Source: a virus (lineage: Duplodnaviria > Heunggongvirae > Uroviricota > Caudoviricetes). From it: DNA of 64,000 nucleotides. This document shows positions 1-64,000 of this stretch, one piece after another. The stretch lies in IMG/VR virus record IMGVR_UViG_3300035210_000151. One strand, 5' to 3'. How positions within the stretch are numbered: position 1 is the first letter of the stretch; the number at the start of each line of letters is the position of its first letter. The notes under the pieces are model-generated. The model had not been told where the DNA came from, searched no databases, and was given only the letters and a program-made list of their open reading frames with translations. A program made the position numbers and the translations under genes.

Positions 1-2
1 AG

Positions 3-95
3 GAAGTTTTGTATGTTCTTCATGATGGTCAAGAAACGAAGTTATGTGATTGTGATTGTCATCTGAACGACCCAAACTTATGTGTTATGCATTAA
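3..95 (+). CDS. 3' end of small Cys/His-rich protein (truncated by window edge), paralog of next two genes
   Basis: Frame 3 reads EVLYVLHDGQETKLCDCDCHLNDPNLCVMH*; same CxCxCH...CxH* ending as the next two genes. Confidence 0.7.
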   Translation, partial: EVLYVLHDGQETKLCDCDCHLNDPNLCVMH

Positions 96-117
96 ATAAA
101 ATTAGGAGCAATACATT

Positions 118-360
118 ATGGTAATGCCATGCTGCGACCACTGTTATAAAAAATATATTAAAGCCGATGGCGAGATTAGTCAGCAATTTGTTGAGTCTGC
201 TTTTGGTAAAGGATCTGTGATTGAAGTTCGTCAAGAATCTAATCCATTTACTCGGGATAATCTCCCGTTGTTGGAACGAACTTATGTCATTAATGGCAAA
301 AAAGAAGAATCCCTTTGCACATGTCCTTGTCATGTCGAAGGCATTAATTGTATGCATTAA
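118..360 (+). CDS. Small Cys/His-rich putative Zn-binding protein
   Basis: GGAG RBS; N-terminal CCxxCY, C-terminal CTCPCH..G..CMH. Confidence 0.8.
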   Translation: MVMPCCDHCYKKYIKADGEISQQFVESAFGKGSVIEVRQESNPFTRDNLPLLERTYVINGKKEESLCTCPCHVEGINCMH

Positions 361-372
361 TAGGAGAATATT

Positions 373-663
373 ATGGTAGCAGCATGTTGTAGGCTTTGTT
401 ACGACCAGTATTTAAAGCCGGATAGAACACTGGATGAAGGTAAACTTCAACAATCGTATAAAAAGCGTTATAAAGCCAATGATGATGTTCCTATTATTAG
501 TGTGCAGAAATCTTACCAACCTCAGAAAAGAGGACGTTTTCAATTTTTAAAGAAAATGCCACCACTTGTCTTTTATTTTGAATACAAAATGGTTGTTGAT
601 GGCAAAGAAATTGAAATTTGTACCTGTGATTGCCATATTGAAGGTGTTGTTTGTCTTCATTAA
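373..663 (+). CDS. Small Cys/His-rich putative Zn-binding protein (paralog)
   Basis: AGGAG RBS; CCRLCY...CTCDCHIEGVVCLH. Confidence 0.8.
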   Translation: MVAACCRLCYDQYLKPDRTLDEGKLQQSYKKRYKANDDVPIISVQKSYQPQKRGRFQFLKKMPPLVFYFEYKMVVDGKEIEICTCDCHIEGVVCLH

Positions 664-708
664 TAAAATTACCTAAAGTCAATTAATATAGGATAGGAGT
701 TTCCATAC

Positions 709-1479
709 ATGACTGATAAGTCAAAGCATATGCGAATGTTATTGGATATCGTTAATCGAGACTATATCAATTGCGAAAAAACAATTTATCAAAATGATAA
801 ACAATGTGAACAGATAGATATTTGTGATAATGAATCTATTGATTATGGTCACATTAAGTTAGTTTTAAGTCCTTTTAATATCAATGGAGATCTTGAATTA
901 TTTATTGAAGATGAGCATTGCAATCATATTGATTCTTTTAGATCTAGACACTTATTTTATCATAATAGTCACTTTGATTCTTTTTTTAAAGAAAATTTTA
1001 CTGTCTATGATAATGAAGCATCTATTGAAATGGTGAAGGAATACGTCAGTAAAATATCGAATTTTATTCATGAATTTCCTTCCCAAAATATAGGAAAAAG
1101 ATCAATTGAACATAGAAGTATAATAAATAACATTGATCATTGTTTAAAATTGTTTACTGTTCGTAAGTTTATTAGTTCTACTGAAATACAAGTTGAATAC
1201 AATATTTGTTTGTCTTTAAGAGGAACTAAATGGAATTCTCATTATTCTAATCATGTGTTCGGAATCTCAATTGAAAATGGCATTATTACGAAAGATTTTA
1301 AGAACAAAAACACTCCTTTAAGTTATTTTTCAATTGATGACTTGGTATATAAAACATTTTTTACACTTCATCCAAGGATGGATACTTTTGAAAACAATAC
1401 GTTTAATGGAACAAAACCTCCATTTACAAAAGACGTGTATGATTCTATGATTATTGTGGATGAGATGCATATAATTTGA
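709..1479 (+). CDS. Hypothetical protein with C-terminal Met(-4) tag
   Basis: AGGAG RBS, 256 aa, ends IIVDEMHII. Confidence 0.75.
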   Translation: MTDKSKHMRMLLDIVNRDYINCEKTIYQNDKQCEQIDICDNESIDYGHIKLVLSPFNINGDLELFIEDEHCNHIDSFRSRHLFYHNSHFDSFFKENFTVYDNEASIEMVKEYVSKISNFIHEFPSQNIGKRSIEHRSIINNIDHCLKLFTVRKFISSTEIQVEYNICLSLRGTKWNSHYSNHVFGISIENGIITKDFKNKNTPLSYFSIDDLVYKTFFTLHPRMDTFENNTFNGTKPPFTKDVYDSMIIVDEMHII

Positions 1480-1508
1480 TTGAAAAAAAAATAGGTGTCT
1501 GCTATACT
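1480..1508 (+). promoter_or_regulatory. sigma70-type promoter
   Basis: TTGAAA-17 nt-TATACT with TG extended -10. Confidence 0.6.
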
Positions 1509-1548
1509 GCTTTTATATAGTATTATTGATAAACTTAGAGGAATTATA

Positions 1549-2352
1549 ATGATTGATCTACAACAAAAGCTAGTTAAAAACTCAATGATTTTTGATAAAA
1601 AGACGTTGTTTCAACGAAATACTAAACTGACAGAAGAGCAGGGCGAACTGGGTGAAGCCATTGTGCTTGACGACCGCTCAGAAATGCTTGAAGAAACCAT
1701 TGATACCTTACTGGTTGCCGTGTCTATTCATCTTGATCTATCAGATGATTTTGACAGCTTAAATACAATCATTGCTAATGCTTTTAGTGAAAAGCGTTCA
1801 TATCAAATCGAAAAAATTCATATGGGATTCATTACTTTGACTGGTTATGTTGGTCGTTTCGCAGAAGCGATTCAAAAATATTCAGGAGTTGCCACTAGCT
1901 CTTACAAGGGTAAGGTTTCAAAGGAAGATGTGCTTGCAAGAATTGATACTGTTATTCAACAATGTGCTGTTTTGATGAATATGCAAACCAGTGATCATGA
2001 TATTATTAACGAAATTATTTTGAGAAAAAATGAGAAATGGTTGAAACATGCTAGAAAAGGTTTTATTCTTGCTGACGTTAATCAGGCTGTGAATGTTGAA
2101 AAAGGTTCACCTGTCCTCAATGAGATTCGAGAACAAATGAAATCAATGGATGAAGTTAACCCTATATTTATGGATTACGAACAGATTTCACATCGACTTA
2201 GTAATATTCAAGATATTGACCATGTGGTTCATATTGATGAACAATACAATGACAAAAAAGATATTCTTGTTCTGAGCAACGTTCCGTTATTCGTTGCTGA
2301 TAAATTGTGTAAGTATAACTCTCGTTTTAAAATTGTTTCATTTGTTAAATGA
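1549..2352 (+). CDS. MazG-like NTP pyrophosphohydrolase domain protein
   Basis: KLTEEQGELGEAI...EETIDTLLV MazG-type acidic motif; degenerate second repeat GYVGRFAEAIQK; start moved to ATG after GAGG. Confidence 0.6.
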   Translation: MIDLQQKLVKNSMIFDKKTLFQRNTKLTEEQGELGEAIVLDDRSEMLEETIDTLLVAVSIHLDLSDDFDSLNTIIANAFSEKRSYQIEKIHMGFITLTGYVGRFAEAIQKYSGVATSSYKGKVSKEDVLARIDTVIQQCAVLMNMQTSDHDIINEIILRKNEKWLKHARKGFILADVNQAVNVEKGSPVLNEIREQMKSMDEVNPIFMDYEQISHRLSNIQDIDHVVHIDEQYNDKKDILVLSNVPLFVADKLCKYNSRFKIVSFVK

Positions 2353-2455
2353 TAAAATGCTATAACACTAGATTTTTCGAAAATATTGTGTTATAATTTG
2401 CACGCAAGAAAAATGTTAATAAAGCGTAACATCAATAAATCTAAAGGAGATTTTA

Positions 2456-2881
2456 ATGTTAACCACAATTAAAAAGCTGTTTGGTTTCAAGGGTAAAGAG
2501 GTGGAAGAAGTTGCTTATATTTCCACATTAGAACATGCTAAAAAAGAAGACCATGAGCGTATCTTAGCAAAAGCTAGGCAAGAACGAGAGGATCGTGAAA
2601 GACGTGAGCGTGAACGTATGCGAACATCTGACAGTGGCAGTGATGTATTTTCTAATCCATTACACCCACTTAATCCGATAAGTCCTATCAACTTTAATAA
2701 TTTTGATGATGATTCATCAAGCAAACATCGTAAGCATGAAAGTGGATTCTCGGATGGTGGTAGTCCGGCTTATCATCATAATACACATGGTGGTGAAAGT
2801 GGTGGTCATAGCCCTAGTGGTGGTGGTGGTGGTGGCGGGGATAGTGGTGGTGGCGGCGATGGCGGCGGCGGTGGTGATTAA
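2456..2881 (+). CDS. Hypothetical protein with Gly-rich low-complexity tail
   Basis: AAGGAG RBS; coiled-coil-like N-half, GGT/GGC-encoded Gly tail. Confidence 0.75.
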   Translation: MLTTIKKLFGFKGKEVEEVAYISTLEHAKKEDHERILAKARQEREDRERRERERMRTSDSGSDVFSNPLHPLNPISPINFNNFDDDSSSKHRKHESGFSDGGSPAYHHNTHGGESGGHSPSGGGGGGGDSGGGGDGGGGGD

Positions 2882-2883
2882 TA

Positions 2884-2908
2884 AAGTCTCTTCGGAGGCT
2901 TTTTTATT
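2884..2908 (+). terminator. Intrinsic terminator
   Basis: AAGTCTC-TTCG-GAGGCTT followed by T-tract. Confidence 0.8.
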
Positions 2909-2967
2909 GACCAAAATTTAAATGTTTGCTATACTCTACCCATAGAAAACAAACAGGATTAAATCAA

Positions 2968-3876
2968 ATGTTTAAAGTAATTACGCATTCTCAACAATTT
3001 CACCTTGACGAATTGATGGCTGTTGCCCTTTTGGATCTGTATGTATTCAAGGGTGAAAAGTTTGAACTCATTCGCACCCGAGATAAAACGATTGTTGCAG
3101 CAGGTCAAGATGACGCCAACACCTTTGTGATTGACGTAGGTTTGAAATATGACCCAGCTATGCGTAACTTTGACCATCACCAGAACGACAGTAGCCTTTG
3201 CTGGCCTGATGGGGTGCCATTGTCTTCTTGTGGTATGGTTTGGAAATGGCTTCGTGATAACAAGATTCTTCACCAGAAGATGAATGATGACACAATGAAT
3301 ATCTTTGAACGTGATTTTATTCGCCGTGTAGATATGCAAGATAACGGTATTTCAAAATTCAGTGATTGTAATTTCTTGGTAATGTATAACCGTAAGCCCG
3401 ATGATCCGCGTGAGCAAGACAAACAGTTCATGTATGCACTGAAAGCGGCAAAGTCACATTTGATTAACTATTTTGCTTATGTTCGTGGTAACATGAAAGC
3501 GGAAAAATCCATTGTAAAAGCTATCAAAAACAGTGAGAAATATAAAGATATTGTAGTCTGTGATAGTAACATCAAGGATGCTGCCAAACGTATTGCTCAG
3601 TTGACTGATAAAAAGATGGTAATCTATCCTCACAGTAATGGGGCATGGGCTATCGAAACCGTTCCATTGAATGCGAACGATGAATATTCAAAGAAAGTTC
3701 CAGCTCCAAAAGAGTGGTTGGGATTGAGCGGCGAAGAATTGGAAAAAGCTTCTGGTATTAAAGGCTTGTTCTTTTGCCATAAAGGGGCTTTTATCACCAT
3801 GTTTAGAGGCGAGCTTGATGATGCGATTAAAGTTGCTCGTGTAATGATTTTGAAACATGAAGGCCACATTCAGTAG
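2968..3876 (+). CDS. MYG1 (UPF0160) family exonuclease/metal-dependent hydrolase
   Basis: THSQQFHLDE, VIDVG, FDHHQ and FCHKGAF motifs; start moved to ATG after CAGGA. Confidence 0.8.
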   Translation: MFKVITHSQQFHLDELMAVALLDLYVFKGEKFELIRTRDKTIVAAGQDDANTFVIDVGLKYDPAMRNFDHHQNDSSLCWPDGVPLSSCGMVWKWLRDNKILHQKMNDDTMNIFERDFIRRVDMQDNGISKFSDCNFLVMYNRKPDDPREQDKQFMYALKAAKSHLINYFAYVRGNMKAEKSIVKAIKNSEKYKDIVVCDSNIKDAAKRIAQLTDKKMVIYPHSNGAWAIETVPLNANDEYSKKVPAPKEWLGLSGEELEKASGIKGLFFCHKGAFITMFRGELDDAIKVARVMILKHEGHIQ

Positions 3877-3901
3877 TCTTCTTATTAAAAGGAGTATTGG
3901 T

Positions 3902-4147
3902 ATGCAAGAGAATAAAGTAATGGGCACTATTTGCAATGAAAAAGCTGTTCAAGCATTTGTTGCACAGTCCGAACGCGATAACATTCCACTGGTGGTTATC
4001 AATGATGAAATTGATTTCTCAACGGATGTCATTTCCATGATTAAACATCATCAAACACATAACCTTGATTTGATGGTTGTAGTGGCTGAACATGTAGCAC
4101 TGAATAAATCAATGGCTCCTGAACTGTTGAATGTTCGTTGGATCTAA
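3902..4147 (+). CDS. Hypothetical protein
   Basis: AAGGAG RBS before ATG 3902. Confidence 0.65.
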   Translation: MQENKVMGTICNEKAVQAFVAQSERDNIPLVVINDEIDFSTDVISMIKHHQTHNLDLMVVVAEHVALNKSMAPELLNVRWI

Positions 4148-4156
4148 TTTTTCTTT

Positions 4157-4188
4157 GAGGGACGGTAGCTGTTCTACCGTCTCTTTTT
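4157..4188 (+). terminator. Intrinsic terminator
   Basis: GACGGTAG/CTACCGTC stem plus T-tract. Confidence 0.75.
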
Positions 4189-4268
4189 GAAACAATTTAC
4201 ATTGTCTTAAATTCTTGATGTTTCTTTGTGCTTGTAGTATAATAAGCCCATTAACAAGGAGATTAAAA

Positions 4269-4484
4269 ATGCCTATCAAAAAATCTAATCAAAAAGTCAC
4301 TAAAACAAATATTAGTGATAAGTGGATTTCAGGTGTAATCGGTGGTATTTGTAAAGCTTATGGTGTCAATCCATTTCTCGCACGACTTGTATTTCTTGCA
4401 CTAGTCTTGTTCACGTCAGGGGCTTTCATTTTATTGTATATTGTGCTTGCGTGTTTAATGCCAAGCGAATTTGAAGCTGAATAA
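4269..4484 (+). CDS. pspC: PspC-domain membrane protein
   Basis: DKWISGVIGGICKAYGVNPFLARLVF...LLYIVLACLMP matches PspC pattern; AAGGAG RBS. Confidence 0.8.
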   Translation: MPIKKSNQKVTKTNISDKWISGVIGGICKAYGVNPFLARLVFLALVLFTSGAFILLYIVLACLMPSEFEAE

Positions 4485-4515
4485 CTTAATTTTTTAATAA
4501 GCGGAGTATTATTAT

Positions 4516-5073
4516 ATGTCTCAAAAAATCTATATTGCTGGCCCAGATGTCTTCTACCCAAGAGCTGTTGAAATTGGAGAAGCTAAAAAAGCAATCTGTG
4601 CCAAATATGGTTTTGTGGGAATTTTCCCACTGGATCTGTTGCCAAACGATCTCTTTTCTAACCCACGTTATAACAATGCTCAACGTGCCGACATTTGTAA
4701 GAAGGCATGTATTGAAGGCGTTCGCTCGTGTGACATCGTTGTGGCAAACATGTCTCCCTTCCGTGGCACAGGTATGGACGTAGGTACCGCTGCTGAAATG
4801 GCCGCTGCTGACATGATTCATAAACCTGTTTATGGTTACTCAACCGACAATCGCACTTACCTTGAAAAACTTATTGCTACGGGTGAAGTTGTGCTTCTGG
4901 ATGGCTGCTACTTAGATTCAGAAGGTCAAATCATTGAAAACTTGGATCGCATTGATAACTGCATGGTGACTGAATGCTGCCAGAAGATTATTTTCCCTGA
5001 TGATAAGTCTACCACTAACCTTGAAGTGTTTGAAAAGGCGATTGCTTACATTCATGAAAAGTTTAAAGAGTGA
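4516..5073 (+). CDS. Nucleoside 2-deoxyribosyltransferase family protein
   Basis: IYIAGPDVF, CDIVVANMSPFRG, DVGTAAEM, KPVYGY motifs. Confidence 0.85.
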   Translation: MSQKIYIAGPDVFYPRAVEIGEAKKAICAKYGFVGIFPLDLLPNDLFSNPRYNNAQRADICKKACIEGVRSCDIVVANMSPFRGTGMDVGTAAEMAAADMIHKPVYGYSTDNRTYLEKLIATGEVVLLDGCYLDSEGQIIENLDRIDNCMVTECCQKIIFPDDKSTTNLEVFEKAIAYIHEKFKE

Positions 5074-5102
5074 TTGAACTACAATATAAATTGAGCTATA
5101 AT
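5074..5102 (+). promoter_or_regulatory. sigma70-type promoter
   Basis: TTGAAC-17 nt-TATAAT. Confidence 0.55.
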
Positions 5103-5112
5103 CTGTTTTCGC

Positions 5113-5142
5113 GTGTCATCTTCGGGTGACACTTTTTATTTT
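5113..5142 (+). terminator. Intrinsic terminator-like hairpin
   Basis: GTGTCATC-TTCG-GGTGACAC followed by TTTTTATTTT. Confidence 0.7.
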
Positions 5143-5154
5143 AAAGGAGCTTTC

Positions 5155-5688
5155 ATGCACATTCGACACCTTGTATTAACCAGTATGCTATCTGTTTTAG
5201 CTTTTTCAACCAGTGCGGTAGCTGCTAGTGCCGAGCCTGTTGTTAAGAAATCTACTGAAATCTCTACCTTTGGTATTAAACTGGGCCAACCTGTTACAGA
5301 TCTTAATGTTCTAAAAGTTGAGACGATGGGCGAAAGATATTCAGTTGAACCTAGTCATCCTATTGAATTTTTTGATTCGTATAACGTTACAACCACACCC
5401 GAGTATAATGTTTACAAAGTTTTTGCTTCAGGTGAGATTAAAAATTCTACCTATACCTGTAATGAAGCCGCTGCTTTTCTCAGTAAAGAATTTGAGAAAA
5501 CATATGATACAAGTTTGTTTAAACCATTGTCGCCAAAGGTGGGTCAATACATATATATGAGCAAAGATGTTAGTGTTTCTATTATGTGTATTGGACAAAA
5601 TTTGGGTTATACTTTTGCTTATCAAAAAGACCTTTCAAGTTATCCTGTCCCTATTGATAAATTTAAAGAATTCAATATTAAAATTTAA
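5155..5688 (+). CDS. Exported protein, FGI(K/E)(L/V)G family copy 1
   Basis: Sec-type signal peptide (SAVA-A); AAGGAG RBS before ATG 5155. Confidence 0.75.
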   Translation: MHIRHLVLTSMLSVLAFSTSAVAASAEPVVKKSTEISTFGIKLGQPVTDLNVLKVETMGERYSVEPSHPIEFFDSYNVTTTPEYNVYKVFASGEIKNSTYTCNEAAAFLSKEFEKTYDTSLFKPLSPKVGQYIYMSKDVSVSIMCIGQNLGYTFAYQKDLSSYPVPIDKFKEFNIKI

Positions 5689-5742
5689 TTTATTAGCCGA
5701 ATACTGTGTTCAGCTTTTTCATTCTTAAAAATAGGAGAAATC

Positions 5743-6246
5743 ATGTTTAAATCAGTTCTTATGTTTCTATCACTATCCCTAGCTGTACTTATCAGCACCG
5801 TCCAAGCTCAGGATATGCATATTAAATCCTTCGGCATTGAACTAGGGGCACCCTATAAACACTATAATTATTCAGATTATTTGTTTGGGAGAAAGATTGA
5901 CGTTTTACCACAAAATGATATGCGACAAGTGTTTAATAAGTACTATATTACGCTGACACCAGAAAGCACTGTTCATACAGTGTATGCACAAGGCAATATG
6001 AGACAGAAAGAATACTCTTGCCCAGAAATGGCTTATAACCTTGCAGGCATGTTTAAAAACAATTATTTGGCTGATATTGTGTCTTATACTGAACGAGATG
6101 GGTTCTATGAGTATGTAGGACGAACACAAGAAGTAAAGATGTATTGCGAAGGTGATACTATTCTTTATGAAGCTAGATTGAAAAAAGACTTAGAAGTACC
6201 AAAATCAAATGTTTTTGAAGTGGAAGGCATCCAAAATAATCTTTAA
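5743..6246 (+). CDS. Exported protein, FGI(K/E)(L/V)G family copy 2
   Basis: Signal peptide (VQA-Q); SFGIELG motif, two Cys. Confidence 0.75.
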   Translation: MFKSVLMFLSLSLAVLISTVQAQDMHIKSFGIELGAPYKHYNYSDYLFGRKIDVLPQNDMRQVFNKYYITLTPESTVHTVYAQGNMRQKEYSCPEMAYNLAGMFKNNYLADIVSYTERDGFYEYVGRTQEVKMYCEGDTILYEARLKKDLEVPKSNVFEVEGIQNNL

Positions 6247-6328
6247 TCATATTCAATATATTTTGCATTCTAGTATTAATCAACTATACTAGAATTGCTT
6301 AATATTCTATTTAATTAAAGGACTAGTT

Positions 6329-6820
6329 ATGTTATTCAAATTACCCATATTGTTATTTTCATTAGCTTTTTCAACTGTTTCGATGGCTGAACGATTTTCC
6401 GTTCCTGATCTATCCCTTAATGCATTTGGTATTAAGGTTGGCTCAGAGTATAAAGATTATCGCTATATCAGTTATCCTTTTAAAACAAAAATCAATATCA
6501 CACCAGAAAAGCCACTTCCAGAACTTTTTAACCATTATCAAATTGTCTTAAACAGAGACAGCACAGTCCACTCAGTCTATGCATATGGTGATGTCTATAA
6601 AGACTGGGGAGCTTGTGATGTGGATGCTAGAAAACTGTTCCTACAATTACAAGACGACTATAAAGGCTTTGTGAATGGTTCGATGGACACTAACCGCTAT
6701 TATCTATTGTCTGGTAACACTCAGGATTTGATTGTTAAGTGTAATGAGAAGGATAGACTCTATTTTATTGCGAAAGTCAAGAAAGAAATTATTCCAGATT
6801 CACCTAGTATAGAGAAATAA
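6329..6820 (+). CDS. Exported protein, FGI(K/E)(L/V)G family copy 3
   Basis: Signal peptide (SMA-E); AFGIKVG motif, two Cys. Confidence 0.75.
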   Translation: MLFKLPILLFSLAFSTVSMAERFSVPDLSLNAFGIKVGSEYKDYRYISYPFKTKINITPEKPLPELFNHYQIVLNRDSTVHSVYAYGDVYKDWGACDVDARKLFLQLQDDYKGFVNGSMDTNRYYLLSGNTQDLIVKCNEKDRLYFIAKVKKEIIPDSPSIEK

Positions 6821-6885
6821 CCTGTAGACAATGCTTTGATTATCCAGTATAATTCTTTTTTTATCCAAATGGAGAAGTATCAGAG

Positions 6886-7044
6886 ATGTCAGATAAACTA
6901 GCAAAGCAAGTAGAACAGAAACTGCAGCAACTGCGTTTTGAAATCAAATCCAATGCGGGATATCTGGAAAAGAATCCAGACGTTAAAGATCGCATTGAAG
7001 ATCGAATCAAAGTGATGGTTGCCAAACTGGAATCTATTGCATAA
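6886..7044 (+). CDS. 52-aa coiled-coil-like protein absent from ORF track
   Basis: MSDKLAKQVEQKLQQLRFEIK...KLESIA*; upstream TATAAT and GGAG; terminator follows. Confidence 0.7.
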   Translation: MSDKLAKQVEQKLQQLRFEIKSNAGYLEKNPDVKDRIEDRIKVMVAKLESIA

Positions 7045-7053
7045 CTTATTAGA

Positions 7054-7079
7054 ATAGTGCTTCGGCACTATTTTTTTTT
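7054..7079 (+). terminator. Intrinsic terminator
   Basis: ATAGTGC-TTCG-GCACTAT plus T-run. Confidence 0.85.
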
Positions 7080-7155
7080 GTCTGTTTATATTATTTGCCT
7101 ATTCTCAAAAAAAATGATATAATATCCATCAAATTAAAGCATTAAGGAGTCAAAC

Positions 7156-7917
7156 ATGGGTGGTACAATTCAACTCGTTGTTAGAAAAAAAGACGGTGAA
7201 GTTACATCACTTCCTGTTTGGACGAATAGCATGTCTTTAAAACTACTCAAAAACCCAGAGTTTCTGGCTGGTGATTTTACGGCATTTAATGAGTTTACGG
7301 ACTATCATCAAAAGCTTGTTGATGATTATGCAGAAAATAAAGTAACACAAAAGTTTAAAGACAGTGGTGCATCTCTGTATGGTTCCATTCCTTTTGGTGG
7401 TTTGTATCCGCTCAGTTATGGCATCGTTATTTTTGATTTTAAAGAAATGAAAATTTTTGAAATGCAAGAATATACCTCTTCAGAATCTATTTATGCTTCG
7501 TTTGAAACTACGTTGTTTAAGTCTGATGTTCGAATGGTGTCTATTGGTTCTGGTGGTGATCTGGTTAATGTTGAACGTTTATTGAATGGCGGTCATATCA
7601 AATCAGTAAGAACTGATTATGCTTCCGATATTAATTATGACGTATCGCACATCAGATCATTAAACGAGCTGAATGCTTTTGTAGGAGAGCGTTTGGTACA
7701 TTCGGGTGAACTTCGTAAATATCGTTATGGCCTCAGTGATAAAGAATCATTTTCATTAGATTTGGTTTTTGATAAAAAAGGCTTTGAAACCATTCTCTAT
7801 GAAGGCCATAATAGAGTATCGGTTGATAAATTATTGATGGACATTCAAGCGGCTGGTTTTGAATTGTCAGGTAATGACAAAGAACAATGGAATTTGCATG
7901 TTAAAAAATATGAATAA
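7156..7917 (+). CDS. Hypothetical protein, MGG-start family copy 1
   Basis: MGGTIQLVVR...PVWTNSM...YGIVIFDFKEMKI. Confidence 0.8.
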   Translation: MGGTIQLVVRKKDGEVTSLPVWTNSMSLKLLKNPEFLAGDFTAFNEFTDYHQKLVDDYAENKVTQKFKDSGASLYGSIPFGGLYPLSYGIVIFDFKEMKIFEMQEYTSSESIYASFETTLFKSDVRMVSIGSGGDLVNVERLLNGGHIKSVRTDYASDINYDVSHIRSLNELNAFVGERLVHSGELRKYRYGLSDKESFSLDLVFDKKGFETILYEGHNRVSVDKLLMDIQAAGFELSGNDKEQWNLHVKKYE

Positions 7918-7929
7918 GAGGATTTAATT

Positions 7930-8244
7930 GTGAATAAATTTATTACACGAGCTGTCAATCATGTTCGTTACACCACACACGTTGTTATCAGTGATGAAGA
8001 TTTCATTAAAGTCATTAAAGAAGACGATTATGTCTTTAATTCCATTGTGAACAATTCATTAGATTGGGATAATTTGGAAAGTTTGATTTTGAACTCATTC
8101 TGTTTGTCTATGATTGATAAACGTTGGCCGACACCAGAAGAACTTTCAAGCATGACTGAGGCTGAATATGACGCTTTTCATGATGAATTTCAAAAGGGGT
8201 GTATTCAACATGGTTTTGGGTATGCCAAAAACACCCAAGAGTAA
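7930..8244 (+). CDS. Hypothetical protein
   Basis: GAGGA RBS, GTG start. Confidence 0.65.
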   Translation: MNKFITRAVNHVRYTTHVVISDEDFIKVIKEDDYVFNSIVNNSLDWDNLESLILNSFCLSMIDKRWPTPEELSSMTEAEYDAFHDEFQKGCIQHGFGYAKNTQE

Positions 8245-8317
8245 CAAAACGTTTTAATTGTAAAGGTACCTATATCGCCTTCAAGCATATAGTTTAATAA
8301 TTTATAGGAGTGTCATC

Positions 8318-9154
8318 ATGGGTGGTTCTGTTCAACTAGTTGTTCGCAATAAAGAAGGTGCTATCACTGCGTTGCCAGTGTGGACGAATAGCATGGCTTC
8401 GTTGTTGCTTAAAAACCCTAAATTCCTTGCAGGTGACTTCTCCTATTTGACCGAGTTTGTTAATTATCACCGTGAACTGATGGCTGATTATGACGCTAAC
8501 CACGTTACTCGAACCTTTAAAGATTCGAATGCTGGTTTGTTTGGTTCTAAACCCTTCGGTGGTTTGGCTCCTATTGAATACGGTATTGTTGTCATTGACT
8601 TCAAAGAAATGAAAATCATTGATATGCAAGACTACACCAATGCTTCTTCCATTTATATGTCGTTGAAACGTACTGTTGGTCAACAAGATCTGCAGCTTGT
8701 TTCATTGTCTAGCACGGGCAAAGATGTTCAAGATATTGAGGAATTTATTTCGAAAGGTTATTGCAAGTCTGTAAAAACTTCTTACGAATCTGATATCAAC
8801 TATGACATTTCAGAACTACGAACTTTACATGATGTCTTGAATTTGTTGGATGATAAGTTACACAATGTGGAGATCCCAATGTCTTTTAAATCTCAGGATA
8901 TTGGAGCTGTATTAGCAATGTTGGGTAAATCTAAGCAAGAAGTTGGACTTCCAGAAGATTTTGAGTTTCCTGAAACTGAGTCTTTTCAACTTGATTTGGT
9001 TATTGATCAACAAGGTTTTGAAGTGTTAACGTATAAACCACGTAACCGTGAAAATATTTCAAAGGTAAAAGAAGAAATTATTACCCTTGGCTTTCCTTTA
9101 ACTGATGGTGATCTTGATCGTTGGGCGTTTTTTGAAAAATCTCGAGCGGAATAA
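8318..9154 (+). CDS. Hypothetical protein, MGG-start family copy 2
   Basis: MGGSVQLVVR...PVWTNSM...YGIVVIDFKEMKI. Confidence 0.8.
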   Translation: MGGSVQLVVRNKEGAITALPVWTNSMASLLLKNPKFLAGDFSYLTEFVNYHRELMADYDANHVTRTFKDSNAGLFGSKPFGGLAPIEYGIVVIDFKEMKIIDMQDYTNASSIYMSLKRTVGQQDLQLVSLSSTGKDVQDIEEFISKGYCKSVKTSYESDINYDISELRTLHDVLNLLDDKLHNVEIPMSFKSQDIGAVLAMLGKSKQEVGLPEDFEFPETESFQLDLVIDQQGFEVLTYKPRNRENISKVKEEIITLGFPLTDGDLDRWAFFEKSRAE

Positions 9155-9162
9155 GTCATTTT

Positions 9163-9870
9163 ATGATAATTGTCGCAATTAATAGTTTATTAACAAAATG
9201 CGAAACCTTTTTAAATAAGGTATTCGATAATAGAACTGACACTTTTATCAGTCGTTCTGATGTTCTATTTAGTTTTATTTTTTCACCATTTGTGATACTG
9301 TTATTGTTTAACTTTATCAATATTTTTAAAAGTTTAACAATAACAGTCATTAAGGACGATGACATTTTGTGGAAATATATGTTTTATTTTCCTTTAACTT
9401 CCTTTCTATTCTTATTGTTTGTTTATTCGCTTTATATGTATAAACATCGTTCTATTTTCATGTATTCACTGGGAAGTCCTGTTTTAAAACTATTGGGATT
9501 TTTGATATTTGTTTTTTTTGTTGCAATGTCTTATGAAAAAATACATGTTTGTTTTGCCACTGTTCTGTTAGTAATTAATGCTTTTTCTATTGTTTCTTTG
9601 ATTGGCAGTAATCTAATTGTTTCAGAAAATATAAGAAATTCAAAAGACAACAATCAATTTAAAATCACATTCATTAGTCTTGAAGGTGAACAACGTGGAT
9701 TTACATTTTTTAAAAATATTAATATTTTATATTATTCTACTCATATACTTTTAGAAAAATATAAAATAAGTTACAAGGATGTTTTTCTTTTCGAACATCA
9801 ATTTAGTAAGAAGCTATATGATTTTAATGATGACGAATTAAAGATCCTTAAAATGTATGCAATTTATTAA
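9163..9870 (+). CDS. Multi-pass membrane protein with C-terminal Met tag
   Basis: About 4 hydrophobic segments; ends YDFNDDELKILKMYAIY. Confidence 0.75.
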   Translation: MIIVAINSLLTKCETFLNKVFDNRTDTFISRSDVLFSFIFSPFVILLLFNFINIFKSLTITVIKDDDILWKYMFYFPLTSFLFLLFVYSLYMYKHRSIFMYSLGSPVLKLLGFLIFVFFVAMSYEKIHVCFATVLLVINAFSIVSLIGSNLIVSENIRNSKDNNQFKITFISLEGEQRGFTFFKNINILYYSTHILLEKYKISYKDVFLFEHQFSKKLYDFNDDELKILKMYAIY

Positions 9871-9902
9871 TAAATATATTATAATTTAGAGGTATAGAAT
9901 TA

Positions 9903-10613
9903 ATGTTATTTCAAAATATAAAAAGACATATCAACAATTTATTAGGGAAATATAATGTTGATAACACAACAAGTAAAGATATTTTTATAGGTGTTATAAC
10001 GTCTCCTATTACTTTTTTAATTATAACTATAATGGTTTATTCTATAAAGACAATTGGGCATTTCCTTTCATTGCCGGAAAGTAATAATTTATTAATGTTT
10101 AAATATTCAGTGCCATTTTTAATTTCTCTATTGCCCATAGTTGTTTATTGTTATTTTATCTATAAATATAAAACCTTTTACGTTTCTTTTACTGGTCGTC
10201 CTGTTCTGCTTTTATTAAGTATTATTGCTTTTACCTTTATGTTATTTTTGATCTTGGTATCATCTAATCTTGAATTAATAGGGACTGTGCTTCTTTTTGC
10301 TTCTCTGCTGTTATCATCCATACTTGTATTCTTCATAAGTTTTTCTAGCTCAAAAAATACATTATTAAAATTGGATGCTTTAAATTTTACTAAGAGATCT
10401 AAAATCGCCTTTGTTGATTTATATAATTATGATTTGAGTATTTTAATATTTATCAAGAAACCTAATATTTTTTACCAAGAAAAATATATTCAGATTAATG
10501 GTTATAAGGTAAGTTATCAGGATGTTTCTATTTTTGAAGATCAATTTAATAAAAAGTTGTATGATTTCAATAAAGATGAACTTGAAATTATGACAATGTA
10601 TGCGTTCAATTAA
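9903..10613 (+). CDS. Multi-pass membrane protein with C-terminal Met tag (paralog)
   Basis: About 4 hydrophobic segments; ends YDFNKDELEIMTMYAFN. Confidence 0.75.
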   Translation: MLFQNIKRHINNLLGKYNVDNTTSKDIFIGVITSPITFLIITIMVYSIKTIGHFLSLPESNNLLMFKYSVPFLISLLPIVVYCYFIYKYKTFYVSFTGRPVLLLLSIIAFTFMLFLILVSSNLELIGTVLLFASLLLSSILVFFISFSSSKNTLLKLDALNFTKRSKIAFVDLYNYDLSILIFIKKPNIFYQEKYIQINGYKVSYQDVSIFEDQFNKKLYDFNKDELEIMTMYAFN

Positions 10614-10621
10614 TGAGATGG

Positions 10622-11245
10622 TTAAATCTTAACCATCTCTGTCAGTAGTCCATATTCTTTGAAATCCTTTTCAATCACATTATCCCACGCTTCCAGTGTT
10701 CTCTTTCTGGCTACATTTATTCTATTTACTTTCATATTGCCTTCCAAATCAAAAACCATGTACATACTGGTATGAGTACCTGAACAAATAACTGCTTGAT
10801 TGCTGATGACATTGCTCATTTTTGATTTGTTATGTTCAAAATTTAAAACGATTTCATTTTTGTCAGGATTTTTTAAATCAAATTCAAAATCAATGTATGC
10901 CTTCACTGAATCTACATACGAGTGTAGTTGATTAGTTTCAATATCAACAATTCGCAAGGCTTCAAAAAAATCAACATATTGATTGCCATAATCAATTATC
11001 TTTTGAATAATGTCGTTGGCTGGATAATTTGTTTCGATTTTACCTTTTTTAAAGGTCAAAAAATCAAAATTTAAGACATCACAATACGTGCCAGCTAAAA
11101 GCAAGGCATTTTTGTGACTCGTTTTTAAAGTGAATTTTAGATGAGACTTTTTTCTCATTTCTTTAACTTCTATGCCAAATTTATTCAGCATAATTTGAAT
11201 GCTTTTCAATTTGATGCTATGTTCACCTTCTGGTGGTTTTTTCAT
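10622..11245 (-). CDS. Hypothetical protein with C-terminal Met(-4) tag
   Basis: GAGGTG RBS; ends FKEYGLLTEMVKI. Confidence 0.75.
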   Translation of the reverse strand: MKKPPEGEHSIKLKSIQIMLNKFGIEVKEMRKKSHLKFTLKTSHKNALLLAGTYCDVLNFDFLTFKKGKIETNYPANDIIQKIIDYGNQYVDFFEALRIVDIETNQLHSYVDSVKAYIDFEFDLKNPDKNEIVLNFEHNKSKMSNVISNQAVICSGTHTSMYMVFDLEGNMKVNRINVARKRTLEAWDNVIEKDFKEYGLLTEMVKI

Positions 11246-11311
11246 TGTTACACCTCTTAAATTGAATTTTTTTTATAAAATATGCTTTCATTAAGTAAAA
11301 ACAAACACGCA

Positions 11312-12121
11312 TTAAATTTTAATCATCTCATCAAGTGCGATGTATTGTAAATACTTGTCTAATTCAAGTTGAGCAAAATCACTTTTTGAAATTTCTATTT
11401 GATAGCGTTGATACAAAATGTTGAATATATAGTTTCGAATGCCCTTGTTAACCATGTTCAATATATTTTCTATTGTTTCAATTTCATAGACGCCATTCTT
11501 TTTTAATACATAAATGTTAGGACAATCTTTATCCAATGAAATGCAAATTTTGGTTCGCTTAGAAACATTGAGTGGTAGTGATGTTTCCATGACAGGAATA
11601 TATTTCTTGATGTCTTTATCATCAACAATAATCATTTTAATTAGCTGTGTCACAGCAAGATTAATAACAGTATTATTCCAAGGATACAGCTTAAAGTCAT
11701 AATAAAAATGATCAAAATTTTCCCAATTTTTTACACCATCTTTTTTTCTACTAAAAAATGACATCCATGAGAAATCTTCGATATCTTTTGTTTTTACAGG
11801 CTCGACTGTAAATGATAGGAATTCATACAAATCAGATAATGAGTTTATTGTTGATTTATACAAGGTCATATCGAAAGGATATAACTTTTTTAATACTGTC
11901 AGCATTGTTTCTTGATCTTCTATGGTTCTAGAACGAATTGAAAAATGAAATGATTGCACCTCTTTAAATGCATGGATACTACATTCGTTAAGTGCATTTT
12001 TACTAAAAAGATGATGATTATGTCGGTATGTGTATTCAAATTCACCTTCTAAATTATCAACAATAGATTGAAGAACATCTTTCGTTAATTTAGCATGGTT
12101 ATCAATCTTTTCCTTTTCCAT
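11312..12121 (-). CDS. Hypothetical protein, paralog of 12228-13040, Met(-4) tag
   Basis: GAGGTG RBS; shared LYPWxxT motif; ends YIALDEMIKI. Confidence 0.75.
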   Translation of the reverse strand: MEKEKIDNHAKLTKDVLQSIVDNLEGEFEYTYRHNHHLFSKNALNECSIHAFKEVQSFHFSIRSRTIEDQETMLTVLKKLYPFDMTLYKSTINSLSDLYEFLSFTVEPVKTKDIEDFSWMSFFSRKKDGVKNWENFDHFYYDFKLYPWNNTVINLAVTQLIKMIIVDDKDIKKYIPVMETSLPLNVSKRTKICISLDKDCPNIYVLKKNGVYEIETIENILNMVNKGIRNYIFNILYQRYQIEISKSDFAQLELDKYLQYIALDEMIKI

Positions 12122-12124
12122 ATT

Positions 12125-12209
12125 CACCTCTTTTAATGCCTAATTTTAACAGAAATGACTATATATATCAAGTTAAAATATCGTTGCAAAAATGTTTATC
12201 ATCTGTTAT
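12125..12209. repeat. 85-bp duplicated bidirectional promoter/RBS element, copy 1
   Basis: Aligns without gaps to 13044-13128; minus-strand TTGATA-17-TAAAAT; plus-strand -10 decayed to TATGTC. Confidence 0.75.
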
Positions 12210-12227
12210 GTCCATATAGACAACTCC

Positions 12228-13040
12228 TTATATATTTGTCATTCTATGAAGACTGATATATTGTAAAAAATCATTGGTTGATAATGTTGAAAAATTATCA
12301 AGATCCAAATCAATATAGTTCTCCTTTTTCATAATACACAATGAATAATACATAATTGGATCTCTAATCTCATTCATCACATGTTCAATGGATTCCATCT
12401 CATAATGACCATTCTTCAATATATAAATATAAGGAAATGATTTATCGACTGATATACACACTTTTTTAGATTTGGTGTCATTGATAGGAAATGAAACTTC
12501 GATAACAGGTATATAGGTAGATTTACCCAGATCATCAATGATAATCATCTTAGGTTTTTGACCACCACAACAGACAGGATATGTCTTTTTCCAAGGATAT
12601 AATCTCATATGATACGAATGAGTATCAAAATTAATCCAAGATTTTCTTGGTGTTTGTTTTGTTTTTCTAAAAAAACTCCATGTGAGATTTTCAAATCCAT
12701 TCATATTAAAAGGTTCTACAATGTAATTAATTTCTAAGTAAAAATTTGACATTGTTTGGATTGTTTCATTAAAAAAAGTTGTATTGAGTGGATAACGATC
12801 ATCCAAAGCCTGCAGTAATATATTTTGAATATTGAGATTGTCAACTCGACCTAATAAAGAAAAAGCTTGTTTTTCTTCTATTGCGGTAATATTACATTGA
12901 TATTTTCCGTTTCTTTTTGCAGAAAGGTCATGTCCACTATTTATATATTTATGCGTAAATCTAAGATCTAAATGAGAAAAGATATCTTCCATTGTGGCCT
13001 TAGTTAAATCATGATAGTTTTCATTATTTAAAGATTCCAT
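12228..13040 (-). CDS. Hypothetical protein, paralog of 11312-12121, Met(-4) tag
   Basis: GAGGTG RBS; ends YISLHRMTNI. Confidence 0.75.
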   Translation of the reverse strand: MESLNNENYHDLTKATMEDIFSHLDLRFTHKYINSGHDLSAKRNGKYQCNITAIEEKQAFSLLGRVDNLNIQNILLQALDDRYPLNTTFFNETIQTMSNFYLEINYIVEPFNMNGFENLTWSFFRKTKQTPRKSWINFDTHSYHMRLYPWKKTYPVCCGGQKPKMIIIDDLGKSTYIPVIEVSFPINDTKSKKVCISVDKSFPYIYILKNGHYEMESIEHVMNEIRDPIMYYSLCIMKKENYIDLDLDNFSTLSTNDFLQYISLHRMTNI

Positions 13041-13043
13041 ACA

Positions 13044-13131
13044 CACCTCTTTTGATGCCTTATTTTAGCAGAAAACACTCTATATATCAAGTTAAAATGT
13101 CATTGCTAAAATCTATCTCATCTGTTATAAT
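13044..13131. repeat. 85-bp duplicated bidirectional promoter/RBS element, copy 2
   Basis: Minus-strand promoter plus intact plus-strand TTGCTA-17-TATAAT (extended -10). Confidence 0.75.
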
Positions 13132-13165
13132 CCAGCCCTTGCTGTATTTAATTCTTGGAGATTAT

Positions 13166-14623
13166 ATGTCTAAAATATCAACTGATGATTGCAAAGACTT
13201 CTTGATGAAGACTTACCCTGACAGTAACCGGACTAAATGGAAACGTGTGAGTAAGTATAAAGACGATCATGGTCTGGTCTGTCGAGATTTTAATAACCCT
13301 ACAGTGGGTGATGTAACACTTATTGAAGTGAATGACACACTAGAACTCAAACAATCAGTCGCTGTTGATGTTGCACCAGTCACGATTAAAGACAATACGA
13401 TTGTTGTGAAATCCTTTTCTAAAAAAGACATGACCGATGCAAAACGTCTTGTAAGCAAATATGTAAACAGTGATGGCGAAGAAGAAATCTCCGATGATAA
13501 TAAAGGCTTTATTGCTATCCCTTCACAAGTTGTCTACCGTTTTAGTATGCTAGATGGCGATCATAAAGAAATTCTTGATTCCGTCAATGCGACTCGTGAC
13601 TACAATCATAAAATGGATCGTTTTTGTTTGGAAATCTACCCTGCACATGGCGAATACAACGAACATATGGATTATCTAATTGGTTCTTTCATGCCAGAAA
13701 ATGATGGCGAAGCAATGGAATGCACGTATGAATTCAGCTATGAAGAACCTATCAGCATTAAAGAAATGGTTCAAAAAATGGCAAGTGCTGGTTTTATCTA
13801 TCTTGAAGATAGTTGTTTTCTGGCTGAAACTGTTAGTCAGTTAGAATTTATGAATGAAGCTATTAACGTAGAATCGTCTTCGTTGGTTGATGTTAAATCT
13901 GCATTTGAACAAGCTATCAAAACAGATGATGGCGATATGCTTGATGAAGCTCTTTCTAGTGGTGGCCTACTGAATTTTAAATATAAGAAAGCTATTCCTT
14001 TGGTTTATTGTATGCAAAATAACCTTGTTAATTGTTTTAAAGTTTTGGTTAACCATGAACCTAACTTAGCAAAAGGTGTTAAATATTCTGGAAACCCTGT
14101 ATGGGCAGAAGCTGTTTCTGATGTCGTTCTTGGTCATTCTTTTGATTATCTAGCTTACTTGCTTGATCATGGTAAATATGATTTTAAGAAAGCTAGCCCA
14201 GTAGAGAATCAAATGCTGATGTCTGTTCTGGTTGAAAGAAACTTGTTGGATACATATAGGAATATTCTCAATGATAAAGTTCGCTCAGCCTTAACGCTAC
14301 ACATGATGATGGATGATCCTGACCCTTTTAGTAATCCTAATATTGCACAAGATATTTATGATGGAATGCATAAATATGCTAAATACATGAACGAAGTTGG
14401 TTATCTTGGAGCTAGATTTAGTATGGGTATTGTGTCACCACCTATTTTAGATATGATGGTTGAAGCTAAGTTTAGAATTTATCGTGAGTCGCTTGAAGCG
14501 GATCTTGAATCTCAAATCGAATTATTTAAAACAGGTAGACGCGGTGATGGATTTACCAAAGCCCAAGTGGATGATGCCATTGCTCGTTATACAAAAGCCA
14601 TTGAGAAACTTAGAAAAGGCTAG
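13166..14623 (+). CDS. MSKI(S/T)TxDCK-family protein with C-terminal ankyrin-like helical extension
   Basis: True start MSKISTDDCKDF after GGAG; N-half resembles the 20285-22564 trio; PLVYCMQNNLVNCFKVLVNH is ankyrin-like (inference). Confidence 0.65.
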   Translation: MSKISTDDCKDFLMKTYPDSNRTKWKRVSKYKDDHGLVCRDFNNPTVGDVTLIEVNDTLELKQSVAVDVAPVTIKDNTIVVKSFSKKDMTDAKRLVSKYVNSDGEEEISDDNKGFIAIPSQVVYRFSMLDGDHKEILDSVNATRDYNHKMDRFCLEIYPAHGEYNEHMDYLIGSFMPENDGEAMECTYEFSYEEPISIKEMVQKMASAGFIYLEDSCFLAETVSQLEFMNEAINVESSSLVDVKSAFEQAIKTDDGDMLDEALSSGGLLNFKYKKAIPLVYCMQNNLVNCFKVLVNHEPNLAKGVKYSGNPVWAEAVSDVVLGHSFDYLAYLLDHGKYDFKKASPVENQMLMSVLVERNLLDTYRNILNDKVRSALTLHMMMDDPDPFSNPNIAQDIYDGMHKYAKYMNEVGYLGARFSMGIVSPPILDMMVEAKFRIYRESLEADLESQIELFKTGRRGDGFTKAQVDDAIARYTKAIEKLRKG

Positions 14624-14675
14624 CCCTTTTCTACGGTTTATGGTATAATCATTATCACTAAAAGGGGAGTATTAT

Positions 14676-15104
14676 ATGAAAAGTGTTATTTTGTTTCTAG
14701 ACTTTGATGGCGTGTTTCATCCATTGATGAGCAGTGGCCTTAAATTCGTGGATCTCCCAAATTTTGAAAATTTTATTCGTAAACATAAAGACCGTTTTGA
14801 TTTTAAACTGGTGATTAGTAGCACTTGGCGTCGAGAATATACCTTATCTCAGATTTCCAAATTCTTTTCACCAGACATTGCTCTTTTGCTGGTAGGTGTT
14901 ACGCCTGTTCTCAATACCATTGGTGACGGTGTTCGTTATGAAGAAGCACAACAATGGCGTGCCTTCAATGACATGACTTCGCATTGGTTTGCTCTGGATG
15001 ATGACCATTACGCATGGGATCGCGTTGAACAGCTTGTTTGGTGTCATGATAAATTTCAAGAGCGTGAAATCGGTATTTTGGAAGAGAAACTTAACGCACT
15101 TTAA
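14676..15104 (+). CDS. HAD-superfamily phosphatase, Swiss-Army-Knife RNA-repair-like type
   Basis: LFLDFDGVFH, VISSTWR, ALDDD motifs. Confidence 0.8.
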   Translation: MKSVILFLDFDGVFHPLMSSGLKFVDLPNFENFIRKHKDRFDFKLVISSTWRREYTLSQISKFFSPDIALLLVGVTPVLNTIGDGVRYEEAQQWRAFNDMTSHWFALDDDHYAWDRVEQLVWCHDKFQEREIGILEEKLNAL

Positions 15105-15211
15105 CAGTTTGTAAATCCTATAAATCAATCTGTTTCAATCTTTTTGGTTGATATGTGATTGATTTTTTTTTATTTTTGTATATTATTAACTTAAATAAGG
15201 AGTTATCATCT

Positions 15212-15919
15212 ATGAGTAAAAATAAAATTAAAATTGCTTTATCACTAACAGCCGTAGTTGTTGTTATACTTGGATATTTTTTATTCAATCAAGTGATTAA
15301 ACCAGATACTATCATTAAAGATGATGTTGCAGCTACACAAGATTTATTTAAACACATTGATGAACATATGACGTGGAATTTGGATAATGTATACATGACA
15401 TTAGAGCCTACTGGATATGTTGACATTTTTAATACTGTAGTTACCACTGTTGGCTTGCAACGACCTGAATTCCCTGCACTTAATGCAGATACTATCAATT
15501 ATTATCGTGATAATTATAGGAGTCCCGATTCAGTCCCTTTTAATGTAAAGCCAGAATATGCTGATCGATTTAAACGAGAAAAATCCCAGATTTCCATGAG
15601 TTATGTTATTAACTTTGACCAGAGTAAAGTCGATAATGTTTATTTGGTTAGAAAAATAGATCATGAAGATTATTTTAGTTTCAATGCCCATGCAACATTG
15701 AGTCATATTATTTTCAATTTGAACAAACAGCAAAATATTAAACCAGCAACCAGTCTTCGTCTTGAATTAACGCCTATCAAAATGAAAAATGGTGAAGCCT
15801 ATCATTATTTTGCAAAAGAATCAGACATCAACACACCTGTTGCTTATGATACTTGTAAGGACACACTAGATTGTCTCTATATATCACGATATAAATCAAC
15901 CATTCCACGACCACTTTAA
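15212..15919 (+). CDS. Membrane-anchored hypothetical protein
   Basis: N-terminal TM helix; AAGGAG RBS. Confidence 0.7.
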   Translation: MSKNKIKIALSLTAVVVVILGYFLFNQVIKPDTIIKDDVAATQDLFKHIDEHMTWNLDNVYMTLEPTGYVDIFNTVVTTVGLQRPEFPALNADTINYYRDNYRSPDSVPFNVKPEYADRFKREKSQISMSYVINFDQSKVDNVYLVRKIDHEDYFSFNAHATLSHIIFNLNKQQNIKPATSLRLELTPIKMKNGEAYHYFAKESDINTPVAYDTCKDTLDCLYISRYKSTIPRPL

Positions 15920-15940
15920 ACGGCTTAGGCCGTTTTTTGT
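15918..15940 (+). terminator. Intrinsic terminator
   Basis: AAACGGC-TTAG-GCCGTTT plus T-tract. Confidence 0.75.
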
Positions 15941-15997
15941 TATCTTGCGATTTTTAAATCTTTCTGATATACTCTTGGATGGCTTAGGAGACTTATT

Positions 15998-16459
15998 ATG
16001 ATTAAAAAAGAATGTGTATTATTTTTGGACTTTGATGGAGTTCTCCATTTCTTTTTCCCAGAAGAAAATAGTACCGATGAAGAAAATCAGTTTTTCTATT
16101 TTATCCCACAGTTTGAACGCTTTATCAGAGCTTTTTCTGACAGGGTTAACTTTAAAATTGTGATTTCTAGCACTTGGCGTGACAACAAAACGTTTAATCA
16201 ACTTAAAGCACCTTTTTCAAAAGATATTCAAGAAATGATTGTAGGTGTTACTCCCAATCATTATGATAACAGTGAAGGTAGCCGTTTACGTGAAGCCCAA
16301 GAATGGTTAATGGTTAATCAATATAATGGTTCGTGGATAGCGATTGACGATAATGCTAATATTTGGTATAATGCCCCTGAGTTATTTTTGTGCGAGAATG
16401 GTCTTAACCAATCTGTTATTGACGATTTTATTGCTCGCTTTGACCTATTAAGGAGTTAA
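15998..16459 (+). CDS. HAD-superfamily phosphatase, RNA-repair-like type (second copy)
   Basis: LFLDFDGVLH, VISSTWR, AIDDN motifs. Confidence 0.8.
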   Translation: MIKKECVLFLDFDGVLHFFFPEENSTDEENQFFYFIPQFERFIRAFSDRVNFKIVISSTWRDNKTFNQLKAPFSKDIQEMIVGVTPNHYDNSEGSRLREAQEWLMVNQYNGSWIAIDDNANIWYNAPELFLCENGLNQSVIDDFIARFDLLRS

Positions 16460-16462
16460 TCT

Positions 16463-16936
16463 ATGAAGCGTAACATTCTATGTGTAACAGAATTTGAAAC
16501 TGTAGAAAACTGCTATCGCTCGTTTAGTATTGATTTGTTGGCTACACCTAAAAACTTTGTGCTTCGTCAATTTATTGGTTCGGAATATAATACATTTCGT
16601 GTCATTAACCGTGAAGACAGTGACATGATTGAATTGCGTTCACCCACACTGGGTTCGTCTTATATTGATAAAAAAGCTTTGCGAGTTGCATTTGATTTAA
16701 ACAAACATATTGTTATGTCTTTAAAAAATAGCAAAAATAAGGTTGTTATTCCTAAACCTAATTTGGAATGGTTGTTTAGCACGGGTCGTGAAGATATTAA
16801 GTGGAATCCTGTTTATGAAAAAATGGGTCAATTCGACTTAGAATTTGAAGACAAATTTCAATCCGATTTCAGCATCGCTCAAATTGCCTATTTCAAACAT
16901 CCCCAAATTAACTATATGGATGTTTTTCCATTCTAA
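16463..16936 (+). CDS. Hypothetical protein
   Basis: AAGGAG RBS, 157 aa. Confidence 0.7.
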   Translation: MKRNILCVTEFETVENCYRSFSIDLLATPKNFVLRQFIGSEYNTFRVINREDSDMIELRSPTLGSSYIDKKALRVAFDLNKHIVMSLKNSKNKVVIPKPNLEWLFSTGREDIKWNPVYEKMGQFDLEFEDKFQSDFSIAQIAYFKHPQINYMDVFPF

Positions 16937-16948
16937 GAGGATTTAATC

Positions 16949-17878
16949 ATGAATATTAATACCAAGAAAAGTTTTGATGGAAAACAAGATAGACTGACCC
17001 ACATTGCCAATCAGGCTAATCACAATGATGTGATTCTATCAATGTTTTTCAGTGCTCGAAATCTATCTATTTCCAATGCTCTTTATCAAATTGAAACCTA
17101 TCTTGGTAAACTAGGATTTGATGTTCGTGCTGAATGGAAGGAAAGTAGCTTCAGTCATCCGCTTATTTATATTTATTACAATAATAAGAATAAACATCAT
17201 CAGTATTCTTGCGAATTGAAACGCAGTAAAGAAGGCGGCTGGGATTCTCATCGTTCAAGTTCTATCATGTATAAACTCGATAGAATTACTTCTACTGAAT
17301 ACACTCCTTATCAAATCAGTTCTCATATTCTTGCATTGCAGCACGCTTTGGCGAGTCAGTCATTCTTTGATATGGTTAATGGTTTAGTCAATGCTTGTAA
17401 TTACCCCTTTGGTGATACTATTACCAGTTATGATGATAAAATTACAGCACTCAATGCACTTGAAAATGGTCGAGGCACTGATAATCTCGCTGATTTGTTT
17501 GAAATGAACCGTAAATATTCAGTGTATAACCTGTTGCGAGAAATCAAACGAGAATTCAGTTGTAATGGATTTAAGGTCATTGTTCACGATCCTGACCTCT
17601 CTACTGATACGCCTTTTATTACCGTTGAGTTGCTTAAACCTAATGCGACCTTTGATATTAAAGTTCATCGTATTAAAGTTGATGAAATTCCAGACGGAAT
17701 CAGCCCATACATGTATAAGTTTGGTTATGCTTGCAATATGAGTAGTTCCAAGTCAAAAGCACGCCATTTGGCCGATTTTCAGGTGTATACATTACTATCG
17801 CCTTTTGAAGACAAAATGGATGAACTGGTCAATGGACTCAACTACCCTTTCAGTTATGAAAGTCAGTCGTCATTCTAA
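16949..17878 (+). CDS. Hypothetical protein with probable internal duplication
   Basis: MVNGLVNACNYPF recurs as ELVNGLNYPF at the C-terminus. Confidence 0.7.
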   Translation: MNINTKKSFDGKQDRLTHIANQANHNDVILSMFFSARNLSISNALYQIETYLGKLGFDVRAEWKESSFSHPLIYIYYNNKNKHHQYSCELKRSKEGGWDSHRSSSIMYKLDRITSTEYTPYQISSHILALQHALASQSFFDMVNGLVNACNYPFGDTITSYDDKITALNALENGRGTDNLADLFEMNRKYSVYNLLREIKREFSCNGFKVIVHDPDLSTDTPFITVELLKPNATFDIKVHRIKVDEIPDGISPYMYKFGYACNMSSSKSKARHLADFQVYTLLSPFEDKMDELVNGLNYPFSYESQSSF

Positions 17879-17892
17879 GGTCTTTAAATTAT

Positions 17893-18462
17893 ATGCGATT
17901 ATTAGAGAGGCAAACAGTTTTAAAAGCTATTGATGCAGCTCGTATCATCAATAAAGAGATAGAAGTCATTGATTTGACCTTAGATAATCCATATGTTTGT
18001 GGAACATGTAATTATAATGGTATTATTATGATTGGTCCAAAAGTTATTGAATTTCATTATTCCATCTTTCACAAGATTTTTCCTTACATTTTTGAATTGC
18101 ATTCAATGACTGATTTTGAACATGAGACTTGGCGAGCTTTAATGGCTATTTGTTTCATTAAAGGTTTTAATATTAAAATACGAAGTAGTAATAACTTTTT
18201 CAGTGTTCTTGAAATAGAATCTGGTCATTATTTAAGCTTGACATTTGAAGGCTGCAAAGATGATATTTCTCAAGTTCAGAAAATAATTGGTTATGATGAA
18301 GTGGGTTATTATCAACATGAATGTTCAAGTCACAAACATTTAGTTAACTGCTTTTTGTTACCTATTCTTAATAGAGAAGCTAATGAATTCCATATTTCGT
18401 TTAAGACTATTAATGATTTAACCGATGATAATCTGCTTATGCTTTCTGCTTTGACCTTATAA
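17893..18462 (+). CDS. Hypothetical protein, degenerate C-terminal tag
   Basis: Ends DLTDDNLLMLSALTL. Confidence 0.6.
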   Translation: MRLLERQTVLKAIDAARIINKEIEVIDLTLDNPYVCGTCNYNGIIMIGPKVIEFHYSIFHKIFPYIFELHSMTDFEHETWRALMAICFIKGFNIKIRSSNNFFSVLEIESGHYLSLTFEGCKDDISQVQKIIGYDEVGYYQHECSSHKHLVNCFLLPILNREANEFHISFKTINDLTDDNLLMLSALTL

Positions 18463-18521
18463 TTTGTTGCATGATTAAACCTTTTATGGTATTATAGAGT
18501 CTCTTAATTAGAGGATATATT

Positions 18522-18620
18522 ATGAAAGCTAGTCAAATTACTCAGAAGTCCAAAACTGCAATGTTGTCGCTTGCTTTTATTACTCTTGTTACTGCTGTTG
18601 GTTTTACTATTGTTTCATAA
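18522..18620 (+). CDS. 32-aa single-TM peptide absent from ORF track
   Basis: GAGGA RBS; MKASQITQKSKTAMLSLAFITLVTAVGFTIVS*. Confidence 0.55.
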   Translation: MKASQITQKSKTAMLSLAFITLVTAVGFTIVS

Positions 18621-18705
18621 TGTTTCAAGATGATGTAAATCTATTGCAACACAACCTACGTTTGATATAATTAATTAATAAATTACTAATGGAGTTTTAA
18701 CTTTG

Positions 18706-19518
18706 ATGAAGAAAACAATTTCGTATGCTATGATTTTTTCTGCAATTTTCATGGTCGGCTGTGAACAAAAAGAATACCAAACACCCACAGAGCGTGGTGT
18801 TTCGAATTCAACACCAACTCAAACACAAACTACAGCTCCTAATAGCCAAGCTTATCAGGCCGTTTCAGAGACTGCAGAAGATAAAGAATTGAAAGATATG
18901 GTTGCTAAAATGAAAGCCCAAGATCCTTCAATTGTTGACGCTTATTACAGTGTTGATGAAGCTGGTCAAAAGGTGCTTAACCTTGTGAAAGAAGAAGCCG
19001 GTGCAGCCGTTGACGCCGCAGGTAATGTGGTTGAACAAGCAACCAGTGGTAGTGGTCTTAGTACCTTTATGTGGGCTATGGCTGGTGGTTTGACTGCCAG
19101 TGCTTTGTTTAATGCATTCAACAAGAACAAAGGTAACATGGCTGCTGTGAATAATCAGTATCGTCCGATGGATACTAAGCGTGGCACTTATTCATCGTAT
19201 CAAGCACAAAAGCAATCGGCTGTGAGCAACTACCGTTCTAAGTTCACCCCAGTCAATGGTATGAACTCAAATCGTAATGCGTTGGCCCCAGCAAAAGCTC
19301 CTGTTCGTCCAACCACACCCGTGACGAATGCACCAACTAATAAATTTACACCCGTAACACCAAACTCAGCAACAGGTGCCCCGTTGTCTAAGGATGCTTA
19401 CAGAACTCAGGTTGTAACTAAACCTAAGACCACTAGCTCAAGTTACCAATCAGCACAACCTGCAAAAAAGACGACTATGTTTAAACGTAGTGGTAGCATT
19501 TTCAAAAAACGTCGCTAA
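18706..19518 (+). CDS. Predicted lipoprotein with internal TM segment and basic Pro/Thr-rich tail
   Basis: Lipobox MVGC; hydrophobic FMWAMAGGLTASALF; ends SGSIFKKRR. Confidence 0.7.
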   Translation: MKKTISYAMIFSAIFMVGCEQKEYQTPTERGVSNSTPTQTQTTAPNSQAYQAVSETAEDKELKDMVAKMKAQDPSIVDAYYSVDEAGQKVLNLVKEEAGAAVDAAGNVVEQATSGSGLSTFMWAMAGGLTASALFNAFNKNKGNMAAVNNQYRPMDTKRGTYSSYQAQKQSAVSNYRSKFTPVNGMNSNRNALAPAKAPVRPTTPVTNAPTNKFTPVTPNSATGAPLSKDAYRTQVVTKPKTTSSSYQSAQPAKKTTMFKRSGSIFKKRR

Positions 19519-19538
19519 AATGTAAAGATACACGAATA

Positions 19539-19567
19539 AAGACTTACTTCGGTAGGTCTTTTTTTTT
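19539..19567 (+). terminator. Intrinsic terminator
   Basis: AAGACTTAC-TTCG-GTAGGTCTT plus T-run. Confidence 0.85.
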
Positions 19568-19595
19568 GATTTAAAATAAAGAGGATTAATAAATA

Positions 19596-20246
19596 ATGAT
19601 TAAGCTATTTTCAGTATTATGTATGGCACTACTCCCTACATCAGTCTTTGCTGGTGAATTAGAAGTGGGTGGAACTGTCCCTACCATTGTTATTAGTGAA
19701 TACCAGATAGAAACCAGTAAAGAAGCTTTAAAAGAAGTGGCTCAAATGAACTATAAGACTACAACAAAGAAAAGTATGAAAGAAAACAACTACATTGTGA
19801 ACAGTGAAGCCATTAGGACTTCCAATATTTTATTAGAAGCCGGTACCGACATCAAAACCGTTCTGGGTAGGTATGGAAAACTTAATAAGTTTGGACAACC
19901 CTTTGTCTATGCGGATATAGAATTGAACAATGGAAGTATGGCAATTACAGCTCATCAAGAGTACAAGCTATACGAAGACAAAGAGATGATTTTAACATCT
20001 CACAATACGGTAGGTGCTTTGTATATTGATAAAAACAAGTTCTTGCTCTATTCCAGTCATAATTTAAAGACTAACAATAAAGCCTTCACAGGTAAAGATG
20101 GTAAGAAGACACCTGCTAGTGAGTTTTCAAAAGATATGGTGTTGACTCAAACCGTTAAGACACCGGGTCCAAAAATATTGAATATGGTGTTTGAAGATAA
20201 CTCTCCCAATATTATTCATGTCTTTGTTGCAGACATTGTGTATTGA
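19596..20246 (+). CDS. Exported hypothetical protein
   Basis: Signal peptide (VFA-G). Confidence 0.7.
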   Translation: MIKLFSVLCMALLPTSVFAGELEVGGTVPTIVISEYQIETSKEALKEVAQMNYKTTTKKSMKENNYIVNSEAIRTSNILLEAGTDIKTVLGRYGKLNKFGQPFVYADIELNNGSMAITAHQEYKLYEDKEMILTSHNTVGALYIDKNKFLLYSSHNLKTNNKAFTGKDGKKTPASEFSKDMVLTQTVKTPGPKILNMVFEDNSPNIIHVFVADIVY

Positions 20247-20249
20247 TAC

Positions 20250-20280
20250 AAAAAAGCCAGAAATCATCTGGCTTTTCTTT
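20250..20280. terminator. Bidirectional terminator between convergent genes
   Basis: A-run, GCCAGA/TCTGGC stem, T-run. Confidence 0.75.
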
Positions 20281-20284
20281 ACTC

Positions 20285-21025
20285 TTATTTTAGATTTAAC
20301 TTTTTCAACATACATCCATTCGTGTCAAGATATTCAGTGTTATTCTTATAAGTGAATCCATAATTCTCAAGTAAAGCTATCATATCCTTGATAGTGAGTT
20401 CTTCAGTGATCTCATTGAGACTAACTTCAAAATGGTATTCGTCTACTTTGTGAAAATACTCTGGTAATATTTCTTCTAGTATATGACTGACCAATAAGTC
20501 CGGTTCAGAGTCAACACTGTCATAAAAAATTACACATAATGATTCTTTTCTAAACTCACCTTTTCTAATCATTGGTGTGTCTAAACCATTTACTATAAAC
20601 TTAGTCATGTTGCCATATGTTTCATAAGGAAAGTAGAAACAAAACTCATTAGCCACCTTCGTTTTATTTTCAGGAGATAGCTTTGCTGTTTCTTTCATAA
20701 AAACTGAAAGTGCTTCTTCGTCATCTTCACCCTCATCTTCTTCAAGTTTTTTAATGTACTTTTTAAGAAATCTTTTCGCATTAAAGTCTTGTACACTTTC
20801 TGATTTAACTGGTTTCGTAATAATTTCATCAGCATTGATGACTGAAAGATCCCCATTTTTGTTTTCTATGATAAAACAGTTATCATACCCTTCAATAGAG
20901 AACTCACGAATGACATCACCATTGATATCTTTATACTTCTTTTCTCGCTTAATTTTAACTGTTGAAGTCAATCCACGTTGTTCTTTAATAAAGTTTTTGC
21001 AATCTTCTGTAGTCACCTTACTCAT
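20285..21025 (-). CDS. MSK(V/I)TTEDCK family copy
   Basis: N-terminal MSKVTTEDCKNF...KYKDING; ends CMLKKLNLK. Confidence 0.8.
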   Translation of the reverse strand: MSKVTTEDCKNFIKEQRGLTSTVKIKREKKYKDINGDVIREFSIEGYDNCFIIENKNGDLSVINADEIITKPVKSESVQDFNAKRFLKKYIKKLEEDEGEDDEEALSVFMKETAKLSPENKTKVANEFCFYFPYETYGNMTKFIVNGLDTPMIRKGEFRKESLCVIFYDSVDSEPDLLVSHILEEILPEYFHKVDEYHFEVSLNEITEELTIKDMIALLENYGFTYKNNTEYLDTNGCMLKKLNLK

Positions 21026-21092
21026 ATAGTGCCTCCTATTTTATTGTTTATAAGTATAGAGCAAATAAAAAGCCAGTGTTAACTGACACATC

Positions 21093-21812
21093 TTACTTTA
21101 GTTTCAATTTTGCCAACATGCACTCATTATCTTCCCAGTCAGCCTCATTTTTATATTTAAATCCTAAATCTTCCAAAATTTTAATCATGTCTCGAATACT
21201 TATCTTTTTAGTTGCACTGGTTTCTTTTAACTGATAATGGTATTCGTCCATTTTGTCTAGATAGGTTGGTATCATATCCATTAAAATATCACTGACGTAT
21301 AAATCTGGATCGGAGTTAAAGCAATCCATAAATATGAAACAAAATGATTCTAGCTCACCACTGGCGTTTGTAATCATCAGCGTGTCTAACCCATTCGTAA
21401 CATAATTGAGTTCGTTATAATACGTTTCATCAGGAAAAAAGAAGGTGAATTGATTAGCGACTTGAAATTTTTGTTCTTTTGTTAATGCATTGGTCGCTTT
21501 AATAAAGTCATCCATTGAATCACCATTATTATAGTTTTCTAATGATTTGATACCTTTTTTTAGAAATTTTTTGGCATCAAACTCTTTGGTTTCAGATTTA
21601 GACTTCTCAACTACATCAGCTTCATTTACCACGGAGAGATGACCTAAGATATCTTCTTTGATTAGACACGTTTCATCATTAAATTTAAAAACACGAATAA
21701 CATTGCCATTGACATCTTTATATTTTCGATCTCGCTTGATGTTGACAGTAGATGTCAATCCAAAGCGATCTTTAATGTAATTTTTGCAATCTTCTGTAGT
21801 AATTTTACTCAT
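21093..21812 (-). CDS. MSKITTEDCK family copy
   Basis: Start moved to MSKITTEDCKNY; ends CMLAKLKLK. Confidence 0.8.
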   Translation of the reverse strand: MSKITTEDCKNYIKDRFGLTSTVNIKRDRKYKDVNGNVIRVFKFNDETCLIKEDILGHLSVVNEADVVEKSKSETKEFDAKKFLKKGIKSLENYNNGDSMDDFIKATNALTKEQKFQVANQFTFFFPDETYYNELNYVTNGLDTLMITNASGELESFCFIFMDCFNSDPDLYVSDILMDMIPTYLDKMDEYHYQLKETSATKKISIRDMIKILEDLGFKYKNEADWEDNECMLAKLKLK

Positions 21813-21844
21813 ATTATTTTTCCTACTGGTTAGTGTATGGTTGG

Positions 21845-22564
21845 TTATTTTAAATTGAGGTGTTTGAGCATACAATCATCTTCGTCACCATAAAACTCAG
21901 GGCAACTTTTATATGAAAAACCAAGGCTATCAAATAATGTTATGACATCATTGATTGTCATGTCCTTATTTTGTTTATTGGGTGTCATTTCAAAAATATT
22001 TTCATCGACTTTTTCAAAAAACTTAGGGATGATAACTCTCACAATTTCATCAAGATAGAGTTCAGGATCAGATTTTAAGCTGTTATGGAAGAAAATCCCA
22101 TAACACTGTGTGCCATATTTTCCAGATCTAAACATGGGTGTATCTAGGCCGTTTGTGACAGAATCCATATCGTTTTCGTAAACCAAAGGGAAGCAGTAGT
22201 AAAATTCGTTAGCTATTTTAACTTTGTCTTCTTTTGACAAACGTTCACCTTCTGCTATAAATTCGTCCATACTTTCAATCCCATCGTCTTCATCATCACT
22301 AAATTTTTTAAGATATTTTCTGAGGAATGCTTTGGCATTAAAGAGTTTTTCTTTTTGATCTATCATGTCTTCACTGACCAGTGATAACTGACCTTGATTG
22401 TCTTCTTTAATAAGATAGATATCAGTCTCGTTTATTTTAAAAACACGAATGACATCGCCATTGGCATCTTTATATTTTCTATCTCGTTTGATATTGACTG
22501 TTGTAGTTAAGCCAAAGTGTTGTTTAATGAAATTTTTGCAATCTTCTGTAGTAATTTTACTCAT
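21845..22564 (-). CDS. MSKITTEDCK family copy
   Basis: Start moved to MSKITTEDCKNF after GGAG; ends CMLKHLNLK. Confidence 0.8.
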   Translation of the reverse strand: MSKITTEDCKNFIKQHFGLTTTVNIKRDRKYKDANGDVIRVFKINETDIYLIKEDNQGQLSLVSEDMIDQKEKLFNAKAFLRKYLKKFSDDEDDGIESMDEFIAEGERLSKEDKVKIANEFYYCFPLVYENDMDSVTNGLDTPMFRSGKYGTQCYGIFFHNSLKSDPELYLDEIVRVIIPKFFEKVDENIFEMTPNKQNKDMTINDVITLFDSLGFSYKSCPEFYGDEDDCMLKHLNLK

Positions 22565-22689
22565 GTATTGACTCCAATTTATCAACTATCATAGCATAAA
22601 ACACCACTTTTTGTCAAAATTTAATTTTATTATTTTTGTTGATGAAATTTCTATTTTGTGTTATTATTCAATATATTTTGGAGATTATT

Positions 22690-23484
22690 ATGATATTTAA
22701 AGACGTTGAACGAGAGCTGACTCAGCTTTTTTCTACCAAATTTCCAGACGTTAATGTTAAATTATCTAAAGTTGACTCTGATATTGATGATGCCATTATG
22801 TTTAAATCCTCTTTTGATGATGGAAATAAATTTATAGGTTTTAAAATTCGTGACAATTCTATTATGGAAATCAAAGCAAGTCATAGACATTTAGAAAATG
22901 CTCATAAATTATTTTCTCTTAATAAGGTTAAAGTGGATGCTTTTAATATCATTCCAGTCTTTTTTAATCTCCTGACAACAAACTCTAATTTTAATAGGTC
23001 TTTTACATTCCTAAACAACATGAATCAAAAAAAAATATTTCGTTTCTATAAAAGTGGGATGAATTACATATTGCCACATATCACAGAAGATCAAGGTTTT
23101 TTTCGATTAACAAGTATCTTGGCAGAGTCTTTTTGCCAATTTTATCTTGAAAATTCTTTTAAATTATCTCGTAATGGTAAATTTTTACCCATTCCAATGA
23201 TTCGAATTTTTGGAGAGCAAAACGATGAGCAAGTTTTTGCCTTTAATCTCTATGATCAACAAGTCTACAAGGTAAAAAAGAAATTGTTCTACTTTGAAGA
23301 TTTTTTTGAATCCGCTGAATTGTTTGATGTTAACTATCATGGTGATATTTTAGTTGATGAACACCTTGATCATTATGTTATCAATGGATTGATAGATGAC
23401 AAAACTATTAGAGAATCACTTATTGTTCTTCCAAGAGATCAATTGAAGAATAAAATTGATTTAATCTCAATGTACCTTATTTGA
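22690..23484 (+). CDS. Hypothetical protein, paralog of 24416-25201, Met(-4) tag
   Basis: Shared FAFNxYDQ...FYFED...YHGDI...IRESLIVLPRD; ends IDLISMYLI. Confidence 0.8.
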   Translation: MIFKDVERELTQLFSTKFPDVNVKLSKVDSDIDDAIMFKSSFDDGNKFIGFKIRDNSIMEIKASHRHLENAHKLFSLNKVKVDAFNIIPVFFNLLTTNSNFNRSFTFLNNMNQKKIFRFYKSGMNYILPHITEDQGFFRLTSILAESFCQFYLENSFKLSRNGKFLPIPMIRIFGEQNDEQVFAFNLYDQQVYKVKKKLFYFEDFFESAELFDVNYHGDILVDEHLDHYVINGLIDDKTIRESLIVLPRDQLKNKIDLISMYLI

Positions 23485-23551
23485 TATAATTGTAATCTTG
23501 AAATATTTTTTCATCATGATAACCTTATATAATCAATAAAGGTATTATATT

Positions 23552-24352
23552 ATGGGCGGAATGGTAGCAGTGTTAGCAAGATTTAAAGACAACACAAAAA
23601 TGTCATTTAGGATATCAACTGGGTGTTTGACGCCTTTTCATGATTTAAGATTGCTTGATGAGGATTACTTTAAAGCCTTCGTTAAAAAAGAAGAATATTA
23701 TATTGAAGACGCGGTAGCAGATTATGAACAGGAAGATTATTATAATGCTCGATGTTTTTTTGCACCCTATGATTATGGACTTCTCTTTTTTGATTTTAAA
23801 GAAAAACACATTTGGTCGAGTAATAACTATAATGGATTCTTTTCATTAAGCAGTTGGCAAGTTAAATCTCAATATAAAGAAATTGCCGATATTTTATCTT
23901 ATGGAACACAAACAAAAGAAACGTTAACTATTACTGAGCAAGATTATGTTAATGGTGAATTTATCACAAGAAGGGAATATCATTTCCTTGAAGATTACTC
24001 ACAAGAATTTAGTTCAATTTTCTATATGCAACAAGTCTTAGATAAAAAAGGAACCTTTACTTACAAAGGAAATCCATTACCAGATGAAATCACTGACATC
24101 TATTCTCTATTGGCTTATATTAATGGCGAAGATCTCTTGTTAGAAGAAAATTTAAAAAGAGATCGAGTTAAGAACAGAACTAGATTCCTTCGCAGTGATA
24201 CGTGTGATTTAGATGCAGTTCTCCCTGATTGGACTATTTACAATGGTGATGGGAATGTTTCCTATATACAACCCATATTTGATTATGTGGTTAAACACAA
24301 TATCCTTAATGAACGCGATTTAAAATACTGGAACCAATACTTAAATGATTAA
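23552..24352 (+). CDS. Hypothetical protein, divergent MGG-start family copy 3
   Basis: MGGMVAVLAR; APYDYGLLFFDFKEK matches PxxYGIVxxDFKE of copies 1 and 2. Confidence 0.7.
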   Translation: MGGMVAVLARFKDNTKMSFRISTGCLTPFHDLRLLDEDYFKAFVKKEEYYIEDAVADYEQEDYYNARCFFAPYDYGLLFFDFKEKHIWSSNNYNGFFSLSSWQVKSQYKEIADILSYGTQTKETLTITEQDYVNGEFITRREYHFLEDYSQEFSSIFYMQQVLDKKGTFTYKGNPLPDEITDIYSLLAYINGEDLLLEENLKRDRVKNRTRFLRSDTCDLDAVLPDWTIYNGDGNVSYIQPIFDYVVKHNILNERDLKYWNQYLND

Positions 24353-24415
24353 TCTTTCATTTTAATTGAAATCATAGGCACTTTATGCTATAATCTAGCA
24401 AATTATGGAGTATCT

Positions 24416-25201
24416 ATGAACGACGATAAGATTCCACAACCCATTGCTGACTTATTTGCTTCTCGTTATCCGAAAAGCAAATTTGAGTCCACATCTATCA
24501 ATGATATTATCATTTTCAAATCGACATTTGATAAAGAAAAACAATTTGTTGACTTTATTTTTAAGAAAAATTCAATTACTACCATAAAAACCAATAATAA
24601 ATACCTTCCAGAAGTTAAAAAGCTTTTGTCTATTAATAAGATGAAACGTAGTGACTTTAAGATTGTAGACGATTTTTTTACTCTCATAAATTCAAACAGC
24701 AATTTTGATAAAATTTTTTATATGGAGAACAAAATTCTTCCTACTGAAATTTGTTCGTTCAAACGTGACGGCACGTCTGCTTTTACATTACCTTTTATTG
24801 CGAACACACATTCTCGCACTTATCTTATCACTAAGATAAGCAAAAGTTATTTTATGTATTACTTAGAGAATCACTTTAAGATGACGAAAGATGGCACCAT
24901 CTTAATTGTTCCTATAATCACCTTGTTTGAGCATCAGAAAAATGAGCATGTATTTGCCTTTAACATTTATGATCAGACTATTCATCGCATTCGAAATGAA
25001 GAATTTTACTTTGAAGACTTATTTGAAAACAATGAGCCTTTCAATCCAGAATATCATGGTGATATTTTTGTCGATGAATATATTGATAACTACATTCTTA
25101 ACACCCTTGACGATGATGACGAAATCAGAGAATCCCTTATTGTATTGCCAAGAGATCGTTTGAGCGAAAAAGTAGACATTCTTTCTATGTATCTGATCTA
25201 A
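24416..25201 (+). CDS. Hypothetical protein, paralog of 22690-23484, Met(-4) tag
   Basis: Ends VDILSMYLI. Confidence 0.8.
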   Translation: MNDDKIPQPIADLFASRYPKSKFESTSINDIIIFKSTFDKEKQFVDFIFKKNSITTIKTNNKYLPEVKKLLSINKMKRSDFKIVDDFFTLINSNSNFDKIFYMENKILPTEICSFKRDGTSAFTLPFIANTHSRTYLITKISKSYFMYYLENHFKMTKDGTILIVPIITLFEHQKNEHVFAFNIYDQTIHRIRNEEFYFEDLFENNEPFNPEYHGDIFVDEYIDNYILNTLDDDDEIRESLIVLPRDRLSEKVDILSMYLI

Positions 25202-25280
25202 ACATGTCGCCTATAATTTAAATTGACAAAAATTGTAACATGATATACTATTGCATAAATTTTATTACAGGAGAATTATT

Positions 25281-25508
25281 ATGTTTTATGTCTATCATGG
25301 CTATGTTTCACCCGACAACTACGATTCAAGCGAACGTCCTACTTATCAACTTAGTTCTTTTCATACCGAAGATGAAGTCATAGCATTTAAAGAAGAGTTT
25401 GAAGCTGAACTTCATGATGAATGTATGAAACCTATTTTTAGAGTCATCACAGGTAGAGAAATGTCATTGAAACCCGTAGAAACCGTCACTACTTGGAAAC
25501 TATCATAA
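25281..25508 (+). CDS. Small hypothetical protein
   Basis: AGGAG RBS before ATG 25281. Confidence 0.7.
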   Translation: MFYVYHGYVSPDNYDSSERPTYQLSSFHTEDEVIAFKEEFEAELHDECMKPIFRVITGREMSLKPVETVTTWKLS

Positions 25509-25522
25509 CTTAGGAGTTATCT

Positions 25523-26371
25523 ATGCACTATATTAAGTATGTATTAAGCTTTATCTTATTACTGGTATTGGCTGGTTGTAATGATACACCTGATGACGTT
25601 CGGCCAACAGCAGATGCAAAAGTCTATTTTGATCAACAACTGAAAACTACTCTGGCTGCTGCAAAGTCAAAAGAAGACCCTTTTGAAGCTTATCAACTAT
25701 TGTTAAGGGCTTATTATGGTCTAGGTAATGATAAGGAAAAACTACTCTATAAAGATGACACTAGAAAGTTATATATTGCTCAATCTGGATTTGTTGTGAA
25801 CGGCGGTTCAGCACTAGATAATAAACAAGAAGCGATTAATAATATGTATGTTTATTTAGAGTCTGCTTTGAAAAATGGTAATAAAAAAGCTTTTCTAGAA
25901 TTATATGAAGGCGAACAATCAGAACCAGCTAACTTTGGTAATGATATGACAATGAGGCTTAAATCTGATCAATTGCAAACTAAATTCAGCGAAGCTTATA
26001 AAAATTTAGTTGAAACACTTTCAGTAGGTGATCCTATTGATAATGCTCTGATTACAAGCTATGCAAGCCAACTTAAAAATGGTGAGTTCTATCAAAAGAA
26101 TACAGCTAAGTCAGTTGAATACTATCTCAAACTCTACCCAGTTGATAAAGTTGTTCCTTTATACTTGATTGGTGTCTATTTGGATATCAATGATTATGAG
26201 AATGCTTATTTCTGGAAAGTTCGTTGTATTGATGCCTGTGATGCTAGATATAAGAAAATTAGTATTGTTAGTCGAAATCTACCTGACTTATTCAGAAAAC
26301 AGCTAACCAGTGATCAATTTAAAGCTATCGAAGAAGCTTCCAATGATCCAACAAGAACAAGTTTTAAATAA
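25523..26371 (+). CDS. Predicted lipoprotein, helical (Sel1/TPR-like C-terminal part)
   Basis: Lipobox LAGC; KNTAKSVEYY and YENAYFW resemble Sel1 repeats (inference). Confidence 0.65.
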   Translation: MHYIKYVLSFILLLVLAGCNDTPDDVRPTADAKVYFDQQLKTTLAAAKSKEDPFEAYQLLLRAYYGLGNDKEKLLYKDDTRKLYIAQSGFVVNGGSALDNKQEAINNMYVYLESALKNGNKKAFLELYEGEQSEPANFGNDMTMRLKSDQLQTKFSEAYKNLVETLSVGDPIDNALITSYASQLKNGEFYQKNTAKSVEYYLKLYPVDKVVPLYLIGVYLDINDYENAYFWKVRCIDACDARYKKISIVSRNLPDLFRKQLTSDQFKAIEEASNDPTRTSFK

Positions 26372-26384
26372 TCTAACATACCGC

Positions 26385-26413
26385 TTGAATTTTTTTAAGC
26401 GGGCTGCTATAAT
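26385..26413 (+). promoter_or_regulatory. sigma70 promoter of the Ser/Tyr leader
   Basis: TTGAAT-17 nt-TATAAT with TG extended -10; inverted repeat CCGCTTGA/TTAAGCGG overlaps the -35. Confidence 0.75.
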
Positions 26414-26447
26414 GGATACTATTATTTACTTTGTGGAGAAATACAAA

Positions 26448-26498
26448 ATGAAACCTACATTTGCTGTATCCTATTATTATTCATCATATTCTAGTTAA
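26448..26498 (+). CDS. Ser/Tyr-rich attenuator leader peptide MKPTFAVSYYYSSYSS
   Basis: GGAG RBS at 26435; codons TCC TAT TAT TAT TCA TCA TAT TCT AGT then TAA. Confidence 0.8.
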   Translation: MKPTFAVSYYYSSYSS

Positions 26499-26587
26499 CT
26501 GACCAGAGTAGAGGTCAGTTATGGCCTCGAATTCTTGGATAGTAATTATCTTAGACCCTTTGAAGGCCACCTTCAGAGGGTTTTTTT
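26496..26587 (+). promoter_or_regulatory. Ribosome-mediated transcription attenuator (four competing hairpins)
   Basis: A 26496-504:26513-521; B 26511-517:26522-528; antiterminator C 26522-531:26559-569; terminator D 26555-565:26571-581 plus T7. Confidence 0.8.
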
Positions 26588-26627
26588 ATGTCCATAGTGG
26601 CAGGGTTAAGTTCAACCTAAAACAATG

Positions 26628-26640
26628 TAAGTTGTTGATT
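26628..26640. promoter_or_regulatory. IHF consensus site
   Basis: Reverse complement AATCAACAACTTA fits WATCAANNNNTTR. Confidence 0.45.
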
Positions 26641-26677
26641 TAAAAAGAAAATAGTTTAAAATAATTTAAAATAGTTG

Positions 26678-26706
26678 TTGACAAAGACGAAAGAAGTTGA
26701 TAGAAT
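26678..26706 (+). promoter_or_regulatory. Strong sigma70 promoter directly upstream of tRNA array
   Basis: TTGACA-17 nt-TAGAAT with AT-rich UP-element-like region. Confidence 0.85.
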
Positions 26707-26758
26707 GTTAAACATGAAGAGTTGAGAAGAAAAACGAAAAACTCTTAGTAACACAAAT

Positions 26759-26846
26759 GGAAGATTGGTCGAGTGGCCGATGGCGTCAGTCTTGAAAACT
26801 GAAGGGTGTAACAGCTCCGTGAGTTCGAATCTCACATCTTCCTCCA
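26759..26846 (+). tRNA. trnS: tRNA-Ser(UGA) copy 1
   Basis: Acceptor GGAAGAT/ATCTTCC, loop CT-TGA-AA, long V arm, TTCGAAT, encoded CCA; unusual U73. Confidence 0.93.
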
Positions 26847-26868
26847 AATTTAGTTTCAAAAGTATCAT

Positions 26869-26952
26869 GGTTAGTTGGCAGAGTGGACGATTGCGGGGGA
26901 CTGTAAATCCCTTCCGAAAGGCACGGTGGTTCGAATCCATCACTAACCACCA
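26869..26952 (+). tRNA. trnY: tRNA-Tyr(GUA) copy 1
   Basis: Acceptor GGTTAGT/ACTAACC, loop CT-GTA-AA, A73, CCA. Confidence 0.93.
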
Positions 26953-26974
26953 AATTAGTTGTAAACTGTTTTAT

Positions 26975-27058
26975 GGGAGTTTCGCATAGTGGCCGATTGC
27001 ACGGGACTGTAAATCCTGCTCGAAAGACTCGGTGGTTCGAATCCATCAACTCCCACCA
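26975..27058 (+). tRNA. trnY: tRNA-Tyr(GUA) copy 2
   Basis: Acceptor GGGAGTT/AACTCCC, loop CT-GTA-AA, A73, CCA. Confidence 0.93.
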
Positions 27059-27086
27059 AATTTAGATGTAATCGTAAGAACAATAT

Positions 27087-27175
27087 GGACGCATTTCCTG
27101 TCATCCGCCTGTAAAGCGGACGCCTTTATAAGACAGGTCGGTTGGCGAGAGGTTCGAATCCTTGTGCGTTCACCA
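27087..27175 (+). ncRNA. Atypical tRNA-Tyr(GUA)-like RNA lacking a D hairpin, potential pseudoknot
   Basis: Acceptor GGACGCA/TGCGTTC, stem TCCGC/GCGGA with CT-GTA-AA loop, T loop TTCGAAT, ACCA end; D region only 10 nt, and its CCTGTC is complementary to GACAGG in a 27-nt variable arm. Confidence 0.75.
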
Positions 27176-27197
27176 AATTAGTTGTAAAACCGTATAT

Positions 27198-27285
27198 GGA
27201 AGCTTGGCCGAGTGGTTTAAGGCAACAGTCTTGAAAACTGTCGGGTGTAATAGCCCCGTGAGTTCGAATCCCACAGCTTCCGCCA
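27198..27285 (+). tRNA. trnS: tRNA-Ser(UGA) copy 2
   Basis: Acceptor GGAAGCT/AGCTTCC, G73, CCA. Confidence 0.93.
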
Positions 27286-27308
27286 GATTAGATACAATGT
27301 TTTATTAT

Positions 27309-27392
27309 GGGTGTTTCGCATAGAGGCCGATTGCGGCTGGCTGTAAACCAGCATCGAAAGACACGGTGGTTCGAATCCATCAACACCCACCA
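27309..27392 (+). tRNA. trnY: tRNA-Tyr(GUA) copy 3
   Basis: Acceptor GGGTGTT/AACACCC, stem GCTGG/CCAGC, A73, CCA. Confidence 0.93.
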
Positions 27393-27405
27393 AATTTATA
27401 TTTAT

Positions 27406-27458
27406 GGAGAGTATGGGGCTGTTGTTATCTCGTAACAATGGTTAACCGCTATCCACCA
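27406..27458 (+). ncRNA. CCA-terminated mini-hairpin RNA, copy 1 (53 nt)
   Basis: GGAGAG...CTATCC-ACCA acceptor-like stem plus 11-bp hairpin; same spacer context as the tRNAs. Confidence 0.65.
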
Positions 27459-27462
27459 ACAT

Positions 27463-27550
27463 GGAAGCGTGGCCGAGTGGTTTAAGGCAACAGTCTTGAA
27501 AACTGTCGGGTGTAACAGCCCCGTGAGTTCGAATCTCACCGCTTCCGCCA
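27463..27550 (+). tRNA. trnS: tRNA-Ser(UGA) copy 3
   Basis: Acceptor GGAAGCG/CGCTTCC, G73, CCA; near-identical to copy 2 with compensatory 7:66 change. Confidence 0.93.
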
Positions 27551-27556
27551 AATTAT

Positions 27557-27607
27557 GGGGAGAAGGGTTGTCTTTTATTTATAGAAGGCGATATCCGCTA
27601 CCCACCA
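27557..27607 (+). ncRNA. CCA-terminated mini-hairpin RNA, copy 2 (51 nt)
   Basis: GGGGAG...CTACCC-ACCA; covaries with copy 1; 9-bp hairpin. Confidence 0.65.
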
Positions 27608-27627
27608 TTTCATCGTCAAAAAACTTC

Positions 27628-27658
27628 AAGAACAACGCAATGTTGTTCTTTTTTTATT
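27628..27658 (+). terminator. Terminator of tRNA array
   Basis: AAGAACAAC-GCAAT-GTTGTTCTT plus T-run. Confidence 0.8.
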
Positions 27659-27671
27659 TATAAAATTTTAA

Positions 27672-27700
27672 TTGATTTTTTATGTAATTAAGAGTATCAT
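27672..27700 (+). promoter_or_regulatory. sigma70-type promoter of toxin-like cassette
   Basis: TTGATT-17 nt-TATCAT. Confidence 0.55.
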
Positions 27701-27732
27701 TCTTTTTCAATTTATGATAAGGGATTTAATTA

Positions 27733-28805
27733 ATGAAAATGAAGTTAAGATATTTTTTAGTGTTATTGTTATCACTTGTCATATCAACAAGTCAAGCAAA
27801 CTCTTTAACAAGTCACATACCTTTTTTTCCGTCTAAAAAAACTATTATTAAAGGTGTTCTGGTAACTGGAACTATTGGAGTGCTTGGCTACTATGTTTAT
27901 TCACAATTATCTAAATTTATTGAAAATACAATAAAAAAAATGATGAGGGAAAAATATCTGACTGGGAAACAGCTAATCTTATAGCTAAAGAAATTGATAA
28001 AATACTCAATAATCCTAAAAAAACAGATCAACAAAAAAGTCAAAGTGTTGTTGAAGCTCAACAATTGTTGCTTTATTATGCCATTGCGTACTATGAACCT
28101 AATGGAAACGATATTTATGATATTGCAATTAGGACCGCAAAAAAAGCAAATATTTATACTGGTGATTTCGATTATGAGTTACAACAAGGCATTAAAATGA
28201 CGACTGAAATTATGCGTAATATGATTTCATTAGCTAATGAAAAAGATATGGAAGATACTAAGTCAAAAAGAAATAAGTGTGATATTAATGATATAGCTGC
28301 TAGAACATATATTTACAATTCATTAAATCCAATTGATCCATTGTACACGGATGTTAATCGACCTATACGTGAATTTGACACTGGAGCTTATAAAAACTTA
28401 AACTTTGTAACCAAAAAATATGCAAAATTGTATAAAATAAAAGATAATTTTGATCATGATCATATTCCGTCTTTTGCTTCATTAAAAACTTATTTAGAAA
28501 ATAGAGATCAATATGTAATAAATTTTGATAATAAATTAAGGAACGTTATTCAACAAAATGGCACTGTAGTTGCAATTAATCAAGCAATGTACGCTGCTGG
28601 GCGAACGTATAAGGGGCGAGCTACATCTACTATGATAAGAGATTCAAAAGATCTTAGAAAAGCAACTATAAAAGATTTTAAGATGCATTATTATTATTAC
28701 AAAAAAAATGGATCAAGTAACCCTAGTTTTGAAACTTTATTTAATAAAGCTTTTATACAAACGTATCAAAGAAATAAAATGATGTGTTTATATGTTAACC
28801 GATAG
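27733..28805 (+). pseudogene. Frameshift-split exported polymorphic-toxin-like gene (signal peptide + TM + DHIPS nuclease-like domain); -1 shift at A8 27933-27940 gives 357 aa
   Basis: Frame 1 ORF 27733-27984 overlaps frame 3, which is open from 27924 to 28805; junction ATA AAA AAA A; DHDHIPSFASLK...RTYKGR resembles HNH-like toxin tips (from memory). Confidence 0.55.
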
Positions 28806-28813
28806 GAGATGTT

Positions 28814-29257
28814 ATGAATATTAAGATATTAGAAAATAATGAATATAGAGAAAAATTAGAAGAGTTCTTTTATGATGTTGAATTTACAAACATATATCCA
28901 TTTGAAGAGTATTTACTTATTAGTGAATCTTTAAAGCATAAAAAAGTGAAAAATTCGTGTGACATTATAAAAAAAAGCAATGTGTTTTGCAAAATTGCTA
29001 GTGAACATTATGCTATTTTAAAATTAAATGCAGTAGATTATATTGTTCAAATTAGTGATTATGGTGAAGTTGGCATTTGTGGTACAACTTTGTCTAATTG
29101 GATTGATTGTATTTTAAATATACATGGCGATGAAAACAACATTGAAGACTTCATGTCATTCTGTTTTGAAAAATTTAACATTCCTATTGAATATCCTGAT
29201 TATGAGGCTATGATGGAGATAGAAAGGCAATACTTGAAACCATTGATTGATTGTTAA
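28814..29257 (+). CDS. Candidate immunity protein
   Basis: Acidic 147 aa gene 8 nt after toxin-like stop with AGGAG RBS; immunity role inferred from position. Confidence 0.5.
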   Translation: MNIKILENNEYREKLEEFFYDVEFTNIYPFEEYLLISESLKHKKVKNSCDIIKKSNVFCKIASEHYAILKLNAVDYIVQISDYGEVGICGTTLSNWIDCILNIHGDENNIEDFMSFCFEKFNIPIEYPDYEAMMEIERQYLKPLIDC

Positions 29258-29277
29258 TCACTTATTCATAACCATTA

Positions 29278-29305
29278 AAGAACAACACTATGTTGTTCTT
29301 TTTTT
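29278..29305 (+). terminator. Terminator, near-copy of 27628-27655
   Basis: AAGAACAAC-ACTAT-GTTGTTCTT plus T-run. Confidence 0.8.
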
Positions 29306-29415
29306 CTTCAGTTATTGTTAAAACCCATAAGATCTTATTAATTTCAAAACATTCTTGTAGACCAATCCTTAAAAATATCATAAGATATTAAAATAAACTA
29401 AAAAAGGTCTGTTTA

Positions 29416-30318
29416 ATGTACCAATTACAATCATTTGCAAAAAATGAAAAAGGCAGAGACTTCATTGTGGGTGATATACATGGTATGTATGACTCATTAA
29501 TGAAACTTCTCGAATCCGTCAACTTCGATAAAAACATTGATAGATTATTTTCTGTGGGTGATTTAATAGATCGTGGACCAAAATCAATGGAGGTTCTTTA
29601 TCTTAATAACCAGAGTTGGTTTTTCGCTGTATTGGGTAATCATGAAACCATGTTGCTCACTGGTCATTTATCGTATTCCAAAGATTGGGTTACGCATTTA
29701 AGCAAGAAAGAAAAAGAAACATGTCTGGATATTATCAAGACCTTACCGATTGCTATTGAAATAGAAACCAGTCTTGGCCCTATTGGATTGGTTCATGCCC
29801 AAGTCCCTACCCAGTTCAATGATTGGAATGAGTTCAAACACTATCTCACTGCAGCTAACCTATCCTATGAAATGAGTTCTATTAATGATTCTGGTAGTGT
29901 GATTAGAGATGCGTTGTGGGGTAGGAAGCGTATTTACAGAGAGTTGAAAAAGAATGGTACCGCATTTGCCAGAAAAGCTTACATCAAATTTATTAAAGAT
30001 GGCTTATGGAATAGAACGACCTTATACAGAATCATTACGACCAGAAAAACATTGCCTTACATTAAACATGGGCTATCATTCTCATTCCGATACATCATCG
30101 AAAAATTTAAACGTAAATTACACCCACAAAGTTATATCGACAATATTGCCTATACCTTTCATGGACACACCCCCGTTAAGAAACCATTACTATTAGGTAA
30201 TCAGTTCTTTATAGATACGGGAGCTGTGTATGGGATGAAGAAAAACAAACAAGGGTCTTTAACCATGATTGAAATTTGTGATGATTTAAAAGTTCACACC
30301 TTACTCATTGACCAATAA
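29416..30318 (+). CDS. Calcineurin-like metallophosphoesterase (PrpA/lambda NinI-like Ser/Thr phosphatase) with insertion
   Basis: GDIHG, GDLIDRGP, GNHE, HA, HGHTP, IDTG motifs. Confidence 0.85.
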   Translation: MYQLQSFAKNEKGRDFIVGDIHGMYDSLMKLLESVNFDKNIDRLFSVGDLIDRGPKSMEVLYLNNQSWFFAVLGNHETMLLTGHLSYSKDWVTHLSKKEKETCLDIIKTLPIAIEIETSLGPIGLVHAQVPTQFNDWNEFKHYLTAANLSYEMSSINDSGSVIRDALWGRKRIYRELKKNGTAFARKAYIKFIKDGLWNRTTLYRIITTRKTLPYIKHGLSFSFRYIIEKFKRKLHPQSYIDNIAYTFHGHTPVKKPLLLGNQFFIDTGAVYGMKKNKQGSLTMIEICDDLKVHTLLIDQ

Positions 30319-30322
30319 TTAA

Positions 30323-30697
30323 TTATTGTGGTGGATATATATCTTTTAATCGTTTAAATAACACATCAAGGTTTAACGTCTTTTCTATGTAGTCTGTATA
30401 ATCACCATATTTACCAACATCCGTTCCTTTTCTTTCATCCCACAAACCGGGTTTAATTAAATTTTGATATTGGTTATTATTAATAGTGGGAGCTACGAGT
30501 TCAAGGATTTCTCCAAAGATCTCACTTTCTGGATCGCCTTCATCTTCTATTTCAAATTGATCATCTGAATAATCTGCATGGCTTCCACCTACTCCACCGA
30601 TAACCCATTTATACTGGATAGGTGATTTATCAATATCGTGGATAGGCTTAATTGCAGTAATAAGAGAATTCACATCTTTAATTTTTTGAATATTCAT
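30323..30697 (-). CDS. Hypothetical protein
   Basis: AAGG RBS, 124 aa. Confidence 0.65.
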   Translation of the reverse strand: MNIQKIKDVNSLITAIKPIHDIDKSPIQYKWVIGGVGGSHADYSDDQFEIEDEGDPESEIFGEILELVAPTINNNQYQNLIKPGLWDERKGTDVGKYGDYTDYIEKTLNLDVLFKRLKDIYPPQ

Positions 30698-30840
30698 TTA
30701 ACATACCTTTTTGAATGACAATTATACCTTATTGATGACTTGAAATCAATATTATTATAATAATTTGTCTTTTAATCACTCGCTTGAACATTTGAAAATA
30801 TCTACTACTATTAGATAATAAACAATAATAATTTACTATT

Positions 30841-31197
30841 ATGATTAAAAATATTAAGCCAATGTTAAAGACTACCTGTAAAATAATGATGATTATTTAT
30901 TCTATTCTCTTATTGTTGTCGTTATCGCTTACGGGTTTAGTCTTCTTTGATATTTTAACACCTGACAGTGTTAGTATGGGGGAACCGCTCTTTTCATTAT
31001 TGTATTTAAAACTTAAGTGTACTGTTTTCTTGTTATTTTTTATTGGCGTTTTGTTTTCAATGGTAACTTCGAAAGAACGATATGTGCATACTGGATCATT
31101 TGATTCTGGTGAGTCTCTTTTGTTATTTGTGATGATTTGCTTATGTATGTTAAGTGTCGTTATTTTTCAACCGATCCCTTATCCACTATTTCCTTAA
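30841..31197 (+). CDS. Small 3-TM membrane protein
   Basis: Three hydrophobic segments. Confidence 0.6.
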   Translation: MIKNIKPMLKTTCKIMMIIYSILLLLSLSLTGLVFFDILTPDSVSMGEPLFSLLYLKLKCTVFLLFFIGVLFSMVTSKERYVHTGSFDSGESLLLFVMICLCMLSVVIFQPIPYPLFP

Positions 31198-31255
31198 ATT
31201 GCATTTAATCACTTTTTATGGTATAATATCTACCTTATCTCAGGAGAACAACCCC

Positions 31256-31657
31256 ATGTCTACAGAACGCAGTGCAGTATTGGTTATTGGTTGGCAGAAA
31301 AATGATTCCGAAAGCTTGACGGAAAAACTCTACCCAATTGCTCGTAAATTTGAGATTGAACACGACACTGATGACTTGCCTAACATTTTGAGTGAAGACT
31401 ACTCACATCTTTTTACTAAGTCGATGAGTAAAGAACTGAAAGCCCTTTGCGAAGAACAGGAAATTGAAATCGTGGCGGGTGCTGATGGTGACGAAGGTGG
31501 TTCTTGGTACTTTGGTTTTGGTATCCCTTATGTTCAAGGTAAGCCTGTTACTGACTTCTTGACGCTTGTTCATGACCTCAGCACTGTTCTGAAAAACTCA
31601 GTGGAAGGGATTGAAATCAGTGAACCAAAAGTTTACAACGTGATTAGTTGGTTCTAA
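31256..31657 (+). CDS. Hypothetical protein
   Basis: CAGGAG RBS before MSTERS; upstream TGGTATAAT. Confidence 0.7.
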   Translation: MSTERSAVLVIGWQKNDSESLTEKLYPIARKFEIEHDTDDLPNILSEDYSHLFTKSMSKELKALCEEQEIEIVAGADGDEGGSWYFGFGIPYVQGKPVTDFLTLVHDLSTVLKNSVEGIEISEPKVYNVISWF

Positions 31658-31671
31658 TCAAATTTAAGTAT

Positions 31672-31699
31672 AAAAAAAGCTCCTTTCTAGGAGCTTTTT
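31672..31699. terminator. Bidirectional terminator
   Basis: A7-GCTCCT-TTCT-AGGAGC-T5. Confidence 0.8.
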
Positions 31700-31711
31700 C
31701 TTTGTCACCGA

Positions 31712-32869
31712 TTAATCATCGACTTCTTCTTCATCTTCTTCGTTCTCTTTATCGAGATAAGCGACCACACTAAGCAGTAACGGAACATCAGTTGCCATAC
31801 AGTCAGAGAAATAAGTGTTCACTCTAAATCCTTTGAAAGAGTCAAAGACGAGAAATTCACTTTCATCCTCAAAATTATCCATATAGTAATTAGCTGATTT
31901 AGGGTAACTAACCCCTTTCATTTCAATAGGAAAGTTATAATAACTGTATGGATTACCCATTTCTTTCATCAGTTCGAGATACGTCTCATAATGGTTCATT
32001 TCATAATCCAGATTACCTGAAAAAATCTGAGCACAATTCCACACTTTAATTTGAGAGTTCTCTTTATTGAACACATAAGCAAAGATAGTGTTTTGTGATT
32101 CTTGAACAATCATTAAGCGTTTTTCATTGTTCACACAATATGCATGGTTATCCAAGTCATTAAATTCTAATTGCTTAGCTTCTGTATAGCTTCCGTCTCT
32201 CAGTTTTGGAATCCACTTAACAAAGAATTTAATAAGTTCATCGTCAAAACGTTGTGTATGAATAGCAAATTTAGTAGTGACCAACAATTCAATCGTTGCT
32301 TGTTCTTCTGGTGTGAACAACGATTTGAGTTTTACCATTACCTTTAATGTTTCATCACTCAAATAGATACTGACTGATTGGAATGTGCGGCTTGCAATAA
32401 TGTTGTTATAAAATGGATCAAGACGATCAACTCGTGTAGTTACAAACTGGTTAAGGTCGCAGAGTTCACTAATCTTAGTAAGATCCTTTTTAAATATATC
32501 AATGTCTTTTGATACTTTGTTCTTCAAGATGTCTTGAATTTCAAATACAGGCTCTGTTTTGTAATGAGACAGATAGATACGGTTATCTTGAGTATTATGA
32601 CGCAACTCATAACGTTCACCATCCAGAGTGAATTCAATTTTACCTTCTTTGTTTTTACCTTTTGCGTCTTGTTCAATTTTAGCAAAGATAGCAGTTTGTT
32701 CTGCGTCTGTCATTTTGCGGTATTCTTCCATTGTGCAGCCAAGGTTGAAATTAGCATTCGCTTCGAATTTATTGATAACTTGAATGAACTGTTCGGATTC
32801 TGTTGAGAAAAGCACTTCTGATAGTTTAAAGATTAAATCTTCGGTTGTTACTCGTTTTTGGGTAGACAT
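31712..32869 (-). CDS. Hypothetical protein with acidic C-terminus
   Basis: 385 aa, AGGA RBS. Confidence 0.75.
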   Translation of the reverse strand: MSTQKRVTTEDLIFKLSEVLFSTESEQFIQVINKFEANANFNLGCTMEEYRKMTDAEQTAIFAKIEQDAKGKNKEGKIEFTLDGERYELRHNTQDNRIYLSHYKTEPVFEIQDILKNKVSKDIDIFKKDLTKISELCDLNQFVTTRVDRLDPFYNNIIASRTFQSVSIYLSDETLKVMVKLKSLFTPEEQATIELLVTTKFAIHTQRFDDELIKFFVKWIPKLRDGSYTEAKQLEFNDLDNHAYCVNNEKRLMIVQESQNTIFAYVFNKENSQIKVWNCAQIFSGNLDYEMNHYETYLELMKEMGNPYSYYNFPIEMKGVSYPKSANYYMDNFEDESEFLVFDSFKGFRVNTYFSDCMATDVPLLLSVVAYLDKENEEDEEEVDD

Positions 32870-32916
32870 AGAGTGTGTTCCTATATTAATTTAGTGTTAA
32901 AAGTAGCTGCATTTTA

Positions 32917-33807
32917 TCATATTTTTACCATTTCAACAAGCAAAAAATATTCTTTCAATTCATTAACCGACAATGACTCTAATTCTTTTTTACTGATCTT
33001 TAAACGATTTGATAATACATTTATAATTTGATTTGAAAATAATTTATTGAAGTATTGTCGTATATCAGTTTCATTTAACTCATAGTATTTTTCTTGATTA
33101 ATATGTTGTGTGGTTAACGTTTTATCATCTGTATAGATATACATTTTATTGCTTCTTCCAACAGGCGTGACACAACTAATTTTTTTGTTGTCAAAGTAAG
33201 GTAACCTAATTTTGAAGTAAGGATGCATTGTATTGTCTGAATGCACTAAATAAATGAGATCAATATTAATGTAAGATTTCTTAAAGTGTTTATCTTTGAA
33301 ACCTTCACCTTTTTGCAGGATATTATTAAAATGAATCATAGCAACATTTTTGCTTGTAGTGCTAATATTCAATGTATGAAAATTAGCATTCAGGTGATTT
33401 TCTATATTTTCAGAATACTCTTTTTTATCAGTTATTTTTATAATTTCAGTTTTTGTGCCTTCATCAATAAACCAATCAATCACATTGATAATTTTATTAA
33501 AATCTGGCTGATACATTGTTTCAATGATTGAACCAATATTGATGTATTCTTCTTTCATCATGTATGGAGTATTAAAAACTAACCTACCTAGATAATTTTT
33601 ATCCAGATCCTTTATTTTTTCTTGTGGCTCGAATATGACTTGGGCAGTGACATAAGAATCGGGTGATGTAGATGTATAAACATTTCTCAGAATATAGTTG
33701 AACCTGTCTTTAATTAGAGATTCTTTCACATCAGTAAAAGTAAAATGTTTACTAAATGTTTTAAATAAGTTATTAACCGCTCTATGATTTGAAAAACTAG
33801 TAGACAT
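32917..33807 (-). CDS. ~300 aa paralog family member 1 (detached from main array), Met(-4) tag
   Basis: FKKSYINIDLIYLVHSDNTMHPYFKIRLPY; ends ELKEYFLLVEMVKI. Confidence 0.85.
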   Translation of the reverse strand: MSTSFSNHRAVNNLFKTFSKHFTFTDVKESLIKDRFNYILRNVYTSTSPDSYVTAQVIFEPQEKIKDLDKNYLGRLVFNTPYMMKEEYINIGSIIETMYQPDFNKIINVIDWFIDEGTKTEIIKITDKKEYSENIENHLNANFHTLNISTTSKNVAMIHFNNILQKGEGFKDKHFKKSYINIDLIYLVHSDNTMHPYFKIRLPYFDNKKISCVTPVGRSNKMYIYTDDKTLTTQHINQEKYYELNETDIRQYFNKLFSNQIINVLSNRLKISKKELESLSVNELKEYFLLVEMVKI

Positions 33808-33842
33808 ATTAATATCCTTTATTGATGAGAGTGAACTGTTTA

Positions 33843-34529
33843 TTAAATTTTTTGCATTTCGTCAACGAGTTGAAAATCTTTGATGATTTTTTGAGTGCCC
33901 TTGTAATCTTTAACAACGGTTTCAAGATCTATATTGTATTTTTTGATAGTATAATCATCTTCGAAAATAAAATAGATAACTCGTTCTCTGACATTGGTGC
34001 AGTAGTCTGGGGAATTCCACAGTCTGCTGTTTAATTTTTCAATAACCGTTATATCAGCTACATTATATTTTTTTGTGGCTGTGTTTGCAGAACTAGTAAT
34101 TTCAATATAAACATCTTCACTGCTTTTTACTTGGGTTAAATTAGCGTCATTAAAGGCACATTCAAAAATAAAAGTGAGTTCTTCAATGTCTGCAATTTCT
34201 TCATATTGACGAGCATAGTCAGCGATTGCATTGTTATCAATATCAAAATTAATATCGGTGAATTTGAATGCAATTAGCATGGTAAACGCATACACATAGG
34301 TTGCTTGTTCAAAACGAGATAGACCTTGTGATTGATCATAAAAAGAGTCATTGAAATAGTGACCAAATGCTGAATTTTTGAAGTTGCTTATAAAATTCTT
34401 ACACTTGACCATCTTGGTCTTATTGTCAGCAGAGATGTCCAGTGCTTTCCAATCTAACTCAGGGGTTTCTTTTTCGACCACAAAAAATCCATTTGATGTT
34501 AACGTAGGTGATTGTGCTATGGTTGTCAT
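33843..34529 (-). CDS. Hypothetical protein with Met(-4) tag
   Basis: Ends KDFQLVDEMQKI. Confidence 0.75.
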   Translation of the reverse strand: MTTIAQSPTLTSNGFFVVEKETPELDWKALDISADNKTKMVKCKNFISNFKNSAFGHYFNDSFYDQSQGLSRFEQATYVYAFTMLIAFKFTDINFDIDNNAIADYARQYEEIADIEELTFIFECAFNDANLTQVKSSEDVYIEITSSANTATKKYNVADITVIEKLNSRLWNSPDYCTNVRERVIYFIFEDDYTIKKYNIDLETVVKDYKGTQKIIKDFQLVDEMQKI

Positions 34530-34601
34530 GGGAAACCCTCTAATTGAAGGCCAATTATATCATAATTAGCCTTTATTAACAATGGATATCATCGCTTGCT
34601 A

Positions 34602-35021
34602 TTAAATAGCCTTTCTAAGTCTATTGTTATCAATGACTTTTTCTGGAATAGCGATAATGGCTACGTTCTTGTAAAAACTTTCATCCAAAGAGAACGCTGG
34701 AAAGTCAACATCAATGTCTGGGTTCATTTTCTTAAAGCTATCTTTAAGGAAAATAGTCTCAACCAGTGTTAAAGCACTGAATACATCGCCTGTTACGAGT
34801 AGGTGATAGTTATTCTTGTCCAACTGCTCAACATAGGCTTCAATCGCCATTTTCGTTAGCAATGATTCCGATTCTGAAAGATCTTGGCTTTTGAGTTTCT
34901 TTTTTAAGGATACCAAAACACATTCAACATCTTGAAATTCACAAAAGCTACTAAATTTAATGGTATTTTCAATTTCTAAAATGGCTTGATTTATTTTAAC
35001 AAACGAATGATGCCGACTCAT
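34602..35021 (-). CDS. Hypothetical protein
   Basis: GGAGG RBS. Confidence 0.7.
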   Translation of the reverse strand: MSRHHSFVKINQAILEIENTIKFSSFCEFQDVECVLVSLKKKLKSQDLSESESLLTKMAIEAYVEQLDKNNYHLLVTGDVFSALTLVETIFLKDSFKKMNPDIDVDFPAFSLDESFYKNVAIIAIPEKVIDNNRLRKAI

Positions 35022-35056
35022 GTAACCTCCATATTATAAATAAGTCATCTATTATA

Positions 35057-35962
35057 TCAGATTTTAATCATTTCTACCAGCACAAAATATTCTTTAAGTT
35101 CATCAATAGTGAGTTCGTTAACATCTGATTTTCTCATTTTTAATGTTTCACAAATAACATTTTTAGCTTCTGCCCTAAATTGATTTTCGAAAAAATCTGT
35201 CAATGATTGACTATCAACATCTATGCTATTCAACTTTCTCAAAAAATCATTTTTCAAGGGGACTTCACTGGCAGCAAAATACATTTTTTTAGGATTATTT
35301 ATTGGAATTATACACATTATTTTATTATGTGCTGAATAGGGGAATTTTATTTTAAAATATGGCTTAATAGTTTCATCAGGCTCTACAAGATGAATTACTT
35401 CGATATTAATATAAGACTTCTTGAAATAATTCTTTTGAGCACCCCGGCCTCGTTGAAGAATATTATTAAAGCTTACTGTTGCAATATTTTTGTCTTTGAA
35501 TTTTAATTGATTGAAATAACCATCATTGTAGAAATGAGTGTTCATGTGTGGGATATATTTTTTCATTTCGACACTGTTAATCAAACCAGACTCAATACCT
35601 TTGTTAATGAAAATATCGACAATATTGAGAGCTTTCTCAAAATCTGGTTTATATTTATCTTGAAGAAAATCAGCTATATTATTAGCTTTTTGACTAAGAA
35701 CAGTTCGCAATGTCGGGCCATAAGACATAACACTTATTTCTGGGTAGTAGTGTAGTTTTTCTTGGCTGCTTTTAGTTTTATTTTCAAAATATATTTGCAT
35801 AGTCCATTGATCATTTTCTGTTGTTGCTTTATAAATTGTAGCTGCAATATCATTATCAGAAAATCTTTGTTGTTCTACATTGTGTTGATTGAATACAAAT
35901 AAAGGTGAAATGGATTTCACAAAATGATTAACAGATGACTTATTGAGTAGTGTTTTAAACAT
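35057..35962 (-). CDS. ~300 aa paralog family member 2
   Basis: Start moved to MFKTLL after GGAG; ends ELKEYFVLVEMIKI. Confidence 0.85.
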   Translation of the reverse strand: MFKTLLNKSSVNHFVKSISPLFVFNQHNVEQQRFSDNDIAATIYKATTENDQWTMQIYFENKTKSSQEKLHYYPEISVMSYGPTLRTVLSQKANNIADFLQDKYKPDFEKALNIVDIFINKGIESGLINSVEMKKYIPHMNTHFYNDGYFNQLKFKDKNIATVSFNNILQRGRGAQKNYFKKSYINIEVIHLVEPDETIKPYFKIKFPYSAHNKIMCIIPINNPKKMYFAASEVPLKNDFLRKLNSIDVDSQSLTDFFENQFRAEAKNVICETLKMRKSDVNELTIDELKEYFVLVEMIKI

Positions 35963-36033
35963 GAAAGACTCCACAATTATGGCTAATTAATGTAGTATTA
36001 TACCATAAAGGACTTGGCTAAGTCCATATTTTG

Positions 36034-36957
36034 TTATATTTTAATCATCTCTACCAGCATAAAATAATCTTTTAATTCATCTGCAGATAAATTATCTAAT
36101 TCAGTTTTCTTAATTTTCAATGTTTTAGAAATTGTTGTTTTTATTTCATTTTCGATTTCACCCTTAAAATATTCAGCTAACTTGTCTTTTTTTAAAGGCA
36201 TTGAAATTATTTTATCAATAGGTGTTATTCTCAACGACTCAGAATCCCCCACCAAATAAAGTATATCACCACCTGCTAGTGGAAGAACATAAGTGTTTTT
36301 ATTCGTTGCTGATGTAGGTAGTTTTATTTGAAAATAGATATTTACTTCATTCATTGAGTCTACTAAATAAACTACATTTATACATATAAACGATTTTTTA
36401 AAATGTGTTCCGTTTTTTCCTGTTCCCTTTTGAAGCACATTATTAAATTTAATACTCGCATAGTTTTTATCCCATAGCTTTATTTGTCCATGATAATGAT
36501 TGATATGCATATGAGAAATCATGTGTTTTTTATATTTTTTCACATCAACACTGTTAAACATGCCAGAATGAAGACCTTGTTCAATAAAAATATCAATAAT
36601 CTCAATAACTCTGTCAAAATCAGGGGTATAAGTTGTTTGTAAAAATTCAGCAATCTCTTTGCTTTTTTGGAATCTCTCAGCAACAGATTCTCCATTGTAA
36701 TGGGTCATCTTAGATTTCAGATCTTTTTCGAATGAAACATAGGGATAAAACTTCTTTCTAATCATGTTGTCTTTTTTTGGACCATAAAATTGTGTTATTA
36801 ATTGCCAGCCTTCGTCAGCTTGTGCTATATATTTTGTAGATTCAGAATCATTAAAACCATCGTAATATTCATCTGTGTATTTTGAGTATTTAAACAACGG
36901 CTCAAATATTTTGAGTATGTTATTGGCCTCTTGATAATTCTTGTATGAGTTAAACAT
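36034..36957 (-). CDS. ~300 aa paralog family member 3
   Basis: MFNSY start; ends ELKDYFMLVEMIKI. Confidence 0.85.
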   Translation of the reverse strand: MFNSYKNYQEANNILKIFEPLFKYSKYTDEYYDGFNDSESTKYIAQADEGWQLITQFYGPKKDNMIRKKFYPYVSFEKDLKSKMTHYNGESVAERFQKSKEIAEFLQTTYTPDFDRVIEIIDIFIEQGLHSGMFNSVDVKKYKKHMISHMHINHYHGQIKLWDKNYASIKFNNVLQKGTGKNGTHFKKSFICINVVYLVDSMNEVNIYFQIKLPTSATNKNTYVLPLAGGDILYLVGDSESLRITPIDKIISMPLKKDKLAEYFKGEIENEIKTTISKTLKIKKTELDNLSADELKDYFMLVEMIKI

Positions 36958-36983
36958 AATATTCTCCAAAACGTTCCATTCAA

Positions 36984-37913
36984 TTAAATCTTCAGCATTT
37001 CAACGAGTACAAAATACTCTTTCAATTCTTCTGGTGTTATTCCATCCATATCTGACTTATTAATTTTCAGTGTTTTAGAAATAGATGTTTTCATTTCTTT
37101 GTAAAACTCTTTATCAAAAAAATCTTTTAACTCTGTTTCGTCCATTGAAATTGAAGGCAATGTATCAATGCATTCTCTTCTCAATTTGTCATCGTTTGCC
37201 ATAAAATAGACAATAGCCTTTCCTGTTAATGGAATCACACAGGTTGCTTTTCGAGACTCTGAATATGGTAATCTTATTTTGAAATAAGGGTGCATTGTGT
37301 TATCAGAGTGAGCTAGATAATCAATAGATACACTAATGTAGGATTTTTTGTAGTGAGTAGTGCCACGATAACCAGAAACCCCTTTCTGCAGGATATTATT
37401 AAAAGTTACTGTACCAAAGTTATTGTCACCAATGGTAATAGTTCCAGAATAATGATTGGTGTTTAAATGAGTTTTCATCACTTTTTTGTATTTTCTCACT
37501 GCAAGGCTTTTAAACAGTCCACATTCAATTCCTTTCTCAACAAAGAGTTTAAGAACAGTAAACATTCTATCAAAATCTGGATTGTAGGTCTTTTGTAAGA
37601 GTTCCACAATTTCTTTGCCTTTAAGTCTTCTGTCTTTGTGTTGATCTTCGTCAAAATTACGAACACGATCTCCCAGTTGTTTAAATTTAATTTCTGGGTA
37701 GTAGGACTTTTGATCACTTTTTGAATTTTTTTTGTTATAAAACTCAATATACAATTCCCAATTATCATCAGTTATTGCCGTATAGGTTGTGACAGAGATG
37801 TTGAAATCCGTATAGGGCTTGAACTCTTCATTAAATTTGACAAAATTGAACACTTTTGAAAACAGAGTGACCAGATGATTGGCTTCTGGGTGGTTCGGAT
37901 AGGTATTAAACAT
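36984..37913 (-). CDS. ~300 aa paralog family member 4
   Basis: MFNTY start; ends ELKEYFVLVEMLKI. Confidence 0.85.
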   Translation of the reverse strand: MFNTYPNHPEANHLVTLFSKVFNFVKFNEEFKPYTDFNISVTTYTAITDDNWELYIEFYNKKNSKSDQKSYYPEIKFKQLGDRVRNFDEDQHKDRRLKGKEIVELLQKTYNPDFDRMFTVLKLFVEKGIECGLFKSLAVRKYKKVMKTHLNTNHYSGTITIGDNNFGTVTFNNILQKGVSGYRGTTHYKKSYISVSIDYLAHSDNTMHPYFKIRLPYSESRKATCVIPLTGKAIVYFMANDDKLRRECIDTLPSISMDETELKDFFDKEFYKEMKTSISKTLKINKSDMDGITPEELKEYFVLVEMLKI

Positions 37914-38028
37914 AATATACTCCAAAAATATTTAATAATTGTATCATAAATAAATATTGATTGCTATTTTTTTTGCAATAAAAAAAGACCTTTCTTAAGG
38001 TCTTTTATCGGACTTCATGAAAAGTCAG

Positions 38029-38970
38029 TTAAAACTTTACCATTTCTATTAGAATGAAATGGCTTTTCAATTCATCATCGGTCATTTTAACTAATTCAGT
38101 TCTTTTTATTTTCAGGGTTTTAGAAATGACATTTATTATTTCTTTTTTAAAGTTATCTCTAAAGAATAATTCTAAATAAGCATTGTCAGTTGGGTGTTCT
38201 TTAAGGTTGTCAATATAGTCTTCTTTCAAATGACTGTCTTCACTGACAAAATACATTTTTGAACAATCAAAAGAAAGAATGCAGTGTATTTTTTTGTGTG
38301 ATGAATAGGGTAATTTAATTTTGAAGTATGGGTTAATTTTATTATCTTTACTAATGAGATACAAGAAATCTATACTTAAATGAGATTTTTTAAATTTCGT
38401 TTCATTTGCTCTTAATGTTTGCAGCACATTATTAAAAGTTATTTTTGCAGCGACTCTGCTGTTAAAAAACAACCTATTGTAACCATTGTAGGTGTTTTCA
38501 TACCTGTAAAATTGCGTGCTAACATCTCCATTATGTGGAATTACTTTCACACTATTATAGATACCTGTGTTAATACCTTGTTGAAGATAGATTTCAATTA
38601 TCTCCATCGCTCTTTTAAAGTCAGGTTTATATATTTTTTGAAAGTGCTCCATTATTTTTTCTGCTTGTAGCTTATTAGCGATTTCTTCATCAGGTGTTGC
38701 TGGTCTTTTAACACCTTTGTAATCAGAATGGTCTTGTTTTCTATTTTTTTCAAATTCTACAACAGGGTAATAGTATTTCGAATCAAGACCTTTGGCTTTA
38801 TCTGTTTCAAACGTTGCTGTAATACTCCAATTATCATCAGTAGTTGCCACATAGGCTATTGAGTCATACCACTTATGTTTAGTTTCATCGAAGTCTACAA
38901 TATTTAATACAGGTTTAAATAATTTAACCAATTGATTGATTTCTTCATGATTATGGTGTTTTTCAAACAA
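38029..38970 (-). CDS. ~300 aa paralog family member 5
   Basis: TTG start after GGAG (MFEKH); ends ELKSHFILIEMVKF. Confidence 0.8.
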   Translation of the reverse strand: MFEKHHNHEEINQLVKLFKPVLNIVDFDETKHKWYDSIAYVATTDDNWSITATFETDKAKGLDSKYYYPVVEFEKNRKQDHSDYKGVKRPATPDEEIANKLQAEKIMEHFQKIYKPDFKRAMEIIEIYLQQGINTGIYNSVKVIPHNGDVSTQFYRYENTYNGYNRLFFNSRVAAKITFNNVLQTLRANETKFKKSHLSIDFLYLISKDNKINPYFKIKLPYSSHKKIHCILSFDCSKMYFVSEDSHLKEDYIDNLKEHPTDNAYLELFFRDNFKKEIINVISKTLKIKRTELVKMTDDELKSHFILIEMVKF

Positions 38971-39054
38971 GGGATTCTCCAAATTATTAATATAAATATC
39001 ATAACATTAAAAACAACAAATACCATTGTATACGGATAATTTGATAGACTATTT

Positions 39055-39960
39055 TTACAACTCCATCATCTCAACCAGAGTAAAATAGTCTTTTAATTCC
39101 TCGCTGGTCAATCCGTCTAACTCTTTTTCAGTAATTTTAAGGGTTTTAGAAATAATGTATACCATTTCATCTTTAAATTGATTTTTAAAAAATGATTTTA
39201 GAGAAGCAGGATCGGATGAGAACTTCATTACCTGATTAAAATAACCTTCTTTAAAAACGTTGTCTGCGTTGGTAAAATAAATCGTTGATTCGCCAGACAA
39301 TGGAATGACACACGTCACTTTACGTTCAGTAGAATAAGGAATTCTAAGGACAAAATATGGTTTCATTTTATTATCGTCACTGACTATATGCATAATTTTT
39401 ACACTAATAGTTGCCTTTTTAAAAGCCGAGCTGTTTTTTCCTGAACCCTTTTTAAGAACATTGTTAAATGTTATATTTGCGATATTTTTTTCACAAAATC
39501 TCAAGTTTTTATAATAATCATCCACAATAAAGTGAGAACTCATACTTGGAGTGTATTTTTTCATCTCAACAGAGTGAAATAAACCCGATTTAACACCTTC
39601 GTCTATAAACAGTTGAATGACAGTTTTCACTTTCTCAAAATCAGGTTTATATACTTTTTCAAATTGTTCAACAATTTTTTTACATGTATTCTTTTTTTCA
39701 AACGTCATATAATTGTTTTTCAATTTTTTAAAGGTTATTTCTGGGCAAAAATGTTTGTGATTTTGATTCGCTAAGAATCTGTTATGGAAAGAAACAATTA
39801 GACTCCAATCATCACTATTTGTGGCTTCATATACTGACTCACCGATATCAGTTTGATACTTTTTCTTGTTATCTTCTTTAAAACTAGAAAACACAAATAA
39901 TGGTGACAATTTTTCAACAAGATCGTTTACTTCTGTATAGTTGGGCATTTCTGAAAACAT
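39055..39960 (-). CDS. ~300 aa paralog family member 6
   Basis: MFSEM start; ends ELKDYFTLVEMMEL. Confidence 0.85.
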   Translation of the reverse strand: MFSEMPNYTEVNDLVEKLSPLFVFSSFKEDNKKKYQTDIGESVYEATNSDDWSLIVSFHNRFLANQNHKHFCPEITFKKLKNNYMTFEKKNTCKKIVEQFEKVYKPDFEKVKTVIQLFIDEGVKSGLFHSVEMKKYTPSMSSHFIVDDYYKNLRFCEKNIANITFNNVLKKGSGKNSSAFKKATISVKIMHIVSDDNKMKPYFVLRIPYSTERKVTCVIPLSGESTIYFTNADNVFKEGYFNQVMKFSSDPASLKSFFKNQFKDEMVYIISKTLKITEKELDGLTSEELKDYFTLVEMMEL

Positions 39961-39993
39961 AATAATCTCCGGTGGTGAATTATTTCAATAATT

Positions 39994-40902
39994 TTAAATC
40001 TTAACCATTTCGACAAGAATAAAGTACTCTTTCAATTCATCATTTGATAAACCAGTTAATTCAGACTTCTTAATTTTTAATGCACCCACAATCACGTTCT
40101 TGACTTCATTTTGTAGTTCTTTTTCAAAGAAGTCTGATAATGATTTGTCATCCATTGAAACTTTTTCATTCAGGTTGTCCACATATTTTTCTTTTAACAC
40201 GTTATCTGTTTCGGCTATATACATTTTAGAGCTTCTGCTCAATGGAATGATACAAGTCACTTTCTTTGTTGCTGAATAAGGTAGTCGGATTTTAAAGTAA
40301 GGCTTTAATTCATTATCTGAGCTGACCAAATAAATGATTTCTATATTGATGTAAGCTTTCGTGAATGAACGACCTAAAGAACAATTATTTTTTTGAAGCA
40401 CTTTATTTAACATGACAGTCGCATAGTTAGTGCCATTAAATGATATCTTCTGATAATACTTGTGCATACCAAAGTAGTTACTGAGATGTTGCGTTTCATC
40501 TTTTAATTTCACATGATTAAACATACCAATATCAATACCTTTTTTTACAAAAATATCAATAAGGTTACGAACTTGATCAAAATCAGGGGCATAGTTATTT
40601 TGAAATAGTTCAGTGAGTTCAGCCACCTTGTCTAGTTTTATGGCAGTCAGATAATCTGATACAGTGCGTTCAAACCTAATTTCAGGATAATAATGTTTTT
40701 GATCGTGTTTGCTTCGAAAACGGTTATTGAATGATACAACCAGTTTCCAATTATCATCAGTGCTGGCACTGTAAATAGTGGAGCCAATATCTCGCTCATA
40801 GCTTTTATGATTCTCTTCATGAAAGGTTGTGAAATTAAATACTGATGAAACCTGTTCTACCAGTTTATTAACATCCTCACAATTCTTATATTTTTCAAAC
40901 AT
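39994..40902 (-). CDS. ~300 aa paralog family member 7
   Basis: MFEKY start; ends ELKEYFILVEMVKI. Confidence 0.85.
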   Translation of the reverse strand: MFEKYKNCEDVNKLVEQVSSVFNFTTFHEENHKSYERDIGSTIYSASTDDNWKLVVSFNNRFRSKHDQKHYYPEIRFERTVSDYLTAIKLDKVAELTELFQNNYAPDFDQVRNLIDIFVKKGIDIGMFNHVKLKDETQHLSNYFGMHKYYQKISFNGTNYATVMLNKVLQKNNCSLGRSFTKAYINIEIIYLVSSDNELKPYFKIRLPYSATKKVTCIIPLSRSSKMYIAETDNVLKEKYVDNLNEKVSMDDKSLSDFFEKELQNEVKNVIVGALKIKKSELTGLSNDELKEYFILVEMVKI

Positions 40903-40942
40903 AATTGGCTCCAAATAATTACCTAATTATAGCATACTTTCA

Positions 40943-41857
40943 TTAATATTGCACCATATCAATCAGTGTATAATATTGTTTTAATTCATCCATTGATAAA
41001 ACTCCTACTTCCTTTTTATCTAAATTAAGCTTTTTAGCAATGCTAATTCTCATTTCATTTTGAAAACACACTTTTAAGTAATCTTTAAAATCTTTTTCAT
41101 TATTAGAGATAGCTGTTAATGTATCAATGTATTTATTTTTCCACAATGCATCTTTTTCAAAAAGATAAAGTTCATTTTTATTTTCAAAAGACATCAAACA
41201 AGTCAGTTTCTTATCTGCATTGTAAGGCAGCGTTATTTTGAAATAAGGATGAAGCGTTTCATCAGAATGGACTAAATACACAATTTCCATTTTCAATAGG
41301 GATTTTTTGTAATGAGAATTTTGATATCCCTGCCCTTGCTGAAGAACTTTGTTGTGAATAATCATCATGACTTTTTTCTCAATAAAGCTTAATGTGCCGT
41401 GACGGTGACTATCAATAGTTAGATGACTAGTCATTTGAGGTGAATAGCATAACTCTTCGTTATTTATGATAAGACACGATTCAATACCTTGTTCGACAAA
41501 CCATTTGATAATTGTCATAGGAAGACTAAAATCAGGGTTATACTTTTCGTGTATTCTTTCACTCAGGGATTCTGCAAAATCGTAAAGTGCATAATTTCTG
41601 ACGTTATTAAAATCTTTGTTAGTAACTGATATCTCTGCTTTATATTGTTTTTTAGCAGTCTTTTCTTTTGTGTTGCTTCGAAAGCGAATCAGAAAATTCC
41701 AGTCATTATCAATCGTGGTTGCTTTATAATCAGTACATCCAATGTCACGATTCATATTGAATCCATTTTCGACATTAAGACTTTTAAATTGATAAAAGTC
41801 TTTAAATTGTTCTAAAAAGTGATAAGCTTCTTTGCTATTGGGATATTTTTCAAACAT
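40943..41857 (-). CDS. ~300 aa paralog family member 8
   Basis: MFEKY start; ends ELKQYYTLIDMVQY. Confidence 0.85.
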   Translation of the reverse strand: MFEKYPNSKEAYHFLEQFKDFYQFKSLNVENGFNMNRDIGCTDYKATTIDNDWNFLIRFRSNTKEKTAKKQYKAEISVTNKDFNNVRNYALYDFAESLSERIHEKYNPDFSLPMTIIKWFVEQGIESCLIINNEELCYSPQMTSHLTIDSHRHGTLSFIEKKVMMIIHNKVLQQGQGYQNSHYKKSLLKMEIVYLVHSDETLHPYFKITLPYNADKKLTCLMSFENKNELYLFEKDALWKNKYIDTLTAISNNEKDFKDYLKVCFQNEMRISIAKKLNLDKKEVGVLSMDELKQYYTLIDMVQY

Positions 41858-41893
41858 AGATAACTCCAAATAATTATTGATTACGATAAAAGT

Positions 41894-42811
41894 TTAAATG
41901 TTTACCATTTCAACAAGCACAAAATATTCTTTCAATTCATTAATGGTTAAGTCTTTCAAATCTGTTTTACTAATTTTCAAGCGAGTAGAAATTGTATTTT
42001 TGATTTGCCTCTCAAAGAGTTGTGTGAACAGGTCTTTGAGCTTACATTCAGTCAATGCTTCTGGTGTTTGTTGGTCAACGTGGTATTTATCCAAATGACC
42101 ATCATCCAAAAAGAAATACACTTTATCTCCCAACATAGAGAGAACACAACTGATTTTCTTATTTTCAAAATACGGCAACCGAAGTTTAAAATAAGGGTGC
42201 ATTGTATTATCAGAATGCACCAAGTAGATAAAATCTACATTGATGTAAGATTTCTTAAAATGTTTTGACTGGATACCTTCGCCTTTTTGAAGGACATTAT
42301 TAAAATATACATCGGCCACGTTTTGATCTGTAATATGAATTTTATTGTCATAATAATGAGCTAAAATATGTGATTCCATACTTTTTTTGTAGTATTTTTT
42401 ATCCACTACGTTAATAACGCCTGCTTGGGTGCCTACATCAATGAACCAATCCATAATTTCAGTAATTCTATCAAAATTAGGCGTATACATTGTTTCTAAC
42501 ATGCGAACAATCGTTTGAGCGTCATTTCTAATTTTATCAGAGTTGAACACTTGAACTTCATTGTCAACAAAAACGAGTTTGGCGATCTTATGTTTCCGTT
42601 GTGTTTGATTTTTATGTGTTTCGAGTGGGTTCATGAAGATGACTTCAAGATCCCTTTGACCTGCTTGTGAAGTGGCTTCATACACAGTTTTAAAGACATA
42701 ACCATGCCTGTCAGCGTAGTTTGCTTCTTTGAAATTACTGAATTTAAAATCATTTTCGAACGACTCCAAAAGAGCATTAACTTCAAGATGATTGGGATAG
42801 ATTTCAAACAT
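41894..42811 (-). CDS. ~300 aa paralog family member 9
   Basis: MFEIY start; ends ELKEYFVLVEMVNI. Confidence 0.85.
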   Translation of the reverse strand: MFEIYPNHLEVNALLESFENDFKFSNFKEANYADRHGYVFKTVYEATSQAGQRDLEVIFMNPLETHKNQTQRKHKIAKLVFVDNEVQVFNSDKIRNDAQTIVRMLETMYTPNFDRITEIMDWFIDVGTQAGVINVVDKKYYKKSMESHILAHYYDNKIHITDQNVADVYFNNVLQKGEGIQSKHFKKSYINVDFIYLVHSDNTMHPYFKLRLPYFENKKISCVLSMLGDKVYFFLDDGHLDKYHVDQQTPEALTECKLKDLFTQLFERQIKNTISTRLKISKTDLKDLTINELKEYFVLVEMVNI

Positions 42812-42931
42812 AGCATTCTCCACAAATATTTGTCATATTATACCATAAAACATTAAAAATTACTATTTAAACAGACAAAAAAACCTCCGAAGAGGCTTTT
42901 TATTTATTTCTTAACTGTTCCTATGAGAGCA

Positions 42932-43624
42932 TTAAAACTTCTTAAACATTCCCTTAAGAACATTAAAGGCTTCTTCACAATCTTCTTCATAAGGTACATG
43001 CATACTTTTTGTCCAAACCTTACCTGTCATGTTAAGGAAAGCGTTCATGAAGCGAACCTCAGCCATATAATCCAGATGTTCTTCTTTAAAGTTATCTGGA
43101 ATTACATAGTGGGATACCAGATTAGATGGCAATGTATCAACGTAGTTCATCGGTTTTAGATCTCGTGCCATTTTAGCAATGGGATCAGTTTCAACGTAGT
43201 TTTTTAACAGTTTCTGATATTCTGTGAAATTGATCATTTCCATTTTATTAGTGTTATAGCTGTTTAGAACTTTGAGATCATTTAAAACTGAATCAAAAAC
43301 ATGTTCATGACAAGCAAAAAAATCAATAATGTATTCTTTCTCATTGATGGTAACGACCTTATCATCACCACGAAGCCAGTCAAATTCTTCCCACGTCAGT
43401 GAACGACCCATTATTGATGATATCATATCCATCATGACCTCACCACGTTGTTTATCTCGAATATAGAAATCTTCGCTAAACTCACCTCTCACTGCAATAG
43501 GAAATGGATGAGCGTTTTCATTGGCGTAAGCGGTTTCAACATATTTCTTTCGTATAAGAATAGGAATGACAACCGCGTTTGGGCTGTCATAGAAGGGAAA
43601 GCTAGTAATTGAGCAGTTTCTCAT
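42932..43624 (-). CDS. Hypothetical protein
   Basis: GAGGA RBS; terminator follows at about 42877-42901. Confidence 0.75.
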   Translation of the reverse strand: MRNCSITSFPFYDSPNAVVIPILIRKKYVETAYANENAHPFPIAVRGEFSEDFYIRDKQRGEVMMDMISSIMGRSLTWEEFDWLRGDDKVVTINEKEYIIDFFACHEHVFDSVLNDLKVLNSYNTNKMEMINFTEYQKLLKNYVETDPIAKMARDLKPMNYVDTLPSNLVSHYVIPDNFKEEHLDYMAEVRFMNAFLNMTGKVWTKSMHVPYEEDCEEAFNVLKGMFKKF

Positions 43625-43683
43625 GAGTTGTCCTCTTGTAGTGTGTCGATTATACCATAGAACAGCCTAAAAGAAAACCTTAT

Positions 43684-44190
43684 TTAATAATTTGACCCGA
43701 GCATATAATGATTATAAAATTCAGCTTTTACTTCAAACTGAACCTTAATTTCGTATTTTACAAGCGTTATATACAGTTTTGTATTATTAGTTGATAGCTG
43801 TGGTTGTTTGACTTGAAATCCTTTTTCTTCTAAAATTATCAAGGATTCACAAAGTGCTTTTTTAGTATTATTATTTGCCAATTCTGATATCAATGACGAT
43901 ATATCTTTAAAATCAACAAAATCAGAGCTTTTATTTTGTTGTAGTGTATTCATTACTTCCACTCTGGCGTAGTTAAAATCTTTATCATTGTCTTTTATAA
44001 CATTAAAAGGATAAGGTGTTTCTCCAAAATAGAAAGAAGCTGCCTGACCCGTAAATTCTACATCATCAATAATGACATTAGTGGTGTCGCTTGTTATGGT
44101 TAGGGGTTCGGATCTGCTTTGACCTAACAAGAATGCCAATACTTTGGCTAATTTTACACAGGTTTCTTTATCTTTAATAGCTTGGCTCAT
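43684..44190 (-). CDS. Hypothetical protein
   Basis: GAGGA RBS. Confidence 0.7.
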   Translation of the reverse strand: MSQAIKDKETCVKLAKVLAFLLGQSRSEPLTITSDTTNVIIDDVEFTGQAASFYFGETPYPFNVIKDNDKDFNYARVEVMNTLQQNKSSDFVDFKDISSLISELANNNTKKALCESLIILEEKGFQVKQPQLSTNNTKLYITLVKYEIKVQFEVKAEFYNHYMLGSNY

Positions 44191-44204
44191 TTTAATATCC
44201 TCAG

Positions 44205-44987
44205 TTATTTAAACATGGTTTGCAATTCTTTAAACTTTTCATCATTCTTTATGTCTTGAATAGTTTTTAGGTTGTCATTTATCTCTTTGTTTTCAAAATA
44301 AACAGTAATAGCATCCATATAGTTACTATCATTACGGTCATCAATCACTTTTATAATACTCTTATCTTTGGTATAAACATTTCTGTTGAGATTATCTTCT
44401 GCTAGAAATGAAAAGAATGGTTTATCTTCTTCATAGCCTAATGCAATAAGCTCTTTTCTAAATTTTTGTTTAATGTAATCTTTTTGTGTTCTTGTTATGT
44501 TTTCATCATTTTTAGTCATATCACCATTGGCATAGTTAAATTCAAACTTTGATTGTATCTTAATATTTAATTTAACTTTGGTAACATAACCATACGAATA
44601 ATCATAAGAAACATTATAATTACCTTTTTCATTGGTAATATTTAAATCATTGTAGGCTGATTTTGCAATATTTAGTTTTAATATGGAACCACCTTCAACT
44701 GTTTTTATTGATTCTATATAAGGAGTTAACACTTCATATTTATTAAGGCTTTGAAAATAAAATCTTCTTTCTTTTTCTTTCGAATACATACCCTTTTTGT
44801 TGAAAAAATTATAATTGTCTGTTTCTTCAGGTATGAATATTTCAATGGAATCTTTTTTACCCGGTAATTCTATTAAAGTCTTTATATTAGGTGGAAAACT
44901 TATTGAGGTTTCATTTATTGATGGCTCGCTGGCTAAAACATTCACAGATATGAACAGTCCAGCAAAAAATGTTAAAAATTTGTTCAT
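44205..44987 (-). CDS. Exported hypothetical protein
   Basis: Start moved to MNKFLTFF after AAGGAG; signal peptide (VLA-S). Confidence 0.7.
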   Translation of the reverse strand: MNKFLTFFAGLFISVNVLASEPSINETSISFPPNIKTLIELPGKKDSIEIFIPEETDNYNFFNKKGMYSKEKERRFYFQSLNKYEVLTPYIESIKTVEGGSILKLNIAKSAYNDLNITNEKGNYNVSYDYSYGYVTKVKLNIKIQSKFEFNYANGDMTKNDENITRTQKDYIKQKFRKELIALGYEEDKPFFSFLAEDNLNRNVYTKDKSIIKVIDDRNDSNYMDAITVYFENKEINDNLKTIQDIKNDEKFKELQTMFK

Positions 44988-45115
44988 GGTTAAATCTCCT
45001 TTTGCAAAGAAATATACCTTAAGGAATAGAAAAGTCAATTTTTACAAAGAAAAAACTGGATTATTTAATTATATTTGATACTATATTGAGACTTGTTATA
45101 TTGTGGAGAATGATT

Positions 45116-45637
45116 ATGGAATGTGTAGTTAAGATACAGTTAAAAGAAAATGCACCTATCAAGAAAATCCTTGGTATCTTTAAAGTCAATAAAGCGAAAG
45201 AACGAGCTTCATTACTGGAAAAAGACAATGAGTATTTTAATCTTAAAAATGTATTGTCTATTCCTTATGGGATGCTAGGCGAAGATCCTCAAATTGTTAT
45301 GGACTTCATTGTCTTTAAACTCACCGAAGCTTATGGCGTTCCTGAACTTCATGTGACTTCTGGTCAATCTTTGCCTTGTTATTATATCAATAATACCAAA
45401 ACTTTTCTAACGATGGACAACGAGCTGCAGCCTTATGGTATTAAGTTAGATGATTTCACACATTTAACCATTGAAGATGCAATTGCATTAAGGAATGATA
45501 AGACCGTTGACCATTCTATTGGCTTTGTGGAAAGTCGAACAATCATAGACAGCCAGTCAGAAGGGATTAAAACAGAAGTTAAAGACGCCATAGAACGAGC
45601 TGAATTCATTCTTTATGACCATTTGGACAAAAAATAG
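45116..45637 (+). CDS. Hypothetical protein
   Basis: GGAG RBS before ATG 45116. Confidence 0.65.
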   Translation: MECVVKIQLKENAPIKKILGIFKVNKAKERASLLEKDNEYFNLKNVLSIPYGMLGEDPQIVMDFIVFKLTEAYGVPELHVTSGQSLPCYYINNTKTFLTMDNELQPYGIKLDDFTHLTIEDAIALRNDKTVDHSIGFVESRTIIDSQSEGIKTEVKDAIERAEFILYDHLDKK

Positions 45638-45700
45638 GCTTCATTATTTTAATATTGGTTTTTTATGTTAAAATTGGTATATTGAACATGAGATTTTAAT

Positions 45701-46342
45701 ATGGAACCTATTGAGTTAAGAAAGGATTTGTTGATTTGGATTGATTTGGAAACCACAGGTCTTGATGAAGATGACAATCTGAATGGTGTTCATACTCATA
45801 AAATCCTTGAAGTTGGAATGCACATCACTGACGCCAACTATAATATTATTGATAAAGGCTTTGAAATTGTTATTCATCATAAAGAATCTGACGTATTGGC
45901 GTTGATGAGTGATTATGTAAGAGATATGCATACTAACAATGGACTACTTGAGAAGGTTAAGAATTCTCCATTTTCTTTGGCTATGGCCGAAAAGATGATG
46001 TTAGATTATGTGAAAGATTTTAATATTTCACCACGTTCGAGTCCGATTTGTGGAAACAATGTGGGATTTGATAAGAACTTCATTACGGCACAAATGCCTA
46101 CTTTTGATAAGTTCCTACACTACCGCAAACTTGATGTCAGCAGCTTTAAAGAAGTCGCATGGAGACAATATCCAGAGATTGCTGCTCAACTTCAAAAGCC
46201 TAACAAGCATAGAGGACTTGATGATATTCAAGAATCCATTAAGGAATTAAAATTCTATTTAAATAATCTCTTCATACCACAAACACCTAAAATAGAAGAC
46301 AAACCTGAAACACCACAAAATATTAAAAAATTTAAACCTTAA
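45701..46342 (+). CDS. orn: Oligoribonuclease (DEDDh 3'-5' exonuclease)
   Basis: WIDLETTGL, ICGNNVGFDKNF, HYRKLDVSS, HRGLDDIQESIKELKFY. Confidence 0.92.
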   Translation: MEPIELRKDLLIWIDLETTGLDEDDNLNGVHTHKILEVGMHITDANYNIIDKGFEIVIHHKESDVLALMSDYVRDMHTNNGLLEKVKNSPFSLAMAEKMMLDYVKDFNISPRSSPICGNNVGFDKNFITAQMPTFDKFLHYRKLDVSSFKEVAWRQYPEIAAQLQKPNKHRGLDDIQESIKELKFYLNNLFIPQTPKIEDKPETPQNIKKFKP

Positions 46343-46350
46343 TTCAAGTT

Positions 46351-46377
46351 AAAAAAAAGCCTCATTACGAGGCTTTT
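46351..46377. terminator. Bidirectional terminator
   Basis: A8-GCCTC-ATTAC-GAGGC-TTTT. Confidence 0.75.
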
Positions 46378-46937
46378 GTTTTGGTGAGATATTCTTTCAA
46401 TTCGGCACCACTGGCAAACGTGTCTTTAATATCTTCTTTCTTGATATTCTTACGTTTATCTTGAAGCTTGATAGCACCATCTTTAACACTGACGGCCAAG
46501 AAATCTACTGACTTGTCTTTGTTTTGGAACGCTACTGAGAAGGATTTCAAACCACCCAAGGAACCTTGGAATGCATTAATCTTCCATTGTGCGTCTTTGA
46601 ACACTGATTTATTCAGGTCAAACATAAAGCGGAACAGATCAACTTGATTGCTAACTTCTTGTTCCAGACCATTTTTCAGTTCAACAACATAAGTGTCATC
46701 GTTGTTTTTAACGCTCTGAATGGCTTCATCTACTGACTTGTAACCATGCTTCAGTTCAAACAGTTGACCAACATGGAACCCAACAAGGTTCTTTTTAAAC
46801 CCTTCAATAAAAAAGGCAGAACGGTTGCTTTTACGAATCGACTGGTCTTTCTCTACAATCTTGATAGCTTCTTCCTTTGAATAGCCGCGTTTCTTCAACA
46901 CTTCTAGGGATTCACTTTCGTAATTTTGCATTGGCAC
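46365..46937 (-). CDS. Hypothetical basic protein
   Basis: CAGGAG RBS, 190 aa; start could be 46931. Confidence 0.75.
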   Translation of the reverse strand: MPMQNYESESLEVLKKRGYSKEEAIKIVEKDQSIRKSNRSAFFIEGFKKNLVGFHVGQLFELKHGYKSVDEAIQSVKNNDDTYVVELKNGLEQEVSNQVDLFRFMFDLNKSVFKDAQWKINAFQGSLGGLKSFSVAFQNKDKSVDFLAVSVKDGAIKLQDKRKNIKKEDIKDTFASGAELKEYLTKTKAS

Positions 46938-47217
46938 TTCTCCTGTTTTGTTTGAGCCGCCAAGTATATGGCTTGAATTGAATCATGTCAAGCACTTTTT
47001 TAACTGTTTTTAAAGTTAAAATTTAACCTTACTCTCTTTTGATGTTATTTTAATATTGGCTTAGTTGATGACTTGCATTTTTAGTTGTTTTTAAAATACT
47101 ATAATATTTATTAAAAACCCTTTAAAATCAACCTTTTACAATGTTAAAAACACAATAAAAAACTTGCTTTTTTAATCATTAAATGATACAATATATAGAC
47201 AGAGAAAGGGACTATAA

Positions 47218-48288
47218 ATGACACATAAAGTATACATAAACTACAACGAAGTTCAAGGTTTTTTAGAGCAACTTGTCACACCCATCAAAGAAGAAAAGAT
47301 CAGAGCATGGTTCAATAAGAAGTTAGCCAATCATTTGATGACCACTTACAAGAACGTGGCTGAGTTAGAAGTCGAGTCTGTTTATTCTTATTTCAATAAC
47401 CAAGAAGTCCCGATGGTTATTCAAAAAGCTGTTGAAAATGAAGAAAAGATTTATCACTTCAAAAAATCAATCGCGTTTAAAAATAAAATATCACAAGTAG
47501 TCGATTACCTTAAACACCTTGAAAGTAAATCAGTGAACATCGCTGGTATGCCTTTTGACGTAGCTTATGAGCAATCAGATAAATGGCACAAAAGTTTTTC
47601 TAAACCTAAAAGAAAAGCCCTTTCCGTTGATATGACGGGCCTTAATCTCATCAAGACCTTTGATAATGATTGTTTCCTTGCTGAGTTGGTAAGCAAAGAA
47701 CAGTTTACTTATGAAAGTAAGATGATGTCACATTGTGTTGAAAGTTATTATGGTCGTGACTATTCAAAAGTATTGACTTATCGCACTCCAGAAAACAAGC
47801 CTATGTTGACCATTGAAGTGGTTGATAAGCATAAAGGTTACTTTCGTATTGTTCAAGCGAAAGGGTTTGCAAACAAAGGCTTTATTCCAGAAGAACATGT
47901 TAAAAACGTATTAAATTATTTTGACTCACTTTCAGCGTCAGTTTCGTATGAAGACTGTTTGATTTTTGGTCATATGATTGATGAAACTGAACCGCTTATC
48001 ATTATGCCAGAAGGTTCTGTGTTTAATTGTGGTCGTTATGAATCTGAAATCGAGTTTAAATGTTGTGTTGGAATTCCAAAAGGCTCAGTGTTTCATGGCG
48101 ATTTAAGATTGTCTGCTGCACAATTGCCTATTTTGCAAGACATTACTGTCAATGGTGACTTAATTATTGATAACTCATTGATTGTTGCAATTATGGACAC
48201 AGTAAAAGTAACAGGTGAGATTTACATTTCACGATCATTAACCAGTATTGTTGCACCAGAACTTCAATCAAAAATAAGGAGAGATTAA
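47218..48288 (+). CDS. PcfJ-like domain protein
   Basis: ESKMMSHCVESY...MLTIEV...IVQAKGFAN pattern. Confidence 0.7.
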   Translation: MTHKVYINYNEVQGFLEQLVTPIKEEKIRAWFNKKLANHLMTTYKNVAELEVESVYSYFNNQEVPMVIQKAVENEEKIYHFKKSIAFKNKISQVVDYLKHLESKSVNIAGMPFDVAYEQSDKWHKSFSKPKRKALSVDMTGLNLIKTFDNDCFLAELVSKEQFTYESKMMSHCVESYYGRDYSKVLTYRTPENKPMLTIEVVDKHKGYFRIVQAKGFANKGFIPEEHVKNVLNYFDSLSASVSYEDCLIFGHMIDETEPLIIMPEGSVFNCGRYESEIEFKCCVGIPKGSVFHGDLRLSAAQLPILQDITVNGDLIIDNSLIVAIMDTVKVTGEIYISRSLTSIVAPELQSKIRRD

Positions 48289-48579
48289 TTGAATATAGAA
48301 GACATTGAATTTGTATCAAAGAAAGTGCGTGACCTCTACCAATCAGTAAGAGAAGGCAATATTAACTCTGTTGCTGATATTCAGTCGAAAGTCCAAGACA
48401 TTCGTAGATTGGCGATAGAAAAAGAAGTTCCTATTTTTATTGACGAAAAAGAACTTATTAAAATTATGCAAACCAGTGAAATCGGTGTGCCAGAAGAATA
48501 TGAAGAAGAAGAATCATCCGAATCTGAGGAATACGAACCAGAAGAAGAAGATGACGAAGAAACTGATAAAGAGGACTGA
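48289..48579 (+). CDS. Small highly acidic protein
   Basis: TTG start after GAGGAG; C-terminal EEYEEEESSESEEYEPEEEDDEETDKED. Confidence 0.65.
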   Translation: MNIEDIEFVSKKVRDLYQSVREGNINSVADIQSKVQDIRRLAIEKEVPIFIDEKELIKIMQTSEIGVPEEYEEEESSESEEYEPEEEDDEETDKED

Positions 48580-48581
48580 TA

Positions 48582-49568
48582 ATGATTGTTTTGGGATCAA
48601 AGGCGTTACACTTAAATTTAAATAATAATGTTGAGCGTTTTGAGAAATCAGACATTGACGTTGTTATGTGTATGGATGACTTTAAATCTTTTATCTCAAA
48701 AAATCAGCCGTTCATTACGAAAATGGTACCCACATCATCAACTAAATACGCCATTCGTTTAGAAAATAATCGAATTCAACACTATGAAATTGAAATTGCA
48801 TTTAAAGGATCTTCTCAATGGTTGTTGGATAACCATGAGAACATCTCGGCTGGTCAGTTTGCTGATGATTGTGGTAACGTTTTTGAATTTGCAAACAGTG
48901 AAATTCTTTATCTTACAAAAAAGTCACATATCCACTACCCTATTCATTATGATAAGAGTATTGCGGATTATTCTTTATTGAAAGATGTGGTTGATTTTGA
49001 AAAGGTAGAACAATATAAGGAATACTTTACACTTCGCTCACAAGAAACAAAAGAGCGTATCAATAAACGATTACCAACACTTAATAGAACCAATGAAGAA
49101 TTTTTCGACCGTTCTAAAAATGTCGTAGGCTATGTGTTTGAACATGATGATATTCACGAAGCGATTAAGCATTACGAACGTCCAGTGTATGAAATGATGA
49201 AGAAAGATTTTTCCAAAGCATGGTGTGAAAAAGATATGTTCCATAACCTTCCACATGAATACAAGGTTAGATGTGTTCAGGAAGAGGCTTATGTGATTGC
49301 TCTTGAACGTTACATCATTCTAAGGAAGGGACACTACAAAGATCCACAGATGGCTTACAAGGCTGCACTGCAGCGTATCTGCACTACTTTGTGTTCTGGA
49401 TTCTTTCGTGACTTTGCTGTTGAAAACTATTTTGAAATTTTGGACGCTTATTCTGACAATTACGTCACCAAGTTTAAAGACAAGCTCTTTTCTGGGTTGG
49501 TTAAAAAGCTGGAACATGTTCCTCATGATAAATATGAAGATGTCTTGAAACATATGATTGCCGCTTAA
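48582..49568 (+). CDS. Conserved phage protein with N-terminal nucleotidyltransferase-like motif
   Basis: GSKAL...SDIDVV (GS...DxD) and FEHDDIHEAI...CVQEEAYVIALER, as seen in large myovirus proteins (from memory). Confidence 0.55.
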   Translation: MIVLGSKALHLNLNNNVERFEKSDIDVVMCMDDFKSFISKNQPFITKMVPTSSTKYAIRLENNRIQHYEIEIAFKGSSQWLLDNHENISAGQFADDCGNVFEFANSEILYLTKKSHIHYPIHYDKSIADYSLLKDVVDFEKVEQYKEYFTLRSQETKERINKRLPTLNRTNEEFFDRSKNVVGYVFEHDDIHEAIKHYERPVYEMMKKDFSKAWCEKDMFHNLPHEYKVRCVQEEAYVIALERYIILRKGHYKDPQMAYKAALQRICTTLCSGFFRDFAVENYFEILDAYSDNYVTKFKDKLFSGLVKKLEHVPHDKYEDVLKHMIAA

Positions 49569-49727
49569 TAATTGTTAATCAATTAAGTTAAACCATTAAA
49601 ATCTGTATAGTTCGCTATATGGATTTTTTTATTTTCCAGTTTCTTGATAAAGACTTTCCCATTTTTAGCTAATTGTATATTCTCATTATTGTATCATAAT
49701 TGAGTTAAACAAATACAGGAGGAAGTT

Positions 49728-50432
49728 ATGATAGAAGTCAAACGTTCAAGAGATAGAGGTTATGCGGATCATGGCTGGTTAAAAAGTTATCATTCCTTTT
49801 CTTTCGCATCGTATTATGATCCAGCGAATATGCATTTTTCTTATTTAAGAGTGATTAATGATGATATTATTGGCCCTGATCATGGGTTTGGACAACATCC
49901 ACACAATAATATGGAAATCTTTACTTATGTATTAGATGGCGAATTAGAGCATAAAGATACATTGGGTACAGGTTCGGTGATTAAAGCAGGAGATGTTCAG
50001 TTGATGAGCACGGGTTATGGTGTGCAGCATAGTGAATACAACCCCTCTCATGAGAAACCAGTACATTTGTTACAGATATGGATTATACCTAACCAAAATG
50101 ATACTAAACCAACCTATCAACAAGAACACTTTTCAACTGAGTCAAAGTTGAATAAGTTGAAAATGATTGTTTCTGATGCAGGTCAAGAAGATTCGATGGT
50201 GATTAAGCAGGATATCAAAGTGTATGCAAGCATCTTGGAAGAAGGACACAAATTGCATCACAGTAACTATAAAAATCGTTGTGTCTATCTGCAAGTCGCC
50301 ACAGGGCATTTAAAAGTGAACAGTTTTGACTTGAAAGCGGGTGATGCTCTTATGGTAACAGGTGAAGAAAGTTTAAACATCACATCCGTTGGAAATTCTG
50401 AATTCTTGTTGTTTGATTTGCCAGCAATTTGA
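49728..50432 (+). CDS. yhhW: Pirin-family protein (YhhW-like)
   Basis: RGYADHGWLKSYHSFSF, LRVINDD, HPHNNMEIFTY, LEHKD, VQLMSTG, HSE, LQIW. Confidence 0.9.
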   Translation: MIEVKRSRDRGYADHGWLKSYHSFSFASYYDPANMHFSYLRVINDDIIGPDHGFGQHPHNNMEIFTYVLDGELEHKDTLGTGSVIKAGDVQLMSTGYGVQHSEYNPSHEKPVHLLQIWIIPNQNDTKPTYQQEHFSTESKLNKLKMIVSDAGQEDSMVIKQDIKVYASILEEGHKLHHSNYKNRCVYLQVATGHLKVNSFDLKAGDALMVTGEESLNITSVGNSEFLLFDLPAI

Positions 50433-50494
50433 TATTGATATTTGTGTCGATTCTTGATATAATCACTCTCTAATTTTCTAGGAGAGTTTTTTCT

Positions 50495-51448
50495 ATGTCT
50501 CGACACCATTTGATTGACAGTGATTTGGATTTTTTTTTTACTGAAGACGCTGCCACATTTAAGAAAAAAATTGCTAAACGAGTGTATTCTCCTTGGCAAG
50601 AGAGAGGCAATGAAAAACGGTTAAAATTTATCCATATGATTCTTCATCATGTTATTTTGACCAGCTACACTCAAAAAGTAGTTATTCATGATTGGAAAGC
50701 AATCTTTGCTAAGTTGGAAGAGGCTGGTTATGTGTTTAAATCATCAGACTACTTCCCAGAAAATCGTGGTCATCAAGTTCGTGTTCAAACCAATAAAAAG
50801 AATGGCGATTATATGTATGTAAACATGCTTGAAACTTCACACTATTTGGACATGATTAAAATGCTACATGCCGGTGGTGTTGTTGTGAATGAAACAGAAT
50901 TGCATAAATTCTTAAAAAAAGTAGGTGTTGTTGATAAGGCTGTTACTGATTTCTTTGTCAGTATTGGTTTTGATTTGGAACCTGTTTTGTTGGATATGTC
51001 TATTGATGATGACATTGAAACCTTGATTGACAGTAACTTTGATAGACATTTGCTTAATCCATCTAATCCAAACTTAGATGCTAAGGCTAGTGATAAAATT
51101 AAAAAGTATCTTGACGAACAAACAGTAAAAGCTCAGCGAATTAAAGCTTATATTAGTAGCACTGAGATTTCTACTGATCGAGCTAATGAAATCTATAAAC
51201 ATTTTTCTGTTAGTTATGATAAGATGGAAACGTATCCAGAATTTAAAGGTCGCTATCTTGCGGATATTTGCATTTTTTATGCTTGTGCTGATCAATTGAA
51301 GACAGAAGCTTTTTATATGGATGTTCAAGTTGATTTGATTAAACTACTTGAAGCAAAGACTAACATTAAATTTCTTCAAGACCATGCAGTAGGCTCTCAT
51401 CGTAGGATAGGTGAGACTGCTGGCAAAAAGAATCATTGGGAACTTTGA
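50495..51448 (+). CDS. Hypothetical protein
   Basis: AGGAG RBS, 317 aa. Confidence 0.75.
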   Translation: MSRHHLIDSDLDFFFTEDAATFKKKIAKRVYSPWQERGNEKRLKFIHMILHHVILTSYTQKVVIHDWKAIFAKLEEAGYVFKSSDYFPENRGHQVRVQTNKKNGDYMYVNMLETSHYLDMIKMLHAGGVVVNETELHKFLKKVGVVDKAVTDFFVSIGFDLEPVLLDMSIDDDIETLIDSNFDRHLLNPSNPNLDAKASDKIKKYLDEQTVKAQRIKAYISSTEISTDRANEIYKHFSVSYDKMETYPEFKGRYLADICIFYACADQLKTEAFYMDVQVDLIKLLEAKTNIKFLQDHAVGSHRRIGETAGKKNHWEL

Positions 51449-52146
51449 TGACGATTACTAATCACTATGGATCTCGAACTGAGTTGTCTAAGGATTTCAT
51501 CCTGACACCTACACAATATTATGCGTTCGAAAAATTTGAAAATTCTTTTCCGTATCCTATTAAGTATGATAAGAATACAGAAGCATTTACTATTGGTTTT
51601 CGAGAATTTAATCAAACAGAAACGTTCGCCAGTCATTTGTTTTCGAATAATATGGATCTCTCTCATAAGGTTTTGTTTCGTGCAATGAATACGACTTATA
51701 GAGAATTTGAAACCTACCTTTCAACAGTTGTCGAAAAAAATCTAAAATTTATTACATTAAACTCTGCATTTGATCGTATATACGGAGTTTTTCAGTTAAA
51801 AGAAAACTATGTATTGTTTTCTGATATTGAATACTATGAACTCTGCTATTCAACTAATTTTACAGCTTCCGGCCATGCTTATTATTTGTTTCGCTTTTAT
51901 TTGGATGACATTGAACCTTCTTGTGTGGTAGAAGATAGGTATTCGGTATCTAATTTTCCTTATCATAGTGATCCACAGGAAGCTGTTAGACCAAAAATTA
52001 TTATTTCAACACATTACAAGAATCTTCAACCAATTAATCGTCTTTTTTTGTTTAATTATAAACGAGAGCTTGCCAAAAAATTTGAATGCTTACCCGAAGA
52101 GGTTAATGATGATATACTTGATGTTTTTGATATGACCGTGATTTAA
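51436..52146 (+). CDS. Hypothetical protein with Met(-4) tag (start uncertain)
   Basis: Ends NDDILDVFDMTVI. Confidence 0.65.
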   Translation: MGTLMTITNHYGSRTELSKDFILTPTQYYAFEKFENSFPYPIKYDKNTEAFTIGFREFNQTETFASHLFSNNMDLSHKVLFRAMNTTYREFETYLSTVVEKNLKFITLNSAFDRIYGVFQLKENYVLFSDIEYYELCYSTNFTASGHAYYLFRFYLDDIEPSCVVEDRYSVSNFPYHSDPQEAVRPKIIISTHYKNLQPINRLFLFNYKRELAKKFECLPEEVNDDILDVFDMTVI

Positions 52147-52171
52147 AAAGACCTCTTACGAGGTCTTTTTT
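52145..52171. terminator. Bidirectional terminator
   Basis: AAAAAGACCTC-TTAC-GAGGTCTTTTTT. Confidence 0.8.
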
Positions 52172-52183
52172 ATTATTTAAATC

Positions 52184-53215
52184 TTAATTTAATGCTTTAA
52201 TGTAAACTTCTTTAACACTTGTTAAATCAAAATGTGAACCTGATGAGTTTGTGTATGATATACACATAGGGTTTGTACCTACTCTATTATTACCACCACA
52301 TACTCCACCATTACCATAAGTATTAAATAAGCCAAAAATACTTGTCATGTCTTGTGGAACAATTGTATTCCAGCCATTAGCTCTTATGAATAAAGTTTTT
52401 GCTCCAATGGAAGTGTTAGCTGAAAAACCACTAGGTCCAATAACAGTGTTTGCATTAAAAGTTGAAAATGATTGCCATGTTCCGAATGCTGCTGTCCAGC
52501 TTGTGTTATAATTTTTAACTAACATTTTTGAACTAGCGTTTATAGAATTAAATGGCACGACTGGGTAATTAGACGAATTGTTAGTATATGTCAACATTTT
52601 ATTTCCTTTTACACCCAAATCATTCCAAGTAGCTAGCGGCACAGATGGATCGGCTGCCCATCTTGCAACTAATATCCATTGTCCACCATCATCAGTCATG
52701 TTAACATAGGCTGGGAAACTACCACTTTTACCATCTGATATTTGATAAATACGGCTTTGTCCTTGCACTGGATTAATAATCGTTAGGTATACGCTTTGGG
52801 TTCCAATAGATTCTTTTGTATTAGTAAGGTCTGTTAATAATTTTTCATTTTTAGAATCAATATACGGTTCTCCCACATCTCTCAATTTATTAGTAATATT
52901 ATTGAGTTCTTGATCGATCATTTGAGCAAACTGCTTACCTTTACAATCCTTTGCAGTTTGTGTGAATGTTTTTCCTGATTCAATAGTTTCTGGTTTAGGT
53001 GTCCATGTTTTACATTCATATCTGTAAAATTCATTGTCAGTGGCAGGATCTGCCCAACCAATAAATTTAGGGTCTGTCTTTATCCATTGTGGTTTTGAAA
53101 AAGCTATGCTGCTTTTGTCAGGATTTATGACGACAGTATATTTTGCATAAGAGACAGTGCCAGTAATAGCCGCAGCCATTAAAGCTAAGTAAAGTGTTTT
53201 ATTTTTCATATTCAT
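52184..53215 (-). CDS. Exported protein with fibrinogen-C-like (lectin/adhesin-type) domain, copy 1
   Basis: Signal peptide; FPAYVNMTDDGGQWILVARW resembles the start of a fibrinogen-related domain. Confidence 0.6.
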   Translation of the reverse strand: MNMKNKTLYLALMAAAITGTVSYAKYTVVINPDKSSIAFSKPQWIKTDPKFIGWADPATDNEFYRYECKTWTPKPETIESGKTFTQTAKDCKGKQFAQMIDQELNNITNKLRDVGEPYIDSKNEKLLTDLTNTKESIGTQSVYLTIINPVQGQSRIYQISDGKSGSFPAYVNMTDDGGQWILVARWAADPSVPLATWNDLGVKGNKMLTYTNNSSNYPVVPFNSINASSKMLVKNYNTSWTAAFGTWQSFSTFNANTVIGPSGFSANTSIGAKTLFIRANGWNTIVPQDMTSIFGLFNTYGNGGVCGGNNRVGTNPMCISYTNSSGSHFDLTSVKEVYIKALN

Positions 53216-53335
53216 TTTATTTATTCTTGTTATTTTATTACTATCATACTATTCTTGATTTATAAGTCAAAAAAAATACTATTTTTTTTTCTAAAAATAG
53301 TATTTTTTGTAAACTATAAAGTTATTGTTTCAATC

Positions 53336-54355
53336 TTAATTTAATGCTTTAATGTAAGCTTCTTTAAGGCTAGTTACATCGAAGTGTACACCAGTATCAC
53401 CTGTATACGTTAGGCACATTGGTTTCGAAGCTACTATGTTAGCACCACCACAAACTCCGGTATTACTGTATGCAGAGAAGAATCCGACTATACTGGTCAT
53501 GTCTTGTGGAATTTGATTATACCAACCGTTAGCTCTTATAAATAATGTTTTATTCCCTATGGATGTTTTTGCACTAATACCTGATGAACCTATTACTGTG
53601 CCCGGTGCAAAGGTTGAGAATGATTGCCAAGACCCGAACGCAGCCGTCCAGTTTGCTCCATAACTTTTAATTAACATACGGCTACTTTCATTTTTACTGC
53701 CTGTTGGCAATACTGGATAGCTACCACTTGCATTGCTGTAGGTTGTTATTGGATTACCTTTAACAGCAAAATTATTAAATGTTACTGATCCTGCTGGTGA
53801 TGCCGTCCATCTGGCTATCAAAATCCAGTTACCACCATCATCAGTCATGTTAACATAGGCTGGGAAGCTGCCACTTTTACCATCCGATATTTGATAGATA
53901 CCACTTTGACCTTGCACTGGATTTATAATTGTTAAATAGACGCTTTTAGTTCCAACGGACTCTTGTGTATCAGTAAGGTCTGTTAATATTTTTTCATTAG
54001 TAGAATCAATATAAGGTTCACCTACGTCTCTCAATTTGTTTGTAATATTATTTAATTCTTGATCGATCATTTTAGCAAACTGTTTACCCTTGCAATCAGT
54101 GGCTGTTTGTGTAAATTTTTTACCGAGTTCAACAGTTTCTGGTTTCGGTGTCCAGACTTTACATTCATACCTGTAAAATTCATTGTCAGTTGATGGATCG
54201 ATCCATGCTAAAAATTTAGGGTCTGTTTTTAACCATTGTGGTTTAGAGAATGAAATACTTGATTTATCTGGGTTAATGATTACGGTATAGTTAGCATATG
54301 AGATACCAGTAATCGCTGCAACTGCTAAGTAAAGTGCTTTTTGTCTTATATTCAT
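53336..54355 (-). CDS. Exported protein with fibrinogen-C-like domain, copy 2
   Basis: Tandem paralog; DDGGNWILIARW; ends YIKALN like copy 1. Confidence 0.6.
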   Translation of the reverse strand: MNIRQKALYLAVAAITGISYANYTVIINPDKSSISFSKPQWLKTDPKFLAWIDPSTDNEFYRYECKVWTPKPETVELGKKFTQTATDCKGKQFAKMIDQELNNITNKLRDVGEPYIDSTNEKILTDLTDTQESVGTKSVYLTIINPVQGQSGIYQISDGKSGSFPAYVNMTDDGGNWILIARWTASPAGSVTFNNFAVKGNPITTYSNASGSYPVLPTGSKNESSRMLIKSYGANWTAAFGSWQSFSTFAPGTVIGSSGISAKTSIGNKTLFIRANGWYNQIPQDMTSIVGFFSAYSNTGVCGGANIVASKPMCLTYTGDTGVHFDVTSLKEAYIKALN

Positions 54356-54568
54356 TTTTATTATTCTTATTATTTTATATTACTATAATACTATTAAATT
54401 AAAATTAAGTCAAAATGAAATATAGTTTTTTATATGAAATTCAAATTTATTTTTTAAAATATTTTTCATTATTTCTAAATTGACAATAAAGATTATCATT
54501 TTTACCATCTAATCATTTCGATAAAATATGCTATTATCTATTCATAAACTAATTTGGAGAGAATAATT

Positions 54569-54817
54569 ATGAGTAAATATATTTATGCACTATTAGGTTC
54601 ACTATTAATATCATCAACTGCTTTTGCAGCTACCAGCACAACCACACCAGAGATGTATAAGTATGGTGACAAGTTAGATGTAGCCAAAGTTGTATCTATG
54701 TCAAAAATACCAGATAATCTTTGTGAAGCTGTTCCGGCTACTATGACGTATTTAGATTCAAAAGGCGTTCAACACACAATGGAATATCAAGTATTAGCTG
54801 ATGGTTGCACTCAGTAA
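54569..54817 (+). CDS. DUF2790-family exported protein
   Basis: Signal peptide; YKYGDKLDVAKVVS...CEAVPATMTYLDSKG...EYQVLADGC. Confidence 0.8.
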   Translation: MSKYIYALLGSLLISSTAFAATSTTTPEMYKYGDKLDVAKVVSMSKIPDNLCEAVPATMTYLDSKGVQHTMEYQVLADGCTQ

Positions 54818-54977
54818 TTAGTTTGCATCTGTTTACAAAAAAGACCTTACCGTAAGGTCTTTTTTATTGCCTACATTTTATTGTATTAAATTTGGTAATA
54901 GTGTTTGTGTAAGAGTGTGTCTAATCATTTTTAAATAAAGATTTATACTTTTTATTAACAACTATGGAGATAAAATC

Positions 54978-55229
54978 ATGAAACAATTACTTGTATTACT
55001 ATTATTACTCAGTTCTTGCCAAGTTTCTTTTGCAAAAGATAATGATATAAATGTGCCTATTGAGCATTATCAATATGGTGATACCTTAGACATTGCAAAA
55101 GTCATAGAAGTGGATACACCACCAGATGTTTGTGCCGTTGTGAAAACACATATGTTATATTTAGATTCAAAAGGAGCCAAACATAATTTAGAATACAACA
55201 TCATGGGCAATGGTTGCTCAAATGGTTGA
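54978..55229 (+). CDS. DUF2790-family exported protein (second copy)
   Basis: YQYGDTLDIAKVI...CAVVKTHMLYLDSKG...LEYNIMGNGCSNG. Confidence 0.8.
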   Translation: MKQLLVLLLLLSSCQVSFAKDNDINVPIEHYQYGDTLDIAKVIEVDTPPDVCAVVKTHMLYLDSKGAKHNLEYNIMGNGCSNG

Positions 55230-55329
55230 TATTATGAATGGAGATTAAAAAATATTTCATTTGATTTTTTTCGTATATTAAGATATAGTGATCAACTAAC
55301 TATCACTTATCAAAGGAGCTGGAAAACAC

Positions 55330-55980
55330 ATGTTTAAGCAATATATTTTGGGCTTCGTCATTGCAATGACAACGCTGACGGCATTCGCTGACAATGAAGA
55401 AACGTATAAGGATGATATTCCATTCCTGATTAGTCAGATAGGCCAGCATAAGAAATTAAATATAGAAGGTTACAAAGTCAATAAGGAAAATGAAGGGTTT
55501 ATTGCATCAGAAAGTAAAACTCCTGAAAAATTTGAAGTTGATACTGATGTGAGTGATCTGTCAAAATTTGAATATTATTTAAGAGAAGATGGCAACATCA
55601 TTGCTCGACTAACTTACTCAAATGAAAAAGTGTATAAGGCAGACATTCTGATTCAGGCTATCAGTTTTAGGTCAGATTATCGTTATCCATCTTATGTTAT
55701 TTCGGGTGAGCGACAGTCCGATTTTTACCGCCATGATGTTGTGGATTATCTGTTGAGCACTGGTTGGGTGAATAAAGGCATGTTTGAAAACGAATATGTC
55801 AAAGATAATTACATTATTAAAGTGGCTCACTCCCCTGATTATTCACTTATTCTTGAAATTACTGACAAAGACTTAGTGACTGAACTTAATTCCATTAAAA
55901 TGGATAAAGATACCTACAAAGAAGATGATGAATATCTTAAAGGTATTTACACCAACTTGATGTCAAAGAATAATCAGTAA
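55330..55980 (+). CDS. Exported hypothetical protein
   Basis: Signal peptide (AFA-D). Confidence 0.7.
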   Translation: MFKQYILGFVIAMTTLTAFADNEETYKDDIPFLISQIGQHKKLNIEGYKVNKENEGFIASESKTPEKFEVDTDVSDLSKFEYYLREDGNIIARLTYSNEKVYKADILIQAISFRSDYRYPSYVISGERQSDFYRHDVVDYLLSTGWVNKGMFENEYVKDNYIIKVAHSPDYSLILEITDKDLVTELNSIKMDKDTYKEDDEYLKGIYTNLMSKNNQ

Positions 55981-56074
55981 CTGTTAAATATCAAAATGTC
56001 ACTTCGGTGGCATTTTTTTTGGCATAAAAAAGGCAACTGTGGAAGTTGCCAAATATATCAAGTGCATCAAGTTT

Positions 56075-56248
56075 TTAAGTTATCTTTGACATGGCTTTTC
56101 GACCAAGAAAGAATGTAATGATACATATAATTAAGAACAATACAAACAATACTTTGGCAATACCCATTGCAGTACCTGCGATTGTAGTGAAACCTAATAA
56201 CCCTGCTACTAAAGCTAATATAAGGAATATTGCTGACCATCTAAGCAT
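56075..56248 (-). CDS. DUF1328 (UPF0391/YtjA-like) small membrane protein absent from ORF track
   Basis: AGGAGG RBS; MLRWSAIFLILALVAGLLGFTTIAGTAMGIAKVLFVLFLIICIITFFLGRKAMSKIT*. Confidence 0.85.
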   Translation of the reverse strand: MLRWSAIFLILALVAGLLGFTTIAGTAMGIAKVLFVLFLIICIITFFLGRKAMSKIT

Positions 56249-56387
56249 AAGACACCTCCTAAAATTGAGTTACTTACTTATAACATTTTTTTACATAAAA
56301 GTCAATGGTAATCATTCTCATTTGGTGAAATTAATAAATTGTTTTCCATTTTTTAAAGCTATATGGTAAACTTAAACTATACACATT

Positions 56388-56978
56388 ATGGAGATTATTT
56401 TGGAAAATTTAGACAAGCCAGCAATTATAGATTACTTGAAAAACAACAAGACTGAAAACGCAGAAGTTCTTATTGATTATCTCAATAAACGTACTGATCT
56501 TTTTTCAAGATCCGATGAGATAGGGCATGTAACATGTTCTGCTTTTATCATGAGTGATGACCTTACTAATGTGTTATTGATCCATCATGCTAAATATGAC
56601 ATGTGGCTTTCACCGGGTGGACACGGTGATGCTGGGGAAACTATTCTTCAAGCTGCATCCAGAGAAGTTGATGAAGAAACTGGCGTTAAAGGTATGTCTG
56701 TGGTGACACCAAAGATCTTTGACATTGATATTCACAGAATTCCTTACTCAGCTAAGAAAGATGAAGCTGAACACTGGCACTTTGATGTAAGGTATGCGTT
56801 TAAAGCCCCAGCTAATGTCTCTATTAATTTGAATGAAGTCGAATGTAAAGGATATCAATGGAAGCCGCTAAAAGACCTATTAACAATAGATAACGTATCT
56901 TTGAAAAGACAAGCTGAGAAAGCAACCGCACTCATTGAACAAATGAAACCAAAAACGATAAAAAAATTTAAAATGTAA
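56388..56978 (+). CDS. NUDIX hydrolase
   Basis: GHVTCSAF, PGGHGDAGETILQAASREVDEETG Nudix box, EHWHFDVRY. Confidence 0.9.
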   Translation: MEIILENLDKPAIIDYLKNNKTENAEVLIDYLNKRTDLFSRSDEIGHVTCSAFIMSDDLTNVLLIHHAKYDMWLSPGGHGDAGETILQAASREVDEETGVKGMSVVTPKIFDIDIHRIPYSAKKDEAEHWHFDVRYAFKAPANVSINLNEVECKGYQWKPLKDLLTIDNVSLKRQAEKATALIEQMKPKTIKKFKM

Positions 56979-57000
56979 AAAAAGAGGCTTCGGCCTCTTT
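56977..57000. terminator. Bidirectional terminator
   Basis: AAAGAGGC-TTCG-GCCTCTTT with upstream A-run. Confidence 0.8.
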
Positions 57001-57001
57001 C

Positions 57002-57613
57002 TTATTGAATTGAATACATCTCAGCGACTTTAAGTTCATCATCGTCAAAATTAATAAAGGTTTTATTAAAATCAATTTGTAATTGTTTGATAATATCAAA
57101 CTTTATTCGTTTATTTTTATACATCAGAGAATGTTCAGTATCAAAAGATATTGCCTTGCCTCTAATATAAGTAGTGTAGTTTTTAATATCACCTCTAACA
57201 GCAATACATTCATTTTCTAAACTTAAAACTTTTCTAATGTCTTCATATTTTAATTGTAAGTTTAAGTCTTCTATTTTCTTATAATTGATTATGCGGTAAC
57301 CATAATGTATCAAACTGATATACAGTATCAATGATGTTGGTATTTGTTTTATGCACGTATTAACAAATAAGGTTATCAGTAAAGCTAAAAAAATGACTAT
57401 TTCAATTTTACTAATATGGATGAATTTTCTTTTTTTCAATACAAGATAATCTAGCACTAATATCATAACAAATGCGACAACAAGCAAAAGCATTAACAAC
57501 TCACCATTGGGTTTTTTGCCTATTGTTAATGATTGTGTAGAATAAGTGATGGTTGTCAATATAAATGATAACATCGTTAAATAAGTACCATTACTTGTTA
57601 TTCTTTTTATCAT
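57002..57613 (-). CDS. Multi-pass membrane protein with C-terminal Met tag
   Basis: About 4 TM; ends NFDDDELKVAEMYSIQ. Confidence 0.75.
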   Translation of the reverse strand: MIKRITSNGTYLTMLSFILTTITYSTQSLTIGKKPNGELLMLLLVVAFVMILVLDYLVLKKRKFIHISKIEIVIFLALLITLFVNTCIKQIPTSLILYISLIHYGYRIINYKKIEDLNLQLKYEDIRKVLSLENECIAVRGDIKNYTTYIRGKAISFDTEHSLMYKNKRIKFDIIKQLQIDFNKTFINFDDDELKVAEMYSIQ

Positions 57614-57628
57614 TTTATTTTCCTTTAT

Positions 57629-64000: not shown

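Follow-up and report, generated by a model that had tools for sequence, protein, structure and literature searches.

For fifty years, opinions on the purpose of phage tRNA genes have differed, with codon supply set against escape from tRNA-targeting defences. In E. coli, the pheST attenuator, with its pheM leader, responds to how one family of codons is decoded and regulates PheRS, the synthetase for the same amino acid. The leaders of amino-acid operons, including hisL (RF00514), trpL, pheL, thrL, leuL, and ilvL, consist of a promoter, an ORF of 14–32 codons with a run of the sensed codons, and mutually exclusive hairpins that lead to a terminator, and they are switched by the position of the ribosome; the cassette described here has the same order of parts. 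Among defences, PtuAB of retron-Eco7 degrades tRNA-Tyr, and strongly expressed T5 tRNA-Tyr rescues infection (PMC11555353); Ser tRNAs are also nuclease targets (PMC10264068). Our literature searches found no published description of leader-attenuator control of tRNA genes.

We analyzed a 64,000-nt stretch of DNA (the window) from a huge, uncultured phage, in which a tRNA array is preceded by a tiny Ser/Tyr-coded leader ORF and an apparently switchable terminator. From the anatomy and conservation of this cassette, we consider it likely to be a his/trp-type ribosome-mediated transcription attenuator that responds to how quickly Tyr (TAT) and Ser (TCN/AGT) codons are decoded and thereby gates transcription from an upstream promoter (P1) into the array, so that extra Ser/Tyr tRNAs are probably made when ribosomes read Ser and Tyr codons slowly.

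Anatomy of the leader and tRNA array

The original prediction had described a promoter, a ribosome-binding site, a 16-codon ORF, four hairpins (A–D), and an array of only Ser and Tyr tRNAs, and each of these parts was recovered where it had been placed (Table 1). The array contains three Ser(UGA) and three Tyr(GUA) tRNA genes at 26759–27550, and no other tRNAs occur in the 64-kb window. This restriction to Ser and Tyr holds for the window and does not extend to a 437-kb relative (98% complete), in which 25 or more tRNA genes are spread over 13 loci.

Table 1. Features predicted in and around the leader cassette (window coordinates).
Feature	Position	Strand	Description
Inverted repeat around P1 −35 hexamer	26381–26402	+	Arms 26381–26386 and 26397–26402
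Promoter P1	26385–26413	+	TTGAAT-17-TATAAT, 10/12 matches, TG before −10
Shine-Dalgarno GGAG	26435–26438	+	9 nt before ATG
Leader ORF	26448–26498	+	16 codons plus TAA (26496–26498), ATG at 26448: MKPTFAVSYYYSSYSS
Regulatory run	26469–26495	+	Nine Ser/Tyr codons: TCC, TAT ×4, TCA ×2, TCT, AGT
Hairpin A	26496–26521	+	26496–26504:26513–26521, 9 bp, −12.8 kcal/mol; 5′ arm opens with the stop codon; excludes B
Hairpin B (anti-antiterminator)	26511–26528	+	26511–26517:26522–26528, 7 bp, GUUA loop, −10.9 kcal/mol
Antiterminator C	26522–26569	+	26522–26531:26559–26569 (terminator 5′ arm and loop), about −17 kcal/mol
Inner helices of C	26533–26535:26553–26555 and 26537–26541:26547–26551	+	
Intrinsic terminator D	26553–26587	+	Stem 26553–26583, 14 bp, CCA loop, −20.1 kcal/mol, then U7
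Promoter P2	26678–26706	+	TTGACA-17-TAGAAT, 11/12 matches, TG, A/T-rich upstream region; directly before array
tRNA array	26759–27608	+	Ser(UGA), Tyr, Tyr, D-arm-less Tyr-like element (27087–27175), Ser(UGA), Tyr, CCA-ended mini-hairpin, Ser(UGA), CCA-ended mini-hairpin
Terminator closing array unit	27628–27650	+	

As in the attenuator class, a short ORF with a ribosome-binding site lies close to the promoter, and the codons of interest stand at its end: the last nine, in order, are TCC TAT TAT TAT TCA TCA TAT TCT AGT, and all nine specify Ser or Tyr. The corresponding peptide, SYYYSSYSS, is the sole mixed Ser/Tyr 9-mer across the six frames of the window, and among 31 small ORFs that precede strong terminators there, only the leader combines a two-amino-acid run (8/8) with a Shine-Dalgarno sequence. 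Genes in the window use the same Shine-Dalgarno motif at a spacing of 6–8 nt. The array tRNAs decode the Tyr codons and most of the Ser codons of the leader; because Ser(UGA) is the only Ser tRNA in the in-window array, the leader TCC and AGT codons need host tRNAs.

A terminator stands between the leader and the genes it would control, with a second promoter (P2) intervening, and the first array tRNA begins 172 nt past the T-run of terminator D. P2 resembles promoter regions of Acinetobacter and coliphages, and is present in every relative whose available sequence reaches that far, including the diverged copy L024 described below. Because this conserved, strong promoter sits between D and the array, any attenuator control must come on top of basal array expression, and P2 may be the source of most array RNA. 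The reasoning of the original prediction omits this near-consensus promoter (26678–26706).

Conservation in related phages

The cassette is kept in 14 relatives, always accompanied by a Ser/Tyr array. The original prediction had pointed to related genomes as the place where the leader, the Ser/Tyr run, and hairpin covariation should recur, and all three were found upstream of related arrays. For column counts we used 12 distinct close relatives, in which the flanking protein is 40–85% identical. Between the stop codon and the T-run only 3 of 95 columns vary (two loop positions and one T-run length), compared to 32 of 72 columns in the spacer after terminator D, and the 57 nt from the stop codon to the terminator are conserved. 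Terminator D is present in all relatives. For P1, the variable columns number 1 of 6 in the −35 hexamer, 0 of 6 in the −10 hexamer, and 12 of 17 in the spacer, and P1 is also found in L024. The arms of the inverted repeat around the −35 hexamer co-vary across relatives (CCGCTT/AAGCGG, GAATCCTT/AAGGATTC, and ACGCTT/AAGCGT, with a 10-bp version in L024), and this repeat possibly serves to control P1.

Translation signals are kept as well. The ATG of the leader is retained in the 12 close relatives and GGAG in all relatives with type-1 and type-2 leaders, even though 19 of 34 columns of the 5′ UTR are variable; in the diverged L024/L029 copy, AGGA stands in place of GGAG. In-frame indels preserve the reading frame in three leader variants, the other peptides being MKPTFKFSSSYYYSYSR and MKTTLMTTSYYYSYYSH, and the three peptides have only M-K and the Ser/Tyr run in common, with the remainder varying. 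Types 1 and 2 have an identical set of Ser/Tyr codons: TAT ×4, TCA ×2, TCC, TCT, and AGT.

A diverged homologue, L024, is identical in L029, the 437-kb phage; across the stretch from the stop codon to the T-run it carries 15 substitutions and 8 gap columns. It retains all four helices, with energies of −12.6, −11.4, −19.4, and −14.7 kcal/mol for A, B, C, and D, respectively. Hairpin A is 100% paired in five distinct sequences, with U-A changed to C-G and C-G to U-G in L024, and hairpin B is likewise 100% paired, with A-U changed to G-C and A-U to G-U. The change at position 26517 (A to G) is accompanied by changes at both nucleotides with which this position can pair, 26500 in A (U to C) and 26522 in B (U to C). 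When sequences were mutated at random with the same number of changes, only 8 of 10,000 preserved every one of the four helices with at least 75% of its stability, and 0 of 5,000 matched the energies of L024. The covariation comes from one diverged lineage, and the shuffle controls of the covariation tool were weak (112/500 for A and 93/500 for B). Judging from the aligned copies, the A/B/C/D chain is under purifying selection, with compensatory changes in the diverged homologue. In L024, P1, leader, terminator, P2, and array are kept as a unit in a different gene neighbourhood. The attenuator anatomy originally proposed, here classed as his/trp-type, is thus supported by selected, compensated helices, by a Ser/Tyr run conserved within the peptide, and by a cassette that travels with a Ser/Tyr array.

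When IMG/VR was scanned for exact patterns of the type-1 leader, the hairpin, and the Tyr-like element, there was no match. A protein-based scan with the upstream gene was likewise empty, as were two scans covering species genomes of bacteria and archaea. Matches in the GenBank phage collection were confined to tRNAs and to promoter-like sequences resembling the P2 region, and no array context accompanied the remote homologues of the upstream gene (P0013 and P0010) or the Metallophos homologues P0037 and P0032. Wastewater metatranscriptome contigs, which may contain DNA, cover the leader and array and none of the flanking genes. One such contig spans the terminator, and some run into the upstream gene of a relative; the flanks of the relatives are too diverged to compare.

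Predicted folding and the proposed switch

Helices A, B, C, and D overlap serially, with B sharing strands with both A and C, and C occupying 26553–26555 and 26559–26569 of the 5′ arm and loop of terminator D. The RNA thus has an antiterminator exclusive of the terminator and an anti-antiterminator that a ribosome would govern. The original prediction held that ribosome position selects between these structures, and predicted folds of short transcripts agree: in masked folds of transcripts up to 26560, a ribosome at the stop codon gave B and an upstream stall gave A. It did not extend to longer RNAs at equilibrium, as C was the minimum-free-energy structure of transcripts ending at 26569 under every ribosome mask, and terminator D won in the full-length fold under every mask. 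Because C forms at 26569 whatever the ribosome position and D wins at equilibrium, the proposed switch would have to be kinetic, with discrimination of ribosome position depending on the timing of folding. The pairing energy of the antiterminator was within the range of dinucleotide shuffles (p = 0.10).

The anatomy is visible in the sequence, and from it we infer the timing of the following steps. RNA from P1 would start at about 26420, and the 16-codon leader would be translated. With fast Ser/Tyr decoding, the ribosome would arrive at the stop codon, the first triplet of hairpin A, and cover the 5′ arm of A; the 3′ arm would then pair with 26522–26528 to form B and withhold the 5′ strand of C, allowing D to form and the RNA to end at about 26587. 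A stall in the Tyr/Ser run would instead let A form and bar B, leaving 26522–26531 free to zip onto the emerging 26559–26569 segment as C, which would bar D and let polymerase continue through P2 into the tRNAs. For an untranslated leader, folding does not favour the read-through originally predicted: it pairs the ribosome-free codon run with 26526–26546, a pairing whose energy lies within the range of dinucleotide shuffles (p = 0.22), and termination would probably be favoured in this case too (superattenuation). Because the array tRNAs read the Tyr and most of the Ser codons of the leader, the circuit would act as negative feedback, topping up Ser/Tyr tRNAs above the basal level from P2.

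Alternative explanations and relation to known systems

A real attenuator could serve counter-defence: its signal would be that host tRNA-Tyr/Ser is destroyed or inactivated, whether by an anti-phage nuclease or by a toxin that modifies tRNAs, and its response would be a burst of resistant phage tRNAs plus decoys. We regard this as possible, although unlikely on balance. Across the arrays of four relatives, the Tyr-type tRNAs are nearly identical apart from their anticodon stems, of which there are nine versions, each fully compensated; such hypervariability would be compatible with defence sensing, and plain supply-and-demand control would fit equally. The D-arm-less Tyr-like element and the CCA-ended mini-hairpins could be decoys, and the known attacks on tRNA-Tyr and Ser tRNAs, with rescue by T5 tRNA-Tyr, provide a precedent. 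The putative attenuator control is also selective, as the Ser/Tyr array is the only one of the 13 tRNA loci in the 437-kb relative with a leader, the combination of leader and terminator being absent from the other 12. A leader attenuator would, however, be equally responsive to amino-acid starvation, charging defects, and high codon demand; Tyr accounts for 5.4% of the window's predicted proteins, with TAT at 40 per 1000 codons, and constitutive expression is already supplied by P2. The full scenario, in which a host effector stalls the leader and so elicits phage Tyr/Ser tRNAs with escape-diversified anticodon stems together with decoys, charged in the 437-kb relative by the phage's own TyrRS and SerRS, seems doubtful to us.

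It is less probable still that the P1–D RNA (roughly 170 nt) always terminates and is a self-contained small gene for a Ser/Tyr-rich micropeptide or a base-pairing small RNA that happens to lie beside the array. Terminator D is strong and prevails at equilibrium under every condition, P2 provides the array with a separate promoter, and the near-invariant 95 nt would suit a trans-acting RNA too, but a constitutive terminator needs neither of the two mutually exclusive helix pairs that have been selected, one of which includes an antiterminator on the 5′ arm of D; moreover, the peptide is unconserved outside the Ser/Tyr run, and the amino acids of that run match those of the array exactly. A chance ORF before the terminator of an upstream operon is highly improbable: five co-directional genes of the window end at 26371 and need a terminator, of which D is the first, but the gene upstream of the L024/L029 cassette is transcribed divergently, so that D is not an upstream-operon terminator there, and this context is joined in contradicting the idea by the uniqueness of the Ser/Tyr run in the window and by conservation of the promoter hexamers, Shine-Dalgarno sequence, ATG, frame, and the 57-nt stop-to-terminator stretch.

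If the leader-peptide attenuator operates as proposed, a phage would be gauging its capacity to decode and making tRNAs when they are needed, using a sensor written in the codons of its own downstream tRNAs, and leader-peptide attenuation, known from amino-acid operons and pheST, would extend to tRNA genes and to viruses. In a cassette of 210 nt, the question of codon supply versus defence becomes testable.

Rfam models of known leaders scored below their thresholds. His_leader (RF00514) gave 32.2 bits (E = 0.0013) against a 49-bit gathering threshold, a weak match that comes from hairpin B and the terminator, and in-frame His codons are absent; Phe_leader (RF01859) gave 17.1 bits against a 55-bit threshold. 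The T-box model (RF00230) had no match at E values up to 10 in 26380–26700 or up to 1 in 25500–28500, and a T-box reading was rejected given this result and the presence of a putatively translated ORF. T-boxes resemble the proposed switch in that a choice between terminator and antiterminator adjusts the level of decoding components to the condition of one particular tRNA, but they bind uncharged tRNA directly and independently of translation, whereas the cassette has an ORF with codon runs.

Phage T5 (PMC11555353) likewise supplies tRNA-Tyr in quantity, from a constitutive strong promoter and with no sensor described, whereas the cassette adds a putative attenuator. In Salmonella phage 7t3, a pair of Ser and Tyr tRNAs, including a tRNA-Tyr that is 93% similar, stands behind a plain promoter without a leader. 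Compared to amino-acid-operon leaders, among which the multivalent thrL and ilvL offer a parallel for the sensing of two amino acids, the cassette lacks sequence homology, precedes phage tRNA genes rather than genes for biosynthetic enzymes, and is followed after its terminator by a second, constitutive promoter. The pheST attenuator is similar in that its leader peptide governs part of the translation machinery dedicated to the amino acid being sensed. That system is cellular and controls a synthetase, whereas the cassette is viral and its tRNA product itself decodes the sensor codons, which would make the feedback loop shorter and, if the proposed mechanism is correct, unusually direct.

The leader cassette and its tRNA array

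All elements listed in the original prediction (promoter, Shine-Dalgarno sequence, ORF, hairpins, terminator, and tRNAs) are present at the locus, which lies in a window of 32% G+C that contains tandem paralogue families and ORFs almost all of which have no Pfam or PHROG match. The only tRNA genes that ARAGORN and Rfam identified in the 64-kb window are three for tRNA-Ser(UGA) and three for tRNA-Tyr(GUA), all within 26759-27550, in agreement with the claim that the array contains Ser and Tyr tRNAs only. Between terminator D and the terminator that follows the array lie P2 and the tRNA genes, and nothing else. P2 was kept in every relative with sequence extending that far, including the diverged copy L024. 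Because P2 is conserved between D and the array, the contribution of the attenuator to array transcription can only be additive, and the design, as read from sequence, is that of a basal promoter combined with a putatively inducible upstream promoter.

Features of the leader cassette in the window
Feature	Position	Description
P1	26385-26413	TTGAAT-17-TATAAT
Shine-Dalgarno	26435-26438	GGAG
Leader start codon	26448	ATG
Leader ORF		16 codons, MKPTFAVSYYYSSYSS; TAA at 26496-26498
Hairpin A		9 bp, -12.8 kcal/mol; starts at the stop codon
Hairpin B		7 bp, -10.9 kcal/mol; shares A's 3' arm
Antiterminator C		26522-26531 with the terminator's distal 5' arm and loop, then inner helices; about -17 kcal/mol
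Terminator D		14 bp, -20.1 kcal/mol; followed by U7
P2	26678-26706	Between terminator and array; TTGACA-17-TAGAAT with TG, 11/12
Terminator after array	27628-27650	Next terminator after D

Several further elements accompany the cassette. An inverted repeat surrounds the P1 -35 hexamer (window 26381-26402; L010, L016, L024:4327-4354), with arms of 6-10 bp that co-vary between relatives; a role as the 3' hairpin of an upstream mRNA was ruled out, as L024 has no co-directional upstream gene. Just past the P2 start, a 7-bp hairpin (AAGAGTT/AACTCTT, 26717-26746) is kept in relatives, where its loop varies, and may help to process or stabilise the array precursor. A D-arm-less Tyr-like tRNA and CCA-ended mini-hairpins (window 27087-27175, 27406-27458, 27557-27607) are conserved in relatives and shared by the diverged L024 array (L024:5330-5418, 5432-5483). 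The A/T-rich region with P2 (26637-26720) resembles promoter regions of Acinetobacter phage and large coliphages (77-89% over 40-66 nt), a weak hint of a gammaproteobacterial host; sequencing runs containing the stretch were mostly from wastewater and pig samples. In the cultured jumbo Salmonella phage 7t3, an isolated Ser-Tyr tRNA pair (L023:3120-3612) has a plain promoter and no leader, and its tRNA-Tyr shares 93% identity with the first tRNA-Tyr of the window, anticodon stem included.

Conservation and covariation in relatives

A search of related genomes, proposed as a check with the original prediction, found the leader cassette both in close relatives and in the diverged copy L024/L029. 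The relatives comprise contigs of 323-520 kb and one 98%-complete 437-kb IMG/VR phage (G001, IMGVR_UViG_3300031133_000383). Sixteen loci were reached through homologues (40-85% identity) of the 282-aa gene upstream, a metagenome pattern match supplied one more, and 12 distinct sequences among close relatives covered the leader. L024, on a 323-kb contig, was reached through a homologue of the downstream phosphoesterase; the same sequence occurs as L029 in the 437-kb phage. One relative carries an IS605-type TnpB gene (OrfB_IS605 and Cas12f1-like TNB) ~150 nt 3' of its tRNA array (L010:5231-6664, L011:4071-5504).

Across the 12 distinct sequences, variable columns numbered 1/6 in the P1 -35, 0/6 in the -10, 12/17 in the P1 spacer, 19/34 in the 5'UTR (with the Shine-Dalgarno kept), 0/15 in leader codons 1-5, 3/95 from the stop codon to the T-run, and 32/72 in the spacer 3' of the terminator; all columns of codons 6-7 varied. 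The three variable stop-to-T-run columns fall one each in A's loop, C's apical loop, and the T-run length. This profile is the one predicted for a promoter, a translated leader, and an RNA switch. Residue order in the Ser/Tyr run shifts among relatives, and its composition is always Ser/Tyr. A second leader type, MKPTFKFSSSYYYSYSR, differs from the window type by two in-frame indels and uses the same codon set (four TAT, two TCA, and one each of TCC, TCT, and AGT); its array in L001 has additional Ser(GCU) and Ser(AGA) genes, so that each leader Ser codon there has a plausible array decoder.

L024 retains the window's order of P1, Shine-Dalgarno, leader, hairpins, terminator, P2, and array, and sits 3' of a divergently transcribed gene, which rules out D as the terminator of an upstream operon. 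Its leader, MKTTLMTTSYYYSYYSH, has only M-K and the Ser/Tyr run in common with that of the window. Between stop codon and T-run, 15 substitutions and 8 gap columns separate L024 from the window, yet helices A, B, C, and D each fold independently (-12.6, -11.4, -19.4, and -14.7 kcal/mol, respectively). Among random window mutants matched to L024 in number and type of substitutions, all four helices kept at least 75% stability in 8/10,000, and 0/5,000 equalled the helix values of L024. A and B were 100% paired in 5/5 distinct sequences, each with one double compensatory and one wobble-preserving change; this covariation is drawn from one lineage, and at five rows the tool's shuffle control is of low power. 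Position 26517 (A to G) changes in step with its partner in A (26500) and with its alternative partner in B (26522), as would be expected if one nucleotide has to pair in two mutually exclusive structures.

SYYYSSYSS is the sole mixed Ser/Tyr 9-mer in the window's six frames, where two-amino-acid runs are rare (29 overlapping 9-residue windows, clustered at few places), and among 31 small ORFs ahead of strong terminators the leader ORF alone combines an 8/8 two-residue run with a Shine-Dalgarno sequence. Compared to dinucleotide shuffles, the energy gained was not unusual when the upstream segment paired with the terminator 5' arm (p = 0.10) or when the codon run paired with the segment downstream (p = 0.22). 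The alternative pairings by themselves would be no proof of a switch. Conservation and the compensatory changes in L024 support well the leader-peptide attenuator reading of the original prediction.

Predicted switching

Folds were masked with an assumed ribosome footprint of about 15 nt either side of the A site. A ribosome at the stop codon blocked A, with B forming once 26528 was made, and a ribosome stalled at the Tyr codons left both A arms free. The terminator was always part of the minimum-energy structure of full-length RNA. Transcripts ending at the terminator loop folded as A plus C, and at transcript length 26569 C was the minimum under every ribosome mask. Because equilibrium folds always give D at full length and C at 26569, terminator choice must be kinetic. 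B would persist for roughly 40 nt of transcription, until D is made, leading to termination. Without a ribosome, the Tyr/Ser run paired with 26526-26546 in 3/3 leader types. This predicted pairing corresponds to the classical region 1:2 pairing and would be expected to promote termination; the earlier proposal had instead been read-through without translation.

Decoding genes, defence, and known attenuators

In G001, 13 tRNA loci were located (27 Rfam matches, 25 clean ARAGORN calls), and the Ser/Tyr array alone among them has a leader ORF and terminator; the Leu(CAA) gene, inspected by eye, has a plain promoter. G001 encodes TyrRS, SerRS, TrpRS, and a short ThrRS (L046, L047, L048, and L049), with SerRS and TyrRS 28 and 16 kb ahead of the Ser/Tyr array, and tblastn found none of these four synthetases encoded in the 64-kb window. 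Ahead of G001 tyrS, a 15-codon ORF, MKATFHFQKSFTVRY (L046:1281-1328), has its own promoter and Shine-Dalgarno sequence; its first 15 nt are almost those with which the array leader begins, and a segment 3' of its stop is able to pair with the region of the tyrS Shine-Dalgarno sequence (fold z = -1.85). This ORF may act on tyrS as a translational leader. Between the Leu(UAA) and Met tRNA genes lies an anticodon-CUA tRNA of amber suppressor type (L045:2948-3021; Pyl according to ARAGORN), so TAG might be recoded in this phage lineage; two ~100-nt repeats and a tRNA-like element are located just 5' of it (L045:2230-2700).

The defence background of the original prediction is correct, as retron-Eco7 PtuAB degrades tRNA-Tyr and strongly expressed T5 tRNA-Tyr protects (PMC11555353); phage tRNAs have been proposed as a means of anticodon nuclease evasion (PMC10264068). 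In the arrays of four relatives (window 26869-27392; L001, L010, L017), Tyr-type tRNAs with near-identical bodies carry nine anticodon stems, all compensated (for example, GGGGA/TCCCT vs TTTGA/TCAAA), and one relative has the loop TTGTAAC in place of CTGTAAA; Ser(UGA) stems hardly vary. The Tyr versus Ser pattern is compatible with diversifying pressure acting on the Tyr anticodon arm. It does not favour defence sensing over ordinary demand as the putative attenuator signal: Tyr makes up 5.4% of residues in the predicted window proteins, with TAT at 40 per 1000 codons.

No paper describing the control of tRNA genes or phage tRNA arrays by leader-peptide attenuation turned up in a full-text literature search. 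An Rfam search of the locus rejected T-box identity, and scores were below those for membership in His_leader (32.2 vs 49 bits) and Phe_leader (17 vs 55 bits). The predicted working mode of the window element is like that of the his, trp, phe, and thr leaders, and the closest likeness is to the pheST attenuator, as both would control decoding machinery.

What the first reader, a model, noticed from the sequence alone, without database searches (positions are those of the whole stretch)
26759..27550. tRNA array of only two anticodons, in triplicate with diversified bodies
Seen: three Ser(UGA) and three canonical Tyr(GUA) genes, all with encoded CCA. Anticodon loops are invariant (CU-UGA-AA, CU-GUA-AA). 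The Tyr anticodon stems all differ (GGGGA/TCCCT, CGGGA/TCCTG, GCTGG/CCAGC), as do their acceptor stems. Ser copy 1 has U73 while the others have G73. Codon-usage supplementation predicts many different anticodons rather than redundant copies of two. Inference: dosage plus body diversity hedges against tRNases that read stem or acceptor determinants.
Basis: partly seen in the sequence, partly recalled or inferred. Interest (0 to 1): 0.7.

Follow-up and report, generated by a model that had tools for sequence, protein, structure and literature searches.

The report
Serine/tyrosine-only tRNA operon, huge phage
A giant uncultured phage-like genome carries one strongly promoted operon holding only serine and tyrosine tRNA genes, the two tRNA types that a known family of bacterial defence nucleases destroys, so it is most likely a back-up supply of these tRNAs, though no function has been tested.

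Summary
Three tRNA-Ser(UGA) and three tRNA-Tyr(GUA) genes, all with encoded CCA, lie at the stated coordinates. Loops are invariant and stems differ through compensated changes.

They form one operon (promoter 26678, terminator 27628) that also holds three CCA-ended tRNA-like RNAs. A conserved mini-ORF ending in SYYYSSYSS precedes it.

Four related lineages, including a 437-kb IMG/VR virus record, carry arrays of only Ser and Tyr tRNAs. Their Ser anticodons vary (UGA, CGA, GCU, AGA). That 437-kb record has 21 further tRNAs elsewhere. SerRS and TyrRS genes lie upstream in relatives.

Published PtuAB/Septu-type nucleases cut tRNA-Tyr or tRNA-Ser, and phages escape by tRNA dosage. The anti-tRNase supply reading is therefore the best one (about 0.5).

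"Body diversity as a hedge" is not shown. Ser bodies are conserved. Tyr stems diverge no faster than four-fold degenerate sites. Recombination next to a homing-endonuclease gene explains the differences between strains.

The host is unknown and nothing has been tested experimentally. This scan has already reported the same module on other DNA (e1-5386155, e1-5440461, e1-5386933). I found no published description.

The parts
26385..26413 (+). promoter-like site in front of the mini-ORF (TTGAAT-17-TATAAT, TG-extended)
   Evidence: 10 of 12 matches. This is a consensus match only. The G001 relative has an extended -10 at the same place.
26448..26498 (+). mini-ORF MKPTFAVSYYYSSYSS*; nine consecutive Ser/Tyr codons at 26469-26495
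   Evidence: The Ser/Tyr run is conserved at the same position in four lineages (SYYYSSYSS, SSSYYYSYS, SYYYSYYS), while the rest of the peptide diverges.
26499..26530 (+). two overlapping hairpins: CTGACC/GGTCAG, and GAGGTCA/TGGCCTC
   Evidence: One base of the shared strand (A here, G in G001) changes together with both of its partners (T to C in each). This supports two mutually exclusive helices.
26553..26590 (+). intrinsic terminator (14-bp stem plus T run) between the mini-ORF and the array promoter
   Evidence: It is conserved in relatives.
26678..26706 (+). array promoter TTGACA-17-TAGAAT
   Evidence: 11 of 12 matches, TG-extended. Both hexamers are invariant in four lineages while the spacer varies.
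26759..26846 (+). tRNA-Ser(UGA) copy 1, U73
   Evidence: Identical in L087. The same body carries anticodon AGA in L085 and CGA in G001.
26869..26952 (+). tRNA-Tyr(GUA) copy 1
   Evidence: 100% identical to the G001 copy. Positions 7-74 are 95.6% identical to the coliphage phAPEC8 tRNA-Tyr.
26975..27058 (+). tRNA-Tyr(GUA) copy 2
27087..27175 (+). unit X: CCA-ended tRNA-like RNA with a Tyr anticodon stem-loop (CTGTAAA), a T arm and a 7-bp acceptor stem, but no D arm
   Evidence: There are three versions among relatives. Their anticodon stems are fully compensated (TCCGC/GCGGA, TCGCT/AGCGA, GCGGT/ACCGC) and the loop is invariant.
27198..27285 (+). tRNA-Ser(UGA) copy 2, G73; one A.C mismatch in the T stem
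27309..27392 (+). tRNA-Tyr(GUA) copy 3
   Evidence: It differs between haplotypes A and B of the same population.
27406..27458 (+). m1: 53-nt CCA-ended hairpin RNA
   Evidence: Present in all lineages, with a compensated change in the closing helix.
27463..27550 (+). tRNA-Ser(UGA) copy 3, G73
   Evidence: Identical to copies in L085 and G001.
27557..27607 (+). m2: 51-nt CCA-ended hairpin RNA, similar to m1
   Evidence: In haplotype B and in L087/L085 it is absent, and a PD-(D/E)XK endonuclease gene sits in its place.
27628..27656 (+). intrinsic terminator that closes the operon

Best explanation
The stretch is one transcription unit of a huge phage-like genome. It has a near-consensus sigma-A-type promoter, nine units (three tRNA-Ser(UGA), three tRNA-Tyr(GUA), three CCA-ended tRNA-like RNAs) and a terminator. 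It is a conserved module that supplies the two long-variable-arm (class II) tRNAs Ser and Tyr at high dosage. I infer that its job is to keep phage translation running when the host's tRNA-Ser and tRNA-Tyr pools are depleted. The most plausible cause of depletion is a Septu/PtuAB-type (type I-A retron) HNH nuclease, whose known substrates are exactly these two isotypes. The phage's own SerRS and TyrRS would make the supply independent of host charging. The mini-ORF with nine Ser/Tyr codons, followed by alternative hairpins and a terminator, probably adds read-through transcription when these codons are decoded slowly. What is shown: the anatomy, its conservation, the compensated evolution of the stems, and the linkage to the aaRS genes. 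What is inferred: depletion by a host nuclease, rescue by dosage, and attenuation. The differences between copies are best read as old paralogues kept foldable. Alleles are shuffled between related phages by recombination next to a mobile endonuclease gene. A proven hedge against nucleases it is not.
For: Six tRNAs and their features. Single promoter and terminator; the hexamers are invariant in four lineages. Arrays holding only Ser and Tyr occur in the window, in haplotype B (L015, L018), in L087, in L085 and in G001/L084, although four-fold degenerate sites between these lineages are 58-68% diverged. Pairing is kept in 270 of 276 Tyr pairs and 332 of 336 Ser pairs, so the copies are functional genes. 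Codon use does not single out Ser or Tyr. TyrRS lies 1.7 kb before the window start (L007). SerRS lies 13.4 kb upstream of TyrRS in close relatives. Both are present in G001, 16 and 28 kb from its array. RNA-repair genes are present: two HAD_SAK_2 genes in the window and an Rnl1 ligase in G001 and L025. [quoted passage not shown] A related type I-A retron nuclease depletes all tRNA-Ser (PMC12475279). MenT3 needs the long variable loop of tRNA-Ser (PMC11162799). The Ser/Tyr mini-ORF is conserved in four lineages.
Against: The host is unknown, and no nuclease, cleavage or rescue has been observed. The variable arm, where Septu cuts E. coli tRNA-Tyr, is nearly invariant here (6% divergence), and whether its compact GAAA-capped form resists cleavage is untested. 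This window's array has no reader for AGY Ser codons (24.5 per 1000 codons), so alone it could not replace a fully destroyed Ser pool. T5 tRNA-Ser did not rescue T5 from the FORC82 retron (PMC12475279). Huge phages often carry many tRNAs and aaRS genes, and G001 also has ThrRS, TrpRS and 21 other tRNAs, so general translational autonomy could suffice as an explanation. Constrained folds keep the terminator intact in every ribosome position tried.
Confidence: 0.5

Rival explanations
1. Translational autonomy without any defence. The array simply raises decoding capacity for Ser and Tyr codons, matched to the phage's own SerRS and TyrRS, as part of the large translation gene set typical of huge phages. 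The restriction to two isotypes reflects tandem duplication of an ancestral Ser-Tyr pair.
For: SerRS and TyrRS lie on the same genome arm. G001 has 27 tRNAs plus ThrRS and TrpRS. Tyr makes up 5.3% of residues and TAT is the 7th most used codon. In relatives the Ser copies cover all Ser codon types, which points to decoding as the selected function. A mini-ORF that senses Ser/Tyr decoding fits supply control as well as it fits defence.
Against: AAA, GAA, ATT, GAT, TTT and AAT are all used more than TAT, and TCA ranks 18th, yet none of these has a dedicated multi-copy operon here. Three copies with the same anticodon add dosage, not decoding breadth. The restriction to Ser and Tyr persists over saturated divergence. 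TrpRS in G001 has no matching tRNA-Trp, so pairing of aaRS with tRNA is not a general rule in this lineage.
Confidence: 0.22
2. Phage-inflicted shut-off. The phage itself inactivates host tRNA-Ser and tRNA-Tyr, or host SerRS and TyrRS, to stop host translation. It then replaces them with a private set of tRNAs and synthetases that its own weapon does not touch.
For: Cognate tRNA and aaRS pairs exist for exactly these two amino acids. Ser1 and the Ser(GCU) copy carry the unusual U73 in all lineages. The phage-type tRNA-Tyr gave no hit against E. coli genomes at E <= 0.001 and is 64% identical to E. coli tyrT.
Against: No phage nuclease or modifying enzyme directed at tRNA or aaRS was identified in the window. 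Ser2 and Ser3 look like ordinary bacterial tRNA-Ser with G73. I found no precedent in the papers read.
Confidence: 0.1
3. The body diversity itself is non-adaptive or serves genome stability. The copies are old paralogues drifting under a pairing constraint. Only diverged copies persist, because identical tandem repeats are deleted by recombination. Differences between strains come from gene conversion linked to a homing endonuclease.
For: Tyr stem divergence (42% and 25%) is not above the 58-68% seen at four-fold sites. Tyr1 and Ser3 are 100% identical between the window and G001, so the paralogues predate the split of the lineages. Metagenome assemblies break inside the array. The second half of haplotype B carries alleles identical to L087/L085 (X and Ser2) next to an inserted PDDEXK_5 gene that resembles I-Ssp6803I. 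The 5' half of haplotype B Tyr3 equals that of Tyr2, which points to conversion between paralogues.
Against: In the same operon and the same lineages, Tyr anticodon stems change about four times faster than Ser anticodon stems, although SerRS, from established knowledge, does not read that stem. The Tyr-like unit X shows the same stem turnover with an invariant loop.
Confidence: 0.55
4. The window is not viral. It belongs to a cellular genome, and the array holds that organism's own Ser and Tyr tRNA genes.
For: The same module sits on metagenome contigs of 520 kb, 604 kb and 1.86 Mb. No terminase (Terminase_6N) or T4-type capsid (Gp23) Pfam match was found in G001.
Against: The 437-kb record G001 has no 16S rRNA, ribosomal protein L2, translational GTPase or RNA polymerase beta subunit. 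IMG/VR classes it as a virus, with CheckV completeness 98%. Most window ORFs have no Pfam family, and those with matches hit phage families, including one PHROG annotated as a virion structural protein. The best protein match for one window gene is to Bacillus phage G and Brevibacillus phage Sundance.
Confidence: 0.06

Closest known systems
T5/SP15 phage tRNA-Tyr against retron-Eco7 (Ec78) PtuAB (Azam et al. 2024, PMC11555353)
   Same: It is a phage-encoded tRNA-Tyr expressed from a strong phage promoter. It works by restoring the tRNA-Tyr pool that a PtuAB nuclease depletes, and translation function is required for the rescue.
   Different: T5 has one tRNA-Tyr inside a cluster of about 25 mixed tRNAs. 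Here there is a dedicated operon of three Tyr and three Ser genes, with cognate aaRS genes and a Ser/Tyr mini-ORF in front. Nothing has been tested here and the host is unknown.
T6 tRNA-Tyr amplification by the homing endonuclease SegB against Septu (Chihara et al. 2026, PMC13096335); T4 SegB (PMC2330249)
   Same: There are multiple copies of tRNA-Tyr next to a homing endonuclease gene in a tRNA region. Dosage is the escape principle. The endonuclease drives exchange of flanking tRNA alleles.
   Different: The T6 amplifications are recent identical repeats. Here the copies are 78-94% identical to each other and are conserved as distinct paralogues across lineages with saturated synonymous divergence. 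The endonuclease is a PD-(D/E)XK enzyme of the I-Ssp6803I type, not GIY-YIG, and it is absent from this window's haplotype.
Type I-A retron of E. coli FORC82, whose HNH nuclease depletes all tRNA-Ser (PMC12475279)
   Same: It shows that the PtuAB-type effector family also takes tRNA-Ser as a substrate, which gives a single rationale for a Ser-plus-Tyr array.
   Different: In that system T5's tRNA-Ser was itself cut and did not rescue the phage. No such retron is known for the unidentified host here.
tRNA regions of T5 and T4 with stable tRNA-like RNAs and homing endonucleases (NC_005859 annotation)
   Same: tRNA genes are interleaved with small stable tRNA-like RNAs of unknown function, and with endonuclease genes.
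   Different: Those clusters cover most amino acids. This one covers two, and its tRNA-like unit X displays a Tyr anticodon loop.
Leader-peptide transcription attenuators (his, trp, thr operons; Rfam RF00514 for hisL)
   Same: A short ORF with a run of the relevant codons is followed by overlapping alternative hairpins and an intrinsic terminator.
   Different: The downstream genes are tRNAs rather than biosynthetic enzymes. A strong promoter lies between the terminator and the genes. An antiterminator was not recovered by constrained folding.

Membership tests
Bacterial-type class II tRNA-Tyr(GUA) | Cloverleaf that scores above the Rfam tRNA gathering threshold | tested here: met
   54.8, 52.3 and 53.5 bits against a threshold of 29. 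ARAGORN agrees.
Bacterial-type class II tRNA-Tyr(GUA) | 7-nt anticodon loop with U33, anticodon GUA and a purine at position 37 | tested here: met
   The loop is CTGTAAA in all three copies.
Bacterial-type class II tRNA-Tyr(GUA) | Long variable arm, G1-C72 and A73 (bacterial TyrRS identity set, from established knowledge) | tested here: met
   a 12-nt variable region of the form NYCGAAAGRCNC with a GAAA cap, plus G1-C72 and A73 in every copy. The arm is shorter than E. coli's 13 nt.
Bacterial-type class II tRNA-Tyr(GUA) | Charged with tyrosine by TyrRS | not testable with these tools
   A phage TyrRS gene is present, but there is no assay.
Bacterial tRNA-Ser(UGA) | Cloverleaf with a long variable arm (stem of at least 3 bp) | tested here: met
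   52.8-60.7 bits; 16-nt variable region with a 4-bp stem.
Bacterial tRNA-Ser(UGA) | G73 discriminator | tested here: not met
   Ser2 and Ser3 have G73. Ser1 has U73 in all four lineages. T5 tRNA-Ser(UGA) also has U73.
Phage anti-defence tRNA (T5/SP15, T6 tRNA-Tyr type) | Phage-encoded tRNA of the isotype that a defence nuclease depletes | tested here: inconclusive
   The isotypes match the published substrates of PtuAB-type nucleases. The host and its defences are unknown.
Phage anti-defence tRNA (T5/SP15, T6 tRNA-Tyr type) | High dosage: strong promoter and/or several copies | tested here: met
   At sequence level only. The promoter matches 11 of 12 positions and is conserved in four lineages. 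There are three copies of each isotype.
Phage anti-defence tRNA (T5/SP15, T6 tRNA-Tyr type) | Restores plating on a host that carries the nuclease | not testable with these tools
   This needs an experiment.
Recent SegB-type segmental amplification | Tandem repeats that are identical or nearly identical | tested here: not met
   Tyr copies are 78-87% identical to each other. Ser1 differs from Ser2 and Ser3, which are 94% identical (5 differences in 88 nt). The distinct paralogues are conserved across lineages whose four-fold sites are 58-68% diverged.
Leader-peptide transcription attenuator | Short ORF with a run of codons for the sensed amino acids | tested here: met
   Nine consecutive Ser/Tyr codons at 26469-26495, conserved in four lineages.
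Leader-peptide transcription attenuator | Mutually exclusive hairpins that decide whether a downstream terminator forms | tested here: inconclusive
   Two overlapping hairpins share a base that covaries with both partners in G001, and a terminator is present. However, constrained minimum-energy folds keep the terminator in every state.
Homing endonuclease of the I-Ssp6803I PD-(D/E)XK type (haplotype B and relatives, not this window) | Family membership by sequence | tested here: met
   PF11645 at E 2.7e-11. PDB 2OST at E 1.6e-4. That 2OST is I-Ssp6803I is from my own knowledge.
Homing endonuclease of the I-Ssp6803I PD-(D/E)XK type (haplotype B and relatives, not this window) | Presence/absence polymorphism with a tract of diverged flanking sequence | tested here: met
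   Flanks are 99-100% identical, but 27060-27620 is only 85-94% identical, with divergence rising towards the insertion. The gene is present in L015, L017, L018, L021, L085 and L087, and absent in the window, L019 and G001.

The most novel reading that the evidence does not exclude
The operon is the core of a self-regulated 'class II tRNA insurance' system of huge phages. A Ser/Tyr-codon test ORF senses loss of these tRNAs. Extra transcription then joins a strong constitutive promoter. Multiple Ser and Tyr tRNAs, charged by the phage's own SerRS and TyrRS, replace the destroyed host pool. CCA-ended tRNA mimics (X, which displays a Tyr anticodon loop, and m1/m2) act as decoys or competitors for the nuclease. 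A tRNA-region homing endonuclease shuffles tRNA alleles between co-infecting relatives. Together these would form a multi-layer counter to Septu/retron-type tRNases that has not been described.
Probability: 0.25. Interest if true: 0.85.

Novelty: new variant of a known kind. Interest (0 to 1): 0.6.

Why it matters
Phage tRNAs as counter-defence are a recent idea, and it rests on a few coliphage cases with one tRNA each. Here a natural, conserved module is restricted to exactly the two isotypes that PtuAB-type nucleases are known to attack. It comes with matching synthetases, a codon-run sensor ORF, tRNA mimics and a mobile endonuclease. If the reading holds, it would show that tRNA-Ser/Tyr-directed immunity is a major selective force outside enterobacteria. 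It would also offer compact GAAA-capped tRNA-Tyr bodies as candidate nuclease-resistant designs, and provide the first attenuator-like control of tRNA genes. If it does not hold, the module remains a clear example of isotype-specific translational autonomy in huge phages.

Tried and rejected
- **Window's own genome:** none is held. Metagenome and assembly records could not be searched as whole records.
- **Host identification:** the genome-contig scan with TyrRS gave only distant MAG hits at 36-44% identity. Cluster look-up gave no accession numbers or organism names. The host stays unknown, so phage codon use and tRNA bodies could not be compared with the host's.
- **IMG/VR:** an exact unit X pattern found nothing. 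The Tyr1 core pattern found only G001.
- **More distant relatives:** Metallophos homologues at 59-62% identity have no tRNAs within 10 kb, so the array could not be traced further. One of the five metagenome pattern hits (L086) was a chance match in GC-rich DNA.
- **Codon demand as full explanation:** not supported by the phage's own usage, but not excluded without the host.
- **Recent amplification:** rejected, because the copies are old paralogues.
- **Positive selection on Tyr stems:** not demonstrable, because the neutral yardstick is saturated.
- **T-box or other Rfam elements near SerRS, TyrRS and ThrRS:** none. Units X, m1 and m2 match no Rfam family.
- **Antiterminator:** constrained folding did not show loss of the terminator.
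- **E. coli genomes:** no hit at E <= 0.001 with the phage-type tRNA-Tyr.
- **Adjacent genes as part of the module:** the 357-aa and 147-aa genes next to the array are absent from L087 and G001, so I rejected them.
Full report
**Observation**

ARAGORN finds exactly six tRNA genes in the 64-kb window, all on the + strand between 26759 and 27550. Three are Ser(UGA) and three are Tyr(GUA). Rfam's tRNA model confirms all six at 52-61 bits, against a gathering score of 29.

All six end in encoded CCA. The anticodon loops are CTTGAAA in the Ser copies and CTGTAAA in the Tyr copies. Every difference between acceptor or anticodon stems is compensated, so these are working genes, not decayed copies.

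**Anatomy of the locus**

The six genes belong to a larger unit.
- A TTGACA-17-TAGAAT promoter (11 of 12 matches, TG-extended) lies at 26678-26706.
- An intrinsic terminator lies at 27628-27650.
- Between them are nine units, each preceded by (C/T)AT|G, and most followed by an AATTAG-like spacer.
- Three of the nine are not canonical tRNAs. X (27087-27175) has a 7-bp acceptor stem, a T arm and a Tyr anticodon stem-loop but no D arm. m1 (27406-27458) and m2 (27557-27607) are hairpins of about 52 nt that end in CCACCA. None matches an Rfam family.

Upstream of the promoter lie a terminator (26553-26583) and, before it, a mini-ORF, MKPTFAVSYYYSSYSS* (26448-26498). Its last nine codons are all Ser or Tyr.

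**What kind of genome this is**

- GC content is about 31%.
- Most ORFs have no Pfam family. Those with matches hit phage families.
- The best protein match for one gene is to Brevibacillus phage Sundance and Bacillus phage G.
- No whole genome is held for this window.
- Identical and near-identical contigs occur in several JGI and SRA metagenomes.

A relative in IMG/VR, here called G001, is 437,043 bp, with CheckV completeness 98%. It lacks 16S rRNA, ribosomal protein L2, translational GTPases and RNA polymerase beta. That argues against a cellular genome.

One caveat remains. The same module also lies on contigs of 520 kb, 604 kb and 1.86 Mb. I could not explain this.

**Conservation of the array**

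The population around the window has two haplotypes.
- In haplotype B (L015, L018, L017, L010, L021), Ser1, Tyr1 and Tyr2 are identical to the window.
- X, Ser2, Tyr3, m1 and Ser3 differ by 6-15%. The changes are compensated and the loops are unchanged.
- In haplotype B, m2 and the terminator are replaced by a 132-aa PD-(D/E)XK gene.
- The flanks are 99-100% identical, and divergence rises towards the insertion.
- That gene belongs to PF11645 and resembles PDB 2OST. From my own knowledge, 2OST is the homing endonuclease I-Ssp6803I, which comes from a tRNA-gene intron.
- The X and Ser2 alleles of haplotype B are identical to those of the more distant L087 and L085.

The difference between strains is therefore best explained by homing-type recombination that imports tRNA alleles. 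This parallels SegB in the T-even tRNA region (PMC2330249, PMC13096335).

Three more distant lineages carry the module at the syntenic place:
- G001/L084: Ser(CGA), Ser(GCU), Tyr, Tyr, an m-like unit, Ser(UGA), X, m1, Ser(AGA).
- L085: Ser(AGA), Ser(GCU), Tyr, Tyr, X, Ser(UGA), Tyr, m1, Ser(UGA).
- L087: the same layout as the window.

Four-fold degenerate sites in flanking genes differ by 58-68% between these lineages, so they are saturated. Even so, every array holds only Ser and Tyr. The promoter hexamers are invariant. The mini-ORF keeps its Ser/Tyr run. Tyr1 and Ser3 are 100% identical between the window and G001.

The same Ser1 body carries UGA, CGA or AGA in different lineages. 'Three times UGA' is thus one state of a flexible set.

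G001 has 27 tRNA matches. Twenty-one lie outside the array, including a further Ser(UGA), several Leu, and a CUA suppressor. In the window, and in 22 kb upstream of it in close relatives, there are no other tRNAs.

**Linked genes**

- A TyrRS gene ends 1.7 kb before the window start (L007; full-length relatives; tyrS equivalog).
- A SerRS gene lies 13.4 kb upstream of TyrRS in close relatives (serS equivalog).
- G001 has SerRS, TyrRS, ThrRS and TrpRS. SerRS lies 28 kb and TyrRS 16 kb from its array.
- The window has two HAD_SAK_2 RNA-repair-type genes.
- G001 and the L025 lineage have a T4 Rnl1-type RNA ligase.

**How the copies evolve**

I compared orthologous copies from four to five lineages, region by region.

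| Region | Tyr divergence | Ser divergence |
|---|---|---|
| Anticodon stem | 42% | 11.5% |
| Acceptor stem | 25% | 2% |
| D stem, variable arm, T arm, anticodon and T loops | at most 8% | at most 9% |
| D loop | 14% | 5% |

Standard pairing is kept in 270 of 276 Tyr pairs and 332 of 336 Ser pairs.

Stem diversification is real, then, but it is essentially a Tyr phenomenon. It does not exceed the saturated neutral yardstick. Part of it comes from conversion between paralogues: the 5' half of haplotype B Tyr3 equals that of Tyr2.

The variable arm (NYCGAAAGRCNC, with a GAAA cap) is shared by all the window's and haplotype B's Tyr copies and G001's Tyr_b, and by the tRNA-Tyr of coliphage phAPEC8. 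The phAPEC8 core is 95.6% identical to Tyr1. This arm differs from E. coli's 13-nt arm.

**Codon demand**

In 18,815 codons of the window, Tyr is 5.3% and Ser 7.1% of residues. TAT ranks 7th and TCA 18th among codons. AAA, GAA, ATT, GAT, TTT and AAT are all used more. Demand within the phage does not pick Ser and Tyr. Comparison with the host was impossible.

**Literature**

- Retron-Eco7 PtuAB depletes tRNA-Tyr. T5/SP15 tRNA-Tyr rescues, the rescue depends on promoter strength, and it needs a translationally functional tRNA (PMC11555353).
- Septu EcB88 cuts the variable arm of tRNA-Tyr at positions 48/49. T6 escapes by amplifying its tRNA-Tyr, driven by SegB (PMC13096335).
- A related type I-A retron nuclease depletes all E. 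coli tRNA-Ser. T5 tRNA-Ser does not rescue in that system (PMC12475279).
- MenT3 needs the long variable loop of tRNA-Ser (PMC11162799).
- T5's annotated tRNA region also holds stable tRNA-like RNAs and HNH homing endonucleases.
- Searches for a published Ser/Tyr-only phage array found none.

**Interpretation**

The best-supported reading, at about 0.5, is a dedicated high-dosage supply of the two class II tRNAs that PtuAB-type nucleases are known to attack. The phage's SerRS and TyrRS back it up, and the upstream mini-ORF may regulate it.

For the attenuator, two overlapping hairpins share a base that covaries with both of its partners in G001. Constrained folds, however, never lose the terminator, so attenuation is not shown.

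The 'hedge by body diversity' claim is not supported beyond what drift under a pairing constraint, selection against repeat collapse, and endonuclease-linked recombination would produce.

The rivals are plain translational autonomy (0.22), phage-inflicted shut-off with private replacement (0.1), and a cellular origin (0.06).

**Relation to earlier scan notes**

This scan has already reported the same module on other DNA (e1-5386155, e1-5386933, e1-5440461, e1-5399166, e1-5436445), and a Leu/Ser/Tyr class II array in another phage (e1-4593826).

My region-wise divergence figures agree with the earlier 'Tyr anticodon stems vary, Ser constant' result. My four-fold-site yardstick adds that this is not faster than neutral change. 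The notes on tyrS and serS in this genome (e1-1843150, e1-1843151, e1-1843165) changed my reading, and I verified them on overlapping or closely related contigs.

Noticed in passing
L087 (Ga0308158_10000001, 1,859,102 bp, positions 1,379,022-1,391,630); also L085 (520 kb) and L084 (604 kb): The same Ser/Tyr module and its syntenic flanks lie on contigs far larger than any known phage genome. The IMG/VR relative is 437 kb and lacks cellular core genes. This could be a prophage in a chromosome, a mis-assembly or a very large element; it is unresolved.
   Followed up: partly
window 26448-26498 and 26499-26590: A mini-ORF ends in nine Ser/Tyr codons and is followed by two overlapping hairpins and a terminator. 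It is conserved in four lineages, with one base covarying with both alternative partners. It looks like a leader-peptide attenuator placed in front of tRNA genes.
   Followed up: partly
window 27087-27175; L015, L087, L040 homologues: Unit X has three different, fully compensated anticodon stems among relatives, with an invariant CTGTAAA loop. Its acceptor stem also changes by compensated steps. It is a structured RNA under selection, possibly a tRNA-Tyr mimic.
   Followed up: partly
L015 8416-8811 (haplotype B); also L017, L018, L021, L085, L087: A 132-aa PD-(D/E)XK endonuclease gene (PF11645, similar to PDB 2OST) replaces m2 and the operon terminator. It shows presence/absence polymorphism between genomes that are otherwise 99-100% identical.
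   Followed up: yes
window 27733-28805 versus L015 8919-9992: The gene just downstream of the array is one intact 357-aa ORF in several related contigs. In the window it is split into 83-aa and 246-aa ORFs. It has no Pfam or PHROG match and is absent from L087 and G001.
   Followed up: partly
window 14676-15101 and 15998-16456: Two genes have the HAD domain of 'Swiss Army Knife' RNA-repair proteins (PF18143). Elsewhere in the window are MYG1 (2926-3876), an RNase_T exonuclease and a weak RNA ligase PHROG hit, whose positions I did not pin down.
   Followed up: partly
G001 375,947-376,017 and 389,163-389,234 (L050, L047): The 437-kb relative carries a tRNA with a CUA (amber suppressor) anticodon, and a tRNA that ARAGORN reads with a four-base anticodon (agaa). 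In the window, TAG ends only 4 of 66 long ORFs.
   Followed up: no
L040 3487-3574; L085 1250-1337 (minus strand): tRNA-Ser with anticodon AGA (A34). From my own knowledge, in bacteria A34 normally occurs only in tRNA-Arg(ACG). It arises here by a single change at position 34 on bodies that carry UGA in other lineages.
   Followed up: no
window 26869-26952 versus JX561091.1 59837-59920: The Tyr1 core (positions 7-74) is 95.6% identical to the tRNA-Tyr of coliphage phAPEC8, and 91-94% identical to those of Klebsiella, Serratia and Salmonella phages. It gave no hit against E. coli genomes at E <= 0.001. This suggests a widely shared 'phage-type' tRNA-Tyr with a GAAA-capped variable arm.
   Followed up: partly
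L017 151-235 and L018 674-758: In two haplotype B contigs the third tRNA-Tyr has a 7-nt tandem duplication (CACCCCT) at its 3' acceptor strand, giving two possible 3' ends.
   Followed up: no
P0001 and relatives (TyrRS), residues about 44-47: The class I signature reads HVGS instead of HIGH in the phage TyrRS and in all relatives checked, down to 55% identity. It is a family trait rather than a lesion.
   Followed up: partly
L080 1936-3558: A more distant relative, found through its Metallophos homologue, encodes a TROVE (Ro60-like) domain protein (weak precomputed hit). This is another RNA quality-control or repair theme in this group of elements.
   Followed up: no

Follow-up and report, generated by a model that had tools for sequence, protein, structure and literature searches.

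In this work, we have analysed a 64,000-nt stretch of DNA (hereafter the window; about 32% G+C) from an uncultured huge phage, and by comparison with related huge-phage contigs we show that two very small genes of its serine/tyrosine tRNA operon, mini1 and mini2, specify RNAs whose hairpin fold is under purifying selection. Both carry an acceptor-like stem of seven positions, a discriminator A and an encoded CCA. Judging from this comparison, they are very probably real, selected, structured RNAs. Our best overall explanation, which we hold tentatively and at somewhat less than even confidence, is that they are paralogous, acceptor-derived small RNAs, transcribed within the Ser/Tyr operon and acting as mimics of the tRNA acceptor end.

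The Ser/Tyr operon and its two hairpin genes

Positions 26678-27657 of the window form a single transcription unit of nine tRNA-sized or smaller genes, in the order Ser(UGA), Tyr, Tyr, a Tyr-like RNA without D arm, Ser(UGA), Tyr, mini1, Ser(UGA) and mini2. The signals at its two ends show that the operon has a strong sigma-70-type promoter and an intrinsic terminator. The features discussed here are the following:

26448..26590, plus strand: leader ORF MKPTFAVSYYYSSYSS, encoding a Ser/Tyr-rich peptide, then a terminator hairpin
26678..26706, plus strand: operon promoter TTGACA-17-TAGAAT, 11 of 12 positions matched, with a TG extension; conserved in relatives
26759..27392, plus strand: upstream part of the array (Ser(UGA), Tyr, Tyr, Tyr-like RNA, Ser(UGA), Tyr)
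27393..27405, plus strand: 13-nt spacer AATTTATATTTAT ahead of mini1, its length kept in seven arrays and below the 22-28 nt that separate full tRNAs
27406..27458, plus strand: mini1, acceptor-like hairpin RNA gene of 53 nt, identified by its fold and seven orthologs
27463..27550, plus strand: tRNA-Ser(UGA), acceptor GGAAGCG/CGCTTCC, flanked by mini1 and mini2
27557..27607, plus strand: mini2, a mini1 paralog of 51 nt, identified by its fold and by a match to a model built from mini1 only
27628..27657, plus strand: intrinsic terminator ending the operon, 20 nt 3' of mini2
27733-27984, 28065-28805 and 28814-29257: unrelated ORFs downstream of the array

An earlier reading of this DNA, made from the sequence only, had drawn attention to the two hairpins, and we found their sequences and coordinates as it gave them. 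It had also noticed that they start with GG after an AT dinucleotide, as the tRNAs do, and indeed every gene of the array, both minis included, is preceded by AT, begins with GG and has an encoded CCA. Ahead of mini1 the AT is the end of the spacer AATTTATATTTAT and places a U at position -1. A-CCA is the ending of the Tyr genes and of both minis, while the Ser genes end in G-CCA or U-CCA. The tRNAs of the array are of class II only, present in diversified copies. The tRNA-Ser(UGA) at 27463..27550 has mini1 4 nt upstream and mini2 6 nt downstream, and the spacers adjoining the minis (4-13 nt) are short compared with those between full tRNAs (21-35 nt, mostly 21-25).

The acceptor-like stem of mini1 consists of G1-C, G2-C, A3-U, a G4.A mismatch (27409/27451), A5-U, G6-C and U7.G, that is, a tRNA-type acceptor of six standard pairs with one purine-purine opposition. 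An internal loop, a 12-bp distal stem and a 3-nt loop follow, and the 3' end is A73-CCA. The corresponding stem of mini2 is G1-C, G2-C, G3-C, a G4.A mismatch (27560/27600), A5-U, G6-C and A7.G, continued by GG/CC pairs, a distal stem of 11-13 bp and a 4-nt loop, again with A73-CCA at the end. RNAfold returned the same arrangement for both: 3 bp, the mismatch, 2-3 bp, an internal loop and then the distal stem. The folding energy was -16.3 kcal/mol for each, with z = -1.9 for mini1 and z = -2.2 for mini2 relative to shuffled sequences, and the reverse strands gave no fold (z = +1.2). That the distal hairpins pair in both had been stated before; the lengths then given (11 and 9 bp) were slightly short, because G.U pairs had been left uncounted. 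The shared 5' and 3' blocks that had been described, GG.GAG.A..GG and CCGCTAYCCACCA, are present in both genes. The second has two exact copies in the 64-kb window; with up to two mismatches it has 3 matches against 0.4 expected, a count reached by none of 100 shuffles.

The prediction that standard tRNA finders would overlook these genes was borne out: ARAGORN and the Rfam tRNA model (E <= 10) detected six tRNAs and neither mini, and across all Rfam families, those of Y RNAs included, nothing matched mini1 or mini2 at E <= 10. The lack of an anticodon arm and a T loop was likewise confirmed, and neither gene contains a loop of the TTCGAAT type. They also depart from the canonical acceptor/T-arm minihelix (7 + 5 bp and a 7-nt T loop), since about 7 + 2 + 11-12 pairs, interrupted by internal loops, make up their helix, and a non-conserved loop of 3-4 nt closes it. 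Without anticodon, D or T arm they cannot decode. We considered an armless decoding tRNA and rejected it: the would-be anticodon varies among close relatives (CUC, GUC, GUU, ACU) and sits in a loop of 3-4 nt.

The Tyr-like RNA without D arm (27087-27175) is another gene of this operon that ARAGORN and Rfam miss. It has a GUA anticodon loop, a T loop and A73-CCA, and it was found in all seven arrays examined, with a mean pairwise identity of 0.94. One metatranscriptome contig (X19) spans the region from tRNA-Ser to mini2; it may be DNA carry-over, and as such contigs carry no information on ends or strand it is not evidence of expression.

Conservation of the fold in related huge phages

To gather relatives, we searched with a DNA pattern taken from a conserved part of the Tyr-like RNA and anchored on the flanking proteins. 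This gave six further lineages with arrays (L012/L019/L022, L020, L021, L045, L047 and L054) and the mini2-bearing contig ends L051-L053, from which we recovered seven distinct mini1 and four distinct mini2 sequences. One relative is an IMG/VR contig of 437 kb, 98% complete by CheckV, which has 27 tRNA genes and no CCA-adding enzyme of the PolyA_pol family. Further relatives lie on contigs of 520 kb, 604 kb, 1.04 Mb, 1.84 Mb and 1.86 Mb; those above 1 Mb may be phage-like genomes of that size or misassemblies. Close relatives of the operon came from peat, wastewater and groundwater runs, and from runs labelled with single organisms. The contigs that were anchored on an upstream protein (P0002-P0007) all stop at the repeated promoter described below or at the tRNA array.

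The layout is invariant in seven arrays: a 13-nt spacer (AATTTAGATTTAT), mini1, 4 nt (ACAT or ATAT), tRNA-Ser, 6 nt and, where present, mini2. The tRNA-Ser beside the minis has the acceptor GGAAGCG/CGCTTCC in every lineage with minis. Mini2 is missing from the arrays of L020, L021, L045 and L047, and a related lineage (L048-L050) has a minimal Ser-Tyr-Ser array without any mini. Two mini2 copies (L052, 26-76, and L053, 3-53) are a variant with UCA for CCA, ending ACCCAUCA and not ACCCACCA; the L051 copy keeps CCA and is otherwise identical to this variant. Lineage L012 also has a degenerate mini-like element between Tyr2 and Ser(UGA) (3126-3213), the 3' 53 nt of which score 23.9 bits with the mini1 covariance model described below. 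Its distal hairpin, CCACCA and 4-nt distance to tRNA-Ser are intact, its 5' acceptor strand has been replaced, and an extra 5' hairpin stands ahead of it.

In the relatives the fold has been kept. In the seven mini1 sequences, 97.6% of the pair cells are paired, and changes on both sides occurred at three pairs: 3:47 (= 3:70), 18:32 (C-G/U-A) and 19:31 (A-U/G-C), the first of them being G-C in four sequences and A-U in three. None of 500 shuffles reached the covariation score of mini1, and when the 3' partners were slid by 1-3 columns only 29-67% of the cells remained paired. All pair cells (100%) are paired in the four mini2 sequences, where four pairs have double changes. Among the six closest mini1 sequences, each of the 12 variable columns is a compensatory partner, a G.U-to-A-U change, position 4:69 or part of a loop, and no pair has been broken. 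What is conserved lies at the acceptor end and the junction: no change occurred at pairs 1, 2, 5 and 6, 3:70 covaries and the loops drift.

Position 4:69 is G.A, A.A or A.G in all 11 sequences and never a standard pair. Since only transitions separate these three states, its constancy could be partly mutational; the mismatch has nevertheless persisted while adjacent pairs were repaired. The compensatory A-U/G-C change at pair 3 that had been pointed out from the two window copies therefore stands, and so does the G.A at pair 4 in these copies, but the relatives show that the constant feature is a purine-purine opposition and not G.A as such. The minis, at an identity of 0.90, do not exceed the spacers (0.89-0.94), so that the case for selection is carried entirely by covariation and the pattern of change.

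A covariance model (R1) built from four mini1 sequences only scored 77.5 bits on mini1 of the window and also recovered mini2, with 25.7 bits and E = 7e-4 in 140 kb. On the 437-kb relative it matched two places only, both in the Ser/Tyr array, despite the other tRNA clusters of that genome, and it had no matches in four other huge or large phage records. As the minis are invisible to tRNA finders and to Rfam, this model, together with the fixed layout around tRNA-Ser, offers a way to annotate them.

Pattern searches added little to these relatives. The pattern GGRGAG..CCGCTAYCCACCA had 11 matches in IMG/VR, which we discarded as chance matches with different folds outside tRNA arrays. The pattern GGTTAACCGCTRYCCACCA had none in IMG/VR and, in the GTDB genomes, one that we also attribute to chance, in a Poribacteria MAG. 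CCACCANNNNGGAAGCGTGGCCGAG returned from IMG/VR the known 437-kb contig only, besides two unrelated phages in which tRNA-Gln precedes tRNA-Ser, and a scan of IMG/VR with the Tyr-like RNA pattern returned nothing, although L012 contains that pattern. When each mini and the whole array were compared by blastn with 50,697 GenBank phages, only the tRNAs were matched, and megablast with 25 kb of the window found no close relative among GenBank phages. Our literature search found no paper on phage tRNA operons with natural genes for hairpins that lack an anticodon and end in CCA. With no matching Rfam family, GenBank phage or paper found, we regard the minis as RNAs of an undescribed kind.

Possible roles of mini1 and mini2

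Our current hypothesis is that mini1 and mini2 are two paralogous structured-RNA genes derived from the acceptor end of a tRNA, and that they would be transcribed together with the other genes of the Ser/Tyr tRNA operon. Bacterial RNase P acts on acceptor-type hairpins with a 3' RCCA, and on pre-4.5S RNA and phage M3 RNA (PMC11143913), so the minis are probably excised like the surrounding tRNAs. The enzyme would cut at the U(-1)/G(+1) junction, and 3' exonucleases would remove the trailers, 4 nt in mini1 and longer in mini2, as for the neighbouring tRNAs, leaving two rods, 53 and 51 nt long, in which the A73-CCA end is free. By analogy with these substrates, we consider their release as CCA-ended RNAs moderately probable. 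The released RNAs could then be bound by a partner protein that recognises the CCA end together with the first five or six pairs of the acceptor; as mimics unable to decode, they would soak up, or compete for, an acceptor-end enzyme. Candidate targets are a synthetase, or a toxin of the host that recognises the acceptor stem or whose action is to modify the CCA end, in the setting of an operon whose other products would replenish the class II tRNAs (Ser and Tyr) destroyed by known defences. Such an action in trans, as acceptor-end mimic or decoy, is a tentative proposal to which we give rather less than an even chance.

Several observations are consistent with it. Invariance of pairs 1, 2, 5 and 6, covariation at pair 3 and a purine-purine opposition at 4:69 make up the pattern that would be expected of RNAs read by an acceptor-binding protein. 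The toxSAS toxin FaRel2 efficiently modifies a synthetic minihelix, of which it reads pairs 1, 2, 4 and 5 and not pair 3 (PMC11559606), and the conservation of pairs 1, 2, 4 and 5 as against 3 in the minis is a circumstantial parallel. Phage tRNA genes are now known as counter-defence tools: the variable arm of tRNA-Tyr is where Septu and retron-Eco7 cut, and infection is rescued from both systems by phage tRNA-Tyr expressed from a strong promoter (PMC11555353, PMC13096335). The context of the operon, with this precedent, its class II array and its Ser/Tyr leader, points to counter-defence by analogy. At its most specific, the hypothesis would be that huge phages make decoy RNAs that are matured by the host, co-induced with spare class II tRNAs by a Ser/Tyr attenuator and able to sponge acceptor-reading defences, which we regard as speculative and rather unlikely in this full form. 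The sponged effectors may be toxSAS toxins, nucleotidyltransferases of the MenT/AbiE type or acceptor-stem nucleases, and the mismatch at 4:69 would make such RNAs good binders and poor substrates of the translation machinery. If phages do make anticodon-less, acceptor-only RNAs, these would add a second RNA-based layer to the arms race, one of mimics rather than replacements. The UCA variant of mini2, the degenerate copy of L012 and the mini-less array of L048-L050 speak against the mimic hypothesis. A decoy for defences that attack acceptor ends, which the sequence-only reading had proposed, stays plausible, with a processing role in cis almost as likely.

In that role, the minis would serve in cis to process or insulate the terminal tRNA-Ser, and the excised hairpins would be by-products. 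An RNase P site 13 nt after the preceding tRNA (mini1) or 6 nt after tRNA-Ser (mini2) would give short precursor trailers without RNase E, and would free the last tRNA from the terminator or from the mRNA of the endonuclease gene PDDEXK_5 that follows in relatives. This explanation, which we hold with only slightly less confidence than the mimic hypothesis and regard as its main rival, fits much of the layout. The order of spacer, mini1, tRNA-Ser (GGAAGCG) and mini2 is invariant across the seven arrays, the fixed abutment of 4 and 6 nt to one tRNA-Ser supports a processing role equally well, and the spacers next to the minis are those that are shortened. The PDDEXK_5 gene begins close behind mini2 or tRNA-Ser with no terminator before it, and both GGAAGCG tRNA-Ser genes of L012 have a mini-like element 4 nt ahead, one of them with a broken acceptor. 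RNase P is moreover described as separating closely spaced tRNAs and removing terminators (PMC4176162). Mini1 would be redundant in such a role, however, since the next tRNA already provides an RNase P site; arrays without mini2 (L020, L021, L045, L047) or without any mini (L048) exist; and a mere cleavage handle needs neither an invariant acceptor, nor a constant purine-purine mismatch, nor a covarying 12-bp distal stem. It is less probable still that the minis are carriers, charged, most likely with tyrosine, by a phage or host synthetase and serving as a non-ribosomal amino-acid donor or as a sink or regulator for a phage TyrRS or SerRS. A73 and G1-C72 belong to the bacterial tyrosine identity and several synthetases charge minihelices (PMC9976931), the Tyr genes of the array end in ACCA as the minis do while the Ser genes end in GCCA or TCCA, and the 437-kb relative has two class Ib synthetase genes, one of them 16 kb upstream of the array. 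Yet two major determinants of tyrosine identity, U35 and the class II body, are missing, the 4:69 mismatch lies inside the stem, and no evident aminoacyl-transferase adjoins the operon.

The sequence-only reading had allowed that the hairpins might be tRNA deletion remnants if no homologs with a conserved or covarying stem existed. Such homologs do exist, and their compensatory changes and kept pairing indicate selected genes and not decaying tRNA remnants. We therefore consider it very improbable that the minis are non-functional internal-deletion remnants of class II tRNA genes inside a conserved operon, even if their ends resemble those of their neighbours (GGAGAG as in Tyr2 of the relatives, CCGCT.TCC as in tRNA-Ser), their identity does not exceed that of the spacers and one L012 copy shows visible decay. 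Compensatory changes on both sides are found at seven pairs, with almost no broken pair among lineages that diverge at as many as 36% of positions, two paralogs are held at fixed positions, and the mismatch stays purine-purine in 11 of 11 sequences. The least probable explanation, to which we give hardly any weight, is that a Ro60 (TROVE) protein of the phage has the minis as its Y-RNA-like partners. Their shape would suit it, as the 5' and 3' ends close a long stem that has a conserved irregularity inside, and a distant relative, L043 (2-1558, minus strand; its phosphatase is 61% identical), encodes a TROVE-domain protein (35 bits). The mini-bearing 437-kb relative, however, had no TROVE gene in searches with Pfam PF05731 and with the L043 protein, and no Rfam Y-RNA family matches the region (E <= 10).

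Among the nearest known RNAs are the synthetic acceptor/T-arm minihelices and microhelices used as model substrates for RNase P, for aminoacyl-tRNA synthetases and for toxSAS toxins. The minis share with them a single hairpin with a 7-position acceptor base, a discriminator and a 3' CCA, and no anticodon (PMC11143913, PMC9976931, PMC11559606). Like these models, they would be expected to be handled by enzymes that read the acceptor end only. Unlike them, the minis are natural genes, their irregular helix has about 21 bp compared with the 12 bp of the models, their loop has 3-4 nt in place of the 7-nt T loop, and they keep the purine-purine mismatch at 4:69. For 35 years, synthetic minihelices have been used in work on RNase P, synthetases and toxins that target tRNA; if our hypothesis is right, the minis would be their natural counterpart.

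The tRNA cluster of phage T4 includes the stable RNAs C and D, and RNAs of this sort are partly without known function. Phage M3 RNA, the C4 antisense RNA of P1/P7 and pre-4.5S RNA are small, hairpin-type RNAs matured by RNase P (PMC11143913), the fate that we propose for the minis. In contrast to all of these, the minis are shorter, have a full A73-CCA end and exist as two paralogs, both linked to one tRNA-Ser; the Rfam search revealed no similarity to the non-tRNA substrates of RNase P. The phage tRNA-Tyr that rescues from Septu and retron-Eco7 comes from the same type of operon, with tRNA-Tyr copies under a very strong promoter, and works largely by abundance (PMC11555353, PMC13096335). It is a full, decoding tRNA, however, whereas the minis have no variable arm, the site of the Septu cut, and so cannot replace or mimic the Septu target. 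With the bacterial Y RNAs of the YrlA type (Ro60) they share a tRNA-mimicking end on a non-coding RNA, but they have no tRNA-like elbow module and no Rfam match, and a close relative lacks a TROVE gene. The tRNA-like punctuation elements (t-elements), which stand at mRNA boundaries and let tRNA-processing enzymes cut the message there, are also among the nearest known things. Mini2 lies 16-17 nt before the PDDEXK_5 start codon in L051 and L054, and in the window mini2 precedes the terminator and mini1 stands between two tRNAs. The minis appear to belong with tRNA-mimicking small RNAs handled by tRNA-processing enzymes, here with a distinctive architecture and context.

The leader peptide and the surroundings of the operon

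Directly upstream of the Ser/Tyr operon, positions 26385-26590 of the window contain a promoter-like site, a 16-codon ORF ending in SYYYSSYSS and a strong terminator hairpin. The leader peptides of the relatives (MKPTFKFSSSYYYSYSR, ..TTSYYYSYYSH and MKTIKFTSSYYYSYYSH) otherwise differ, and the Ser/Tyr run is kept in all lineages. The Rfam His_leader model scored 32 bits on this region, under its cut-off of 49. Based on this arrangement, the ORF and terminator are probably an attenuator that senses Ser/Tyr and passes read-through transcripts into the operon. The retention of the Ser/Tyr run in differing peptides suggests that the operon is induced when charged Ser- or Tyr-tRNA is scarce; a tRNA operon behind a leader-peptide attenuator would be a rare case.

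In four public runs, the segment that comprises the operon promoter and the A/T-rich DNA upstream of it (26578-26722) was covered by many distinct contigs, and their summed depth was about 5-15 times as high as on either side, which suggests that this promoter cassette is repeated many times in these genomes. At the other end of the array, a gene for a PD-(D/E)XK endonuclease (PF11645/PDDEXK_5, 49 bits) follows directly in L020, L021, L045, L047, L051, L054 and L048. It has its own ribosome-binding site and starts 13-17 nt past the last tRNA-Ser or mini2, with no terminator between. Its place in the window (27608-29257) is taken by the terminator and the unrelated ORFs listed above. Many of the window proteins have no Pfam or PHROG match. 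Farther downstream, at 32917-42823, eight genes for proteins of about 300 aa stand in tandem on the minus strand, with one more nearby.

Follow-up and report, generated by a model that had tools for sequence, protein, structure and literature searches.

Sequence comparison indicates that two short elements embedded in a tRNA array, mini1 (27406..27458, +, 53 nt) and mini2 (27557..27607, +, 51 nt), are real, conserved, structured small-RNA genes with tRNA-like ends, because relatives keep their folds through compensatory mutations. The array belongs to the stretch of DNA analysed here, 64 kb in all and hereafter called the window. Both elements were delimited from the sequence, from folding and from covariation in relatives, and when the sequence was re-read, the coordinates and strand proposed by an earlier, sequence-only reading turned out to be exact for both. 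As that reading had it, an AT precedes each element, the first two bases are GG and the last six CC-A-CCA; the two have the motifs GGRGAGNANGG and CCGCTAYCCACCA in common. All nine genes of the array, seven of tRNA type plus mini1 and mini2, are preceded by AU and have G as their first base. The combined mini motif pattern occurs at only two sites in the 64-kb window, those of mini1 and mini2, and was found in none of 100 shuffles. Relatives, designated below by L numbers, were sought via the matches of neighbouring proteins in metagenome assemblies. Many of the contigs found end inside the repeated array; those spanning it are L010, L021, L032, L033, L034, L071, L072, L075 and L076.

MFE folds of both elements consist of an acceptor-like stem, an internal loop and a distal hairpin, with a folding energy of −16.3 kcal/mol for each and z-scores of −1.9 to −3.0. 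In mini1, the acceptor-like stem pairs 27406-27412 with 27448-27454 and contains a purine.purine mismatch (27409/27451); GG at 27415-16 pairs with CC at 27446-47 as a clamp, the distal stem pairs 27417-27428 with 27432-27443, and the 3′ end is made of A73 (27455) and CCA (27456-58). The corresponding parts of mini2, all on the + strand as in mini1, are an acceptor-like stem of 27557-27562 with 27598-27603 (mismatch 27560/27600), a clamp of GG 27565-66 with CC 27595-96, a distal stem of 27568-27577 with 27582-27591, and a 3′ end with A73 at 27604 and CCA at 27605-07. The third acceptor pair is A-U in mini1 and G-C in mini2, a compensatory difference, as first reported. At position 4, the G.A mismatch described as conserved is found in both elements of the window; across relatives it is not strictly G.A, being always purine.purine (G.A, A.A or A.G), and its persistence could come simply from only transitions having occurred there. 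The distal hairpins do pair, and are slightly longer (12 bp in mini1, 10-11 bp in mini2) than the 11 and 9 bp initially counted. T loop and anticodon arm are indeed lacking: GTTCRANYC is absent, and a single hairpin stands between the acceptor strands. The acceptor end, that is G1-C, G2-C, A73 and an encoded CCA, is present in nine of the 10 distinct copies recovered from the window and related metagenome contigs; in the other, mini2 of L037/L038, UCA replaces CCA. A generic scan of the window for G...NCCA-closed hairpins recovered mini1 plus four matches inside coding regions, and missed mini2 because of its two mismatches, so that such a scan is neither sensitive nor specific.

The region 26759-27607 (+) is one tRNA operon, holding three tRNA-Ser, three tRNA-Tyr, an aberrant Tyr-like RNA, mini1 and mini2. 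A promoter-like sequence, P2 (TTGACA-17-TAGAAT, 26678..26706, +), was found by promoter scan directly before the array, and an intrinsic terminator (27628..27657, +), detected by terminator scan, closes the operon. On the + strand, ARAGORN and Rfam call tRNA-Ser(UGA) copy 1 (26759..26846), tRNA-Tyr(GUA) copies 1 and 2 (26869..26952 and 26975..27058), tRNA-Ser(UGA) copy 2 (27198..27285) and tRNA-Tyr(GUA) copy 3 (27309..27392). The third tRNA-Ser(UGA), at 27463..27550 (+) and referred to below as tRNA-Ser 3 or Ser3, lies between mini1, with a 4-nt gap, and mini2, with a 6-nt gap. The discriminator base is U73 in Ser1 of the window, and G73 in Ser2 and Ser3. Some tRNA-Ser of relatives have the anticodon AGA instead of UGA (the first array tRNA of L021, and L072:2380-2467), and L021 carries an additional tRNA-Ser(GCU). 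ORFs of the window use Tyr at 5.4% of codons (TAT at 40.7 per thousand) and Ser at 7.0%, and end with TAA in 53 cases, TGA in 9 and TAG in 4; a codon-supply role for the array fits their high Tyr demand.

The aberrant tRNA-Tyr-like RNA (27087..27175, +) was read from the sequence and from folding, and is not called by tRNA finders. Acceptor stem, T arm, A-CCA end and anticodon loop (CUGUAAA, for Tyr) look normal. What is unusual is the D region, just 8-9 nt long, in which CCUGUC can pair with GACAGG in a variable region of 27 nt. Counterparts were found in relatives (L010, about 3959-4048; L071:288-376), and three different anticodon-stem sequences, all paired, are seen among them. Divergence is strong in the tRNA-Tyr copies as well as in the aberrant RNA, and changes in the anticodon stems are compensated.

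Several identities were considered for the minis and rejected. They are not tRNAs: no cloverleaf can be recognised, and ARAGORN and Rfam, which recognise the six tRNAs around them, miss both elements, as had been predicted for tRNA finders. Rfam gave no match for either mini at the gathering threshold, nor at E ≤ 10. They are not acceptor-TΨC minihelices, having no T-loop motif and possessing an internal loop, a distal stem of 10-12 bp and loops of 3-4 nt. Armless decoding tRNAs were rejected for want of a constant loop: nearly identical relatives show CUC, GUC or GUU as the mini1 triplet, and in mini2 the loop is 4 nt long. Intrinsic terminators were found by scan at 26553-26583 and 27628-27650 only, and the minis precede ACCA and then a tRNA or spacer. 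A coding role was dismissed as well, since the ATG...TAA of mini1 (10 codons) is altered non-conservatively by the compensatory changes and the ORF is absent from mini2. No K-turn or T-loop motif was seen on inspection of the mini alignments. Finally, descent from tRNA-Ser 3 was not retained, the resemblance of the ends being short and not significant.

Homology between the two elements was assessed with covariance models. Model R1, built on mini1, detects mini2 over its full length (E = 1.5e-4), and model R2, built on mini2, detects mini1, also over its full length (E = 5.7e-7); nothing else is detected in the 64 kb by either model. Judging from these reciprocal matches, mini1 and mini2 are paralogues. 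In the MAFFT alignment of mini1 (5 variants), 18 of 18 pairs are kept everywhere, 3 of them with double changes, and two pairs show G.U to A-U changes. The MAFFT alignment of mini2 (4 variants) gives a like picture, with 17 of 17 pairs kept and double changes in 4. For the joint set, MAFFT on both paralogues together misplaced the 5′ end, and alignment A5 was used (10 distinct sequences): 170 of 170 pair cells are paired and 9 of the 17 pairs show double changes, in an alignment fitted to the model and thus biased towards structure, a caveat of which the two separate MAFFT alignments are free. As controls on A5, none of 500 shuffles was as good, and sliding the partner by 1-3 columns reduced pairing to 37-66%. 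A tRNA pseudogene was rejected on this basis, since neutral decay should break pairs as often as it spares them, and all 170 cells are kept at 15-21% divergence.

The covariation has to be read as a small number of independent events, because the homologues all belong to a single lineage of close relatives. The lineage is shallow: between the window and L010, the protein of a neighbouring phosphatase gene is 96% identical, so that conservation alone proves little. In the phosphatase gene, 16% of third-codon positions differ between the two. Identity to L010 is 85% for mini1 and 79% for mini2, and 98-99% for the leader and promoter regions described below. The minis thus diverge nearly neutrally, yet every stem change preserves pairing, which argues for selection on the fold and not on the sequence. 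The sequence-only reading had named in advance what would make the elements tRNA deletion remnants, the want of homologues with covarying stems; homologues were found and their stems covary. We consider it very unlikely, for the same reason, that the minis are decaying remnants, that is functionless products of internal deletions in tRNA genes. Truncated tRNA-linked repeats do occur in bacterial tRNA operons, the mini ends weakly resemble those of tRNA-Ser 3, both minis were lost in some lineages, and the UCA of L037/L038 could be taken as decay. Decay would however not produce stem substitutions that are all compensatory or pair-preserving despite near-neutral divergence, nor the same architecture in two paralogues with unrelated distal sequences.

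The distribution of the elements among relatives was then established from the contigs. Mini1 is present in the window, L010, L021, L032, L033/34 and L075/76 (six distinct sequences), and absent from L071 and from the more divergent L072-74; in L071, a recombination between Ser2 and Ser3 removed Tyr3 and mini1. Besides the window, L010 and L036-38 alone were seen to carry mini2 among the relatives examined, so that most relatives lack it. Where it is missing in L021, L032-35 and L075/76, tRNA-Ser 3 abuts the ribosome-binding site of a PDDEXK_5 gene. The two arrangements differ cleanly by the spacer and mini2, gained or lost together. Mini1 and mini2 are dispensable cassettes, and neither is essential, because each is absent from several relatives.

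Outside this set, the searches returned little. No IMG/VR viral contig matched the mini-RNA pattern, the aberrant-Tyr pattern or the upstream protein. In GTDB genomes the aberrant-Tyr pattern was not found, and the phosphatase had distant relatives only. In phage, plasmid and E. coli collections, matches were limited to the tRNAs themselves or to generic phosphatases. A pattern scan of metagenomes gave 19 matches, one of them genuine (L021), the other 18 being chance matches in GC-rich contigs without the array.

In most relatives, the last RNA gene and the terminator are separated by a PDDEXK_5 gene (PF11645, I-Ssp6803I-like; L010:4497-4895; also L021, L032-L038 and L071-L076). Its product matches PDB 2OST (E = 2e-4), and in L010 and L021 the terminator that follows it is the same as the one found at 27628 in the window. 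The window lacks this gene; a stretch of about 20 nt, 27608-27627, may be left over from its 3′ end. Its position parallels that of segB in the T4 tRNA cluster and of the heg genes in the T5 cluster. This neighbourhood raises the question of whether the minis act as DNA, their inverted repeats serving as a recombination site or as the target of a homing endonuclease linked to PDDEXK_5. The PF11645 gene does follow mini2 or tRNA-Ser 3 in most relatives, and cassette gain and loss falls exactly at this place. But the stems use G.U pairs throughout, which pair only as RNA of the + strand, the G1/A73-CCA frame is an RNA-processing signature, and mini1 is not adjacent to the endonuclease gene. We therefore hold an action at the DNA level to be extremely unlikely.

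Upstream of the array, the region 26385-26590 (+) looks like a putative classical attenuator tuned to Ser and Tyr, the amino acids of the downstream tRNAs. A promoter-like sequence, P1 (TTGAAT-17-TATAAT, TG-extended, 26385..26413, +), conserved in relatives, stands before a leader ORF of 16 codons, MKPTFAVSYYYSSYSS* (26448..26498, +), which has a Shine-Dalgarno sequence and ends with ...SYYYSSYSS, that is 4 Tyr and 5 Ser in its last 9 codons. A hairpin and then a strong terminator lie downstream, the latter being an intrinsic terminator (26553..26590, +) found by terminator scan and folding. An alternative anti-terminator pairing was also found by folding (26521-26569, +): when the S/Y codons were masked, in a fold mimicking a stalled ribosome, this pairing sequestered the left arm of the terminator. 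The leader arrangement is conserved in L010, L021, L034 and the divergent L072. In diverged relatives the leader peptide is still rich in Ser and Tyr (...SSSYYYSYSR in L021, ...SYYYSYYSH in L072), and the terminator is kept. A match to the Rfam His_leader family in this region was below threshold (32 bits, E = 0.005). We know of no leader-peptide attenuator of this type before tRNA genes, and a literature search found no described leader-peptide attenuator preceding tRNA genes. If the attenuator is real, it would couple the supply of tRNA-Ser and tRNA-Tyr to ribosome stalling on Ser and Tyr codons. Further upstream, a lipoprotein-like gene (25523-26371, +), with a signal peptide followed by Cys, encodes a product 41% identical to that of L010:2337-3236; by comparison with the 96% identity of the phosphatase, it would be either fast-evolving or paralogue-swapped.

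A scheme for the production of the minis can be proposed. They would be transcribed within the Ser/Tyr tRNA operon, as paralogous small-RNA genes, and excised by the tRNA-processing machinery, with RNase P probably cleaving between U-1 and G+1 and the 3′ end being trimmed back to the encoded CCA. For mini1, the RNase P cut of tRNA-Ser 3 would leave 4 nt to trim. Bacterial RNase P prefers U-1, G+1:C72 and a 3′ RCCA, and the ends of the minis fit these preferences, U-1, G+1:C72 and RCCA all being present. The predicted product is a rod of 51-53 nt with about 20 bp, made of three parts: an acceptor end (G1-C72, G2-C71, covarying pair 3, the 4:69 mismatch, two further pairs, A73 and CCA), a small internal loop with its GG/CC clamp, and a hairpin of 10-12 bp whose sequence is free.

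Such hairpins might instead serve the precursor only, in cis, with no further role for the pieces once excised. Possible services are additional sites of entry for RNase P, shielding of 3′ ends, or the prevention of mispairing among the near-identical tRNA-Ser copies. In favour of such helpers, both minis sit very close to tRNA-Ser 3, 4 and 6 nt away where other spacers measure about 22-28 nt, and the fold is conserved while the distal sequence varies. Against them, a Ser3-type tRNA without minis adjoins an ordinary spacer or the next gene (L071, L032, L034), and a spacer hairpin would need neither the G1...A73-CCA geometry nor a conserved internal loop. A role confined to the precursor thus seems unlikely to us.

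Another use of a released acceptor end would be aminoacylation, the charged minis either feeding a non-ribosomal tRNA-dependent enzyme or buffering a synthetase or EF-Tu. Synthetic acceptor minihelices can be charged by several synthetases. A73 and G1-C72 of the minis are common to all Tyr-type genes of the array and resemble those of bacterial tRNA-Tyr, and the 3′ strand of the minis, ACCGCU[A]UCC, resembles ACCGCUUCC of Ser3. This last resemblance is however short and not significant, the minis have no T arm and carry a mismatch at 4:69, and no tRNA-dependent transferase was seen nearby. Bacterial TyrRS also requires the anticodon, and SerRS a long variable arm. Charging is in our opinion quite improbable.

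We rather favour an action in trans. The minis cannot decode. The acceptor end and the internal loop clamped by GG/CC are conserved, and would be the parts read by a protein, the hairpin being a handle of free sequence. Through their acceptor end, the minis might tie up, or draw off, a protein by which tRNA 3′ ends are bound or attacked. Taken as a whole, this chain of events, in which the minis are RNase P-processed, trans-acting mimics of acceptor ends, is plausible from the sequence features, with somewhat more doubt than confidence on our side. As to what the mimics do, a putative decoy or competitor for a protein binding or attacking tRNA 3′ ends is the likeliest use, one that we put forward tentatively and with considerable reserve. 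No candidate for the target protein, such as one of the CCA-end-attacking toxins first proposed, was identified in the sequence or the neighbourhood.

The context of the operon fits a contest over tRNA. Its Tyr RNAs are diverging, and the window encodes domains of RNA-repair type (HAD_SAK_2 and an RNA-ligase PHROG). There is also a precedent, oversupply of tRNA-Tyr being a documented phage escape from a retron tRNA-Tyr nuclease (PMC11555353). The minis could then be part of a tRNA-centred counter-defence, together with the redundant, diverged copies of tRNA-Tyr and tRNA-Ser and the aberrant Tyr-like RNA. A still more specific proposal, that they are dedicated decoys or antidotes against proteins, of the host or of rival elements, modifying or cutting tRNA acceptor ends, and that operon output is raised by stalling on Ser and Tyr codons, appears rather doubtful at this stage.

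The replicon itself is unusual. The window has 32% G+C and tandem paralogue families; 14 Pfam families were found among its 66 ORFs, about four fifths of the ORFs being without match. Syntenic arrays were found on contigs of 1.84, 1.86, 1.28, 0.52 and 0.39 Mb, from independent assemblies (L021 and L032-L034 included). These contigs have a low G+C content, mostly ORFan genes and no GTDB counterpart. To our knowledge, a size of 1.84-1.86 Mb is far above that of any described phage. In being very large, rich in tRNA and low in GC, the replicon resembles the pMEGA megaplasmids of Enterobacteriaceae, which are low-GC, measure up to 1.58 Mb and have 100-208 tRNAs, grouped in blocks and set 6-25 nt apart (bioRxiv 10.1101/2025.09.30.679422). 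It may be a megaplasmid-like giant extrachromosomal element, or a phage of unprecedented size; because of the size and of the resemblance to pMEGA, the word phage is best read here as giant mobile element.

Some neighbouring genes deserve mention. Downstream of the array, the gene at 27733-28805 (+) is split into an ORF of 83 aa with a signal peptide and an ORF of 246 aa in another frame. Its counterpart in L010/L011 is a single ORF of 361 aa, and the split is one of three things, a frameshift, a pseudogene or an assembly error. On the − strand, eight tandem ORFs of 301-317 aa occupy 35057-42823; their size and tandem order suggest a paralogue family. One of the eight (35057-35974), scanned singly, gave no Pfam or PHROG match. 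Further runs of ORFs of 230-290 aa are found elsewhere in the window.

For about 50 years, phage tRNA clusters have been known to contain stable RNAs other than tRNAs (RNA C/D of T4, RNA I-IV of T5). Like these, the minis occupy non-tRNA slots and have tRNA-like ends. Among the stable RNAs of the T4 and T5 tRNA clusters, RNA I of T5 and RNA D of T4 come closest to them in kind, and the kind itself is not new. The T5 record lists eight stable RNAs 'with unknown functions' among the tRNAs, along with HNH endonuclease genes. RNA I (107 nt) and RNA 3 (73 nt) of T5 are non-tRNA genes in tRNA slots of a cluster holding homing-endonuclease genes, as with the minis, and the predicted fold of RNA I has a 5-bp GGCUC/GAGCC closing stem followed by G-CCA, with no T arm, which is also mini-like. 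The T5 RNAs differ in being two to three times as long as the minis, and share no sequence with them, the cluster having been compared by eye only. RNA I was seen as a stable RNA, whereas the stability of the minis is a prediction.

In T4, the species 1 and 2 RNAs (rnaC and rnaD) stand at the cluster end, after tRNA-Arg and with a gap of a few bases, which recalls the minis; the cluster holds the homing endonuclease segB, and rnaD ends with ...CACCA, like the A-CCA of the minis. They are longer (119-139 nt), and rnaC retains a T arm. Model R1 found no match in the T4 tRNA cluster. The function of rnaC and rnaD is still unknown (PMC9697503).

Other RNAs share single features with the minis. E. 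coli has tRNA-linked repeats and an rtT RNA at tyrT, CCA-bearing pieces located downstream of tRNA-Tyr and released by processing. They are similar to the minis in this respect, but the tyrT repeats are direct repeats of the tRNA-Tyr 3′ end, whereas the minis have both stem halves and no Rfam match. A weakened acceptor stem combined with a 5′ GG is known to make an RNA a substrate for tandem CCA-tagging. Synthetic minihelices and microhelices, made of an acceptor stem, the discriminator and CCA, are recognised by RNase P, the CCA-adding enzyme and some synthetases. The acceptor-TΨC minihelix is a coaxial stack of 12 bp with a T loop, in contrast to the minis, with their 4:69 mismatch, internal loop and about 20 bp, and no T loop. 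The armless mitochondrial tRNAs of nematodes (about 42-45 nt) are also mini-like, with an acceptor stem, short connectors and a single hairpin; they keep however a 5-bp anticodon stem and a fixed anticodon, where mini1 has a variable loop and mini2 a loop of 4 nt. The minis can finally be likened to mascRNA and the MEN-beta tRNA-like RNA, small non-decoding RNAs with a CCA end, which tRNA-processing enzymes excise out of longer transcripts. The latter are eukaryotic cloverleaves with a T arm, to which CCA is added, while the CCA of the minis is encoded.

Among the stable non-tRNA RNAs of phage tRNA clusters, the minis are the smallest examples that we can point to, and the cleanest in structure. 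Their simple architecture, their natural covariation and the natural knock-outs that exist among close relatives make the question of what such RNAs do tractable. Standard annotation misses them, so further examples may be hidden in the tRNA arrays carried by large phages and megaplasmids. If the minis are acceptor-end mimics, they would add a layer of RNA decoys to the contest between mobile element and host over tRNA. And if they are decoys made from an operon controlled by ribosome stalling, the whole would form a self-regulating, tRNA-centred counter-defence module, with the first natural acceptor-end mimic used in this way.
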